Notes: generated by a model not told the origin, from the letters alone. DNA of 63,016 bases, filler included, from Craspedostauros australis (GCA_030167865.1; 12 parts of 12 records of this genome joined end to end with filler, not necessarily neighbours in it); one strand, 5' to 3'; shown: positions 1 to 63,016, counted from the whole stretch's first letter. Program-made: numbers and translations.

Positions 1-799
1 CCCATCTCACCAAAGGGTGAGGAACCCCACATCCAGATCTCGCTCAATCAAATGAGATGCGAAGCACGCATGTCATAACAGCATGCTTATTCTGCACGTA
101 ACATTAACGACATCCATCAACGAATTTCAACGAACACAATCAACAGTTCCACGAGTACTGTGTCAGAGTATTATAGTGCGGAGATTACGATGCCGATGTC
201 TGATGCAATCTGTGCCATTGCCGGGCCTCTCCTCAACCTCAACATGTTCCTGCGATACAAATCCATGCACTGACCAAACTTGTCTCGAAAAAGTCGGACA
301 TAGCCGTAGTTGTACCAACAACTTCGGACGTTAAGTCACGAGTTTGAGTAACTCGGACGAGTACTCGTAAGTACATCAACACAACTACTTGTATCTATCG
401 TGGACAAAAAAGGACAGAAAAGCAAATAGAAGAGTGCATGGCAGATTCGTCCCATAAAATACTTGGGTTCGTTGTCAACATCAGCCGCATCAACATCGCA
501 TACGGTACTATGCTCCATTGACGAGCGACTCGCTGCGAGCACAAGCAACGATGTTCCTGGATTCATCGTATCCTCGTACAGCCGCGCGTCGTTCCCCAGA
601 GGTATCAGGAGAGTAATGCCACAGCCAAACGCTCAACGTTTCCTCGGTCGTAGCAGTTCCCGCAACGCGAACAGCAACAACGGAGATGTTGGCGATGAAG
701 GCGTCGACAGCTCAGATGCCGGAATCGCAACGAAGGGTCTTCTGATTGCATTGAAGATGGAGATCCCCAGACTGTCAGACGTAGCAAGCGGCAGAAACC

Positions 800-1960
800 A
801 AAACGTGGTGTTTGGCCAAGCATAAATACGATGAGACCCTTCTGTGCAATACATGCAACTATTGGCATCTGGACCCTTACCAAGTATAATATTTGTTTGA
901 AGACTTCATAGCGAATATGGAGGATGGCAGCTGGGTGATGCGCTACGCACTGCGCAATGCATGCTACGGAGGTCAACTTGATCGATTCACATGGAGTTGA
1001 TGTGAACGCTCAAAGCGAATCTAGCGTGTCTGCTCTCCAATCCGCATGCCACGATAACGACACACGTACTGTGAAGTTCTGGCAGATGTCGGATGACACG
1101 GACATCAACGGTGAAGACCACTACGGTCACCTTCCATCTCACATCGCATGTTTTTGCAAGTCTGAAGATGTCACGAAGTACTTCATGGAGTCACACGATG
1201 TCGGCATCAACATTCAAAACAAGTAGCGGTGACACTGTGCTCCATCTCGCACTCACCGAACCTGATGATGTCGATGCCGAGCAGTTTGAAGTATTTGCTC
1301 GGATCGTGCGGAACGGATCCCAGCATGACCAATAAATGTGGCATGACCGCATTTGAGTGTATTGATGGTGATTTTGATGACTGACTACAGTGCCAACGAT
1401 TGGTGATACGAAACCGAGAGGTTTACACGTATGCTTCCATTTTCTATGACGAATTGATCAGGCAGAGGGCAAAGGGTCAGGGACGGCTGTCAAAGGAACA
1501 GATCGCCACCGCAGAATCCAGCCCCCTGTCGCACACCAAATTTGCAAGTGCCAGCACTGACACAAGCACAAATATTGACCAGAACGAATCCCACACTCCC
1601 AGCGACGAGGTCATGACCGACGCCGCCTTCTTGGTTGGATCTGGACACACACAACAAGCCATCAAAAGCGGACGTTGCTATCTTCTCATTCGCTCTACCA
1701 TGAAATCAAAGCAATCATTGATTCCGGTACTGTCCAAACAAGCACAGATGACAGCTCCCAACATGTGACCATGATTCTGCCTCAACATCACTCAAAACAC
1801 ATACGATGCATCCTCCAGTACATCTGCTCTGGCGACATGTCATTCATCAAGGCCAGTGAGACAGCCAATGGCACTGATCTCCAGGAGTTGTTGTTGACAG
1901 CATAGCACTCTGGATGTTCGAAGCCGAAGGTGGCCATCGAAGAAGAGCCAGAGAAGAAGT
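800..1960 (+). pseudogene. Degenerate ankyrin-repeat + BTB/POZ-like gene
   Basis: Ankyrin-like pieces in shifting frames (GVDVNAQ..SALQSAC, DINGEDHYGHLPSHIAC, INIQNK/SGDTVLHLAL), then BTB-like pieces (TDAAFLVG..RCYLLIRS; ILPQHHSKHIRCILQYICSG..LQELLLTA). Broken by stops and frameshifts. Confidence 0.6.
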
Positions 1961-2024
1961 AGAGCGGTATAGAAAACTAATACTTGCGTAGAATACGACA
2001 TATAATCACGTCCATGAGGGCGCC

Positions 2025-2124
2025 NNNNNNNNNNNNNNNNNNNNNNNNNNNNNNNNNNNNNNNNNNNNTTAATTAATTAANNNNNNNNNNNNNNNNNNNN
2101 NNNNNNNNNNNNNNNNNNNNNNNN
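2025..2124. other. Artificial contig spacer (44N-TTAATTAATTAA-44N). Repeated at 6735-6834, 9596-9695, 11057-11156, 15236-15335, 16826-16925, 22871-22970, 26831-26930, 30613-30712, 55390-55489 and 61809-61908
   Basis: Identical 100-nt structure eleven times; the core gives stops in all six frames. The plain 31-N gap at 10817-10847 lacks the linker. Confidence 0.98.
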
Positions 2125-3116
2125 GGACCCTTCTTTGCACCGGGTGGTGGATCGGCTCGCATGACCGGACCGCCCCACGTGGAGACGAATCCATCCTTGC
2201 CACAGACAAACACCATCGTCGTACCGTCACCGTTCCCTGGTTTTGGCAGTGCCATCTTCGCCATCTCCACATCGCCGCGGCCCTTCGCCATTTGGATTGG
2301 CGAATCAGACTGGCTGCTATTATCATCGAGAGCCGCCATATCGTCGGGCTTTTCGCCAGTGAGCGAGTACGTGACGCTGACACGATCCGGATACTTGCGT
2401 GCCAATTCATCCAGCTCTGGTTTCATGAGGATGTCCTCCGCATGACGGTTGATGCTGAGCACGGAGATCTTGGTGGGCGACTGTCCCTCCTTGGTCTCCT
2501 CCTCGAGCAGGATCACCAACAGCTGATACAACGGCGCAATGCCCGTACCGCCGCCGACCAACCCCACGTGCTTCCAACGTCCTTCCACCACTGGCGAACC
2601 ATGCACCTGCCTTGGCTTCTTGACAATGGCCATGATGGAATGTCCCACCTCGAGGTTGCACAGGTAGTCACCCACTCCGCCTCCAGGACGTGGCGTGTAC
2701 GCCTTGACCAGCAGATCGAAGGTGTTGGCTTGGGAAGGATGCGAAACGGGAGAATAGGACTTCCTCAAGATCCTTTCGTCTGGTTCAGCTGGATTGTTGT
2801 ATTCGACACCCATGCAGGTGGGTAATTCGGCATCGTATCCCAAGTACTCTCTGCCATTCGGCAGCGCGAATTCCAGCACGCAGGAATCGGGGCTGATCTG
2901 CTTCTTGCCAACAACGGAGTATGGCTGAAATTGATTGGGTGGCGAGTTGCATGTCCCGTCCTTTGATTTTGTTGCTGGTGTTAGTGCAGATGCTGCTGCT
3001 GGAGTGGTGGATGGCGTCATGGCTGCGCTTCCGAAAGTGATTGTTGGAAAGATGGACGAGGTTGTGATGGATGTGAATGCAAGGAGCGATGATGCCGAGC
3101 GGAAGTGAAGTTTCAT
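2125..3116 (-). CDS. NADH-cytochrome b5 reductase family protein (FNR-like), 3' end cut by contig edge; likely start ATG 3116
   Basis: RKSYSP FAD motif, LLVKAY..GG, VGGGTGIAP NADH motif, VFVCG; hydrophobic Ser/Thr-rich N-terminus MKLHFRSASSLLAF. Confidence 0.9.
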
Positions 3117-4537
3117 AGAAACCTTGGTCAAGTTCGCGCCGATCGCTGTCTGTCTGGCACAAAGTTGGCGAAGCTGAGCGGTGAAGGACTGCGTTGACGT
3201 TTGGATGAAGGTGCAGATTGTGAGACGGAAATGATGGGAGCGATGGACCCAAGTGATCTTGGGGGCGTTACTGTTGTTGGTCTGCAGTTGGCTTGTTGGC
3301 TTGTTGGCGATGTTCCGTTGGCTCCGTTTGGCACGACCGGATTGTTCACGCTCATTCATCATGGCTCTTGGTCATTCGTCGCGATTCATCGTTGTTCCCG
3401 AGCTTAGTCGTTCCGTGACACATGTTGGACACGAGTTTGCGATCGAGTTGCGCGTGCCAATCGACCACTGCGACCGTTTCAAGCGGTGTGTGACATCCGG
3501 GTCCGGAAACCGAAGGAAGCAGTTCTTGCGCTGTGTCACGAATTATGTCACTCACGAACTATTTACCCGTTGGCGGACATACAAATAAATTGTTACTCAA
3601 AAGTGCGGCGTATTTGGCACGATTGACTTTCGACTCATTCGAAACAAAACATGAATAGTCATTTTCGGAGTAACCAAATTGAATCTCGTTATGTGACGTC
3701 ATCTAGATGTGTTGAAATACGACAATCAAAACGAAAAATAAACTCCTCATTAATGTCAATGACACTTCAATTATGTCGATTTATGTGAATTTATTGATAT
3801 TTTATTGCACATTTCTGCGAAAATTGATTTCTCCTTTGTTTGAAAGCTGCGCAGAATAAGATAAAACATGCAGTTTACGATTTTCACGAGCTATCAGAAT
3901 CCGACCTCTCATATCACGAGCTCCATGTTTGGACCTCTTGGAATACGAGCTTTCCATTGCGACCTCTCGCGGTTCTCAACACATCCGAATGTCGTACCTG
4001 TGTCGCAGCTTTTGTGATCACAAGAAACGGCCGTTTCGAACGCAATTTCGATTCTTCGCTTGCGTCTTTTCGCCCAACGTGGCATTCGCTTGTTGCCGTC
4101 AGGTTGCATTTCTCTCTGTGGTCGTGGTGGACCTTGGTGACGATGGGAAAATGATGACGATGACGACAGGTGGAAGAGAAGCGGAATTGAATTGAAAAGG
4201 AGCTTTGCCAAGAAGAGTAGTCCCTCTCATGCAAGTACAAGCACAAGGACAGGTGCAAGCACAAGCGAAGTACTTCGTGCAAGTACATACTCCGAAGAAC
4301 AAAACCAATACCCTCGCTCACCTCTCCACGCACTTCAGCCACTCTTCTTCGTTGGACGATCTCCACGGAAGCCTCACAAATTCTTTCCATTCACAATCGC
4401 AATTCGTTGAACGAGCAGAACAGAGACAACGAACACCCTCTTCTTTCCTTTGACCCACACATATAGTACTCTTCCAGTACAGTGTACACTTACGCACAGC
4501 AATATTGTTATACTCTGTTGGAAGTTCTTCTCGCACG

Positions 4538-5551
4538 ATGGTCTCCACATTCGCACGGTGGTATCTGTCCAAGCTCAAGGCAAATCCTTTGGCAACCAAC
4601 ATGAGCTCAGCGTTCTTGCTGATGACGGTTGGAGATCTCCTTGCGCAGCAGCTGGAAACCCATGCTCAATCTGAGCAGTCGCTGTCCTCATCAACATCAT
4701 CGTCATCAGCAGCGTCATTGGGATCTCCGAGATCGGAAGGAAAGTCAATATCAGTGAGGTCGTCGGACGCTGATATAGGTCAACATGCACCAGTCGGTTC
4801 AATGGCTGTTGCCTCTGTCGTTGACGAGCAGTCGTCGTCGTTGCCATCTACGCCATCGAATGCAAACGTATCGGCGATTGGAACGATCAATGAAACCGGC
4901 GACAGCAGATGGTCTGTTGTGGCATCATCGATGATCACATCATCCCAAGCAACCATGGCGAAGGTGTCGACGAGCGTGAAGAAAGAGATTGAGCAGTGGG
5001 ATTCGTTCCGAACGGGCACGATGGTGGCATGGAGCGTCGGCGCGTACACGCCACTGTTCATGGTCATCTACAAAATGTACGACAAGCACCTGCCGAAGAA
5101 AACGCCAAGGGGCATCGCCGCGCGCGTGGGTCTAAACTTGGCGCTTTCCTTTCCAGTGAACGCAGCCTTTTACATGTACGGAACATCGGTCCAACACGTC
5201 GCCGGCCAGATGGCGTTGCAACAAGAACGCAAGCAAGATACAATCGCATCTTCCATCGTTGACTTTCAGCTGGATCTGAATGCGTTGCGGGCCAAGTGCT
5301 GGCGCAAGATCGATGCGGAATTGACGAGCACGATAATCGCATCGAGCCAATTTTGGATTCCTGTGAACATGGTGACCTTTGCGGCGATACCATCTCATCT
5401 GCAGCCGTTGTCAGTGATGTTCTTCTCATTGTTTTGGAACTGCTATCTCAGCCTGTCACAGCATAGGCACGTTCCGACGATCCAGCAGCAACAACAACGA
5501 CGACAACAACGACAGGGCGATGCAATTGGAGAAGCGCAGAAACTAAGGTAA
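4538..5551 (+). CDS. Mpv17/PMP22 family membrane protein
   Basis: WYLSKLKANPLATNMSSAFLLMTVGDLLAQ; WDSFRT; FWIPVNMVTFAAIPSHLQPLSVMFFSLFWNCYLS. Confidence 0.9.
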   Translation: MVSTFARWYLSKLKANPLATNMSSAFLLMTVGDLLAQQLETHAQSEQSLSSSTSSSSAASLGSPRSEGKSISVRSSDADIGQHAPVGSMAVASVVDEQSSSLPSTPSNANVSAIGTINETGDSRWSVVASSMITSSQATMAKVSTSVKKEIEQWDSFRTGTMVAWSVGAYTPLFMVIYKMYDKHLPKKTPRGIAARVGLNLALSFPVNAAFYMYGTSVQHVAGQMALQQERKQDTIASSIVDFQLDLNALRAKCWRKIDAELTSTIIASSQFWIPVNMVTFAAIPSHLQPLSVMFFSLFWNCYLSLSQHRHVPTIQQQQQRRQQRQGDAIGEAQKLR

Positions 5552-5831
5552 ACGCAAGCGATGGCAGTGCATCACGAACTGCGTAGACATGCCATGGTTA
5601 AAACAACACCGCAACATCGTAGGTTGAACGTTGTACATACTCCAATAATTGTCATACACAATAGTACGCACATAGTGTATGTGGCACTCTCATACTTTCC
5701 ATAACTTCTCGGCATGGACCGAATGATGCGAAATGAAAGGCGCGTGCGCAAAGGCCAAGAACAATACATCAATACCATCCCGAACGCACAGAACACCATG
5801 CCGAAGTCTGTATGCCAGTATCCGTACCTGT

Positions 5832-6734
5832 CTAATACTTGAACACTTCAGACGCCTGAAACCCTGCCTCCTTCAGAATGCCAAGCAACGGTCCTTGAAT
5901 CTTGGGACCCTTCTTTGCACCGGGTGGTGGATCGGCTCGCATGACCGGACCGCCCCACGTGGAGACGAATCCATCCTTGCCACAGACAAACACCATCGTC
6001 GTACCGTCACCGTTCCCTGGTTTTGGCAGTGCCATCTTCGCCATCTCCACATCGCCGCGGCCCTTCGCCATTTGGATTGGCGAATCAGACTGGCTGCTAT
6101 TATCATCGAGAGCCGCCATATCGTCGGGCTTTTCGCCAGTGAGCGAGTACGTGACGCTGACACGATCCGGATACTTGCGTGCCAATTCATCCAGCTCTGG
6201 TTTCATGAGGATGTCCTCCGCATGACGGTTGATGCTGAGCACGGAGATCTTGGTGGGCGACTGTCCCTCCTTGGTCTCCTCCTCGAGCAGGATCACCAAC
6301 AGCTGATACAACGGCGCAATGCCCGTACCGCCGCCGACCAACCCCACGTGCTTCCAACGTCCTTCCACCACTGGCGAACCATGCACCTGCCTTGGCTTCT
6401 TGACAATGGCCATGATGGAATGTCCCACCTCGAGGTTGCACAGGTAGTCACCCACTCCGCCTCCAGGACGTGGCGTGTACGCCTTGACCAGCAGATCGAA
6501 GGTGTTGGCTTGGGAAGGATGCGAAACGGGAGAATAGGACTTCCTCAAGATCCTTTCGTCTGGTTCAGCTGGATTGTTGTATTCGACACCCATGCAGGTG
6601 GGTAATTCGGCATCGTATCCCAAGTACTCTCTGCCATTCGGCAGCGCGAATTCCAGCACGCAGGAATCGGGGCTGATCTGCTTCTTGCCAACAACGGAGT
6701 ATGGCTGAAATTGATTGGGTGGCGAGTTGCATGT
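5832..6734 (-). CDS. Second copy of the cytochrome b5 reductase, 5' end cut by contig edge, C-terminus intact
   Basis: 5905-6734 appears identical to 2125-2954; ends GILKEAGFQASEVFKY*. Confidence 0.88.
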   Translation of the reverse strand, partial: TCNSPPNQFQPYSVVGKKQISPDSCVLEFALPNGREYLGYDAELPTCMGVEYNNPAEPDERILRKSYSPVSHPSQANTFDLLVKAYTPRPGGGVGDYLCNLEVGHSIMAIVKKPRQVHGSPVVEGRWKHVGLVGGGTGIAPLYQLLVILLEEETKEGQSPTKISVLSINRHAEDILMKPELDELARKYPDRVSVTYSLTGEKPDDMAALDDNSSQSDSPIQMAKGRGDVEMAKMALPKPGNGDGTTMVFVCGKDGFVSTWGGPVMRADPPPGAKKGPKIQGPLLGILKEAGFQASEVFKY

Positions 6735-6834
6735 NNNNNNNNNNNNNNNNNNNNNNNNNNNNNNNNNNNNNNNNNNNNTTAATTAATTAANNNNNNNNNN
6801 NNNNNNNNNNNNNNNNNNNNNNNNNNNNNNNNNN

Positions 6835-7968
6835 GTTGTGAAGAAGGACAAGAACGGGCGGGTCCTTGCTGCTCCTGCCGAGAACTACGATCATGGCACA
6901 ACTGTCCAACAGGAGGCAGACATCATGGCTGCTCTGGGCAAGGTTGGAATGGCCGTCACCGAGACTATCGAGGAAGATGACGTGGCTGGTGCAGCTGCTG
7001 CGGCTGGCGCGGCTGCTGCGCCAACTTCCTCCTCCTACACATGCGAAACGACTGCAGGCCCGAAACCTGTGATGAAAATGATCGGCGATCAATTTTGGTC
7101 TCTCAAGGGTGCCCACGCCGTCTTTCTCTTGGAAGGGCCGCACATTCCAGGAGTTTACTTCCACAAGTCCATGATGACTTCCGTCACGACAGACGCAGAC
7201 AAGGAACGCCTCAAGGCTGCTGCAGAAACGGGGAGCGGTGCATTTCGCAACATGAACAAAGTTCAGTTTGATGAAGGTGGAAACTTAAAAGTAACTTGGC
7301 TGTATAGAGTTGGTTCAGACGCGATCCAACAGACACTGGAGTCCAACCATTCAATATTGGCCGATGAGGACCTACTCCGCATCCACAGCAAGCTCCGAAG
7401 GCTCGAAAAGCGACTCTCTGGTCCCGCCCGCACATCTCAACACACAACCAGAGGCGTCGTGAAAGATGCTTTCCGCCTGCCATTCATCAGCATCGCAGAA
7501 GGCAAGAGCGACCTCGCAGACGTGTATGTCACTTTCCTTGTGGAGTCGCTGACAACCGAGTCACACAAGAAACGCCACAGCTTGCGAACGATCTGTATCA
7601 AAGCCAAAGATTACGCAAATGGCACAAGTCCAGACATGGGAGAGTACCTGAATAATGCCGTCGCAACGACGAGCCCGGGACTGGACCCTCTCTTTGGCGA
7701 AGACCGGATCTTCACTGTTGCAGGTGCGCAAGAGACAGTTGCTTGGGACTACCAACTCGGAGAATTCCCATACGTTCCTTTCGTGGTGGACAAGTCCACC
7801 ATCCTGAAGAACCAGATGGTGGCATTGAGTCAGGGTCATCACCAAGTTGCAAAACAAGGTGAGCACGCCGCACTCCTGGATGGACCAGTAAAAGATGAGG
7901 CATCGTACCCGTACGATTCGCTCAAGCAAGAACCTGGGCACCTCAAACAAGGGAAGAATGAAAGATAA
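6835..7968 (+). CDS. Hypothetical protein, 5'-truncated (>376 aa)
   Basis: Long open frame running from the contig edge; no family recognised with confidence. Confidence 0.6.
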   Translation, partial: VVKKDKNGRVLAAPAENYDHGTTVQQEADIMAALGKVGMAVTETIEEDDVAGAAAAAGAAAAPTSSSYTCETTAGPKPVMKMIGDQFWSLKGAHAVFLLEGPHIPGVYFHKSMMTSVTTDADKERLKAAAETGSGAFRNMNKVQFDEGGNLKVTWLYRVGSDAIQQTLESNHSILADEDLLRIHSKLRRLEKRLSGPARTSQHTTRGVVKDAFRLPFISIAEGKSDLADVYVTFLVESLTTESHKKRHSLRTICIKAKDYANGTSPDMGEYLNNAVATTSPGLDPLFGEDRIFTVAGAQETVAWDYQLGEFPYVPFVVDKSTILKNQMVALSQGHHQVAKQGEHAALLDGPVKDEASYPYDSLKQEPGHLKQGKNER

Positions 7969-9803
7969 GCACGTGAGCAACATGCTTCAAGCAAACCCAA
8001 ACCCCGCAAAAGAACACGGCCAAAAAGTTGGACCCAACGGCGGCTACGAATCACAACAACGACGGGGGAACTGCGGGCATTGTGCCGTGAAGCAACAACC
8101 AGGCAGCCAGACCAAGACGGCAAATGCCACATGCCTCACGAAGGCGTCGTTCATTGCCGACGCCAACCAAAGAAGCACACCGAAAAGGGGTTCGGTGTTT
8201 CCAATCTATGCATCCATCCAGGCATGCATCCTTCAGAACATCTGGTGGTTCTGATGAGTTGCGCAACGATACTTATGCCAGTACCAATGCATGGCCCTCC
8301 GAAATGAAAGGCTGCATTGCAGTCTTACCAATATTACACGTAAAGAAAATCACTAGCACCAAATGCACTCGTACGTGCAACAGTACGAGTACAAGGGTGG
8401 CCACGAATGTTACAACCGTATTGACACCTGATGATGATGGCTGTGAGAGCTGATGTTGCTCTCCCGATGCTCCGATCGATATGTTGTGTAGTAGTTCTCC
8501 ATGTCGCTGATCTGACAAGCACGAGCATTCTGAAAATGTGGAAGCAGAGGCACTCCAGTCGTACTCGTACACACAATTACGAGAGTTCCCAGGGTGGCGG
8601 CATGACGAGCAGAGTACTGCCGGCATGAGCAATCAATCATCTCCAAGGCGCTGCCCACCCGTCCACCGCACCATCTGACGAGCGCTGGGTGTTGGTGATA
8701 TTGACAACGCTGCCGACTGCGCCACAGACCGCATCGTCGACGCTGTCGCAATATGCAACAGAGCCAACGCCAACGCAAAGACCAATACCAACGGTCACAC
8801 TCGGATGTACAGAGTGAACACGTTGGACAGGCACGCAGTGGACATACCAATATCCTTCACGGTTGCCCTTCGCAGCCTACCCCCGCAAGCACAAGCACGA
8901 TCCCGAGGCGATGTCCGTCCTTGGAGCTGTCACTATCGATCATTATTGATCATCATCGGCCAGCAAATACGCGCATGGTACGGCACGCCAAGCGAGCTGC
9001 GATCATCGACTGCCTCACTATTCTGGGAACGGTCAAGACGGACACTCGAACACACAACAGATCTTCAACATGATGCAACGGGAAGTCCTTGGAATGGATA
9101 GTCATCGGGCCAACGAGGACAAGCACGAGCATATGCTCACTCACAGGGATGAACAGCGACTGCAGAATCTGCAGCAGACTTCGCGGTGAGATTGATCATG
9201 ATCGACGATGAGCAATAGACGATACAACGGGCGCGGTCCTCCTTGATAGTGATGCCCAACAATAACAACAACAACACCATTTGCAGCAGCAACAACGGAA
9301 TGGAGGGATGGAAGGAGGCATTCGGATCAGTGGATTCCCATCATGTCTCATTCACACCCGTCAGCTAGTTGATGAGAATGAACCGTGGAACGTCGCATCC
9401 TCCATGGAGCGGATTGCTATTGCGTGCTTCGTCATCGAGAGAGCTTCCTCAACTACTGTTTCAGTCACGACTTGCATTCGGGTACTCCACATCGAACAGC
9501 ATGCAACGGTCATGTGCGAATTGATCGCGGCGGTACTCATCGTCAAGATCAGATCCGTCCTTGGAGGGAAGGTGGCCTGCTCATCATGGAGTCGANNNNN
9601 NNNNNNNNNNNNNNNNNNNNNNNNNNNNNNNNNNNNNNNTTAATTAATTAANNNNNNNNNNNNNNNNNNNNNNNNNNNNNNNNNNNNNNNNNNNNCTGCG
9701 GAAGATGCGACCGTCTGATCATGCGCGTAGATGTGGACACATGCTGATATTCGTACTCCCACTCCTGTTCACACCCTGAGATTGCAGTCTGCCATTTCAT
9801 TTT

Positions 9804-10709
9804 TCAAGAGCATGCATCGTCATTTCGTCCAGGGCAGTCGTTGGATGGGCTGTCGATGGTGTAGGTCTGGCCAGAAGGGCCACTGCACATGTCTGTTGCC
9901 ACGCAATCCTTGCAGCTGTTTGCAGGCGCGCAGGTGTTGGCCGTGATGACCAGATCATCAACCGCCGAGTTGGCGTTGGCAACACCATTGCAGCTGTCTC
10001 GTGACAAGCATGCACCACTGCCGATGGTGATACTGCCAATAGTCTTGCCCAGGCCAGCGTGGACATTCTGACACGAGCGTTGTCCCTGACAAGCGTTTTT
10101 CCCCACGTCGATGTTGGCAAGCGTCGGTGTGGCGATACTGGTAGACTGGGCAGCACGGATTCCAAGGTCTTTGCAGCCGTCCACACCGTTGCATCCTCCG
10201 CCTTGGATCCGGATGTTGCCGTAGATGTTCTGCCCAAGGTTCTCGCAGCTGTTTGTGCTGGTGCATGCGGCTGGCCCGATGATCTGGTAGCCAATGATGG
10301 CTGTGGCGCCAGGAGGGTTGGAAAAAGATCGAAGATTCTTGCAGGAACTCGGTCCCAGACAACTGCCAAGGATGATGGTATCCTTTGAAACCCCTTCACA
10401 GGAATTATTGCTTGCACATGAGTCTGGGGTGATGGTGATGATGTTGCCCCCAAGAGTGCAACCGAGAGTTCCTTGGCAGCAGGCCCCGCCCACATCACCG
10501 CATTGCATGGATAGGTTTGCGGCATTCGCAGTGAGAAGGATGCCATCACCTTCGAGGGCAGTGAGGATGGCTGCGATTGCTCGGGGGTCGTTCTTAATGC
10601 GATCGAATCGTACCTGCGCCTGTTGCTGCGATGCCTGGCTGCCTTGGTCGTCATCGCATCCGAAGATGCTCTTCACAAATCTGTCCTTGTTGCTTGGGAG
10701 TATCAACAT
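9804..10709 (-). CDS. Cys/Gly/Asn-rich repeat protein, probably the last exon of a secreted protein
   Basis: Repeating (S/A/G)C-x4-(S/G)C units: SCASNNSC, SCLGPSSC, ACTSTNSC, GCNGVDGC, ACQGQRSC, ACLSRDSC, TCAPANSC. A TAG directly precedes the ORF and may be a splice acceptor. Confidence 0.7.
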   Translation of the reverse strand: MLILPSNKDRFVKSIFGCDDDQGSQASQQQAQVRFDRIKNDPRAIAAILTALEGDGILLTANAANLSMQCGDVGGACCQGTLGCTLGGNIITITPDSCASNNSCEGVSKDTIILGSCLGPSSCKNLRSFSNPPGATAIIGYQIIGPAACTSTNSCENLGQNIYGNIRIQGGGCNGVDGCKDLGIRAAQSTSIATPTLANIDVGKNACQGQRSCQNVHAGLGKTIGSITIGSGACLSRDSCNGVANANSAVDDLVITANTCAPANSCKDCVATDMCSGPSGQTYTIDSPSNDCPGRNDDACS

Positions 10710-11156
10710 CTAGATCGAAATTAGGTACCCATCTCCCATGACTGAAACGTGATTCACTATTTTTTGATTCGACTCGATTTGAGAGTATAGTCGAGTGAGT
10801 CTTGATACACGATTGANNNNNNNNNNNNNNNNNNNNNNNNNNNNNNNTAGGCACTGACATCATCGTATGACGTCAGAGGATCGGTCATTGTGATCCTCGG
10901 AATCGAGATTATGTTTTAGTCATGGTACACTGACCTGTCTAGCCATGCCGAGTGCATCATCGAGCACGTGGTAACAATACTTAGGATCCAGAACAACATC
11001 GTCAGAGGTGATGCATGCACCTTGTCGACGTAGACGGATCAATCCATATGTGATCANNNNNNNNNNNNNNNNNNNNNNNNNNNNNNNNNNNNNNNNNNNN
11101 TTAATTAATTAANNNNNNNNNNNNNNNNNNNNNNNNNNNNNNNNNNNNNNNNNNNN

Positions 11157-11869
11157 ATAATTCCTGTGAAGGGGTTTCAAAGGATACCATCATCCTTGGC
11201 AGTTGTCTGGGACCGAGTTCCTGCAAGAATCTTCGATCTTTTTCCAACCCTCCTGGCGCCACAGCCATCATTGGCTACCAGATCATCGGGCCAGCCGCAT
11301 GCACCAGCACAAACAGCTGCGAGAACCTTGGGCAGAACATCTACGGCAACATCCGGATCCAAGGCGGAGGATGCAACGGTGTGGACGGCTGCAAAGACCT
11401 TGGAATCCGTGCTGCCCAGTCTACCAGTATCGCCACACCGACGCTTGCCAACATCGACGTGGGGAAAAACGCTTGTCAGGGACAACGCTCGTGTCAGAAT
11501 GTCCACGCTGGCCTGGGCAAGACTATTGGCAGTATCACCATCGGCAGTGGTGCATGCTTGTCACGAGACAGCTGCAATGGTGTTGCCAACGCCAACTCGG
11601 CGGTTGATGATCTGGTCATCACGGCCAACACCTGCGCGCCTGCAAACAGCTGCAAGGATTGCGTGGCAACAGACATGTGCAGTGGCCCTTCTGGCCAGAC
11701 CTACACCATCGACAGCCCATCCAACGACTGCCCTGGACGAAATGACGATGCATGCTCTTGAAAAATGAAATGGCAGACTGCAATCTCAGGGTGTGAACAG
11801 GAGTGGGAGTACGAATATCAGCATGTGTCCACATCTACGCGCATGATCAGACGGTCGCATCTTCCGCAG
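11157..11869 (+). repeat. Reverse-complement duplicate of 9696-10408 (3' part of the Cys-rich gene; stop at 11761)
   Basis: 713-bp match; both copies start at contig edges, so the two contigs overlap end to end. Confidence 0.9.
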
Positions 11870-12535
11870 CAGCAAGACAGCACAGATGCAATCCATGTTC
11901 AGAACGAATGGTTCAACTCAAGTCAACTCAACTACATGTTACATAATGCAATAGTATACAACATTGGAAAGCATTGGAAGAAACAACCATGAGCACCGCG
12001 CCGATTTCAACATCCGCGGCATACCTTATGTTGAGGTGAGCCTTCGCGCCATGACCGTCATTGCTACGTGTAAGGCGCCATGAAAGAAGATGTCATTATG
12101 CACAGGCGAAAGAGCCTCGTTTCCATTCTGCCTCGATGATTCTGGAGGTGGCTTCCTCTTGTTCCCATCGACTATTCTTGGAGGTGAAGTTGGAGATTGG
12201 ATCCTGACTTTTCTTCAGAAGCAGCAGTGTGGGCGCGTCCGGCCGTCATGAGCGCTGGAGGGTCTTTGCCGTCGCCTGGAAGTTTGCACATGCCTCATGC
12301 TTGCTGATCTGCTCGGGTGTAGGTAACTTATTCGGACATGTGCATGTATTCGTTGCGCCTACTTCATCATGTTTCACGATTTGGACCACCCAGCCAAGCA
12401 AGTGCCGCCATCCTGTTCGATGGGGTTTGCAATCACAGAAAGCACCACCCCGGCAATTTGTGAAGAGACGAAAATACGACCAGTTTATGCAGTGGTACTT
12501 GTGCAATCGTAGTTTGCAATTGTAAGACTCACTTA

Positions 12536-13943
12536 CGTGACGGGACCTGCAGTCGGTCCTGAGGTGCTGGCAACATACGGAGCTTTCGACCAAACCGCTC
12601 ACATATTCATAAACTAGAGAAATTATAAGATGGACCAAGGACGTAAATTTTGCTTTAATGTCTCATTTTAATTTTTATGGAGCTTCGTAGATTTACGGTC
12701 CTCTTGGTCGAATATGCACGCTGCTTCGTCGCGACATATCGACATTTATTAGTTTTTCCGACGCAAACAACGCAATGTGCGCAGACACGTTCGGGAAAGA
12801 ACTTGTTTTACGGGTTGCGGACAGGATTTGGGAGTTCCGCGACGTCCACCTTTGACCTGTTCGAACACACTATCTCTCCACTTACCGTTCTTAGACGTTA
12901 ATAATTACATTCAAATTGTTGACTCTGGTCGCATGTGGCGAATCTCCTCACATTTCGGCACAGAATCAACCTTTGCTTGTCTGTGGTGTGCTGTGCTTGT
13001 CGCATGTTCATGTAGTGCTCGTATTGTCACCTTCTTGCACTCCTCCTCCTCAATTCACTTCCATCACTACTAGTCTTCTCCATCTACCCATCAGTTTCAA
13101 TCAACTTCATGCTTGTCTCGACCACGAAAGCTGCGTCCAAGGATGCCAATCCTTTCCCTCCAAGAAGCAACGTTTGCCATCCCCTCCATCCTTGCACCCC
13201 TTCCCATCCAATCCAATTGATTGCAAGGAACTATTCATGCCATCTACTGCTGAGAAGCTGTTGCTTTCATTGAATATGGATGGTAAGCAGCACGTTCCGC
13301 CACCTTCAACAGACGGGCTCTTGCCTCCTGTGCTCAGAGGCACGACCTTCGACAACGAGTGTGACGTTGAGATTCTTACCAACAACGAACAGAATTGCAC
13401 GCTCCAACAAAAATGCAACGAACACAACGAACACAACGAACACCCAACCACCGACGAACGGGAACAGCGCTGACGCGGAGATCGTGCCTGCACAACACAC
13501 AACAGCAGAAGAGGAGGAAATCGCGTTGGAACCAGAAGAAAACGAAGAATCGGAGCAAATTGCGTGCGAGACACAAACAATGAAAGAGAATACGGAATCT
13601 CCTGGGTTGGTGGGACAAAATGTGAGGACACAATTGCAGCAAAGAGCCAGAGCTGCGATGCAGGGACTAAATAAATAGATTTAGGATGAAAATGATGTCA
13701 ACAATCCCTCTTTTGGCGATCACTGTCAAGACATCAAGACGCCGAATCTGGCCGTAGTGCGCTAGTTGCGTTTAGATGAGCGCAAAATCGAAGGGTCCAT
13801 AAAAATTAGAATAAGGCCTTAGAGCAAAATCGACGTTCACATAACATCTTGTATTTTTATCTAGTTTATGAATATGTGAGTGGTTTGGTCGAAAGCTTCC
13901 TATGTTGCCACCACCCCGGGACCGGCTGCAGGTTCCGTCACTG
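12536..13943 (+). mobile_element. Non-autonomous DNA transposon (~1.4 kb) with ~150-bp imperfect TIRs and a decayed internal ORF
   Basis: Left TA|C-GTGACGGGACCTGCAGTCGGTCC...GCTTTCGACCAAACCGCTCACATATTCATAAACTAGA. Reverse complement of right end: TA|CAGTGACGGAACCTGCAGCCGGTCC...GCTTTCGACCAAACCACTCACATATTCATAAACTAGA. Confidence 0.85.
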
Positions 13944-14327
13944 TAGTTGTGTGCAACTACTCTAACCAGAATCCGCCGAAAAGGAGGGAACGACATCAGT
14001 CTGGATTGGAAGGCTCTGCCGAACACTCGTGGATCGTATTGAAACGGAGACGGTGGTAGGTATAAAGTCGTATCTTAGTGTGTTGATTTGCGGATTGTGT
14101 CCGGTTTGTTTCTTTTTCCTTTTCTTTGCGTTGCACCTTCTGTGCCTTTTCTGTGGCTGTTGTCGTTTGCTGCTGCTCGTGACTCAGCCGAGTCCTCGTG
14201 ACTGGTTTCGCTCCAATAGATCGTAATCTCGGGAAGCTGTATCGCGACATTGGGAGGAGAGGAAGCAGCAGCATCCAACTGAAGGCATCGTGGAAGCCCG
14301 GAGCATGCTCGTGCATAGGACCCCCTC

Positions 14328-15235
14328 GAGTGAGTCGACCTGCAGTCCGTAATCAGGCATGTCAACTTTTTCTGGATATATGGAAAGCCACCCACAAATT
14401 AAGAATACTAACCATCACGGTATGACGAAAAAATAAAGTCCATATTGCTATAGTTTATGTTTTAAGTTTTATGGATCATTCATGTTTTTGTGGTCCCATG
14501 AGTCGAAGTCAACGATACGTCGCCTTTGATTTTGGAATGTTCTATAATGTTCTGTGCAAAATACAAAAGGTATCTATTCACGCTGGTGTTTCGGCTGCTT
14601 CCTCCCAACTCGATCGTTTGAAACGCGTTAATCCCACGTTAGCACTGGTAACAACAATCGGCGTTTTGAGCCTCCACAAACTGAACACATCACAAAGATG
14701 GAAACACATCACACACCATCATCATCTGTCCACAAAATCCATCGTCACATTTTGGCGCCGTTTCAGTGTTTTCTCGGCTCATGTTATGTATAGTCGTGGT
14801 ATCGTCCCACACGCACGGTTGTTGCACAAATAGCATGAGTAGCATTACTGGTTCCGACTACGGAAGTCGTCGTTGTTGTTACTCCATTGTCTACCTATCA
14901 CTGCGTGATCTTGTATGGTCACTTTTCCTCAGACTCGTGCAAGCCATCCACCCCACCACACCAACTCCTCTACTCCACTATCATCGCCATCATGCTCACC
15001 TCCTCCACCCCGAAAGCCCTTTCCAAGGATGTCAACCCCTCGCCAAGGAAGAAACCTCGTTCCGCTCAACTTGCGTCTGATCCTCCCTTCGACTCCAAGG
15101 GGAATCTGCTTCCTGCCACGGAGCATTTGTTGCTTGACAAGCCGTCTGCTGTGTTGCGCAAGCCGATCACCATCAAGCAAGTTGTTGGTGTGAAGCCCAT
15201 GCAGGCAGTAGACAGCAGCCTTGTCCCAAACGATG
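14328..15235 (+). mobile_element. Left end of a related element, truncated by contig end; ORF starts at ATG 14992
   Basis: GAGTGAGTCGACCTGCAGTCCG resembles the TIR above. Its ORF MLTSSTPKALSKDVNPSPRKK aligns with MLVSTTKAASKDANP..SKKQR at 13109. Confidence 0.6.
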
Positions 15236-15335
15236 NNNNNNNNNNNNNNNNNNNNNNNNNNNNNNNNNNNNNNNNNNNNTTAATTAATTAANNNNNNNNN
15301 NNNNNNNNNNNNNNNNNNNNNNNNNNNNNNNNNNN

Positions 15336-15611
15336 CAGGTCCTCTTGATCCCATTTGAGCACACCCTGACATGCATGATACTGCGGCAGCAAGCTCCAAA
15401 ATGATTGGAAGTTGCTGGCCATAGTCTTTCTCGCATTGATCATCATTTTCTGGACCGTGGTGGGATGCACGTCGTAGCGCGCTGCCAGATGATCAAGCAC
15501 CCCATCCTTGCAACAGCCATCGGCTTGCGACAGCAAGAGCGTCACCAAGATCCGAATCCGTCCGTCTGTAGATATGCGTTTCCTCTTCTTGCGTTCCATT
15601 GATTCCATCAT
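15336..15611 (-). mobile_element. N-terminal HTH fragment of a mariner-like transposase (plant/stramenopile type)
   Basis: RKRISTDGRIRILVTLL..DG..KDGVLDHLAARYDVHPTTVQKM resembles this family's HTH; runs into the contig edge. Confidence 0.6.
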
Positions 15612-15876
15612 CTAGATGACACTTGTGACAACAAGTACATGAAGGGCTCTTGTCCGAAGCTACATACTGAGGAATTGGCAAGGTACATCATGGAGTCCGT
15701 CGATGACAACAAGTCGGAAAGAAACGAGCAAGTTCCAGCATGCAACGCACAACATTCACTAATTGGATGCATACAAGAGCATTGAATGAACGCAACTACA
15801 ATGTGGCAAGCCCTGTAAGATTGGGCACCTTGATAGTGGTGGCAGCTATATTCGTCATGTAATAGCCTAATTCAGT

Positions 15877-16470
15877 ATGGATTGCGATGCTGTAATTGCG
15901 ATGAAGATGTGCAGCAGGGCACTCCCAAAAATGATGACTCGCAGGCCGCGACGAGCTGGGCCGTTGTCTGCTCACGAAGCTTGCATCAACCCATATGATC
16001 ACCACGAACAGAAAGGAGACAAATTGAACAAAGGTCTGATACGAAGATGGAGGTATGTCATTGAGCAACGAGGAGAAACGAAGTCATATGATGACGTCGT
16101 ATTGCGACACCGCGCAGACAAAAAGGAGTCTGTTGACGACGTGATTGCGAGCCTGCGGCACTCGACAATTGTTGTGGGAAATGACTGTGACATGGTTTAC
16201 CGCAGCTTCTATGCTAACCCTCCACCGTTAAACATAGTCCAAGCCCATGTCGCACAGCACACTCATACGAATGGAGTAGTACTCTACTTCGACAAGCCCG
16301 CTCTGTGCGAGCCGTGTCAAATGGTTAATCCCGAAACCGGCAGTGTGCGAGGCTTTTCTCACCAATTCGTGTCAGCAGACACCACACGAATCCAACTCGG
16401 CAGCCCAAAAATGACCAACTCAGCAAAGGCGAAGCGACGATCAACCACCTGCAAACATGAAATAATATGA
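15877..16470 (+). CDS. Hypothetical ORF (197 aa), possibly repeat-derived
   Basis: Open frame with no recognisable family; a near-identical copy at 17467-17871 is interrupted. Confidence 0.3.
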   Translation: MDCDAVIAMKMCSRALPKMMTRRPRRAGPLSAHEACINPYDHHEQKGDKLNKGLIRRWRYVIEQRGETKSYDDVVLRHRADKKESVDDVIASLRHSTIVVGNDCDMVYRSFYANPPPLNIVQAHVAQHTHTNGVVLYFDKPALCEPCQMVNPETGSVRGFSHQFVSADTTRIQLGSPKMTNSAKAKRRSTTCKHEII

Positions 16471-16925
16471 TGTTGCCGTAACCCCCATTTATATTGTGTT
16501 CACGAATCACAGTTCCTGAGGTAACAAACATCGGCACAGCGATGGACGTGTGACTTGGTGTGCTAGCAACACATCCCAGAACGACTGTGCATTCGAGGTG
16601 GGAAAGCTCAATGATTGCTGGAGCTTTGTGCGTCTTGCCTCTTCCTGCTTTGTCCAGTCTTTGACGTTGTCGCCACGATCGTTACTTCAATGAGTGCGAG
16701 CACTGATTGGTAGAGAGCTGACACCATATCCCACCATGACGGAGTGTTGAAGACAGGGGAAATGAGAACAGTGGACACGGATTTGGTGATTCAATTTCTT
16801 CCTGTGATGGGTGTCTGGCCTGTGTNNNNNNNNNNNNNNNNNNNNNNNNNNNNNNNNNNNNNNNNNNNNTTAATTAATTAANNNNNNNNNNNNNNNNNNN
16901 NNNNNNNNNNNNNNNNNNNNNNNNN

Positions 16926-17871
16926 CAGGTCCTCTTGATCCCATTTGAGCACACCCTGACATGCATGATACTGCGGCAGCAAGCTCCAAAATGATTGGAA
17001 GTTGCTGGCCATAGTCTTTCTCGCATTGATCATCATTTTCTGGACCGTGGTGGGATGCACGTCGTAGCGCGCTGCCAGATGATCAAGCACCCCATCCTTG
17101 CAACAGCCATCGGCTTGCGACAGCAAGAGCGTCACCAAGATCCGAATCCGTCCGTCTGTAGATATGCGTTTCCTCTTCTTGCGTTCCATTGATTCCATCA
17201 TCTAGATGACACTTGTGACAACAAGTACATGAAGGGCTCTTGTCCGAAGCTACATACTGAGGAATTGGCAAGGTACATCATGGAGTCCGTCGATGACAAC
17301 AAGTCGGAAAGAAACGAGCAAGTTCCAGCATGCAACGCACAACATTCACTAATTGGATGCATACAAGAGCATTGAATGAACGCAACTACAATGTGGCAAG
17401 CCCTGTAAGATTGGGCACCTTGATAGTGGTGGCAGCTATATTCGTCATGTAATAGCCTAATTCAGTATGGATTGCGATGCTGTAATTGCGATGAAGATGT
17501 GCAGCAGGGCACTCCCAAAAATGATGACTCGCAGGCCGCGACGAGCTGGGCCGTTGTCTGCTCACGAAGCTTGCATCAACCCATATGATCACCACGAACA
17601 GAAAGGAGACAAATTGAACAAAGGTCTGATACGAAGATGGAGGTATGTCATTGAGCAACGAGGAGAAACGAAGTCATATGATGACGTCGTATTGCGACAC
17701 CGTGCAGACAAAAAGGAGTCTGTTGACGACGTGATTGCGAGCCTGCGGCACTCGACAACTGTTGTGGGAAATGAGTGTGACATGGTTTACCGCAGCTTCT
17801 ATTTTAACCCTCTACCGTTAAACATAGTCCAAGCCCATGTCGCACAGCACACTCGTACGAATGGAGCAGCA
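16926..17871 (+). repeat. Near-identical copy of 15336-16281, including the mariner HTH fragment at 16926-17201 (-)
   Basis: Same first base; identical to ~17700, then scattered substitutions; abrupt loss of similarity after 17871. Confidence 0.9.
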
Positions 17872-18040
17872 AGGCACGGGAAATTCGCCGAAACACGACT
17901 ACGAACGTCATCGACTACTACGACCATTTGCTGTGGACAGCCGAAGCCATGGCATCCTTCGACTCAATCGATCAACACATTGGTTAGTACATAACGTCTA
18001 TAACGGTAATATTTCAAAAAGAGAACTCCAATCACATGTA

Positions 18041-18260
18041 ATTGATTCGATGAAACTAACAACGTTCCAACGAAACTAACAATGACTCGACGAAACTAAT
18101 GATGATTCGATGGAACTAATAACGTTTCGACGAAACTAACAACGACTCGACGAAACTAATGATGATTCGATGGAACTAATAACGTTTCGATGGAACTAAT
18201 AACGTTTCGACGAAACTAACAATGTTTCGATGAAACTAATGACGTCTCAATGAAACTAAT
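18041..18260 (+). repeat. Tandem array, 11 x 20 bp (consensus ~AAYGWYTCGAYGRAACTAAY)
   Basis: Exact 20-nt periodicity with no indels; differences are mostly transitions. Confidence 0.95.
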
Positions 18261-18499
18261 GCTGGACCAAGACTGAATGAGGAAACCAAGACTCAGAAAA
18301 TCTTGTCAAGACTCAACGTCAGCCACTGCAACGGAACGCAATGAATCATTGTTCCAAAACAATGACAACATGATGAACATCAACACGCAGCCAAGCACTC
18401 GCCATCCCCGTCACATCACTCCGCTTCGCAGCCGACTACTCGAACAGGAGACGGAGAACAAGAACCAGCCCACGCATTCAACCAAACAACGACAACGAT

Positions 18500-19430
18500 C
18501 AGCCAAGCATGCAATGCAGAGGCAGACCAGCAAGGCAACTGATCAACCGAACTACCAGTAAAGGCAATCAGTCAAGAATGGAGCAGAAGGGCAAGCCCGT
18601 GAGGCGACTGGCCAACCAAGCAACCAGCAAGGCAACCAACCAACCAGCCAGCCGATGCAGGCAATCAACCAAATTTGCGACGGAGGGGCAAACCAGCAAG
18701 GCAGCCAACCAACCAAGCGATCAGCCAAGTCAATCACTCAACCAATGCAGGCAACCAGAAAAGCGCACAGCCGAGGAGCAGGCCAGCGAAGCAGCCAACC
18801 AACCAAGCAATCAGCCAAGCCAATCAACCAACATGAAACGAAGGGGAAGGCCTGCGAGGCAACCAGGCAACCAACCAACCACCAAGGCAACCAACCAACC
18901 AGCCGATGCAGGCAATCAAACAAATGTACAATGGAGGGGCAGGCCAGCAAGGCAACCAGCCAACCGAGCAACCAGCAAGGCAACCAATCAACCAACCGAT
19001 ACGGGCAACCAGAAAGGCGCGCAGCCGAGGAGCAGGCCAGTGAAGCAGCCAACCAACCAAGCAATCAGCCAAGCCAATCAACCAAACATGAAACGAAGGG
19101 GAAGGCCTGCGAGGCAACCAGGCAACCAACCAACCACCAAGGCAACCAACCAACCAGCCAATGCAGGCAATCAAACAAATGTACAATGGAGGGGCAGGCC
19201 AGCAAGGCAACCAGCCAACCGAGCAACCAGCCAACCCAATCAACCAACTGATACGGGCAACCAGAAAAGCGCGCAGCCGAGGAGCAGGCCAGCGAAGCGA
19301 CCAACCAACCAAGTGATCAGCCAACCCAATCAACCAACCCAATCAACCAATCGACCAAATATGCAACGAAGGGGAAGGCCTGCAAGGCAACCAACCAACC
19401 AAGGTATGAGCCAAGGCAATCAACAAGATG
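18500..19430 (+). repeat. CAAC-rich hierarchical repeat: ~85-bp subunits in a 255-bp higher-order unit
   Basis: ATG(A/C)AACGAAGGGGAAGGCCTGC recurs at 18833, 19088 and 19361. Confidence 0.9.
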
Positions 19431-20453
19431 ATCACTTCATCAATCAGCCACCCCACAACGAAGCATCCAACAACACAACTGAAATTGACTTCTTGTCAAG
19501 TGCTGATATTCTGGAGCTTGGGTTGCAATATGCTGGCTTTCGGCAAACCAAAATGGCAGAACGGACCAAACAGAATCGATTTTCAGCAATGTACGGCTTG
19601 AGTCCAGAGAGCTTTGGCTGCCTCTTTGTTAATCTATTCAACATCAAGACAGCACACAAACTCAAGAACCCGCGACCCTATGATACATTTGTTGTTCTGA
19701 ACTGGCTCAAAGCCTACAGTAGGGAGCATGCCATGGCAGGGCGTTGGGGCTTGGATGAGAAGACAATCCGGTCTCTCATCTGGTCATACTTACCAGCGAT
19801 CCAAGCCTTGCTTCCAAGAAAGGTAAGTCACTGTGCACACTTCGATGCCACTTTGCTTCATATTCTATCCTGACACAGTCTTCTGCTGCACTTCGTTTCT
19901 TTTTATTTCCTTCTCTCAGGTCATCTGGCCTCCACAAAATATAAAGCTCACTGCGGACGACAAGCACTTCCTCATCAGCGTCGATGGCGTCCACATCAAG
20001 ATTCATGAACCAAGAACAGACCCCAGGACGAAGTGGTATAGCCACAAGTCGCACTTGGCAGGGCTCACCTATGAGCTTGGAATCTCGCTAGCAGACAGCA
20101 AGCTTGTCTGGATCAATGGTCCCTTCCCTGCTTCTACATCAGATCTGGTGATGTATCGCAAACCTGATGGCCTCAAAAGCAAACTGCCATCAGGAGGAAT
20201 GGTCATTGCCGATGGTGGCTATCAAAACGAGCCAACCATCAGTGCACCAAACCCGATGGATTCTGCTGCGGTGAAGAAATTCAAGAACAGGGCAAGAGCT
20301 CGACACGAGAGCTTCAATGGAAGGATCAAGAACTTCAAGGCTCTTGTCCACGATTATAGAAACGATCTTGGCAAACATCAGTGTGTCTTCGAAGCCTGCT
20401 GTGTATTGATACAGTACGAATTAGATAATGGTCATCCTATATTCGAAATTTAA
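18509..20453 (+). CDS. DDE_Tnp_4-type (IS5/Harbinger-like) transposase; exons 18509-19822 and 19920-20453; alternative start 19406
   Basis: HTH-like region LNWLKAY..AGRWGLDEKTIR; catalytic motifs ISVDG, YSHK, WINGPFPA..SD, IADGGY, RARHESFNGRIKNF. A GTAAGT..CTCAG intron joins the exons in frame. Confidence 0.88.
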
Positions 20454-20534
20454 GTAAATACTGACATACTCTTCAACTTACTAGAACACTCGTATGTGTT
20501 GGTGGTTTCATGAAACGTATCAGTAGTGTGATAT

Positions 20535-22468
20535 CTAAGAGAAGTAGGCATTGAGAGGATCATCTTCATCAAAGTCATGGGCAGATGGCTCCTCCGGGTT
20601 CGATTGATCAAGAGCTGCATCCTCTGCAGGCTTCAACTTCTTTGGTGAGCATACGCCGATGTCCGAAATCGCACGCTTGAGGTGATGCCCTTCATCACCC
20701 ATGATGGTATCGTTGCCGCGAACCGCGAGGGCATTTGGAGCGGGAGGAACAGAACAAGCAATAGGTTCGCGGACGAGGGTTGGTGTAGCCATGGCCAAGG
20801 CAAGTTGGTTTGGAGCAGGAGTATCCAACATGGATGCTGGAACATCCGGAAAGTTGAGCCCATCGAAGCCGTCTTGACCGGGGAGAGGGACTTGCAATGC
20901 GGACCCTGGAGCGTCTGGGAAGGTCATCTCACCCGCATTCGCACCATGGATCGTCGGGTTAGTGTGTGGTGGGCTTGGAATGTTCACCACTCCGAACTTG
21001 CTGTTGGTCTTTGGAGCGGTTGGAGCGTTCACCACTTCAGAGATTCTGTTGATCTTTGGAGGGACTATCACGCATGCCACTCCTGTTCCTGGCAGGGGCG
21101 TGCTGCTGCTGTTGCTGCTCGAAGGGACTGTGGATGGGGTGGGAGAGCTGTCGACGTCCATCTTGTCCGTGCCGCCTGTTTTGATAGTCAGGTTTGCTAC
21201 ATCATCAATTGCTCGGACACAGAATGGCGAAAGGAGAGAAGATGATAGGTGAAATGATAGTGAGTACTCTAGAGTAGTGCGGATTAGATGTGATTGCATC
21301 ATGATCGATGGCCAAACAAGTCAATTGAATTGGGATGCTTCCATGGCTACTCACCAGTGCTAGAAAGCATCCCAAAGAATGCATCATCGACGTTGTCGGT
21401 GTTGGGGTTGCACAGCCCAACCTTGCCATGAAATCCAGCGATTGCAACTCTCCAGCACACCACATTTGTCGGGATCTTGAGCTGGGCATTCGTTGCCTTG
21501 TGGACCAACACCTTTGGTGTTGGACAGTACGTCTTGGTGAGGCACTCAACTTCATTCTGGAAGAAGTTAGCACTCAGGGTCATTCCATCTGGGCAATGGA
21601 AGTAGGTGTACTTGAGGCCAACTCCCTTTGTGGTTTCACGGTTAACCAGCTTATGGAAAAGGAGCTTCTCGCGTGCGAGATTGCCATCAGGAACTCCCTT
21701 TTGCTGCATGAACATTGCATCTGTGCTAGTTTCCAGCATCAACGATGGGATGGCTGGCTCTTGGATCTTGATGCAGGTACCTTCGTCACAGATGGATGCT
21801 TTGATCTGATCAATGTCATCCTTGTCGACAAACAGCTTGCGGATGATGAGGCAGTCGAAAGATCTGCCCTCCTGGATGACATCATCCATCTGGTAGATCA
21901 TCGTGTTCTCCACATGATGGAATGGATGGTCAAGGTCAATGCTGTAGTGCTCGCCTTCTTCGTTGTTGGAGATGGTGGTGCTGGTTTCGTCGTTGGTCGT
22001 CATCTTGGCTTCGGTGGAAAAGAGAATCTTGCGGCGTCGCTGTGGCGAGAGTGTGGATGTTGATGTTGATGCCGTTGTCGAGGTTGATGGTGTTGTGAGG
22101 GTCTTCGATTTTGATTTGGCAGGGGGCGTTGATGCCCATGGTGCATTGGGATCGCTTTCACCCAATGCCTGTCGCTGCACCTTGTGCAATGCCTGCAGCC
22201 CTGCCTTGTCGAGATACTTTTGAAGATAGTATTTGCGTTTTCTGCAAGCTTCTCGCTGTGCAGAACCGGCCTTGCCGAGGAGATGTTCAAATTGATCGCA
22301 GTGCAGCTTGAATTTATCGAAGCGCTTTGCACCAAGGAGGAAGTCCAAGATGGCGATGTCGACTTCCGGTCCCATCGATTTCAAATTTGAGCGGGAGGAA
22401 GGCAGTTTGCGGATGGCACGCTGAGCTGGAGTGCTGGGCGTGGTGTTGGTGGTGGTTGGTTTGTTCAT
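20535..22468 (-). CDS. Transposon partner protein (~590 aa); exons 22468-21355 and 21211 (or 21196)-20535
   Basis: Phase-1 GTGAG donor with two in-frame AG acceptors; basic helical N-domain, beta-rich middle domain, Pro-rich tail. Confidence 0.75.
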
Positions 22469-22538
22469 GGTAGTTGAGATTCAATGAGGGACAGACTACT
22501 ACCGAACACGGTATCAACCCAATGGGAGAAATTCCTGT

Positions 22539-22550
22539 TTTGGCGCGAAA
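22539..22550 (-). promoter_or_regulatory. Overlapping double E2F-type site TTTCGCGCCAAA
   Basis: Matches TTTSSCGC on both strands; ~70 nt upstream of ATG 22468. Confidence 0.5.
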
Positions 22551-22970
22551 TCTTCCGACTTGATTGACCACCAAATCTTTTCTCCTCCTTTCTCTCCTCC
22601 ATTCACGAATCCGTCATGACTCAAACCTGACCGACTTGACTCACACCCCACCTGGGAACTATATGCTCTTCAGATCCTCCTTACTAAAACATACCTCGAT
22701 TCCTTCATTGCTGATGACCATCACACTACCACCGTGGTCTCAGCATGCGTATCCAACTTGCTTCAACTCAAGCAATGGAATCCGAATGTCAGCTTCAGCC
22801 ACAGCCACTGCTTCATGACCGTCATCACTGATTGTCATGACCTACACTGCAGTGTAACTACATGTGCGGANNNNNNNNNNNNNNNNNNNNNNNNNNNNNN
22901 NNNNNNNNNNNNNNTTAATTAATTAANNNNNNNNNNNNNNNNNNNNNNNNNNNNNNNNNNNNNNNNNNNN

Positions 22971-24116
22971 GAGTTGCAGCAACTACAGCATGCCCAGGCC
23001 AACTCCAACGAACCCTTGTTCGATCAGTCTTTCCTGGATGAGAACTTCGATCTCGTCATCGAGCTCGGGCTTCATTTGCTCAACATGCAAATGCGCTACT
23101 ACGCACCAATCGTGCCGCCCTCGAATCGCCAGAAAGCGCCAATCCGAATCGAACATCTTTCGGAGATGCAGGCCATCACCCACTTTCGCTTCCGAAAGTG
23201 TGCCCTCCAAAGCATGCTGGGATGCCTTTGGCCCAAGTTCGAGGAAGTGTCTGGCGCAACATCCTCCGAGGCCATCACCTGCCAATATGGATACAGTGTG
23301 CCCTTCGAAACAGGCATGCTCTACATGTTGTATCGCCTGGCGCATCGGGGCACTCTGGGTGACATGGAGGTTGTCTTCGGAGTCGGGAATTCTAAATTAT
23401 CCGCTGTGATTCTTACCTTCTGCGGCCATTTCCACGACATCGCCCGTCCCTACTTCGATAACATGCAGACATTTGCGCATCGTTTCGAGATGTATGCTGA
23501 TTATGTTGAGAGAGCGACTGATGGGATCGTGGACAACGTCGTCGGCTTCATTGATGGAACGTTGCGAAAAACGTGTCGCCCACACATTTATCAGGAGTTC
23601 GCATACTCCGGCCACAAGCGATGTCACGGCATCAAATATCAAGGAGTGTCGGCTCCGGATGGATTGATGATGCACTTCTACGGACCCATTGCTGGGAATC
23701 GCCATGATGGTTTCATGCTGAAGGAGAGCCGAATCGAAGAGCAAATGGAAGACATGATGCCATTGGATGGCCCAAACAAAATCTACCGCCTGTACGGGGA
23801 TCCAGCGTATGCCAACCGTGTGTATGTGTTCGGTGGTTTCAGCAATGTCGTTCGCGGATCACCTGAAGCTATCGTCAACAGGGAGATGTCTGCGGTGCGC
23901 ATCTGCGTCGAGTGGCAGTTCAAGGAAATCGTGAAGCTCTTCCCTTTGTTGGATGTAACCAAGCTGATGCGCATCTACGGCAGTCCACTCACGCATATGT
24001 ACTACACTGCTGCGTTCTTCATGAATCTGCACTGCACTGTGTATGGTAATCAACAGTCTGCAAGGTACGATTTGAACAAGATGAGTATGGAGGAGTACCT
24101 CCTCCTCGTGCCATAG
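22971..24116 (+). CDS. HARBI1-type DDE transposase, 5'-truncated
   Basis: GFIDGT, YSGHKRCHGIKYQ, YGPIAGNRHD, LYGDPAY, NREMSAVRICVEWQF. Confidence 0.93.
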   Translation, partial: ELQQLQHAQANSNEPLFDQSFLDENFDLVIELGLHLLNMQMRYYAPIVPPSNRQKAPIRIEHLSEMQAITHFRFRKCALQSMLGCLWPKFEEVSGATSSEAITCQYGYSVPFETGMLYMLYRLAHRGTLGDMEVVFGVGNSKLSAVILTFCGHFHDIARPYFDNMQTFAHRFEMYADYVERATDGIVDNVVGFIDGTLRKTCRPHIYQEFAYSGHKRCHGIKYQGVSAPDGLMMHFYGPIAGNRHDGFMLKESRIEEQMEDMMPLDGPNKIYRLYGDPAYANRVYVFGGFSNVVRGSPEAIVNREMSAVRICVEWQFKEIVKLFPLLDVTKLMRIYGSPLTHMYYTAAFFMNLHCTVYGNQQSARYDLNKMSMEEYLLLVP

Positions 24117-24404
24117 CTATAATACAAATAGAAATCAGACTATTGGAAAACATCTGCTATTCTATGCCATGCTATATTATACCGATGTGCCACCTCTTCA
24201 TATTCTTATGTTGCATGTGCATGTGGTGGATACGTGCATGATGGCGTCTATCAGTGGGTGTATGTAAAATTACTCGTTACCGTGTGTTTCTGTTTTGAAT
24301 TCGCGCGTGTGTGCTCTACTCTATCGCAGGATTACTACGAGAATCGCACACAGATGAGTTGTACAGCAAATTCGTTGATGTGTGTGTGCTATTTGTTGAT
24401 TACA

Positions 24405-25805
24405 TTATTTTGTGTCACTGCCGGAATCTCTGTCTTCGAAGAACTTGGTCATCGCATGGAGCATGGAGTGGAGGCCGTGGGTCAATGCGGCCTGCTGCTC
24501 TGTCTGCGCGCGCTCCTGTCGGCGAGCTTCCTCCATTTGTCGTTCGTGCCGGCGACGATTCTGCTCCCACTCGAGCTGCTGCAAATTGAAGATGCGCCTC
24601 CTTTCATCAAACTCGCGTTGCTCTCGCTCCACTTGTTGTTGGGATGCAAGCCGCTGCTGGCGTGACAGGTCATCAAGTTGGCGCGACAAGCATTCATCAT
24701 ACTTACCTCTCTTTGCATTTGCCATCCAGCTTGTCTCCAACTGCTTGTTCCTCGATTCCAATAGGCGCTGAACGATGTCTGCAGTTTTTTTCGTATCTTC
24801 CCACAGGTCGAGTTGCTTTGCCTTCTTCGTGTTGGAAGGCTTGGAATCGTCGTCAGCAGCGTTTGGTTTGTTGCTGGTGAGGGATGTCTTGGACCTCTTT
24901 CCAAGCATGGCTGCACGGAAGTCTGCCGCCGCGGCTTTCATTTTCTTTTCCCGAACTGTGGCCTGCTTCTTGGTGTTCTTGAAGCTGCTGTAGTGCTGAT
25001 GAAGGGTGAGGAGTTTGTGGAGATGTGGTGTGGATGGCTCACCATCATCTCCCGTTCTCTTCGGAGCGCTGCGCTCGAACTCCACAGTTTCTGCCATCAG
25101 TGTCTCAAACCGATATTGGTACCGAGTCTTTTTGCATGTGGACTTTGTTGGCTTGTACATGCTGGGATGGACAGCTTCGAGCTTGCTAGCCACCTCCATC
25201 CAGCTCGCACCAATGTCCTTCTCCCAAGGCTTGCTGTCCATCCCCATCAGATGGTCGATGAGGATGACATCGGATGTTTTGGGATTTTGAAACCATGGAT
25301 ACTCAGGTTTGAGTATCCATTTCGATGAGGACGTGGCCTTGCGCCCGGCTGTCTTGGGTTTGATGGAGCGGGCGAGGTGCGGCTTGCCATCCTCAACCTT
25401 CGGCTGCTTGGACGGGGTCTTCATGGCCCGCTCTGCCGCTGTCTCCACCCCAACAACAACAACATCAGGAGGGTTGATTGTTGCTGATGATGTTCCCAGG
25501 AAGGAGCGCGTGGTGGATACGAAGGGTGGAGACTTCAGGGTGTTGGTGGCAGCAACCCCCATCACGTCGGCCTGTGTGGGCTGCCATAGCGGGCCCTGCC
25601 GAATGATGAGTGGGCGAGGAGACCGTGGCGAGACGGCAGCTCTGCTGCTCCCACTTGCATGTGGATGATCCGAAGTGATCGCATGGCGATGGTACGATGC
25701 TGCGGCGTTGGAGTGGTGGGGGATGGTGGTGAGGTTGCCACCGTCTGTGTTGTCGTCCTCATCGGAGGACGCGATGTACGAGTGTGGAGGCGGACCTGTG
25801 CTCAT
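24405..25805 (-). CDS. Harbinger partner protein (466 aa): Myb/SANT-like domain + C-terminal coiled coil
   Basis: DVILIDHL..KPW..WMEVASKLE..RYQYRFETLM; E/R/Q-rich tail; convergent with the transposase. Confidence 0.8.
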   Translation of the reverse strand: MSTGPPPHSYIASSDEDDNTDGGNLTTIPHHSNAAASYHRHAITSDHPHASGSSRAAVSPRSPRPLIIRQGPLWQPTQADVMGVAATNTLKSPPFVSTTRSFLGTSSATINPPDVVVVGVETAAERAMKTPSKQPKVEDGKPHLARSIKPKTAGRKATSSSKWILKPEYPWFQNPKTSDVILIDHLMGMDSKPWEKDIGASWMEVASKLEAVHPSMYKPTKSTCKKTRYQYRFETLMAETVEFERSAPKRTGDDGEPSTPHLHKLLTLHQHYSSFKNTKKQATVREKKMKAAAADFRAAMLGKRSKTSLTSNKPNAADDDSKPSNTKKAKQLDLWEDTKKTADIVQRLLESRNKQLETSWMANAKRGKYDECLSRQLDDLSRQQRLASQQQVEREQREFDERRRIFNLQQLEWEQNRRRHERQMEEARRQERAQTEQQAALTHGLHSMLHAMTKFFEDRDSGSDTK

Positions 25806-26742
25806 GGCGCGAGGAGGGAGATGGCGCAATGGATGGGATTGTGGGATGTGATGGAGGGAGAAGCAAGATGGCGTTCACAACACGATCGGCAGAGCAGAGA
25901 GGAGAGTGTGTGATCACGACTCATGCCTGTGAGAAGGGAAATTCCGACGCTGAGGTCGCCAACTCCCGATCGGTGCGTTGGAGATGAGAACAGGAGGAAC
26001 AAGAATGACGTCACGAGGAGGACTAGTAGGAATCAGGATGCACTCCAAATAAGCAGATTTGATTGGTGGACCTTTGAGATGTGTATGGACTACGCGTGGA
26101 GGCAAATACTTCACGGGACACAAGGTATTTCGGGATCTTCCTCCAACCCGAAAAAAAGAGCCCCAGATGGCCATTTCCCGAAACTATTTTTGGGCATGGC
26201 TGGCTCGAAATGTCGCAGTATTGGGTTATGAGTTGTCCGTGTGATTTAATTTTAGGATTTCAGGAAGTCTCTAATGTGTGGCAACAGTGTTGCTGGGGAA
26301 CACGGTAATTTGTCCACTCACGACTCCATGAGCTCGTGATTGAGATGAATCGAGTCGTGCCTGACAATGTAGTCCCTGTCTGCCGTTGAAGTTGCGCGCC
26401 GGGCATGCCTGATTCCAGAGCTTCGCCCTTGACCTGGGCGATTCGCAATCTTGTGATTGGTTGGTGGTAAGGTTGGCTTGTGCAAACGAGTATCATTTTC
26501 GTGTCGTTTGGCGAACGGGCGTGGTGCCCAACACGAGCTTTCGAGAACTACGACATGTCGCATGCTGTCAATTCGGACAGATGTGTTCTTCTTTTTTGGA
26601 TAACTCACGATTTCGTGTCACATACACATAATGTGCTAGCTATTTCGATTATATCTGAAATGTCCCACAACCAATGCAGCATTGTGTGTAAAAATATACG
26701 TAGCACCAGTACCAAATTTAGCTTGTTTGAGTTTGTGCGTCG

Positions 26743-26830
26743 GGGGACAGAGAGGGGACACAGAGGAGACATGATGGAACATAGGGAGAACAGGGGGGTA
26801 CACAGGGGGTACACAGGGGGTACAGAGGGG
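26743..26830 (+). repeat. G-rich degenerate tandem repeat (ACAGGGGGTAC-like) at contig end
   Basis: CAGGGGGGGTACACAGGGGGTACACAGGGGGTACAGAGGGG. Confidence 0.7.
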
Positions 26831-26930
26831 NNNNNNNNNNNNNNNNNNNNNNNNNNNNNNNNNNNNNNNNNNNNTTAATTAATTAANNNNNNNNNNNNNN
26901 NNNNNNNNNNNNNNNNNNNNNNNNNNNNNN

Positions 26931-28317
26931 GCCTCCACACTCGTACATCGCGTCCTCCGATGAGGACGACAACACAGACGGTGGCAACCTCACCACCATC
27001 CCCCACCACTCCAACGCCGCAGCATCGTACCATCGCCATGCGATCACTTCGGATCATCCACATGCAAGTGGGAGCAGCAGAGCTGCCGTCTCGCCACGGT
27101 CTCCTCGCCCACTCATCATTCGGCAGGGCCCGCTATGGCAGCCCACACAGGCCGACGTGATGGGGGTTGCTGCCACCAACACCCTGAAGTCTCCACCCTT
27201 CGTATCCACCACGCGCTCCTTCCTGGGAACATCATCAGCAACAATCAACCCTCCTGATGTTGTTGTTGTTGGGGTGGAGACAGCGGCAGAGCGGGCCATG
27301 AAGACCCCGTCCAAGCAGCCGAAGGTTGAGGATGGCAAGCCGCACCTCGCCCGCTCCATCAAACCCAAGACAGCCGGGCGCAAGGCCACGTCCTCATCGA
27401 AATGGATACTCAAACCTGAGTATCCATGGTTTCAAAATCCCAAAACATCCGATGTCATCCTCATCGACCATCTGATGGGGATGGACAGCAAGCCTTGGGA
27501 GAAGGACATTGGTGCGAGCTGGATGGAGGTGGCTAGCAAGCTCGAAGCTGTCCATCCCAGCATGTACAAGCCAACAAAGTCCACATGCAAAAAGACTCGG
27601 TACCAATATCGGTTTGAGACACTGATGGCAGAAACTGTGGAGTTCGAGCGCAGCGCTCCGAAGAGAACGGGAGATGATGGTGAGCCATCCACACCACATC
27701 TCCACAAACTCCTCACCCTTCATCAGCACTACAGCAGCTTCAAGAACACCAAGAAGCAGGCCACAGTTCGGGAAAAGAAAATGAAAGCCGCGGCGGCAGA
27801 CTTCCGTGCAGCCATGCTTGGAAAGAGGTCCAAGACATCCCTCACCAGCAACAAACCAAACGCTGCTGACGACGATTCCAAGCCTTCCAACACGAAGAAG
27901 GCAAAGCAACTCGACCTGTGGGAAGATACGAAAAAAACTGCAGACATCGTTCAGCGCCTATTGGAATCGAGGAACAAGCAGTTGGAGACAAGCTGGATGG
28001 CAAATGCAAAGAGAGGTAAGTATGATGAATGCTTGTCGCGCCAACTTGATGACCTGTCACGCCAGCAGCGGCTTGCATCCCAACAACAAGTGGAGCGAGA
28101 GCAACGCGAGTTTGATGAAAGGAGGCGCATCTTCAATTTGCAGCAGCTCGAGTGGGAGCAGAATCGTCGCCGGCACGAACGACAAATGGAGGAAGCTCGC
28201 CGACAGGAGCGCGCGCAGACAGAGCAGCAGGCCGCATTGACCCACGGCCTCCACTCCATGCTCCATGCGATGACCAAGTTCTTCGAAGACAGAGATTCCG
28301 GCAGTGACACAAAATAA
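26931..28317 (+). CDS. Harbinger Myb/SANT-like partner, 5'-truncated
   Basis: Translation identical to 24405-25805 over the shared part. Confidence 0.8.
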
Positions 28318-28605
28318 TGTAATCAACAAATAGCACACACACATCAACGAATTTGCTGTACAACTCATCTGTGTGCGATTCTCGTAGTAATCCTGCGATA
28401 GAGTAGAGCACACACGCGCGAATTCAAAACAGAAACACACGGTAACGAGTAATTTTACATACACCCACTGATAGACGCCATCATGCACGTATCCACCACA
28501 TGCACATGCAACATAAGAATATGAAGAGGTGGCACATCGGTATAATATAGCATGGCATAGAATAGCAGATGTTTTCCAATAGTCTGATTTCTATTTGTAT
28601 TATAG

Positions 28606-29832
28606 CTATGGCACGAGGAGGAGGTACTCCTCCATACTCATCTTGTTCAAATCGTACCTTGCAGACTGTTGATTACCATACACAGTGCAGTGCAGATTCA
28701 TGAAGAACGCAGCAGTGTAGTACATATGCGTGAGTGGACTGCCGTAGATGCGCATCAGCTTGGTTACATCCAACAAAGGGAAGAGCTTCACGATTTCCTT
28801 GAACTGCCACTCGACGCAGATGCGCACCGCAGACATCTCCCTGTTGACGATAGCTTCAGGTGATCCGCGAACGACATTGCTGAAACCACCGAACACATAC
28901 ACACGGTTGGCATACGCTGGATCCCCGTACAGGCGGTAGATTTTGTTTGGGCCATCCAATGGCATCATGTCTTCCATTTGCTCTTCGATTCGGCTCTCCT
29001 TCAGCATGAAACCATCATGGCGATTCCCAGCAATGGGTCCGTAGAAGTGCATCATCAATCCATCCGGAGCCGACACTCCTTGATATTTGATGCCGTGACA
29101 TCGCTTGTGGCCGGAGTATGCGAACTCCTGATAAATGTGTGGGCGACACGTTTTTCGCAACGTTCCATCAATGAAGCCGACGACGTTGTCCACGATCCCA
29201 TCAGTCGCTCTCTCAACATAATCAGCATACATCTCGAAACGATGCGCAAATGTCTGCATGTTATCGAAGTAGGGACGGGCGATGTCGTGGAAATGGCCGC
29301 AGAAGGTAAGAATCACAGCGGATAATTTAGAATTCCCGACTCCGAAGACAACCTCCATGTCACCCAGAGTGCCCCGATGCGCCAGGCGATACAACATGTA
29401 GAGCATGCCTGTTTCGAAGGGCACACTGTATCCATATTGGCAGGTGATGGCCTCGGAGGATGTTGCGCCAGACACTTCCTCGAACTTGGGCCAAAGGCAT
29501 CCCAGCATGCTTTGGAGGGCACACTTTCGGAAGCGAAAGTGGGTGATGGCCTGCATCTCCGAAAGATGTTCGATTCGGATTGGCGCTTTCTGGCGATTCG
29601 AGGGCGGCACGATTGGTGCGTAGTAGCGCATTTGCATGTTGAGCAAATGAAGCCCGAGCTCGATGACGAGATCGAAGTTCTCATCCAGGAAAGACTGATC
29701 GAACAAGGGTTCGTTGGAGTTGGCCTGGGCATGCTGTAGTTGCTGCAACTCATCGGCGAAAGTGATGAATGCGATCCTTGCCTGCTTGCAAGCTTCCCGC
29801 TCAGGAAGACAGTTCCAAGTCCTCTTCCCCAT
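28606..29832 (-). CDS. HARBI1-type DDE transposase, full length (408 aa from MGKRTW)
   Basis: Intact DDE motifs; this ATG is shared with copy 3 while the upstream sequence diverges. Confidence 0.93.
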   Translation of the reverse strand: MGKRTWNCLPEREACKQARIAFITFADELQQLQHAQANSNEPLFDQSFLDENFDLVIELGLHLLNMQMRYYAPIVPPSNRQKAPIRIEHLSEMQAITHFRFRKCALQSMLGCLWPKFEEVSGATSSEAITCQYGYSVPFETGMLYMLYRLAHRGTLGDMEVVFGVGNSKLSAVILTFCGHFHDIARPYFDNMQTFAHRFEMYADYVERATDGIVDNVVGFIDGTLRKTCRPHIYQEFAYSGHKRCHGIKYQGVSAPDGLMMHFYGPIAGNRHDGFMLKESRIEEQMEDMMPLDGPNKIYRLYGDPAYANRVYVFGGFSNVVRGSPEAIVNREMSAVRICVEWQFKEIVKLFPLLDVTKLMRIYGSPLTHMYYTAAFFMNLHCTVYGNQQSARYDLNKMSMEEYLLLVP

Positions 29833-30712
29833 TGCAATCGGATGGTGTCTGTACATGTGGGAGGGACAAGATCAATGATGTACACGAGGAGGTATGCAGC
29901 AAGGTTGGAGGTATAAACGAGTCAACAACCCAACGGCAACGCCTCCGACGCAGATGAATGAAACAGATGAGACGGGCACAGCTCAGGGATGCCGATGCCG
30001 ATGTGACGAACAAAATGTGACGGTCGGTTGGATGAATGAGAAAAAGGAGCACAGGAACCATTTAGAAAAATACGTTTTCCTTTCTAGTCTTGCTTACGAC
30101 CCTCTTGATTCTAATATTAGTTCACGGTCGGTGACGTCGGTCATATTTCGGGCCGTTGCTATCAGACGTTATTGATAGTCACAGTGCGTGTCGTTTCGGG
30201 AAACTGGTTTCGGGTTTCAGGAAGTCTCTATGGCCCCATTCAGGATAGAATCGTACGTTTTTGCGGATTTGACATCGTAACACGTGATATTTTTAGAACA
30301 TGATTTTTCGTGTTGTCCATTAGGGTTAGATATATTTAGCTAGCTTCTACGACACAAATACCTGGCTGACTTGTCTTCGCCGCGGACAGAATTGATGACG
30401 TCTTTGACGGTCGATATCAGACGGCAATGGAATCCAATGTTGTGGATGGTGACGTTGTCGCAGATTCGGTGTTGCCTTGATTCCTTGCGTTGTTGGTGAT
30501 TTGGTTCTGTTGTGTGCTTCCTCGTTTGTGTGTGTGTTGTGTCAAACAGCACAGCGTTGGTGGTAGCGTCCCTGCACGTCCATGTTCACAGCAACAGCAA
30601 CACTTGCGAATANNNNNNNNNNNNNNNNNNNNNNNNNNNNNNNNNNNNNNNNNNNNTTAATTAATTAANNNNNNNNNNNNNNNNNNNNNNNNNNNNNNNN
30701 NNNNNNNNNNNN

Positions 30713-32099
30713 GCCTCCACACTCGTACATCGCGTCCTCCGATGAGGACGACAACACAGACGGTGGCAACCTCACCACCATCCCCCACCACTCCAACGCC
30801 GCAGCATCGTACCATCGCCATGCGATCACTTCGGATCATCCACATGCAAGTGGGAGCAGCAGAGCTGCCGTCTCGCCACGGTCTCCTCGCCCACTCATCA
30901 TTCGGCAGGGCCCGCTATGGCAGCCCACACAGGCCGACGTGATGGGGGTTGCTGCCACCAACACCCTGAAGTCTCCACCCTTCGTATCCACCACGCGCTC
31001 CTTCCTGGGAACATCATCAGCAACAATCAACCCTCCTGATGTTGTTGTTGTTGGGGTGGAGACAGCGGCAGAGCGGGCCATGAAGACCCCGTCCAAGCAG
31101 CCGAAGGTTGAGGATGGCAAGCCGCACCTCGCCCGCTCCATCAAACCCAAGACAGCCGGGCGCAAGGCCACGTCCTCATCGAAATGGATACTCAAACCTG
31201 AGTATCCATGGTTTCAAAATCCCAAAACATCCGATGTCATCCTCATCGACCATCTGATGGGGATGGACAGCAAGCCTTGGGAGAAGGACATTGGTGCGAG
31301 CTGGATGGAGGTGGCTAGCAAGCTCGAAGCTGTCCATCCCAGCATGTACAAGCCAACAAAGTCCACATGCAAAAAGACTCGGTACCAATATCGGTTTGAG
31401 ACACTGATGGCAGAAACTGTGGAGTTCGAGCGCAGCGCTCCGAAGAGAACGGGAGATGATGGTGAGCCATCCACACCACATCTCCACAAACTCCTCACCC
31501 TTCATCAGCACTACAGCAGCTTCAAGAACACCAAGAAGCAGGCCACAGTTCGGGAAAAGAAAATGAAAGCCGCGGCGGCAGACTTCCGTGCAGCCATGCT
31601 TGGAAAGAGGTCCAAGACATCCCTCACCAGCAACAAACCAAACGCTGCTGACGACGATTCCAAGCCTTCCAACACGAAGAAGGCAAAGCAACTCGACCTG
31701 TGGGAAGATACGAAAAAAACTGCAGACATCGTTCAGCGCCTATTGGAATCGAGGAACAAGCAGTTGGAGACAAGCTGGATGGCAAATGCAAAGAGAGGTA
31801 AGTATGATGAATGCTTGTCGCGCCAACTTGATGACCTGTCACGCCAGCAGCGGCTTGCATCCCAACAACAAGTGGAGCGAGAGCAACGCGAGTTTGATGA
31901 AAGGAGGCGCATCTTCAATTTGCAGCAGCTCGAGTGGGAGCAGAATCGTCGCCGGCACGAACGACAAATGGAGGAAGCTCGCCGACAGGAGCGCGCGCAG
32001 ACAGAGCAGCAGGCCGCATTGACCCACGGCCTCCACTCCATGCTCCATGCGATGACCAAGTTCTTCGAAGACAGAGATTCCGGCAGTGACACAAAATAA
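30713..32099 (+). CDS. Harbinger Myb/SANT-like partner, 5'-truncated
   Basis: Translation identical to the other copies. Confidence 0.8.
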
Positions 32100-32387
32100 T
32101 GTAATCAACAAATAGCACACACACATCAACGAATTTGCTGTACAACTCATCTGTGTGCGATTCTCGTAGTAATCCTGCGATAGAGTAGAGCACACACGCG
32201 CGAATTCAAAACAGAAACACACGGTAACGAGTAATTTTACATACACCCACTGATAGACGCCATCATGCACGTATCCACCACATGCACATGCAACATAAGA
32301 ATATGAAGAGGTGGCACATCGGTATAATATAGCATGGCATAGAATAGCAGATGTTTTCCAATAGTCTGATTTCTATTTGTATTATAG

Positions 32388-33614
32388 CTATGGCACGAGG
32401 AGGAGGTACTCCTCCATACTCATCTTGTTCAAATCGTACCTTGCAGACTGTTGATTACCATACACAGTGCAGTGCAGATTCATGAAGAACGCAGCAGTGT
32501 AGTACATATGCGTGAGTGGACTGCCGTAGATGCGCATCAGCTTGGTTACATCCAACAAAGGGAAGAGCTTCACGATTTCCTTGAACTGCCACTCGACGCA
32601 GATGCGCACCGCAGACATCTCCCTGTTGACGATAGCTTCAGGTGATCCGCGAACGACATTGCTGAAACCACCGAACACATACACACGGTTGGCATACGCT
32701 GGATCCCCGTACAGGCGGTAGATTTTGTTTGGGCCATCCAATGGCATCATGTCTTCCATTTGCTCTTCGATTCGGCTCTCCTTCAGCATGAAACCATCAT
32801 GGCGATTCCCAGCAATGGGTCCGTAGAAGTGCATCATCAATCCATCCGGAGCCGACACTCCTTGATATTTGATGCCGTGACATCGCTTGTGGCCGGAGTA
32901 TGCGAACTCCTGATAAATGTGTGGGCGACACGTTTTTCGCAACGTTCCATCAATGAAGCCGACGACGTTGTCCACGATCCCATCAGTCGCTCTCTCAACA
33001 TAATCAGCATACATCTCGAAACGATGCGCAAATGTCTGCATGTTATCGAAGTAGGGACGGGCGATGTCGTGGAAATGGCCGCAGAAGGTAAGAATCACAG
33101 CGGATAATTTAGAATTCCCGACTCCGAAGACAACCTCCATGTCACCCAGAGTGCCCCGATGCGCCAGGCGATACAACATGTAGAGCATGCCTGTTTCGAA
33201 GGGCACACTGTATCCATATTGGCAGGTGATGGCCTCGGAGGATGTTGCGCCAGACACTTCCTCGAACTTGGGCCAAAGGCATCCCAGCATGCTTTGGAGG
33301 GCACACTTTCGGAAGCGAAAGTGGGTGATGGCCTGCATCTCCGAAAGATGTTCGATTCGGATTGGCGCTTTCTGGCGATTCGAGGGCGGCACGATTGGTG
33401 CGTAGTAGCGCATTTGCATGTTGAGCAAATGAAGCCCGAGCTCGATGACGAGATCGAAGTTCTCATCCAGGAAAGACTGATCGAACAAGGGTTCGTTGGA
33501 GTTGGCCTGGGCATGCTGTAGTTGCTGCAACTCGTCGGCGAAAGTGATGAATGCGATCCTTGCCTGCTTGCAAGCTTCCCGCTCAGGAAGACAGTTCCAA
33601 CTCCTCTTTCCCAT
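32388..33614 (-). CDS. HARBI1-type DDE transposase, full length (408 aa from MGKRSW)
   Basis: Intact DDE motifs as in copies 1 and 2. Confidence 0.93.
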   Translation of the reverse strand: MGKRSWNCLPEREACKQARIAFITFADELQQLQHAQANSNEPLFDQSFLDENFDLVIELGLHLLNMQMRYYAPIVPPSNRQKAPIRIEHLSEMQAITHFRFRKCALQSMLGCLWPKFEEVSGATSSEAITCQYGYSVPFETGMLYMLYRLAHRGTLGDMEVVFGVGNSKLSAVILTFCGHFHDIARPYFDNMQTFAHRFEMYADYVERATDGIVDNVVGFIDGTLRKTCRPHIYQEFAYSGHKRCHGIKYQGVSAPDGLMMHFYGPIAGNRHDGFMLKESRIEEQMEDMMPLDGPNKIYRLYGDPAYANRVYVFGGFSNVVRGSPEAIVNREMSAVRICVEWQFKEIVKLFPLLDVTKLMRIYGSPLTHMYYTAAFFMNLHCTVYGNQQSARYDLNKMSMEEYLLLVP

Positions 33615-35466
33615 TGCGATTGGACGGTCTATGTAGATGTGGAAGGACGAAGTCGAATGATGTACAGGAGGAGGCATGCAGTGCGGGTGGAGGTAACGAC
33701 ACAGCGACAAATTCAACGGCAACGCCTCCGACGCAGATGAATGAAACAGATGAGACGGGCACAGCTCAGGGATGCCGATGCCGATGTGACGAACAAAATG
33801 TGGCGGCCGGTTGGATGAATGAGACAAAGCAGCACAGGAACCATTTAGAAAAATACCTTTTCCTTTCTAGTCTTGCTTACGACCCTCTTGATTCTAATAT
33901 TAGTTCACGGTCGGTGACGTCGGTCATGTTTTGGGCCGTTACTTTCAGACGTTATTGATAGTCACAGTGCGTGTCGTTTCGGGAAACTGGTTTCGGGTTT
34001 CAGGTTGTCTCTATTGTGGTGCGAACCGATGTGTTCCTCACATGCCATTACCAGTTCCTTACATCCTGATATCATCCATTGTGGCTTCGTTCATTGTATT
34101 GCATTGTAGTTGATTATGGTTGATTACTTCTGCAATAGCGTTTCAGTTCTACTCCAGAATACTGTACACCAGCAACAGTCTTGGCAACAGCAACTTGGAT
34201 GTATGTGTATCGTTGCATCCATCGTGCTTGGGGGAGCAATGATCCCTTGGTTAGCGGCAGCACACAAGAGCAGTCCAGAATAGAGCAGAGTAGGTTGTTT
34301 CACACCGAGGAGTTCAATCTCGCCATGCTCTGACCGCTCTTCATTGGATTCTCCGCATCGGTGAGCCTGTGTAACTGCGCTGCGCATAATTTCCACGCAA
34401 TGTGCGCGCATTTTAGCATGTATCGCGTGCGCAATGTAGATGCCAGTGTTCGATTGGCCATAGTTGCGCTGGAGATTAGTAGAGAACATGAGGCTTCCTC
34501 CACAGAACAGTTCGAACGCGATTTGATGGAGCACGAACAGCGACTGCGTCAACGACTTCACCCATGGCATGAGTGTAAAATCAATGGCTAGTCTTCGCGA
34601 GAGCATAGCAACCAGCGTCAATGAAGACAGTTGTGGCGCGTGAGTAGGAAGCGGTGTTTCCTCGCGAGGATAGTACGCGGTAAAGTGACGAAAAGAACTT
34701 GCAGTTGATATATCTTTGGAGGAAGTGAGGTTCGAAGACCGAGACTACACGGGAAGGTGCAGGGGAGGATTTTGCGTCAATTGAAAGCAACGGCACGATG
34801 ATCCGACGTCGGGCTGATCCACAACCTTGCATAAAGTAGAGAGACTCAGGTGAGCGGCACAGTACGAATCTACAACACGTAAACACGCACGATAATTTTT
34901 GGCGCGAACTTTTGTGCGTTCACGGATCGATGATCATGGCTGTCACGAGCATTAGTGACTGACTTCAAACACCCAAAGCAACACACAAAAGCAATCTGGA
35001 CCGCTGACCAGCACACCACCCGAAGCAGAATGAAGCGACGAATACAGCCGTGCCATTCACTTGAGCAATAGACGAAACAGAATTGGATGCGGGTCTTTGG
35101 AAGGCAGTCGGTCGAGATTGGACGAAGAAGCAACAAGTTGCTGTACCAGAATGCTGTAGACTCTACGCAGTTACCAATGGCTACCAACGAAAAAAATCCG
35201 AAATCACGTCCGTACGTCGTCCGTATGACAAAGGTCGATAAAGGGTTAAAACAGGCATCAAGATGAACATGAAGCGGAGACCGCTTGCCAACAATGAACA
35301 CATCAACAGAGAGCTATCACTCTCTTCTTTCTAATGATGCAAAGATGTCAGGCAACGGCCATCAACTCATCGAATGGCAGCTTGTGCCGTCGGCGATATG
35401 CCAATGGTTTCCAATGATTACCAAAAAGTGCCAATAAACCGGAAATTAACCAATAGGCACGGGGTG

Positions 35467-35490
35467 CTCTCTCTCTCTCTCTCTCTCTCT
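35467..35490 (+). repeat. (CT)12 microsatellite
   Basis: Read directly. Confidence 0.95.
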
Positions 35491-35889
35491 GTATAGTTGT
35501 ATGATGGTCGTGCTCAATTTATTTGTACTCTCTGTAGAGAGAGACCAGAGCAAGTCTCCACGTTCTTTCAACGCGGCAGTCTATGCGCGCGAGGACAGAG
35601 GAAAACGAAGTGATTGTGAATCATGACTGACTCAGATGGCGCGTGTTTGGGTAGCGTTGTTCGAATCCATTCCGAAACCGCACATTCTCGCTCTTTTGTC
35701 TGTGTGTGAGAGAGAACAACACACATTGGCTCTCGTCATCATCATTGGCGTTCCAGATACCGCACACACTCTCCTTGCAGCCATCAACACCCACCTTGCT
35801 AATACCATTGCTCTTCGCCAACCCAAGAGTCAGACAAAGTCCGAATCAATAGAGCAGATTGAATTGAATAATAATCAGATCGAATCAAG

Positions 35890-36311
35890 ATGGGCAACCA
35901 AGCATCCGCACCAGCACCAGAGCCAGCGGTAAGAGATTGGATCGAGGAAGCGCGCCATTGATCTGCAACCAACAACACTGTGAAACGCAATTGCGCAAAC
36001 CGAACGATTCTGCCAGTGTCTTCGGCCGATATTGCCAACTACCATCATCTCACAACAACAACATCAATTGTCATTGCGCTCTCTCGTTTTGCGCGGCACC
36101 CGCTTGCATCCAACGATTTCGCCCACAGGCCAAGAAGGCACCACGCAAGGTGGGCATCAAGACGGGCAAGCCAATCTGCTGCTGCTGCCCCGACACCAAG
36201 AAGGCTCGCGACGAATGCGTCGTGTTCAAGGGCGAGGAGGATCCGGATTGTCAGAAGCTCATCAATCTGCACAAGGCCTGTTTGCGGGATGAAGGATTCG
36301 ATGTCAAATAG
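35890..36311 (+). CDS. COX17: Cytochrome c oxidase copper chaperone; exons 35890-35928 and 36129-36311
   Basis: KPICCCCPDTKKARDEC..C..LINLHKACLRDEGF (CCxC + twin CX9C); phase-0 GTAAG..CACAG intron. Confidence 0.93.
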
Positions 36312-36995
36312 TAGGAGAAATTGAGTTCTGCGGAGTGAAGCGAAGTTGAGGATACCGGAAACATGACGCAACCAACGAGCATTTGTTCATTCATTCATGC
36401 AAGGAGAGGAGGAGGAAGATCTTGACTCTGAAATTGAAGCCTTGACGAGTATGCAATGTAGCAGCCAGACACGAACGTGGTATTATACTTCATGGTATGA
36501 AATGATTGCGGATGATGTGGCGTGATGGACGAAGCATGCAACGAAACGGAAGTAAGAGAAGAAATGGAAATGGAATGAATTGATGGCATCAATGGATGGA
36601 TCAGATGATACAAACGGTGATGCTTTGGGTGAAAAGCGCAATAGCAACATCAGCTGCAAAAGGTCGCCACGAAAGGAGCAAATTCATTACGCAGTGTATT
36701 CCAGCATGCGCTCATCGTTGCTCCCATGGGTGTGGAAACATCGTACTCAAACTCGAACTTGGACTCGAACTCTGTAAGAATGAAGCATTGCATTCTCTCA
36801 TACAGCCAGACACGTAGCGTACATAGAACAAAATATGCAAAAGTATCGATTAACCATCGATTATTGTATGGCATGAATGTCACGCTGCGGTACTGCGGTC
36901 CTCTCGCCTGTTTTGAAACCATGGCTGTGAACATATCGCGAACGGGAGATACCAGTAGGCAGAGCACCAATAAAACACACCACAGGAGCGCGCTG

Positions 36996-37817
36996 CTATA
37001 CCTCCGCCAGCTGCTTCTCCTTTCCCGCGGAACTTGGATCTGCAAGCGCTGTGGACGCTGCCGCCACCGCATTGCTACCGCTCGCTCCCGGCAGCGTATT
37101 GACGTGCACCTTCTTGAACTCCAGAAGGACCGGATAGAGCTTGGTGAGCGCGTTGCTGAGGTCAATCTCCTTCTTCGCTCCCGTGATGACGACCTTGCCG
37201 CTGACGAATATGAGAAAGACGACGCGAGGACTGACGAGACGATATATGAGACCAGGAAAGAGCTCGGGCTCGTAGGACGCAAAGGCCGAATGGGCGTAGA
37301 CCAGCCCCTCCAGACGAATGGGAAAGCCGACGTCCGTCGTTCCCACGATGTTCTGCACCTTGAAATCCAAGAAGTCGTTGGGCTTGAAGCCGACGCGCTC
37401 GATGATGTAGGCGAACTTCTTGGCCGCCAGCGTGGCGTTGTGCGTGGAGCGCACCCCCGTGACGCACATCTTGCCGCTGCTGAAGATGAGCGCCGTCGAT
37501 CGCGGCTCGCGCAGGCGCATGATGACGGCCCCGAAGCGTCGCGGGTTGAATTCCGTGTTGCGGCATTTGAGCGCCACCTTCTTGAGGTCCAGGCGCACCC
37601 CTAACGTGGCCGTGCAGGAGATGTTCTGGATGCGGATCAGCAGCGTCCCGCCCGTGACGCCGTCCGAAGCCTCGATCACGGATCCCGCGAGGCTCGTGGT
37701 GTGAGTCGTCGTCGTTGCGTCCGGGATGGCCAGGGCGCTCTTCGATAGAGCGGTGCCATCGTGCTCCGCGCCGCCCTTGTCCTTCGATCCGCCCGTGCTC
37801 GACATTCTGCCGCTCAT
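36996..37817 (-). CDS. TBP: TATA-box binding protein
   Basis: Two TBP repeats ([56 protein letters not shown]); all four intercalating Phe present. Confidence 0.97.
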
Positions 37818-38799
37818 CGTTTGAGTGGTCTTGTCAACGTCGGTTGTGCGAAGATGCTCTGGAGGAGTCGTAAGGAGTACCTAGTACAATCCGATTGCGC
37901 GAGTGTGTAATTGTAATACTTTACAGCAGAACAACAGATGAGTGAAGATTGAAGATTGAAGGAAGACACGTTTGGTGAGATTGTGGTTGCTCCACGATGT
38001 TTGGGATTCCGTAGTTTTTGGACTTGTCGCGTTGTCTCGCTGTTTGTTTCTGTCGGAGCAATTCGTGAACCAAGTGGATGATGATTCCCGATTTACGACT
38101 ATAGATTAGGTGCTTGTGTAGACCTGAATGGAAATGAATCCAATCGATTTCTGGAAGGTCTGTCCACCTATCCGTCGTCGCGTCAACGCTTCAACCCTTC
38201 TTCGTTTTGTTCTTTGTGGACGAGGACGTTCCCACCACCGATTGTCGTTCGCATTTGGTGTCTTGTGCGATCATCGTCCGCACGCCAAATGTCCACGTCA
38301 GCCAATTCTCGTGATGATCTTGCCGTTCACGGTGTGGAAGTTCGCAGTTCGTTTTCTGAATTCGGCTAAATGAGGTACAGAGTTTGCACAAAAGTGATTT
38401 TGTGGCGTGGGCGATTGTCGCCATGTTCGCCAATTGAACACAACGAAATGACATGGTTTGTCGTGCGCGACAACCGCGACGACAAATGGGGAAAGGAATG
38501 CTCAACCATTCACCCATCATCATTCTTCGAGATGTGTGTCGTTGGAATGGAAACAGAAATCGAAAAAGAAAAGAAGAAAACGAGAGGGAGGTGAACATGT
38601 GGAAGGGAAGGGTTCGCATGTAATGGCATGGCTCAGTGCACTTCATGGTTACCTGCGATCACTCACGACCAGTACCATGCATGCCATCGTTGCCGGAAGC
38701 AACTCCGCATCATCCACGTAGAGCGCAGCCGCACAAAAACAAAACAAAACCAAACAAAGCAGAACAGAACAGAATCAAGCATCACCTCGGACATCCACC

Positions 38800-39690
38800 A
38801 TGAGCGTCGTGCGTGAGATCATGGCAGCGGGCCCAGGCTGCGCCATCGCCAACGGAGTCCTGAACGGATTCGAGACCGTGAAGGTGAAGCTGCAGCTGCA
38901 CAATGCCAGCAAGCCGGTGTACCACACTCCCACGATGACGGGCGTCATGGCGCAGATCATCAAGGAGGAAGGTTTGGTGAGGGGTTTGGTGGTGCCGGGA
39001 TTGTCGGCCTCCCTCACGCGGTCCATCATTTACGGCGGCTACCGCGTGGGCCTCTACTCCGCCACACGCGATTGGTTGTCCGGAAGCAGCAGCTCCAACG
39101 GCGGCACCGTCAAGATGCAGCACCGCATCATGAGCGGCATGTTCACGGGCGCCTTGGGTTCCATGCTCACGTGTCCGTTGGACATGGTCCGCACCCGCAT
39201 GCAGGCCGATGCCGGCTTGGTGCGCAACGGCATGTACACGACGGGCCTGCGCAAGGGCAAGGCCGTGCGGTACCATGATCTCACCCGCGCCTTCGTCACC
39301 ATCCTGCGAGACGAAGGCCTCACGCGAGGTCTCTTCCGCGGCGCCAGCGTCACGGTGCTGCGAGCCGCGTGTCTCAACGGGGCGCAGCTGGCGAGCTACG
39401 ATACCATGAAGAGGACGCTGGGTTGGCAGGAGGGGCCCGTGCTGCACTTCGTCTGCGCCTTCTGCAGCGGCGTCATCGCGCAGACCGTTGTCATGCCCAT
39501 CGACACCATCAAGAGCGCCATGATGGTGGGAGGCACGTGGCAGTCGGTCGGTCGGCGCATCGTCACGAATGGACCCTTCTGGTTTTACCGCGGCTGCATA
39601 CCTGCCTGCGCCGGACAGGGCTTGATCATGGTCCTGCAGATGCCGCTCATCGAGCAATTCCGGATGATGCTGGGCGTCAAAGCGCTGTGA
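38800..39690 (+). CDS. Mitochondrial carrier (SLC25; UCP/oxaloacetate-carrier-like)
   Basis: Signature motifs FETVKVKLQ, PLDMVRTRMQ, PIDTIKS; EEG..GL and QLASYD. Confidence 0.93.
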   Translation: MSVVREIMAAGPGCAIANGVLNGFETVKVKLQLHNASKPVYHTPTMTGVMAQIIKEEGLVRGLVVPGLSASLTRSIIYGGYRVGLYSATRDWLSGSSSSNGGTVKMQHRIMSGMFTGALGSMLTCPLDMVRTRMQADAGLVRNGMYTTGLRKGKAVRYHDLTRAFVTILRDEGLTRGLFRGASVTVLRAACLNGAQLASYDTMKRTLGWQEGPVLHFVCAFCSGVIAQTVVMPIDTIKSAMMVGGTWQSVGRRIVTNGPFWFYRGCIPACAGQGLIMVLQMPLIEQFRMMLGVKAL

Positions 39691-40003
39691 TCGTCTTACT
39701 CACGACCTTCGTATTCTAGATGGGATTGGGGTTGAGAGTATGACGTGTCATGACATTGCATGTCATGTCACTTTACTCTGTGGACGAACCAGCGACGAGC
39801 AATTCGGAATCCAGCTTCGCGATGTGGTCGCGCCCTGTGCCCTGTTGATGTGGCGCAGCGTCCGTACGAATGTTGACTTTGATGTAACAGCATTCAGCTA
39901 TGGTAGTCGCATCGCAAAGAATGCGATCAATGCTGATACCACGTACCAATATGCTACATACGAGTACACGCATGTGTAGAGGAGTGCGCTTATGTACGAT
40001 GCT

Positions 40004-43000
40004 CTACGAGTTATCAGTATCGCCATGTCTCAGGGGTTGGAACTTCGTTCGGATGACCGACAGCACGTGATGGACCTTGGACAGCAGCACCGTCGATTCA
40101 TTCTGATCGTCAACTTCGGGTTTCATCTTGGCCGTCAACGCGCTGCGATACAGATCCTTGTACTTCGTCTGATCCAGCTTCGCCAGGCTGCGCACCAGCT
40201 TCAGCACCAGCTCTTCCACGGACGTGGCCAGCGTGTTCATCTTGCGTCCCCAATCCGAGAACTGCGCGGACGACAGGCGTGTCTGGAAGCCGTTCACCAC
40301 ATTGGGCGCGAAGGCCAGGTTGGATTCGAGGCAGCATCCCAGCGCCTTCGTCACGCAATCTTCTTCGGCGGATACGGACGAGTACAGGCTCGCAAGGTCG
40401 ATGCAGAGCAGGACGAAGGTCGGTTCGTTCCCCTGTAGCGACGACGAATAATAGGTGAATGCCATGTTGTAATGACTAAAGGCGGCGGACAGCTTCTGCC
40501 TCGTCTTGGTTTCATCGCGTTGGCACGTCCACAGTTTGGAATTCGTCAACGCCAGCTGATAGTGCACGGCGGCTGCCTGCTGGAGGTTGCCGGACTGCTC
40601 GTAGATCTTCAGCGCCTGCTCCATGGGCTCGTAGATCGATCGTTCCTTGCCAGGTGTCAGACGCATGGATTGCAGCACGATGGGGACGTTGCCACCGCCC
40701 ACGAGCGATTGCCGTCTGCGCACGGCAAGCACCAAGAAAGTCGCGGCGAGTTCGTTGCTCACCATGTCCCACGTCATGGGATCCACATCGCGGACTCCCA
40801 GAGACTCATGCGCCGCCTGCAGATGATCCGCGGCCTCCTGCAAGCACTTTTCGGCATGCGTCGTTCCATCCGGCGCGCTAGCTGGCGGTGATGCTGATGC
40901 AGTTGTTGCTGGTGCTGCCGTAGTTGTTGACGATGACGACGCGGAGGTGCTGTTGGTTGCGAATCTGGAGTTGGCCCGGAGCTTGTAGCATTGGCATAGA
41001 TTGCATCGCAACAGCGCCACATTCTGCAAGTCTCCACATGCGCCGAATGCATGCAGACCCTCCAAGAACCAAAATCGGGCAGAGCACAGTAGCCCCTCCG
41101 CCGCCAACGCAACGTACTCGGGTGAACTTTGGCCCGTGGCTGCCGTCCTTGATGTTGCTGTTGTTGATGGCGATGCGAGCAAAGCACGCAGCGCACTCAG
41201 CATCATCTTGCCCGTCTCGTTGCACGCATCTCCCATCCGTTGTCGTAGAAGGTTCAAGATCGACGGTTCATCAGGTCTACCGGATGATTTGGTGGTGGTC
41301 GTTGTTGTTTTTGACGTCGACGTGTGTTTTTGCGATGATGCCTTTGATGGTGATGGTGACTGCAACGATGATGACAATGACGACGACGGAGCTGGCGGTG
41401 CACTTGTAGAAGTTGACGTGTGAACACCAGCACCAGTATCCTCCATACCTTCTGCCGCCACCATGTCTTCGAATGTGCGTATCGCACGATCGTACGCGAT
41501 GCAAGATGCCACTAGCACCTTGCGCTTCTCTCGGTCCAGCAACCGTTGCTTCGACAAGGCCGATTCAGCAGCCGCGACAGCATCTTTCCCAATGCCAGTG
41601 AGCTCGCCTGCGGCCTCGCGACTTGCCTTCTTGGTCTTGCCAAAGTCGAACACGATATCCACCACGCCTGAAAGCGAATTGAACGACACGCATTGATGGC
41701 TGCGATCAAGTATGGTGCGTCGGCATTGGGAATGGAATGATGGAGGTCTCAGATTCAGAATCTGCGCCACAGAGTTGCCTTGCTGGTTCTCGAAGGATTC
41801 CTTGACGTCCTGCAGCACGTAGATGACATCGTCACCTGACGCGTGACCGCGATCGCGCCACAGCTCGTCGGAGGCAAAGGATCTGGCGAAATGGCCGCAA
41901 TGCTCCCAAAGCCAGCAGTACTGAAGTTGGAGGCTTTGGAACAGCTGGCTCGATTGCATCTCCTCCTTTTCGCGGCCCATGTACAGCAAAGAGACGATGG
42001 ATGCGGAGGTGGATATGCGATGACCCGCGAGCCTCAATGCCTGCATCGCGCTGGATGAGAAGTAGTTGCGCAAGTGATGCTCGGCAAGACGCAGCGTGAC
42101 GTTGATGAGTTTGTAGTGCAAGCCGAACAGCTGCATGTTCACGGCTTCGTTCATTTCCATGAATTGTTCCGGGATCCTGTTGGGGTTGCCGAAGCCATCG
42201 CTGTCATTGCTGCTCTCGTTGCTGCAATCTTCCTCGTCTTCGTCGTCATCGTCGTCATCTCCGCTCATGCGTGCTGTAACGGTCTGCGGCCTGCTTGAAA
42301 TGCTGCTTGCATTCTCTGCGTGCCGTCGGCTTCGTTTCAACCGCCGTTGCTTCCGTCTCTCCATCTGCTCCACAGCAACCTTCGATACCTTCTCCAACAC
42401 AGGCCAGAGGATCTTTATGCCTCTGACCAGGTAATCCTGCGATTTGGTGAGGCTGTCGATCGTGATGTGAGCGTATGGTTGTGTGTGTGATCGCGGTGGC
42501 CTTCGCTTGGCCTCCTCCGAGAACGACATAACCGGGCGTGGCATGGATGAAGGTTGCGATGAGGCTGACTTGCTGCTTGCTCGGACATCGCCGTCCTTAC
42601 CTTCTCCACGCAAATTGGACGATGATCGTCTTGCCGTGCCGCTTTTGCTGCTTTCGTTGATGTTGGCACTGTCCACCTCACCTCCAAGGTACGTCTCGGA
42701 TAAATGCTCGTAGACGGATGCCACCAAGCTTTCATGTGCCTTTCCATCCATATCCTTTAGATCATCCAGCAGATCAAGCGTGGTTTGCAGCAGACTGCGT
42801 TGCCTGTCGCGAAAGCTTCGTCGTTTGCTGTTGAGAAACGACTTGTCGAACTGCGACGCTGACGAAGGCATGGATGCAGATGGCGATACAGATGGTGATG
42901 ATGGGGACGAAGCCGGCATATGATCAGGCCCATCTTCCATCATGGATTCCAAATGCCGCAGCCGCAGAGCGAATCGGTAGGACATCGTGGCCAACCACCA

Positions 43001-45517
43001 CACCCACTTCTTCTGTCGTTGCGTGGAGATGGAGGAGATATCGTATAGCTGGATGTTGGTCTGCCCTGCATCCCTCGACAGCAAGTACGTCGCATTGTTC
43101 TTCGTGCAATTCGCCTTGAGGAAACGCAGCAGGGCGGAGGCATTCATCTCCATGATCTGAGGCGAGAATATCTCATCGGCATCCGTGCCGTCCTGTCGAT
43201 TGCTGGTGACCTGCGATGGGCGCCCACGCTTGACGGATGAGATTGGGTATTTGGAATCCGTCTGGAGCGTGTCCGAATTCATGAGCATGCTGGGGATGTC
43301 GTTGGTTTGCATCAGCTTGACGCTCTGTATGAAGCCTTTTTCGCGCAGGCAAAGTGCGAGCTGCGGCACATTCGCCATAAGATTGTCCAGGTAAGCATCC
43401 AAAACGATACTCAAAGGCGTTGGTTGGCTTGCTGGCGATGTACCTCCTGCCACTCCCATGGCATTATGAAACCCTGCCATCGAAGAATCGTTGCCTGGCT
43501 GATCTGAAAGCTGCATGCCCCCTACCATGGCACTGGCGGCTGTACCATCGAAACCTGATGGCTCATTCTGCAACAATCCGCCAAGCGGGCCAGACGAGGG
43601 GACAATGCAAGTTTGCAATCGGACCTTGTCGAGGTTTGGAGCCGAAAAGGTCTCGACTGCATCTGCGTCTGGGTGTTCGCCATCGTCTTTGCTGTCGTCG
43701 TCAATGCTGCGATCGCCACCATCCCGCTGTTGATGTTGCTGCTGTTGCTGCTTGTTATGGAAGCGATTTTCATCATGACCCTTCTTGTTTGTTCTCGTCA
43801 AATGTGCATTGCGTTTTTGCGCTAATACTGCTGTCGCTGATGATGCACGATTTCCCATGATCGGCGCATGATGCAACTGATCAGCAACGGCCTGGGCGTA
43901 CGACGGCTTGCCTCGTTGGGCAAGAGGTGGCACCTGATGATCTGGAATGTAGAGCTTCTGCGCCACGCGCTCCTGATGCCGCTCAAACAGTTGCCGCAGG
44001 TCGTTCACATCTTCGACCCGAATTGCAAGAGCCGTGGTTTCGGAAGGGGCATGGGTGGTGTGCAGATTGGGATGACCATATCCTGGCTGCGATGATCTGG
44101 ACGGGCCGAAGGGATGGCTCAAACCGATGGGTGACGATGGAGCTGATGGCATCGATGATGACGATGAAGTGGAAGCAGAAGATTGGTTCGGTGCATTTGA
44201 TGTTGATGATGATGATGGCGTAGATGATGACGATGATGGTGAAGATGTGGATGGCGTAGATGATGACGATGACGATGATGACGACGATGACATCGGTTGC
44301 CGCACTATCATTGCATCGGAACCGACCAGCAGATTCATGTCACGGAATTTCCATTGTACGTATTCTCGTGGATTTGGTGGAATGGAAACCGCATGAGAAG
44401 ACGCTGTCGTCGGCGAGTTGCCTCGCCCTGCCGCCGTTGACGCATATTCGTATGACGAAGTGGAGGACGGTGCGCCACCCATCAGTGATGTTTCTGACAG
44501 TGTCCAATTGACCTTGTCGAGCAGTATTTGACCCCGTTCCGCGAACACTGGCGATGAGGACGATAATGGCGAAGACGGTGTGGAGGAGGATGGCGTCGAC
44601 GCCATCGTTGATGAAGACAGATGGAAGGGCGAATGCGAACGCGAGCTCGCCCTTCGACGTTCCTGCTGCACATGAGCAATGAAGTTGTTGAGGATCGTGA
44701 GCGCTTCGCTCGTGTTGTTCCAATTGCTGGCATCCGTAGTCTTGGACAATGCCAAAGCCAGAGAATGCTGGATTCTGCCAACCTCGGCAGGTGCTTCATC
44801 GGTGGACGCCGCAGGGAACGACTGCTGCGTGGTTTCATCGGAAGATGCGAGGCCTTCAACCGATGCAGGCTCTGCACTTCCACCATCACCGTCACGGCTG
44901 TCATCATCGTCATCATCGTCATCACCGTCATCGCTCATCCGATCGTGTTCATCCAGGGCAATGGTCGGAGTGGACCGCTCCTGATGAGGGTCTTCGTTGT
45001 GAAGATGCCTCCTCCTTTGCTGCTGGCCACTCGCCTTGGCTTTATTTGTTGCTGCAGCCGCATGCGCCAGATCGTACCTCGCCGTGGACGCATCATCCAC
45101 GAGCAGCATGCCATCGACGTTGTGAATCGCGATGGACAGCGGCTTGTTGGACGAGTACGGCAGCGAGAACAAGCTTTTGACGGCCGGACTCGTTCCGATG
45201 AAATCGAGGTCGCCGTTTGCATTGGCAGCGGGTGCAACATCGTGCCCGCCATGCACATCGGTGGATGGAGAAGGAGCGACGATCGGAGCTTGGGCAATCA
45301 CGGACAATCTCGATTCGGCCATTGCGTCGCTCTTCTCATCGTTGCTGCACTCCTCTGTACTTTCATTGCGTGCCTGTATGTGCGGCTGCGGCTGAACTGC
45401 CTGCTGCGATTGTTGTGCATTCCTCATCGATCCAAGACGGAGCTGAGCCGATGTCTCCTTTTGGAGCTGGGAGTGCGAGTTCGAGTGCCGTCGTTCGTCT
45501 CGTCCGTTTTGCTTCAA
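40004..45517 (-). CDS. EDRF1: EDRF1 (erythroid differentiation-related factor 1)-like protein; start uncertain
   Basis: VKSLFSLPYS..LSIAIHNV, W..MNLLVGSD, LDAYLDNLMANVPQLALC, FSPQ..NASALLRFLKANCT, IQLYDIS; helical TPR-like C-terminal half with low-complexity inserts. Confidence 0.82.
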   Translation of the reverse strand: MKQNGRDERRHSNSHSQLQKETSAQLRLGSMRNAQQSQQAVQPQPHIQARNESTEECSNDEKSDAMAESRLSVIAQAPIVAPSPSTDVHGGHDVAPAANANGDLDFIGTSPAVKSLFSLPYSSNKPLSIAIHNVDGMLLVDDASTARYDLAHAAAATNKAKASGQQQRRRHLHNEDPHQERSTPTIALDEHDRMSDDGDDDDDDDDSRDGDGGSAEPASVEGLASSDETTQQSFPAASTDEAPAEVGRIQHSLALALSKTTDASNWNNTSEALTILNNFIAHVQQERRRASSRSHSPFHLSSSTMASTPSSSTPSSPLSSSSPVFAERGQILLDKVNWTLSETSLMGGAPSSTSSYEYASTAAGRGNSPTTASSHAVSIPPNPREYVQWKFRDMNLLVGSDAMIVRQPMSSSSSSSSSSSTPSTSSPSSSSSTPSSSSTSNAPNQSSASTSSSSSMPSAPSSPIGLSHPFGPSRSSQPGYGHPNLHTTHAPSETTALAIRVEDVNDLRQLFERHQERVAQKLYIPDHQVPPLAQRGKPSYAQAVADQLHHAPIMGNRASSATAVLAQKRNAHLTRTNKKGHDENRFHNKQQQQQHQQRDGGDRSIDDDSKDDGEHPDADAVETFSAPNLDKVRLQTCIVPSSGPLGGLLQNEPSGFDGTAASAMVGGMQLSDQPGNDSSMAGFHNAMGVAGGTSPASQPTPLSIVLDAYLDNLMANVPQLALCLREKGFIQSVKLMQTNDIPSMLMNSDTLQTDSKYPISSVKRGRPSQVTSNRQDGTDADEIFSPQIMEMNASALLRFLKANCTKNNATYLLSRDAGQTNIQLYDISSISTQRQKKWVWWLATMSYRFALRLRHLESMMEDGPDHMPASSPSSPSVSPSASMPSSASQFDKSFLNSKRRSFRDRQRSLLQTTLDLLDDLKDMDGKAHESLVASVYEHLSETYLGGEVDSANINESSKSGTARRSSSNLRGEGKDGDVRASSKSASSQPSSMPRPVMSFSEEAKRRPPRSHTQPYAHITIDSLTKSQDYLVRGIKILWPVLEKVSKVAVEQMERRKQRRLKRSRRHAENASSISSRPQTVTARMSGDDDDDDEDEEDCSNESSNDSDGFGNPNRIPEQFMEMNEAVNMQLFGLHYKLINVTLRLAEHHLRNYFSSSAMQALRLAGHRISTSASIVSLLYMGREKEEMQSSQLFQSLQLQYCWLWEHCGHFARSFASDELWRDRGHASGDDVIYVLQDVKESFENQQGNSVAQILNLRPPSFHSQCRRTILDRSHQCVSFNSLSGVVDIVFDFGKTKKASREAAGELTGIGKDAVAAAESALSKQRLLDREKRKVLVASCIAYDRAIRTFEDMVAAEGMEDTGAGVHTSTSTSAPPAPSSSLSSSLQSPSPSKASSQKHTSTSKTTTTTTKSSGRPDEPSILNLLRQRMGDACNETGKMMLSALRALLASPSTTATSRTAATGQSSPEYVALAAEGLLCSARFWFLEGLHAFGACGDLQNVALLRCNLCQCYKLRANSRFATNSTSASSSSTTTAAPATTASASPPASAPDGTTHAEKCLQEAADHLQAAHESLGVRDVDPMTWDMVSNELAATFLVLAVRRRQSLVGGGNVPIVLQSMRLTPGKERSIYEPMEQALKIYEQSGNLQQAAAVHYQLALTNSKLWTCQRDETKTRQKLSAAFSHYNMAFTYYSSSLQGNEPTFVLLCIDLASLYSSVSAEEDCVTKALGCCLESNLAFAPNVVNGFQTRLSSAQFSDWGRKMNTLATSVEELVLKLVRSLAKLDQTKYKDLYRSALTAKMKPEVDDQNESTVLLSKVHHVLSVIRTKFQPLRHGDTDNS

Positions 45518-46185
45518 CTCTGCGGTGCGACGCTGTCAATCCCTTCGTTCCTACGTCGCTACTTGGGAGATGCTATGGCCGGTGCCGTTCCTGTTGGAAT
45601 CGTTACTGCATGCGCTCAGACTCTCTGCTGGAGATCACCGTCGTTCACAACTTGTGGAGAAGGAGGTTTGCACCGATGTGCCTGTGATGCTGAATGCGGA
45701 GACTCCACGATCTACTCGTACGGCCTACCACAACAAACATGTGCCAAACCAAAGGGAAGGTATCGTTGCTCTGCCGCCACATTCGTTCCGGCGATGCGTT
45801 CTCCTTCTTTGGAGTTCTTTTTCTTCTTCATCACATCAACTGTATTCGTGATTGCACAAAGCGTGATTGCATGTTGGATGGATCGAAGTGGTCAACTGCA
45901 GATATTGACAAATCCCATCATTCAAGTCACGATTTCGACACGACTGACGTTTCTCGTTGGCACGAAACGCGTCGCCGGATTTTGTGTGTGCGAGGGAGCG
46001 TGTTCGTTGGAGGGAGTTGCGGCACGCTGCCAACACAAAGTAGTGCTCAGGTGGATGAGTGTGTTCATTGGCATTACTTGCGTCAGCATCATCATTCCAT
46101 TTCATTCTGTTCACCGACCTGTGCAAAGATCGTCGTTAACTCGTTCATTCGTTCGTTCGTTCATTCCAACAAGCTGAGCATCACG

Positions 46186-47778
46186 ATGAGACTGCCAGGA
46201 GTGGGGATTTTCCTTGGTGCCATTCTGCTGGCAGCCAACAACGAAATCGGGGAGGCATTCGTGCAGCAGCATTCATCTCCAGCAGCCGGCGTATCCGTGG
46301 TGCCGCAGCAGTGCGGATTGCCATTCGAGGGAGCTGCCGATTCGAGAAGACTCGTGGCGAGTGTGTTGTTTGCATCGTCGGATGGTGATGATGCCTCCAC
46401 GACGGAGGATGCTGCGCGGCATCAACGTGGGAAGACGAAGGACCACAACCAGTTCATGCAAAATGCGGTGCGCAACGCGATGAGCCTGCTCGCGGCCGCC
46501 GGCATCTTTGCTTGCGCGGCTGGCACAACCACCATGCTTGCGCCACCGTCCGCGGCGAACGCCATCGAGCTCGACCTCTCCCGCGGAGCCTTCGTCGTGG
46601 AAACGTCGCTGCCGCCGCAGCAATCGCTGATCAAGTCCAGGGTCGACACGACGAGCCTCGCCAAGACCGTCTTCACGAACCGCAAGGAGCTCACGGCGTC
46701 GTGGCAGCGCATACAGGCGTCGATCGGACAGGAGCTGGCATCGCCGGCGTGGGCCGAGGTGCAGCGTGAGATCATGTCCGTGCAGGGCGATGTGCAGCCG
46801 ACCGTCAAGGTGCTCGCGCCCGCCGATTGGAAGCAGACCGTCAAGGACCTCAAGCAGGGACGCCTCAACTTTCTGTACAACGGGGAGATCGTCAACGTCA
46901 AGGTGGAACCGGCGTTTGGGTCGACGGAGGACAACATCATCATTCGCGTGCAGGGATACAAGGGGACGGAGATAGCGAAGCGTCTGGCGGAGGAGCGGGC
47001 GCAAGCGGAGGCCCTGGCCTTGGCGCAGCCCAAGACGCCCTTCCAGCTGGATTTGCCGAAGGGACCCATCGCACGCACCATCTCCGAATCCACAGAGTTT
47101 TGGGATTATTGGGATTCGCCGTTGGATGAAAAGGTAGGCGTCATTGCTGTTGATTGCCATGGTGTGCACTCGCTGTGTACTGAGACTGCAACCGATCCAT
47201 CGATCGTCTCTCCCTTCCCTCATCATCATGTTGATTTCCTCTTTGCTTCATTCCCGCACTTGCATGATACTGCATTCGCATCCTAGTACATCTTCAACGG
47301 AGAGCAAGTGTCCAAGGGCACCGTGATCAGCCTGGGAGCGGCCGGATCCGTAGGTTTCATGTACCTCTTCTCGTACGGATACCACATGGACCTCCAAAGT
47401 GATGCGGATCGACGGGAGAAGGAGAACCGTGAGAAGGCTGCCATACGAGCGGCCGAGGTAAGGGAAGCCACGAAACGCAAGAAGGAGGAGGACAGACTGC
47501 GAGCGATCGAGGAGAAGAAACGGCAGGAAGAGGAAGCGGCGGTCGAGGCTGCTGCCATCGAGGCGAGGCAAGAGCTGAAGGTGAGGGAAGAGCAGAAGAC
47601 CAAGGAGGAGTCGGAGCGGCAGCTGACCGAGGCAGCTACCCAGTCACGCAAGGCTTTTGACGAGGTGCGTCGGCAGGTTGCTGCTGGTGATGATAGCAAT
47701 GATCGCAGTGGTGGTGATGATAACGGCGGTGGCAGTGGCGATCGCAAGCATCGCTTCCGATTCTGGCTCAACAAATGA
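46186..47778 (+). CDS. Putative plastid/thylakoid-targeted membrane protein; exons 46186-47133 and 47287-47778
   Basis: Signal peptide ending GEA|F; second hydrophobic stretch ending ANA|IEL; one transmembrane segment (VISLGAAGSVGFMYLFSY) then a coiled coil. Phase-0 GTAGG..CCTAG intron. Confidence 0.8.
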
Positions 47779-48420
47779 GCTAGGACCTCTGCGTGAGCGC
47801 ATCCATGTGCAATGACCATATGCAAAGACCATGTCCATCTATACACGCACGCAGAACAATGGCTTCGTTTCGGAGTGATGCTTTTCGTTAAGGCAGCTGA
47901 AGGGCAAGGAGAAGATCGAACAGAACGAATAGCACCACGTGATGCAAACAGACAAGATGCCAAGTCAGCTCATTCTGATTGCAATACTGACACCTGTTGG
48001 TGTCTTGTATGTTGCGGAGGCGGATGCAACTTGTAGCCCATGGTGGTAGTTCACTCGTCGGTTCTCCACGCTTGTTTCACATTGTTGTTTGCAACCAAGT
48101 GACCCTGAGATCACAGATTGAGCGATTCCTGAATGAAGCGATGTGTGTATGAGCGCGTGCAGAGTGCTCTATTGATCTCTCCCTCTCCAGAAAGTTATTG
48201 ACAGTCCTACTCATACCAGTACGACTGTGCAAGTCGTCGACTCCCTGTTCCCATTCCCATCCCACCCAGCACTAATATGCAATCTGGATTTACTTATATA
48301 ACTGTACGAAAAGTGCTCGCCCCATCCTTCGTTTGGCTTCGATCGATTCCGCCCCAATCAATCTTGACTTGGATCCACGGAAACGCGCGAGTGCTTCGGC
48401 GGATCCCTCTCATCACCGAC

Positions 48421-49464
48421 CTAGGTGACCTTACGGAGTGCCTCGGTGAGGTAGGTGACGCAGTTATCGTGACCGTTTGCCACGGCGATATCCAACGGGG
48501 TCTGCCCTTTCAAGTTCTGGATGCTCAAGTCGGTCTTGCACAGCTCGCTTTCCAGAATCAGCTTCAGCATCGCTATGCCACCCACCTTGCAGAGGTTGTG
48601 CAACGCCGTGTCACCATGCTTGTTCTGCAACGTCGTGTCGAAGATAACTGAGTCGAGCACCCCTCCAAACACTTTGCCATGTTTAGAGATGTTCTCCATG
48701 TGCAGCGGGGTGTCGCCATCGTTGTTTTGGATGTTGAAAGGATGCTGGCACAGCTTGATGAGACGGTCGATGGCATCTCCATTCTTGATGACGGTGAGTT
48801 GATCAAGATTGTAGTTCGGGATGACCTCCTTGCGGAGGTGATCCATGATGAGGGTGAGGATGGCTTCGCTCACCACTCCCACCAGCATGTTAGCCCGACA
48901 TGCGATGTGGTAGCCTGTGTCACCAGCGTTGTTCTGGATGGTGGGATTGAGAATATGGGCATGGCATTTCGACAATGAACCAACCATTTCGACACGAGCA
49001 TTGATGTCGTGCCTCTTGAGTTCGCCACCTTCTCCCACCCAAATTAACACATGATTTCCCTTGGTACATCCGCACACAATATGGAATGGTGTGTTGCCGT
49101 CTTCGTCCTTGATGGTGACATCCAAGGTTTTGTTGCCGCTGGACATGATCTGCTCGACCCTGCGGAACTGTCCCTCTGCGCAGACGGCGTGCAAGGGTGT
49201 TCTGCCCCGAGCATCCTGGACGGTGAGGTCGACGTTTGCAGCTTTGGATGAGAGGAGGAACTCGACGACCTCGTCGCTTCCACTCGTCGCTGCGATGTGC
49301 AACCAAGTCCTACCATCGGAGAGTCGTCTGTTCATATCCACATCGAGCCAAGGCGTTGCAATCAAACGCTGCAGCAAATCTGTGTCGTCGCGCCGGATGG
49401 CGTCGTTAAGGGCTTCGTCGATCTGCCCCTGTTTTTCGCTTGAAATATTCTTGTCCGTTTCCAT
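48421..49464 (-). CDS. Ankyrin-repeat protein, paralog 1 (347 aa)
   Basis: GRTWLHIAA, GRTPLHAVC, GNTPFHIVC, GDTGYHIAC, GDTPLH, GDTALH, GQTPLDIA. Confidence 0.93.
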   Translation of the reverse strand: METDKNISSEKQGQIDEALNDAIRRDDTDLLQRLIATPWLDVDMNRRLSDGRTWLHIAATSGSDEVVEFLLSSKAANVDLTVQDARGRTPLHAVCAEGQFRRVEQIMSSGNKTLDVTIKDEDGNTPFHIVCGCTKGNHVLIWVGEGGELKRHDINARVEMVGSLSKCHAHILNPTIQNNAGDTGYHIACRANMLVGVVSEAILTLIMDHLRKEVIPNYNLDQLTVIKNGDAIDRLIKLCQHPFNIQNNDGDTPLHMENISKHGKVFGGVLDSVIFDTTLQNKHGDTALHNLCKVGGIAMLKLILESELCKTDLSIQNLKGQTPLDIAVANGHDNCVTYLTEALRKVT

Positions 49465-49508
49465 CTATCGCCGTGAGTTGTGTCGGCACGCATGCGTATG
49501 GTATATCA

Positions 49509-49561
49509 TACGAGTATCAGTATCAGTACGAGTATCAGTATCAGTACGAGTATCAGTATCA
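49509..49561 (+). repeat. Hexamer repeat (AGTATC/AGTACG)n upstream of ankyrin paralog 1
   Basis: Read directly; shorter version at ~53230-53260. Confidence 0.85.
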
Positions 49562-50078
49562 TGCGCAAGAGACCAGAGAGAATAGCCAGGAGAAGAGAAA
49601 AAGTGAGGTCAAAGCAGCTGCCACAACAGCAACAGCGCGTTGTCACAACGCAATCATGAGAATCGGTTGGGTCGAAGTCTGGAAGCGCATTACCAACAGC
49701 ATGGCACTGTAGGGTGGTGACACACGTCGGATTCTGCTCGCGCAGAGCAGTTCGCGCAGCAAAGTGGTAGCACTGTCCAGCGAATGATGGTCGAAAGCTG
49801 TCACAACCAACCACGCATCGCGATACTCTCAGTTACTTCCGTCCCATCAACTGACCTTGACTGTCCCTGTTCGTTGATGTTGCGTGTTCAGCGTGGCTCC
49901 TCGTGGCGGTGATTGTGGTGGTGTTTGTTGTCGCATTCTTCTCAGTGTGAGCAATCGCAATCGAGCAGAGCCGAGTTGAGCAACTGCGATGAAGGAGACC
50001 GCACCTCGGACGTGCATCTGGCTCCTCAGGTGTGGATCTTCTTGCTACGTTTGTTGCTGTGGATGCGCCACGAGAATT

Positions 50079-50146
50079 TGACACTTCCTGACACCCGAAA
50101 GCAGTTTCCCGAAACGACACGCACTGTGACTATTAATAACGTCTGT
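50079..50146 (+). mobile_element. Decayed terminus of family B PHIS element
   Basis: ATT|TGACACTTCCTGACACCCGAAAGCAGTTTCCCGAAACGACACGCACTGTGACTATTAATAACGTCTG matches the reverse complement of ~30163-30229 with a few mismatches. Confidence 0.88.
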
Positions 50147-50384
50147 GAATAACGTCCATGTATCAGATTGCCTTGGACACTCCAAAGCGGGACACTCTTC
50201 CGAGTTTCCATATAATCGGATTAGTCCAACTATACGTTTCCCCAAAATATTCCCCTTTTCTCACGACTGTCCGCCAACGCGCCATCTACCTCTCTATCAG
50301 GAATCGAAGGTGGAAATTTGTTCTAATACCCATGATTGCCGCACCTCCCGTGATTGTCAATCACGACTGAATAAAATCGGCTCT

Positions 50385-51003
50385 TGTTGATCAAGAAAGA
50401 TAACCTGTCCTCCTTTGGCATGAGACCCATGACATTGCCATACAGCAGGTCCTGGCACAAACCCACAAAACCACAACCTAGTCAGTGATGTCAGACCAGA
50501 AGGGTTGCAGGGGCAGTGGGTAGGAGTTGTATCCTACCTAAAGAAACAGAAACCCATATATAGGGATGCAACACGTGCTCCTGACAGACAAGAGCAATTG
50601 TATGATTGAGCAATCAAAAAGATTCAGAAAAACGATTGGAATTGATCAATCGTAAAACAGGTGGAATCAAAGATGCTGAGGGATCATGGCAAAACCTGTG
50701 ATGAAATGGATGCATGACTGCGGAACGTACCACATGAATGTAGACAAAACCAGTGTGCAGATATGCATGATGAGATGCCATGATGAAGACATCATGAGAT
50801 ATACACAATGATGTATGAGGCATGGCATGATGACAACAGGAGATAGCAACCATGAATACAGCAGTATTGCATGATGGCACCATGGCATATGCCTGCAATG
50901 AAATTGGAATTGAAAGAGATGATGAGATTGAGCTCACAGTTCTAAAATGGTACGATCTAATAGCAGATTAGATTACTATTACTATAACCACGGATTTCCA
51001 ACA
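50385..51003. mobile_element. Putative solo LTR (Ty1/copia-like), CpG-depleted
   Basis: Bounded by TGTTG...CAACA; ~5 CpG in 50401-50940 with abundant TG/CA; no matching TSD. Confidence 0.5.
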
Positions 51004-51027
51004 CATGATACTGCATTCACATCCTAG

Positions 51028-51513
51028 TACATCTTCAACGGAGAGCAAGTGTCCAAGGGCACCGTGATCAGCCTGGGAACAGCCGGATCTGTAGGTTTCA
51101 TGTACCTCTTCTTGTACGGATACCACATGGACCTCCAAAGTGATGCGGATCGACGGGAGAAGGAGAACCGTGAGAAGGCTGCCATACAAGCGGCCGAGGT
51201 AAGGGAAGCCACGAAACGCAAGAAAGAGGAAGACAGACTGCGGGCGATCGAGGAGAAGAAACGGAAGGAAGACGAAGCGGCGGTCGAGGCGGCTGCCATC
51301 GAGGCGAGGCAAGAGCAGAATGCGAGGGAAGAGCAGAAGACCAAGGAGGAGTCGGAGCGGCAGCTGACCGAGGCGGCTGCCCAGTCACGCAAGGCTTTTG
51401 ACGAGGTGCGTCGGCAGGTTGCTGCTGGCGATGATAGCAACGATCTCAGTGGTGGCAACGGCAGTGGCAGTGATGATCGTAAGCATCGCTTCCGATTCTG
51501 GCTCAATAAATGA
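51028..51513 (+). pseudogene. Orphan duplicate of exon 2 of the 46186-47778 gene
   Basis: Acceptor CCTAG and open frame retained; exon 1 is not duplicated. Confidence 0.75.
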
Positions 51514-52148
51514 GCTAGGACCTCTGTATGAGCGCATCAATGTGCGAGGATCATGTACATAGGTTTGTACGCGCACGCAGAACCATTGCTTCGTTTCGGA
51601 GTGATGCTTTTCGTTAAGGCAGCTGAAGGGCAAGGAGAAGATGGAACAGAACGAATAGAGCACCATGTGATGCAAACAGACAAGATTCCAAGTCAGCTCA
51701 TTCTGATTGCAATACTGACACCTATTGGTGTCTTGTATGTTGCGGTGGCGGATGCAACTTGTAGCCCATGGTTGTGGTTCACTCGTCGGTTCTCCACGCT
51801 TGTTTCACATTGTTGTTTTCAACCAAGTGACCCTGAGATCACAGATTGAGCGATTCCTGAATGAAGCGATGTGTGTATGAGCGCGTGCAGAGTGCTCTAT
51901 TGATCTCTCCCTCTCCAGAAAGTTATTGACAGTCCTACTCATACCAGTACGACTGTGCAAGTCGTCGACTCCCTGTTCCCATTCCCATCCCACCCAGCAC
52001 TAATATGCAATCTGGATTTACTTATATAACTGTACGAAAAGTGCTCGCCCCATCCTTCGTTTGGCTTCGATCGATTCCGCTCCCAGCAATCTTGACTTGG
52101 ATCTACGGAAGCGCGCGAGTGCTTCGGCGGATCCCTCTCATCACCGAC

Positions 52149-53192
52149 CTAGGTGACCTTCTTGCGGCTTGCCTCGGTGAGGTAGGTGACGCAATTATCG
52201 TGGCCGTTTGCCACGGCGATATCCAACGGGGTCTGCCCTTTCAGGTTCTGGATGCTCAAGTCGGTCTTGCACAGTTCACTTTCCAGAAACAGCTTCAGCG
52301 TCGCTATGCCACCCACCTTGCAGAGGTTGTGCAACGCCGTGTCACCATGCTTGTTCTGCAACGTCATGTCTATGATATCTGATTCGAGCACCACTCGGAA
52401 CCCTCCGGAAAAGTTGGCGATGTCCGCCACGTGCAGCGGGGTGTCGCCATCGTTGTTTTGGATGTTGTAAGGATTCGGGCACAGCTTGATGAGACGATCG
52501 ATGGCATCTCCATTCTTGATGACGGTGAGTTGATCAAGATTGTAGTTCGGGATGACCTCCTTGTGGAGGTGATCCACGATGAGCGTGAGGATGGCTTCGT
52601 CAATCACTCCCAACAACATGTCGTCCCGACATGCGATGTGGTGGCCTGTGTCACCAGCGTTGTTCTGGATGGCGGGATTGAGAATTTGGGTATGGCATTG
52701 CGACAATGCACGAATCATTTGTTGACGAGCATTGATGTCGAGCTCTTGAAGTTCACCATCTTCTACCCAAACTAAAACCTGATCTCCCTTGGTACATCCG
52801 CACACAAGATGGAATGGCGTGTTGCCGTCTTCGTCCTTGATGGTGACATCCAAGGTTTCGTTGCCGCTGGACATGATCTGCTCGAGATTGCGGAACCGTC
52901 CATCCTCGCAGGCGGCGTGCAAGGCCGTTCTGCCCCGAGCATCCTGAACGGTGAGGTCGACGTTTGCAGTCTTGGATGAGAGGAGGAACTTGACGGCCTC
53001 GTCGCTTCCACTCGCCGCTGCGATGTGAAACCAAGTCCTCCCACTGGAGAATTGTCTGTTCATATCCACATCGAGCTCAGGCGTTGAAATTAAATGCTCC
53101 AGTACATCTATTTCGCCGCGCCGGATGGCGCGGTCAAGGGCTCCCTCGATCTCCCACTTTTGTTCGCGTGAAATACTCTTGCCCGTTTCCAT
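52149..53192 (-). CDS. Ankyrin-repeat protein, paralog 2 (347 aa)
   Basis: Same repeat architecture as 48421-49464. Confidence 0.93.
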   Translation of the reverse strand: METGKSISREQKWEIEGALDRAIRRGEIDVLEHLISTPELDVDMNRQFSSGRTWFHIAAASGSDEAVKFLLSSKTANVDLTVQDARGRTALHAACEDGRFRNLEQIMSSGNETLDVTIKDEDGNTPFHLVCGCTKGDQVLVWVEDGELQELDINARQQMIRALSQCHTQILNPAIQNNAGDTGHHIACRDDMLLGVIDEAILTLIVDHLHKEVIPNYNLDQLTVIKNGDAIDRLIKLCPNPYNIQNNDGDTPLHVADIANFSGGFRVVLESDIIDMTLQNKHGDTALHNLCKVGGIATLKLFLESELCKTDLSIQNLKGQTPLDIAVANGHDNCVTYLTEASRKKVT

Positions 53193-54786
53193 CTATCGCC
53201 GTGAGTTGTGTCAGCACCCATGCGTATGGTGTATCAGTACGAGTACGAGTATCAGTATCATGCCCAAGAGACAAGAGGCAGGAGAAGAGAAAAAGTGAGG
53301 TCAAAGCAGTTGCCACAACAGCAACGGCGCGTTGTCACAACACAATCATATGAATCGGTTGGGTAGAAGGCTCGAAGCACATTACCAAGAGTATGGTACG
53401 ATAGGGTTGTGGTGACAAACGCCGGATTCTGCTCGCACAGAGTAGCTCGTATAGTAAAATGGTAGCACTGCCCAGCGAATGATGGTCGAAAGCTGTCACA
53501 ACCAACCATGTGCGTCGCGATCGTCTCCGTTACTTCCGTCCCATCAACTGACCTTGGCTGCCCCTGTTGGTTGATGTTGCGTGTTCAGCGTGGCTCCTCG
53601 TGGTGGTGGTGGTTGTGGTGGTGTTTGTTCTTTCTTTCTTTTCATTATGAGCAATCGCAGGAGAGTAGAGTGCAATAGAGAAGAGCAGCCGTGATGTGCA
53701 AGCTATGTGCATGGTCTTGTGTAGTCATATCTGAATCCGCAAGCGTGGATCTTCTTGTTGGGTTTGTTGTTGTGGATGTGCTGTGGGGATCGCTGTCGGG
53801 TTTCTGTTGTGCCCTTCCCGATGAGAGAGTGTCGACCAACACGACTGGTTCATCCAATCACGCACGACCCGTTCGGCACGTTTCTCGAGTTCGCTTTCTC
53901 ATCACGACAACAAGGAACAAGGGTATCTTCTGGAGACTGGACAGAACAGATCCATCACCAGGAATGACCGACCAAACCACCCGAACGCGGAAAAGAACAC
54001 GAGGAACGCAAAGAGGACGGAGACGCCCACGCAACGACCATTGGGAGAGAAAACACGCTCCGGTGCGGAGACGGCACGGTGAAGCAATCAGGAGAGCCAT
54101 CAAAGCGAGGAAAGACCAAGCAGTCGCATCAGGTGCGTCGGAGTTGAGTGAGTGAGAGAAGCAAACAGCTGGTCGACATCATTATCGAGGAAGACGGGAA
54201 GCAAGCAACCATCAAGGCCATCACGATCCTTCGCGTTCCACTCCGCAAACTCATCGCAGGACACACAAACCAAGGGTGCGTGATCTGTGATGCTTGGCGT
54301 GATGGGCTGGCGTGGCGAAGTCGGATGGGAGTGGGAGACGACAACCGGCTATTCCACGGCATGACGGAGAGGCCCTGCAGGGAACATTGACAGCACCTGC
54401 TGGAACTGCAGAAATTGAACGAGCAGCGCTGCTTTTGGCGTTCCCACGAGACAGAGAGGGAAAGAGAGACCTGCAGCGTCCCGACCAACGGAGTGCAGCA
54501 TGCTTCAATTATGGAAACGTCAGACGATGGCAGCGCTGCGCACGACGAAATTGGATGCACGTTGCCATGCTCACGACGTCTCGTGGCGCCGCTCACATTA
54601 CGCAGCTCACGGATTGCAACATGCCTTGTTTGATCGCCTCGATTCGGTTCGACTCTGCTCTCTCCTCTATACTCATAGTATACTCATACTATACTCATAT
54701 CACAGATTCAGCGTGACGCACACCTATGAGTACACCAACAATTTTGAAGCACCACATCGAAGAACTCGACGCAACAATCAACCATA

Positions 54787-55377
54787 ATGGCGAGGCAATT
54801 GGATTACGCGAGGAAAGCAGCCGGGGCATCTGCGGTGCTCCTTGCTCTCATTTTGGCGCGGCTCTTGTCGACGAACGGCACTGCACTGGGGCTAATCCAG
54901 CACACCCATGCCAACGAAGATGCCTTGGTGGTTGAGGGGGAAGATGGTGGCATTACACATGACACGCTCAGCAAATCGACGGATGCGTACTTGTACGAAG
55001 GCAGCAGCAAAATCAGAGAAGTGAAGAAGACGATCCACAGCAAATGTCTCGCAGACCTCGACACCATGTGCTGGCATCGTCGCCGTGGTTTGGCTGCGCC
55101 TTGCTACTCGCCACTCCGGACGGTCCACCCCGCGTTTACCAGCATGATGAAGCCGCACATGAAATACGTGACGCAATGCGAGATGAAATTCAAGACCGAC
55201 AATGCAAGCCTGCTCACGATGCTCGACGACATCAACTCCCATCGCACATTTGTCGAGAACGAAGTGCTCAACATCATCCTGTCGCACTTTCTCGAGCATC
55301 TCTACTGCCTATCCGCTTTTTGTGTCGCCCCCATTTGGGGCCACAAAGGGCCACAAGGGGCTACAGGGTCGAAGTAG
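54787..55377 (+). CDS. Hypothetical ORF (196 aa)
   Basis: ATG-initiated open frame; no family recognised. Confidence 0.3.
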   Translation: MARQLDYARKAAGASAVLLALILARLLSTNGTALGLIQHTHANEDALVVEGEDGGITHDTLSKSTDAYLYEGSSKIREVKKTIHSKCLADLDTMCWHRRRGLAAPCYSPLRTVHPAFTSMMKPHMKYVTQCEMKFKTDNASLLTMLDDINSHRTFVENEVLNIILSHFLEHLYCLSAFCVAPIWGHKGPQGATGSK

Positions 55378-58299
55378 TCGAATCCTGGTNNNNNNNNNNN
55401 NNNNNNNNNNNNNNNNNNNNNNNNNNNNNNNNNTTAATTAATTAANNNNNNNNNNNNNNNNNNNNNNNNNNNNNNNNNNNNNNNNNNNNGAATTCCCAAA
55501 CAGAGCAATTGGCAACATTGAGGATACGCCAACAGCACTTCGGATTTAAATTGTATTATAGGAAAGACCATGAATTGGAGATGGTAAATGAAATACTCTA
55601 ACTCAAGTGGGTACTATGAACTGAGGCCCTCCCGTGCGACCATGCCAGAGTGTGCAATTTGAACGCAGAGCAGCGCAAGTAAACACTGGTCTGGTATCTG
55701 AGAAGCATGTACGAGTATCTACGCGTACATATCTATTATTCCATACACACCTCGAATCAGATTGCAGCAACACAAGCTTGAGCAAGATCGGAGGCTCCAC
55801 TCAGACCGCGAATTAGTCATTGAGTGGAATGTTTGACTCGATCGACTACCTCAGTCGCCCACGAATCAGGCGCGGTATCGGACAAGACCAATTTTTGTTT
55901 GCTCTCGCGTGTGCCCGCCAACTTCGCCTGTGCATGATTTGTGAATGTTGGTCGTGGCGCGGAGATCTTGTGGAATTGATGAGCGGCATTGGAGGGGAAT
56001 CGGAGAGCAGTGTAGCTCGTGGTGTAGAAGGGCAGGGCGAAGCCGGACAGGAACGTGGAGGAGTTCGGTGTTTGTGATCCGTGCAACCGCGGGAAGGACA
56101 CGTCCAAGGCATCTCTGACATCGAGTCCGGCACGAAGCCATGCGAGAGGTCAGGTGATGTCAAGTTACGTGAGATGGAAAGCGTGTTCCTCTTCTTGCGG
56201 AGTCATGCTGGTGTTGTTGTATCATGTGGCGGAGGCAATGATGACTCTTGGCTGCGGTTGGAAGGGCGGTGCCGATGATGGGTATACACGTGGCAATGAG
56301 GAAGGGAAAGCAACCAGCGCCGTATGTACGAATAGGCATGTTGTGATTCCTTGTGTCCTCAGCTCAGGCGATTGTCGTATCGGCGAGGAGCCGCAACCAT
56401 GGATCCAACCAATCGCTCCACCCTCGATCTCCGAATCTTTCCCTCTTGGCGAGCTGCCTTCGGCGAACAGCCTGGGGCTTTGTCTTGTATCCATGTGATA
56501 TGTTGCAAGAGTGCTTTCATCCTCGATACACACACTACTGTGCGTTTCGTTCTGCTTGGACCCCACATTCATCCCAGGTTTTTCCTCTTTTGTCAACAAG
56601 GTATTCTGTTGCGAGTAGTCGTGTGTATGGCAAACCTCGAGGGTGATCGCCACGAGACAGGATGTCATCGCCTGAACGCGTCCAACATGATTCCCAGGAA
56701 GCATCGACGGGCGTCCTTTTCCTTTTCCCCGCGACGAGCATTCCGCATCATGGCGTCGCGTTGTATCATTCTCGCAGGTTCGAATTGGCTTGGCGGCGGT
56801 GGCGAGAAGGAGTTGCGGAATGGAATGCCGTCATGGTTGGCATCGCTACTGCTGCTGCCGCTGCTGTTGGTGGGGCGAAGACGTGAACAGAGCACAGGAT
56901 CAACACAGCGAACTTCTTGCGCACGTGCCAATGCCATACGTACTTGTACGTGCACTACCTGAGCTCGCTTCGCGCTATTTCCCGCTGGTATAAGTATCGA
57001 TTTGGAGAGGGAGAGGGAGAGATTCAAGTCCTGCTCAGACGAAGACTCCACCATACTACTACGAAAGCTCTCCCGATTCGTAACATTCCGGATGGAACGC
57101 AACGGAACCGCCGTCTTCCACTCGAGACGGCAAAGATCGAATCCTGATAGTCATCCGAATGCCCCGTGGAGGTGGACACAACGACCAATGTGGAACACTC
57201 GCAAACATCACCCCGCGTAACGTCTGTTCCTTCCGAACGAGTCGGCACCGACAGAATGGCTCACAACGATCGATCTTCACAACTTCTCACAGAGCACCAT
57301 GGTCGCGCCATAACTGCTTTGGCACGATCGCCCCATGTGCGCCAATCTCTTCGGCGAGGTTTGTGTTGTTGCGGTGATGCACGTGCTGTTTGTGATTGTT
57401 TCGTGTTTCGAAAATGTGAGAGGACGAACAGAACGGCGTGTTGCCGCTTTGGCTTTTCTGGAATGAATACCGACCGGTTCTCATATTGTTAAGTGTGCTT
57501 CGTGTATTGCGTCACAGAATGTCCACTCCGACAAAACAAACGGAACTCTCATGAGACCGAAAAGACCAACACAGACTCGATTCGGATGAACGAAGATCCA
57601 AACACGATCCACTCAGCAAGTCCACACGGAAGTTGCCGTGTCCGTGAGATTGCGATCCGGCCACTTGCGATCAACAACACGCAACGATCGCAGATGATAC
57701 GACCGAGTATAGCATGGTGCAGGTACAGGAGGAGTAAGAAAGAGTGGGTTGTGCCAACTTTGCCTCATCGAGCGTTGCAGCAACAACAACAACATTGGTC
57801 TTGGGAAAGGGAAAGGAGAAATACCCGAGAATGCCTTGGGAATGCAGAGCATCTCGGATTCCTCAGATGCCTTGCCTCCATCACCAGTGTGGATTCAACA
57901 TCACCGAGAGTACCTCCGAGTCAAATCCTCTCGAGCACTGTGGTATCACGCACTCGTACTATCCCGACCAAGATCAGATGCACGATCAAATGGTGTGGTT
58001 GGATACCTATCGATCGATCAATCGATCTCGCGCGATGTTGGCCCGCGATGTTGGCTCACGATGCATGATGCAGCCACTCAAGCATCTGTCATATTGATTT
58101 CAAGAAGGTATGGTGCAAGCAGCAAGGCAATCAATGGCAGTGGCTGATCAACTTCGAAGACAATCCTCATCCTCTCATAAAAACGAAAAGCATCCAAAGC
58201 AATAGCATCTCATCAACACAAACACACAAACAAACCGACTTCACAAACAACACACACAACAAACAACCTATCCCACCCATCTCTCATTCATCACGAGCA

Positions 58300-60409
58300 A
58301 TGTTCCGTCTTTCCAAAACCTTCTTCACCGTCTTCGTGGCGACTGCCGCATTGTCAGCATCCCCAGCTTTGGGACACAAGCGTGAAGAGGACGATCGCGT
58401 CCAGCGCCCCACAGGCGGCCTGCGCGGACGCAGCAACGCTGCCAACACCCGCGACTCACCTCGACGGCTTGATGGCAACGTCGACGACCCGGAAGATGTG
58501 CCCGATGAGGCTGTGATCGACGATGACATCGTGCGCGTCATCGTCGAGTGCCCATCCGGCGTCTCCCATCAGCAGTGTCTGGAGGACATCCAGAAGCTGG
58601 CGAAGAGCGCCGGTATCGGTGCTCATGGAGATATCAGCATCGTCCACGATCTCGACACCATCGACGCTGTGGCCATCTCTTTGGATCTGGCCGATCTCCC
58701 TCTGCTGGCTGGCTATGATTACTTCGAGGACATGGCCCGCGAGCCTCTGTACATTCACGATTCCGTCGTCGTGGAAGAGGCCGACCAGAATGATCGCAAG
58801 CTCCAAGGCAATACCGAGACGACCCCATACGGTATCGACATGGTGAACGCACCGCAGGTGTGGGAGTCGTTTGGAACCAAGGGAGCAGGCGCAACCGTAT
58901 GCGTCTTGGATACCGGAATCTTGAGCGATCACGAGGACTTTGACATCAGCCGCCTCGATGGATACAATGGCGGCGAGGCTGTGACGCCATGGGATGCCGA
59001 CGGCAATGGCCATGGAACTGTGAGTACTTGTGCTTGTGCTAATGAGCTTGTGCTTGTGCTCATGCTTGTGAATAGCCAGAGGTGATCTGTGCGTGAAAGC
59101 TGATCAAGAATTCGACCAAATCATCTCACCACTTCTCCTTACAACTGTTATCCCGACTCTGTACACTACCCAATCGCTGTGCATGACAACAGCACGTCTC
59201 CGGAACGATCGGAGCGTCCGACAACAACGTGGGAGTCATCGGCGTGGCACCCGAAGCCAAGATCTTCACCGTCCGTGTCTTCAACGATCAAGGGATCTTC
59301 AGCTCCGACTTGATGAAGGCGGCAGCGCAGTGTGTCGACGGAGGCGCCGATATCATCAGCATGAGTTTGGGAGGAGGAGGCTCCAGCAGTAGAGAGCGCG
59401 CCTTCTTCGAGCAGCTGTACAGCCAGGGCATCCTGTCCGTGGCAGCCTCTGGCAACTCCGGAGGAACGACCAACGCCGTCAACTACCCAGCAGCGTACGA
59501 TATCGTCGTGAGCGTGGCAGCGGTGGATTCTTCCAAGAACTTGGCTAGCTTCTCCACTCGCAACAACCGTGTGGATCTCGCTGCGCCAGGAGTCGACGTG
59601 CGCAGCACCTGGAACAACGGACGTTACGCCACGATCAGTGGAACGAGCATGGTAAGTGTGAAGACACGCAGATGCTGTTTACTGTGGTTGGACCATGCAG
59701 AGCCAGTCGCCAATCATACATACTGTATTTCATTATGTGATCGAATACCAATGACTGTCATTGCCAACAATCATCTAACCATGCCTGCTACTACAATCCC
59801 ACACTTGCTCTTCTCCACACCATTCATATTCACTCTCGATCGCAACAGGCATGCCCACATGTGAGCGGAGTGGCAGCACTGCTCAGAAGCTACGACAAGA
59901 ATCTGACCACCGCAGAACTCTTCACCGCCCTCACATCCACAGCCGAAGATCGTGGACCCAGTGGCAAGGACAGCAGCTTCGGTCATGGTATCGTCGATGC
60001 GTTGGCCGCCATCGAATCTCTGGGCGACAGCAGCGGCGGCGATAACAGCGATGAAAACGGTGGCGGCGGTGACAACAGCGGTAACGACGGTGCCGACGAT
60101 CTCCCATGCCTCGAAATTCGCGTCGACATCCGCTTGGACCTATTCCCAGGAGACATCAGCCACTCCTTGCGCAATCTGGCAACCGGAGAGGAAGTGTGGA
60201 AGGAGGATAGCTACCGCCCCTTCGAACGCGATACCCAGACCGTGTGCGTCGATCGCCTATCGTGCTGGCGTTACGAGATCGTGGACAGCTACGGCGATGG
60301 ATTGCTCGGCTACGGCGGTATCGCCTTGAGCGAGGATGGTGAGGTGCTGTACCGCGGCGGTAACTTCGGCACTGGCGGGTACCGCGATTTCGGACTGGGC
60401 TGTGAGTAA
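58300..60409 (+). CDS. Secreted subtilisin-like serine protease (S8); exons 58300-59019, 59193-59651, 59849-60409
   Basis: Signal peptide and prodomain; catalytic VLDTG, HGT|HVSG, AASGN, GTSM|ACPHV; two phase-0 GT-AG introns; C-terminal DSYGDG-containing domain. Confidence 0.95.
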
Positions 60410-60853
60410 ATGCGATACGATGTGATGGAATGGAAGGCAGACAGATGCTGGCGGAAGCTGTCATGGGTCTGCTCTGCACACACACATACTCGTAGTATGC
60501 CAATGCGACGATACTGAATAGAGTAGAGTAGAGTAGAGTACGTATCTTAATTAGGACCATACAATACATGCAATTGGATGTTATCCTCCACTTTCTTCTT
60601 CTTGATTAGAGTAGAGCGCTGCGTATGCCATTGCCTGTCGCTGCCACCTTCTACGGTGTGCTGAAACTTTCGCACGATCAATCCACATCTGTTCGGAGGC
60701 ACATGCTGATGAGCCGAGCGGTGTCGAACATCGTGACCCGCTGCCGCGCAAGCAAGGAACTCTTACCTCTCTTCCATCTTTGACACAAACAATGTATTAT
60801 ATGTGGGTAATGGTCGCTACTGTAAACTGAATCGTAGTTGTTGTTGAAGGCGT

Positions 60854-61808
60854 TTACAGAATGAAGGAGGTGGCGATCATGGCAGCCACGAATGCGCCAA
60901 CAATAGTGGAACGCAGGAAGGCGGCCTCGGAATCGTCGCCATCCTTCTTCTCGCCCTCCGTACTGGCATCAGTGTCTCCTCCAGTGCCGCCATCGTCACT
61001 GTTGCCTCCAGTGTTGCCATCGTCACTAGTACTACCGGTGTTACCAGCATCGCTGTCATCCGTGATCTTCCCATCCTGCACGTCAAGGTAGATACCTTCA
61101 ACGCAACCGAAGTAGTCGATGTTCTGCGCCAACGCCGTGGCAGCATCCTGACTCGGCAGGACACCAGGAGTCTTCTCGATGCATCGCTTTGTGAGGACAT
61201 CCGCATCGACGGTGGACGCGTGACTGGCATCCAAACGACGACTACGACGCCGCGCCGTGCACACAAAATCGCATGGCTGCGGCGTCGATTCGACCACGTT
61301 GTTGACGATGCACTCGCCCAACGCTTCGACCTCATCGAGACATTGCGGACAGCATCCGACGTTGGTGCAGAAGGGATCCATGATGGAGGTCTGGATGCTG
61401 GGACACTCGTCGAACGTCGTGGCCTTGTCGATGAGGTCCGTCCAGTTGTTGCGTTGCACGTCGGCGCACGAGGCTTCGCACGTTTCGGCGTTGTCGACGG
61501 CGCACTGCGCCAAGGCCGTCATGGTCTCGTTGACACATGGGTGGATGGAGTCGATGAGCTCCTCATAGCGCTGCTTGACGCAGCTGATCATGGGATCGAA
61601 GCAGTCCGTCACGAGATCCGTGAGGTCCTGGAAGAAGTTGCTGTTCGTCGTGATGGACTGGAAGCCGTCGGTCAAGCATGTAGTCAGGGAGGACACCGTC
61701 GTGTTGGTGCCTTCGCCGAAGCAGACGGAGTAGTCGGTCGTGGTGTCCGAGATGCAGGTGGCCACATCGATGAGGCTGCTCATGTCCTGGCAGGATGGAG
61801 ATTGGAAG
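60854..61808 (-). CDS. Cys-rich cell-surface protein with probable GPI signal, 5'-truncated
   Basis: Many Cys in a helical acidic domain, RRRSRRL motif, Gly/Asp/Thr linker, hydrophobic C-terminus (IVGAFVAAMIATSFIL). Confidence 0.72.
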
Positions 61809-62620
61809 NNNNNNNNNNNNNNNNNNNNNNNNNNNNNNNNNNNNNNNNNNNNTTAATTAATTAANNNNNNNNNNNNNNNNNNNNNNNNNNNNNNNNNNNN
61901 NNNNNNNNCAGCAGTAGCACCAGTCCCAATGCTGGAGGCATGGACCAAGACGACAGCCAGATGTTCCCTGTGGTGGACTAGTCGTGCTTCTCTCACTCCT
62001 TCTCGACGGTTCTGCACGAACGACTGCAGCAGGTGTCAGACCAGGAGCGGCAGAACCGGAAGTACGCCAGCTGCCAGGTATGTGGATTCTCGCTGGATCC
62101 GCAAGTCGCAAGTGACGACAGCCAGAAGATCTTCGTCTCCTCTCTCAGCCAACCAGGCATGGATGAAAACGTCCTCATCGTCGATCGCACCGCCGGATCC
62201 ATCTGCATCATCCGGATGGGCACGGAGCCCTTTGCCAGCTTCGCTCAGCAGCTCAAGCTCAAGACCATTGCCATCGACGGATATGGCGATGGCCATAATA
62301 CTGCCAATGGCGACGAGCCAACGCATGATATTGACGCCACAGACAAGACCGGCATGGCAGCCGCCTTCGAGCTCGAGCTTCAGGTCAGTGGTCTGGAGTG
62401 CATGGAAAGCGGAGATGGAAAGTTCGTGCGTCCAGGAGAAGAATCCAAGACCAATACCGACAGCAACAGTGAGAGCGTCCAGCCATCTCACCACTGGTCA
62501 TGTGCGGTTATGCCTTTGAGGACTGCATGCAATAATAGACTATCAGACAATCGGACTATGGCACCATACTCTACCATCATGGTATTCCATTTCTTCAGAA
62601 CTGCGGCATAATGGATACGG

Positions 62621-62989
62621 ATACCGCTTCTGCTGCCACTTCTGTTGCCACTTCTGTTGCCACTTCTGCTGTCGCTTCTCTCCTTCCTGGTGTTCGGCCA
62701 CCCATCTGCGGAGACATTGTCCAACACTCCAATACCAAGGCCAACAGCCGCAACTGCAACAACGGCAACCGCAACAACGACAACAACGACAATGGCACAA
62801 CCAACACCCCTCTCCCAGCAACATGTGGATCTTGCGATCATCAGCGGTGGCACAACCGGGACGCTTGCTGCCATTGCAGCGTTGCGCAACACATCAACCT
62901 CCACAGGCACATGGATCGCTTTGTTGGAGTCAACAGAAACAATCCTTCGCAATCTGAGATCCAACCAAGATCAAGGCATGATGTCTTGA
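62621..62989 (+). pseudogene. Fragment of an FAD-dependent oxidoreductase (HI0933-like N-terminus)
   Basis: Signal-like Leu-rich stretch, then VDLAIISGGTTGTLAAIAA..IALLE (degenerate GxGxxG); no in-frame ATG; early stop. Confidence 0.5.
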
Positions 62990-63016
62990 GACCCTCTGAG
63001 GAAGGTTTCGGAAGTA

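Follow-up and report, generated by a model that had tools for sequence, protein, structure and literature searches.

Harbinger-superfamily (PHIS) elements are the standard eukaryotic DNA transposons that need a second protein. Most PHIS groups depend on either a Myb/SANT protein or, in ISL2EU, a YqaJ-domain protein, as set out in the passages of PMC4482050 drawn on here. The Myb-like Harbinger protein attaches to the ends of the transposon, and via the N-terminal end of the transposase it also binds that enzyme and imports it (work of Sinzelle 2008, summarised in PMC9392472). An association of Harbinger-derived proteins with the alpha-crystallin fold has been described in Arabidopsis, where HDP1/HDP2 co-purify in the IDM complex with the alpha-crystallin-domain proteins IDM2/IDM3, while sections of the same report describe no direct binding of HDP1/2 to IDM2/3 in yeast two-hybrid or split-luciferase assays (PMC5339849). 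An earlier note on the DNA studied here had pointed to this plant complex, and its account of HDP1/HDP2 acting with IDM2/IDM3 agrees with what those sections of PMC5339849 report.

Here we describe a locus of Craspedostauros australis at which a DDE_Tnp_4 transposase gene faces a gene for a two-domain protein, P0001. The second gene may be the accessory gene of a Harbinger-superfamily transposon, and its product joins a basic helical domain to a predicted beta-sandwich of the kind seen in small heat shock proteins (HSP20) and CS domains.

The locus and its two convergent genes

The window, that is the whole stretch of DNA analysed (63,016 nucleotides), consists of short contigs strung together by N44-TTAATTAATTAA-N44 spacers. 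The P0001 gene lies on the minus strand and the transposase gene on the plus strand, so that the two face each other. This convergence with a DDE transposase had been claimed beforehand and was borne out, as exon 2 of the transposase (19920-20450) matches Pfam DDE_Tnp_4 with E 2.1e-15 over profile positions 1-157 of 158. Elsewhere in the window, genes for a mitochondrial carrier, for ankyrin-repeat proteins and for an EDRF1-like protein lie on other contigs; these are ordinary eukaryotic genes, and a host gene beside a transposon would therefore be unremarkable. The contig and the parts of the P0001 gene are as follows.

16926-22870, contig with the gene pair, one of the short joined contigs of the window
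21350-22468, minus strand, full ORF, or first exon, for the two-domain protein P0001 (373 aa), with ATG at 22468 and stop TAG at 21349-21347
22157-22393, minus strand, N-terminal helical domain, residues 26-104, basic, Trp-less and DUF7083-like, a putative nucleic-acid-binding module
21959-22156, minus strand, Ser/Thr/Pro-rich linker, residues 105-170, predicted to be disordered (pLDDT <50 over 108-169), columns poorly conserved
21425-21958, minus strand, C-terminal beta-sandwich, residues 171-348, HSP20/CS-like predicted fold
21617-21751, minus strand, helical insert, residues 240-284, between main strands four and five of the sandwich

A small family of two-domain proteins

The reading frame of P0001 runs uninterrupted through 373 codons from ATG 22468 to TAG 21349-21347 on the minus strand, in line with the intact gene proposed in the earlier note. 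Both peptides quoted there were recovered from the translation, FKLHCDQFEHLLGKAGSAQREACRKRKYYLQK as residues 53-84 and LIIRKLFVDKDDIDQIKASICDEGTCIKIQEP as residues 207-238, with YFHCP at 289-293. The whole protein contains two tryptophans only, W111 and W339. P0001 matched no family in Pfam and nothing in NCBIfam, its only match among PDB sequences was unrelated (E 2.8), and the ESM Atlas returned no usable match for the whole protein.

Searched exhaustively with phmmer, a set of 1.84 billion representatives yielded 17 distant relatives at E≤1e-3, three of them at E≤1e-10 and none at 1e-30. A word-based search with P0001 gave no match at E≤0.01 (proteins of 205-653 residues), and the same kind of search with alignment A1 gave only two proteins, P0006 and P0019. 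The family alignment was built from P0001 and 16 of the 17 relatives, the repeat protein P0002 being left out. Most members are full-length at about 18-25% identity, with two conserved blocks and a variable Ser/Thr/Pro-rich linker between them. We conclude that the P0001 gene is genuine and one of a small two-domain family of eukaryotes that has had no annotation. The clusters to which the relatives belong are small (the 10 examined hold one to three sequences apiece), and the proteins listed in them come from one to three contigs each, with no swarm of near-identical copies as in a high-copy repeat. The automatic JGI name of one relative, P0007 ("RNA-binding protein with TRAM domain"), was rejected, as Pfam TRAM was found in none of the 18 members.

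The N-terminal domain

The N-terminal domain had been described as basic and helical and as lacking the Trp-based Myb pattern, which holds: residues 30-105 comprise 15 K/R against 9 D/E and no Trp. With the 18-sequence alignment, AF2 modelled residues 30-100 as a small helical domain at pLDDT 85-95. Pfam gave no Myb-type match for P0001; the domain might still have a Myb-like fold, as the rows of the fold scan were taken up by the C-terminal domain.

The relationships of the domain were traced via P0002, a protein of 800 aa in which an RNase H1 N-terminal (Cauli_VI) domain is followed by five repeats of the N-domain type. P0001 matches P0002 in phmmer with E 1.1e-14, spread over five stretches, and hhalign of the N-domain (26-104) with one P0002 repeat (239-316) gave a probability of 98.3% and E 2.6e-14. 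P0002 in turn matches Pfam DUF7083 (PF23309) with E 1.9e-10 and 41.1 bits, the gathering cut-off being 27. P0001 itself gave no match to DUF7083 at E≤1, and among the 18 family members one matched weakly (E 0.14). By profile-level homology through P0002, the N-domain is thus assigned to the DUF7083 type. The architecture of P0002, together with the basic charge of the domain, suggests a nucleic-acid-binding module. DUF7083 carries no recorded function, and we found no mention of it in the open-access full texts searched.

The C-terminal domain

From the single sequence, AF2 predicted only a long N-terminal helix, and the C-terminal half was left unfolded at pLDDT <35. With the 18-sequence alignment A2, the strands of a C-terminal sandwich reached pLDDT of about 80-92 and residues 108-169 were disordered; the five models agreed with each other (mean pLDDT 65.9-66.9), with a pTM of 0.45. 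An AlphaFold model had been named beforehand as the test that could refute an HSP20/CS-type beta-sandwich in this protein, and the sandwich is present in the model together with a helical insert. The helices of the insert span residues 242-245, 248-256 and 262-280. The insert is kept across the family alignment and lies where small HSPs have their beta6 loop; in that family the beta6 loop or the beta6+7 strand serves in dimerisation.

In the PDB, Foldseek found no match at E≤1e-3, and the rows it listed contained no small HSP. VIA-align, which works independently of Foldseek, was run over 48,161 representative chains and placed small-HSP alpha-crystallin domains (ACD) or CS/p23/NudC/Shq1/Sgt1 domains in all of its first 34 rows and in 41 of the 50 rows listed, with Z values from 8.2 to 6.0. 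The model superposed on the ACD of S. solfataricus Hsp20.1 with an rmsd of 2.5 A over 80 of 87 target residues and on the Shq1 CS domain with 2.4 A over 81 of 99; these alignments reach across residues 186-348, yet pair only about 80 of them. A second structural look separated the HSP20/CS rows (5.9) from unrelated rows (3.9) by a clear gap. The predicted sandwich is compact and seven- to eight-stranded, as in an ACD, and also corresponds to the seven-stranded CS domain, which is without a beta6 loop.

Sequence comparison gave a different result. Neither Pfam HSP20 (PF00011) nor CS (PF04969) was found in any of the 18 family members at E≤1, and hhalign probabilities were 0.1% against a narrow IbpA profile and 0.4% against a profile of 19 bacterial and phage HSP20 sequences (Neff 4.8). 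Small HSPs are marked by an AxxxNGVL motif and a C-terminal IxI anchoring motif; neither was seen by eye in the family alignment. The look-up of residues 168-350 in the ESM Atlas returned only PARP rows, at a chance-level 0.80. The echo of a small-HSP pattern claimed in the earlier note was thus upheld in part. The order of secondary structure along the sequence (the LIIRKLF strand, the short DKDDIDQ helix, the KASI and CIKIQEP strands, the insert and the LKYTYFH strand) fits the motif alignment, but the kinship to HSP20 in sequence does not stand (Pfam 0/18, hhalign 0.4%). Because the sequence profiles carry no HSP20 or CS signal, we describe the C-domain, on the strength of the model, as having an HSP20/CS-like fold and not as a demonstrated member of either family; at the scores obtained for the model, the ACD and CS types are indistinguishable.

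A possible second exon

Downstream of the P0001 stop codon lies a second open frame, and the stop codon itself overlaps a candidate donor.

21349-21354, minus strand, candidate splice donor GTGAGT (CTG/GTGAGT), phase 1, overlapping the stop codon
20535-21268, minus strand, candidate exon 2, or else an independent ORF further downstream, stop at 20535-20537, with in-phase acceptors

Four in-phase AG acceptors (21268, 21211, 21196 and 21175) are available to the candidate splice. The downstream ORF (20535-21320, minus strand) scores +0.185 bits per codon in codon usage, compared with 0.288 for exon 1, and the other five frames are negative. The candidate exon is of low complexity, rich in Pro and Ser with an acidic end; it has no Pfam match and nothing equivalent in the aligned relatives, whose C-termini fall about 0-20 residues from the exon-1 stop, directly after the conserved terminal motif. 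The spliced gene of the earlier note is possible, the region being coding-like and splice-compatible; splicing would lengthen P0001 by about 225-245 residues. On the opposite strand, an ORF at 20649-21245 was weighed as a possible 3'-terminal exon for the transposase gene and dropped, with a negative codon score and one in-frame stop in the scored stretch 20538-21212.

The transposase and the limits of the element

The features of the transposase gene and of the sequence to its left are the following.

17866/17867, end of the match between two contigs, possible left boundary of an insertion
18046-18260, plus strand, 20-bp unit (TTCGATGAAACTAATAACGT) in 10.8 copies, possible subterminal repeat of the element
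18509-19426, plus strand, N-terminal extension of repetitive sequence that continues in frame into transposase exon 1 and holds six AT-hook-like RGRP motifs
19427-19822, plus strand, unique part of transposase exon 1 upstream of the catalytic core, within ORF 18377-19873, donor AAG/GTAAGT at 19823
19823-19919, plus strand, transposase intron of 97 nt, GTAAGT...CAG, phase 0
19920-20453, plus strand, transposase exon 2 with the DDE_Tnp_4 catalytic core, stop TAA at 20451-20453

The transposase reading frame is intact across its one intron. Its N-terminal extension contains a 255-bp tandem repeat of 2.9 copies, and the RGRP motifs of the extension begin at 18518, 18842, 18935, 19097, 19190 and 19370. 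Read by eye, the candidate DDE triad lies in VDGVH, ADGGY and RHESFNG. When the two exon products of the transposase were given as separate chains with residues 30-350 of P0001, the complex prediction scored 0.37; controls in which the partner was replaced scored 0.00-0.01, but one in which chain 2 was replaced reached 0.26, so that the prediction speaks neither for binding nor against it. Among the features by which PIF/Harbinger elements are recognised, the DDE_Tnp_4 transposase is present, while a second ORF with a Myb/SANT/trihelix domain was not found. Neither a Myb-like ORF nor any other candidate partner was seen in the roughly 5 kb of contig to the right of the 17867 breakpoint.

A neighbouring contig of the window is 99% identical to the contig of the gene pair over 944 bp, up to 17866, and its continuation (16280-16825) is absent from the latter up to 22870. 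Judged from this comparison, both genes could lie inside a single insertion of 5 kb or more; the divergence at 17866/17867 would fit a repeat common to two different loci equally well. The 20-bp array begins about 180 bp inside the breakpoint, a placement often seen in subterminal repeats. PHIS elements are bounded by terminal inverted repeats (TIRs) and a 3-bp target duplication. An inverted-repeat scan found no TIRs around the pair, and when the putative left end was aligned locally with 22469-22870 the best score was 16, shuffled sequence giving 16.9 on average. The right end of the element may lie beyond the contig, which stops at 22870, 400 bp past the P0001 start codon.

A second Harbinger family occurs three times in the window, in the same convergent layout and with a Trp-rich partner. 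The transposases of the two families share 25% identity over just 61 aa, and hhalign of the N-domain protein with the Trp-rich partner gave 0.2%. No second copy of the P0001 gene was found within the window. Searches for the loci of P0001 relatives returned none, whether with P0001 or P0006 in metagenome_contigs or with P0001 or alignment A4 in genome_contigs, and viral_contigs gave no locus with alignment A4, P0001 or the transposase.

Competing explanations

It is by its position, and by its position only, that P0001 is assigned as a Harbinger partner. We give close to an even chance to the reading that its gene is the accessory (second) gene of the adjacent Harbinger-superfamily transposon, in place of a Myb/SANT protein. 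Somewhat lower, but still a serious possibility, we place a normal host gene, from a lineage-restricted family with DUF7083-type and CS/HSP20-like domains, that perhaps encodes a nuclear adaptor or co-chaperone-like protein, takes no part in transposition and is a mere neighbour of a Harbinger insertion. These estimates were reached by weighing the layout, the breakpoint and the precedents against a single instance, no TIRs and no second copy. The linkage is one observation, which counts against an accessory gene and leaves room for a chance neighbour, as do the normal genes on the other contigs of the window. Further, the six RGRP motifs may form the transposase's own DNA-binding array, in which case a partner might be unneeded. 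A host gene would also agree with the lack of TIRs enclosing the pair, with the small clusters of relatives without many near-identical copies, and with the natural C-terminus and conserved two-domain layout, which resemble those of a stable cellular protein. It would, however, leave an intact transposase without a partner ORF to the right of 17867, and hence a non-autonomous element, provided that this lineage depends on a second protein. Moreover, P0001 has the place and orientation that the partner gene has in the other Harbinger family of the window, and the stretch missing from the sister contig covers both genes.

Two other explanations bear on parts of this picture. That the C-domain is no more than a generic beta-sandwich, or an artefact of the model, and that its HSP20/CS likeness is meaningless, we regard as improbable: a single superfamily takes the first 34 rows in the scan of 48,161 chains at rmsd 2.4-2.5 A, the gap to unrelated rows is 5.9 versus 3.9, and five AF2 models are concordant (mean pLDDT 65.9-66.9). 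An artefact would account for the lack of a Foldseek match at E≤1e-3 and of small HSPs among the rows listed, for an alignment of only 18 sequences with pTM 0.45, for the silence of the sequence profiles and for the chance-level PARP rows (0.80) of the language-model look-up. Very improbable, in our estimate, is a co-domesticated, immobile pair like HDP1/HDP2 or HARBI1/NAIF1. Neither TIRs nor extra copies were found and both ORFs are intact, and repeated domestication of Harbinger gene pairs is on record in the portions of PMC5339849 and PMC9392472 used here. Yet in known domesticated copies such as HDP1 the triad is gone (PMC5339849), whereas the candidate catalytic residues of this transposase are intact by eye. 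In addition, the contig pair suggests a presence/absence polymorphism, and the repetitive N-terminal extension and tandem arrays resemble a young element.

Possible roles and significance

If P0001 is the accessory gene of the transposon, its N-domain would bind the DNA of the element, perhaps at the 20-bp subterminal repeats. CS domains have an Hsp90-related adaptor role, and the beta-sandwich might be the part that binds proteins, as an adaptor keeping hold of the transposase or bringing a chaperone such as Hsp90 to it. The two jobs of the Myb-like protein, binding the transposon ends and binding or importing the transposase, would then be divided over two unrelated domains. A more specific proposal, that a Harbinger lineage swapped its Myb/SANT helper for a DUF7083 plus ACD/CS-like fusion and so acquired its own co-chaperone-like assembly or anti-silencing factor, we hold to be rather unlikely; if true, it would make the element a transposon-borne counterpart of the association of Harbinger-derived and ACD proteins in the plant IDM complex.

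We found no report of a transposon-encoded alpha-crystallin-domain accessory protein in the open-access papers searched. Were the partner role true, it would mean that the two jobs of the helper can sit on unrelated domains, and DUF7083 would gain its first functional context. It would also provide a testable tie of Harbinger proteins to proteins of the alpha-crystallin fold, two groups that already occur together in anti-silencing in Arabidopsis. If the link to the transposon fails, what is left is a two-domain family so far without annotation, whose HSP20/CS-like fold escapes sequence methods.

Comparison with known systems

P0001 resembles the Myb/SANT (trihelix) ORF1 protein of PIF/Harbinger elements in being encoded by a second gene beside a DDE_Tnp_4 transposase and in having a small basic helical domain. 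In contrast to that protein, its N-domain is without the three conserved aromatic residues and without a Pfam Myb match, and unlike Myb-like partners it has a second folded domain. A precedent for a second gene that is not Myb-like is given by the PHIS group ISL2EU with its YqaJ-domain partner, in the sections of PMC4482050 cited above; that partner is a nuclease, whereas P0001 has no enzyme-like domain.

The ACD structures with which the C-domain was compared are those of S. solfataricus Hsp20.1 (4rzk), wheat Hsp16.9 (1gme) and S. pombe Hsp16.0 (3w1z). P0001 differs from small HSPs in a helical insert of about 45 residues at the beta6-loop position and in having no profile similarity to them, and its sandwich is preceded by a helical domain and a long linker instead of the usual sHSP N-terminal arm. 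The CS domains compared were those of Shq1 (3eud/4pck), Sgt1 (2xcm/9q8o), PIH1D1 (6gxz), p23 (1ejf) and NudC (3qor); from these P0001 is set apart by the helical insert and by the absence of a Pfam CS match in all 18 members.

With the Arabidopsis IDM complex, as far as the sections of PMC5339849 consulted describe it, the locus would share the bringing together of Harbinger-type and ACD-fold proteins, which there form one functional unit. The IDM proteins are separate host proteins, whereas P0001 fuses a DNA-binding-like and an ACD/CS-like domain in one chain beside an apparently intact transposase; the parallel between the two systems is one of analogy.

Repeats and relatives of the P0001 gene

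The window is composed of short contigs of ~1.2-25 kb each, chained with N44-TTAATTAATTAA-N44 spacers; consequently, gene neighbourhood over a spacer is meaningless. Within contigs we identified the following features:

18046-18260: array of a 20-bp unit, TTCGATGAAACTAATAACGT, in 10.8 copies
18509-19426 (+): six AT-hook-like RGRP motifs in a repetitive stretch that lies upstream of, and in frame with, exon 1 of the transposase convergent with the P0001 gene
20975-21061 (-): 45-bp unit in 1.9 copies, within the candidate second exon of the P0001 gene
22923-25874, 26887-29871 and 30669-33866: three copies of a second Harbinger-type unit, each a DDE_Tnp_4 transposase with a convergent ORF

The stretch upstream of transposase exon 1 is made of 2.9 tandem copies of a 255-bp unit. 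Were this stretch translated, the transposase would bear its own minor-groove DNA-binding array of AT-hook-like motifs. The 20-bp array is possibly a subterminal binding-site array, and no inverted counterpart of it was found up to the contig end. It lies ~180 bp to the right of the point at which two neighbouring contigs diverge: 15336-16279 and 16926-17869 share 99% identity over 944 bp, starting at the first base of each, and part ways after AATGGAG. An ORF spanning this breakpoint (15871-16470 in one contig, 17461-17994 in the other) ends differently in the two. Either these sister contigs form an allelic pair of insertion and empty site, or they carry a shared repeat; both are possible readings.

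On the minus strand, the 45-bp repeat would encode a peptide of 15 residues that occurs twice in the candidate exon's Pro/Ser-rich tail.

Among the distant relatives of P0001, the 800-aa P0002 combines an RNase H1 N-terminal (Cauli_VI-type) domain, matched slightly below the cut-off of 21 bits (20 bits, E 8.4e-4), with five subsequent tandem DUF7083-type repeats, and this architecture is the sole hint to the role of the N-domain family. Another relative, P0007, is labelled by one source as a "predicted RNA-binding protein with TRAM domain"; since Pfam detects TRAM in none of the 18 family members, this name looks like an automatic mis-annotation.

Comparison with a second Harbinger-type unit

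The transposase of the second unit matches DDE_Tnp_4 (E 8e-13) and is only 25% identical over 61 aa to that convergent with P0001; the two units are very different. Its convergent partner ORF, Trp-rich and 489 codons long, has no Pfam match and is most likely the classical Myb-like partner.
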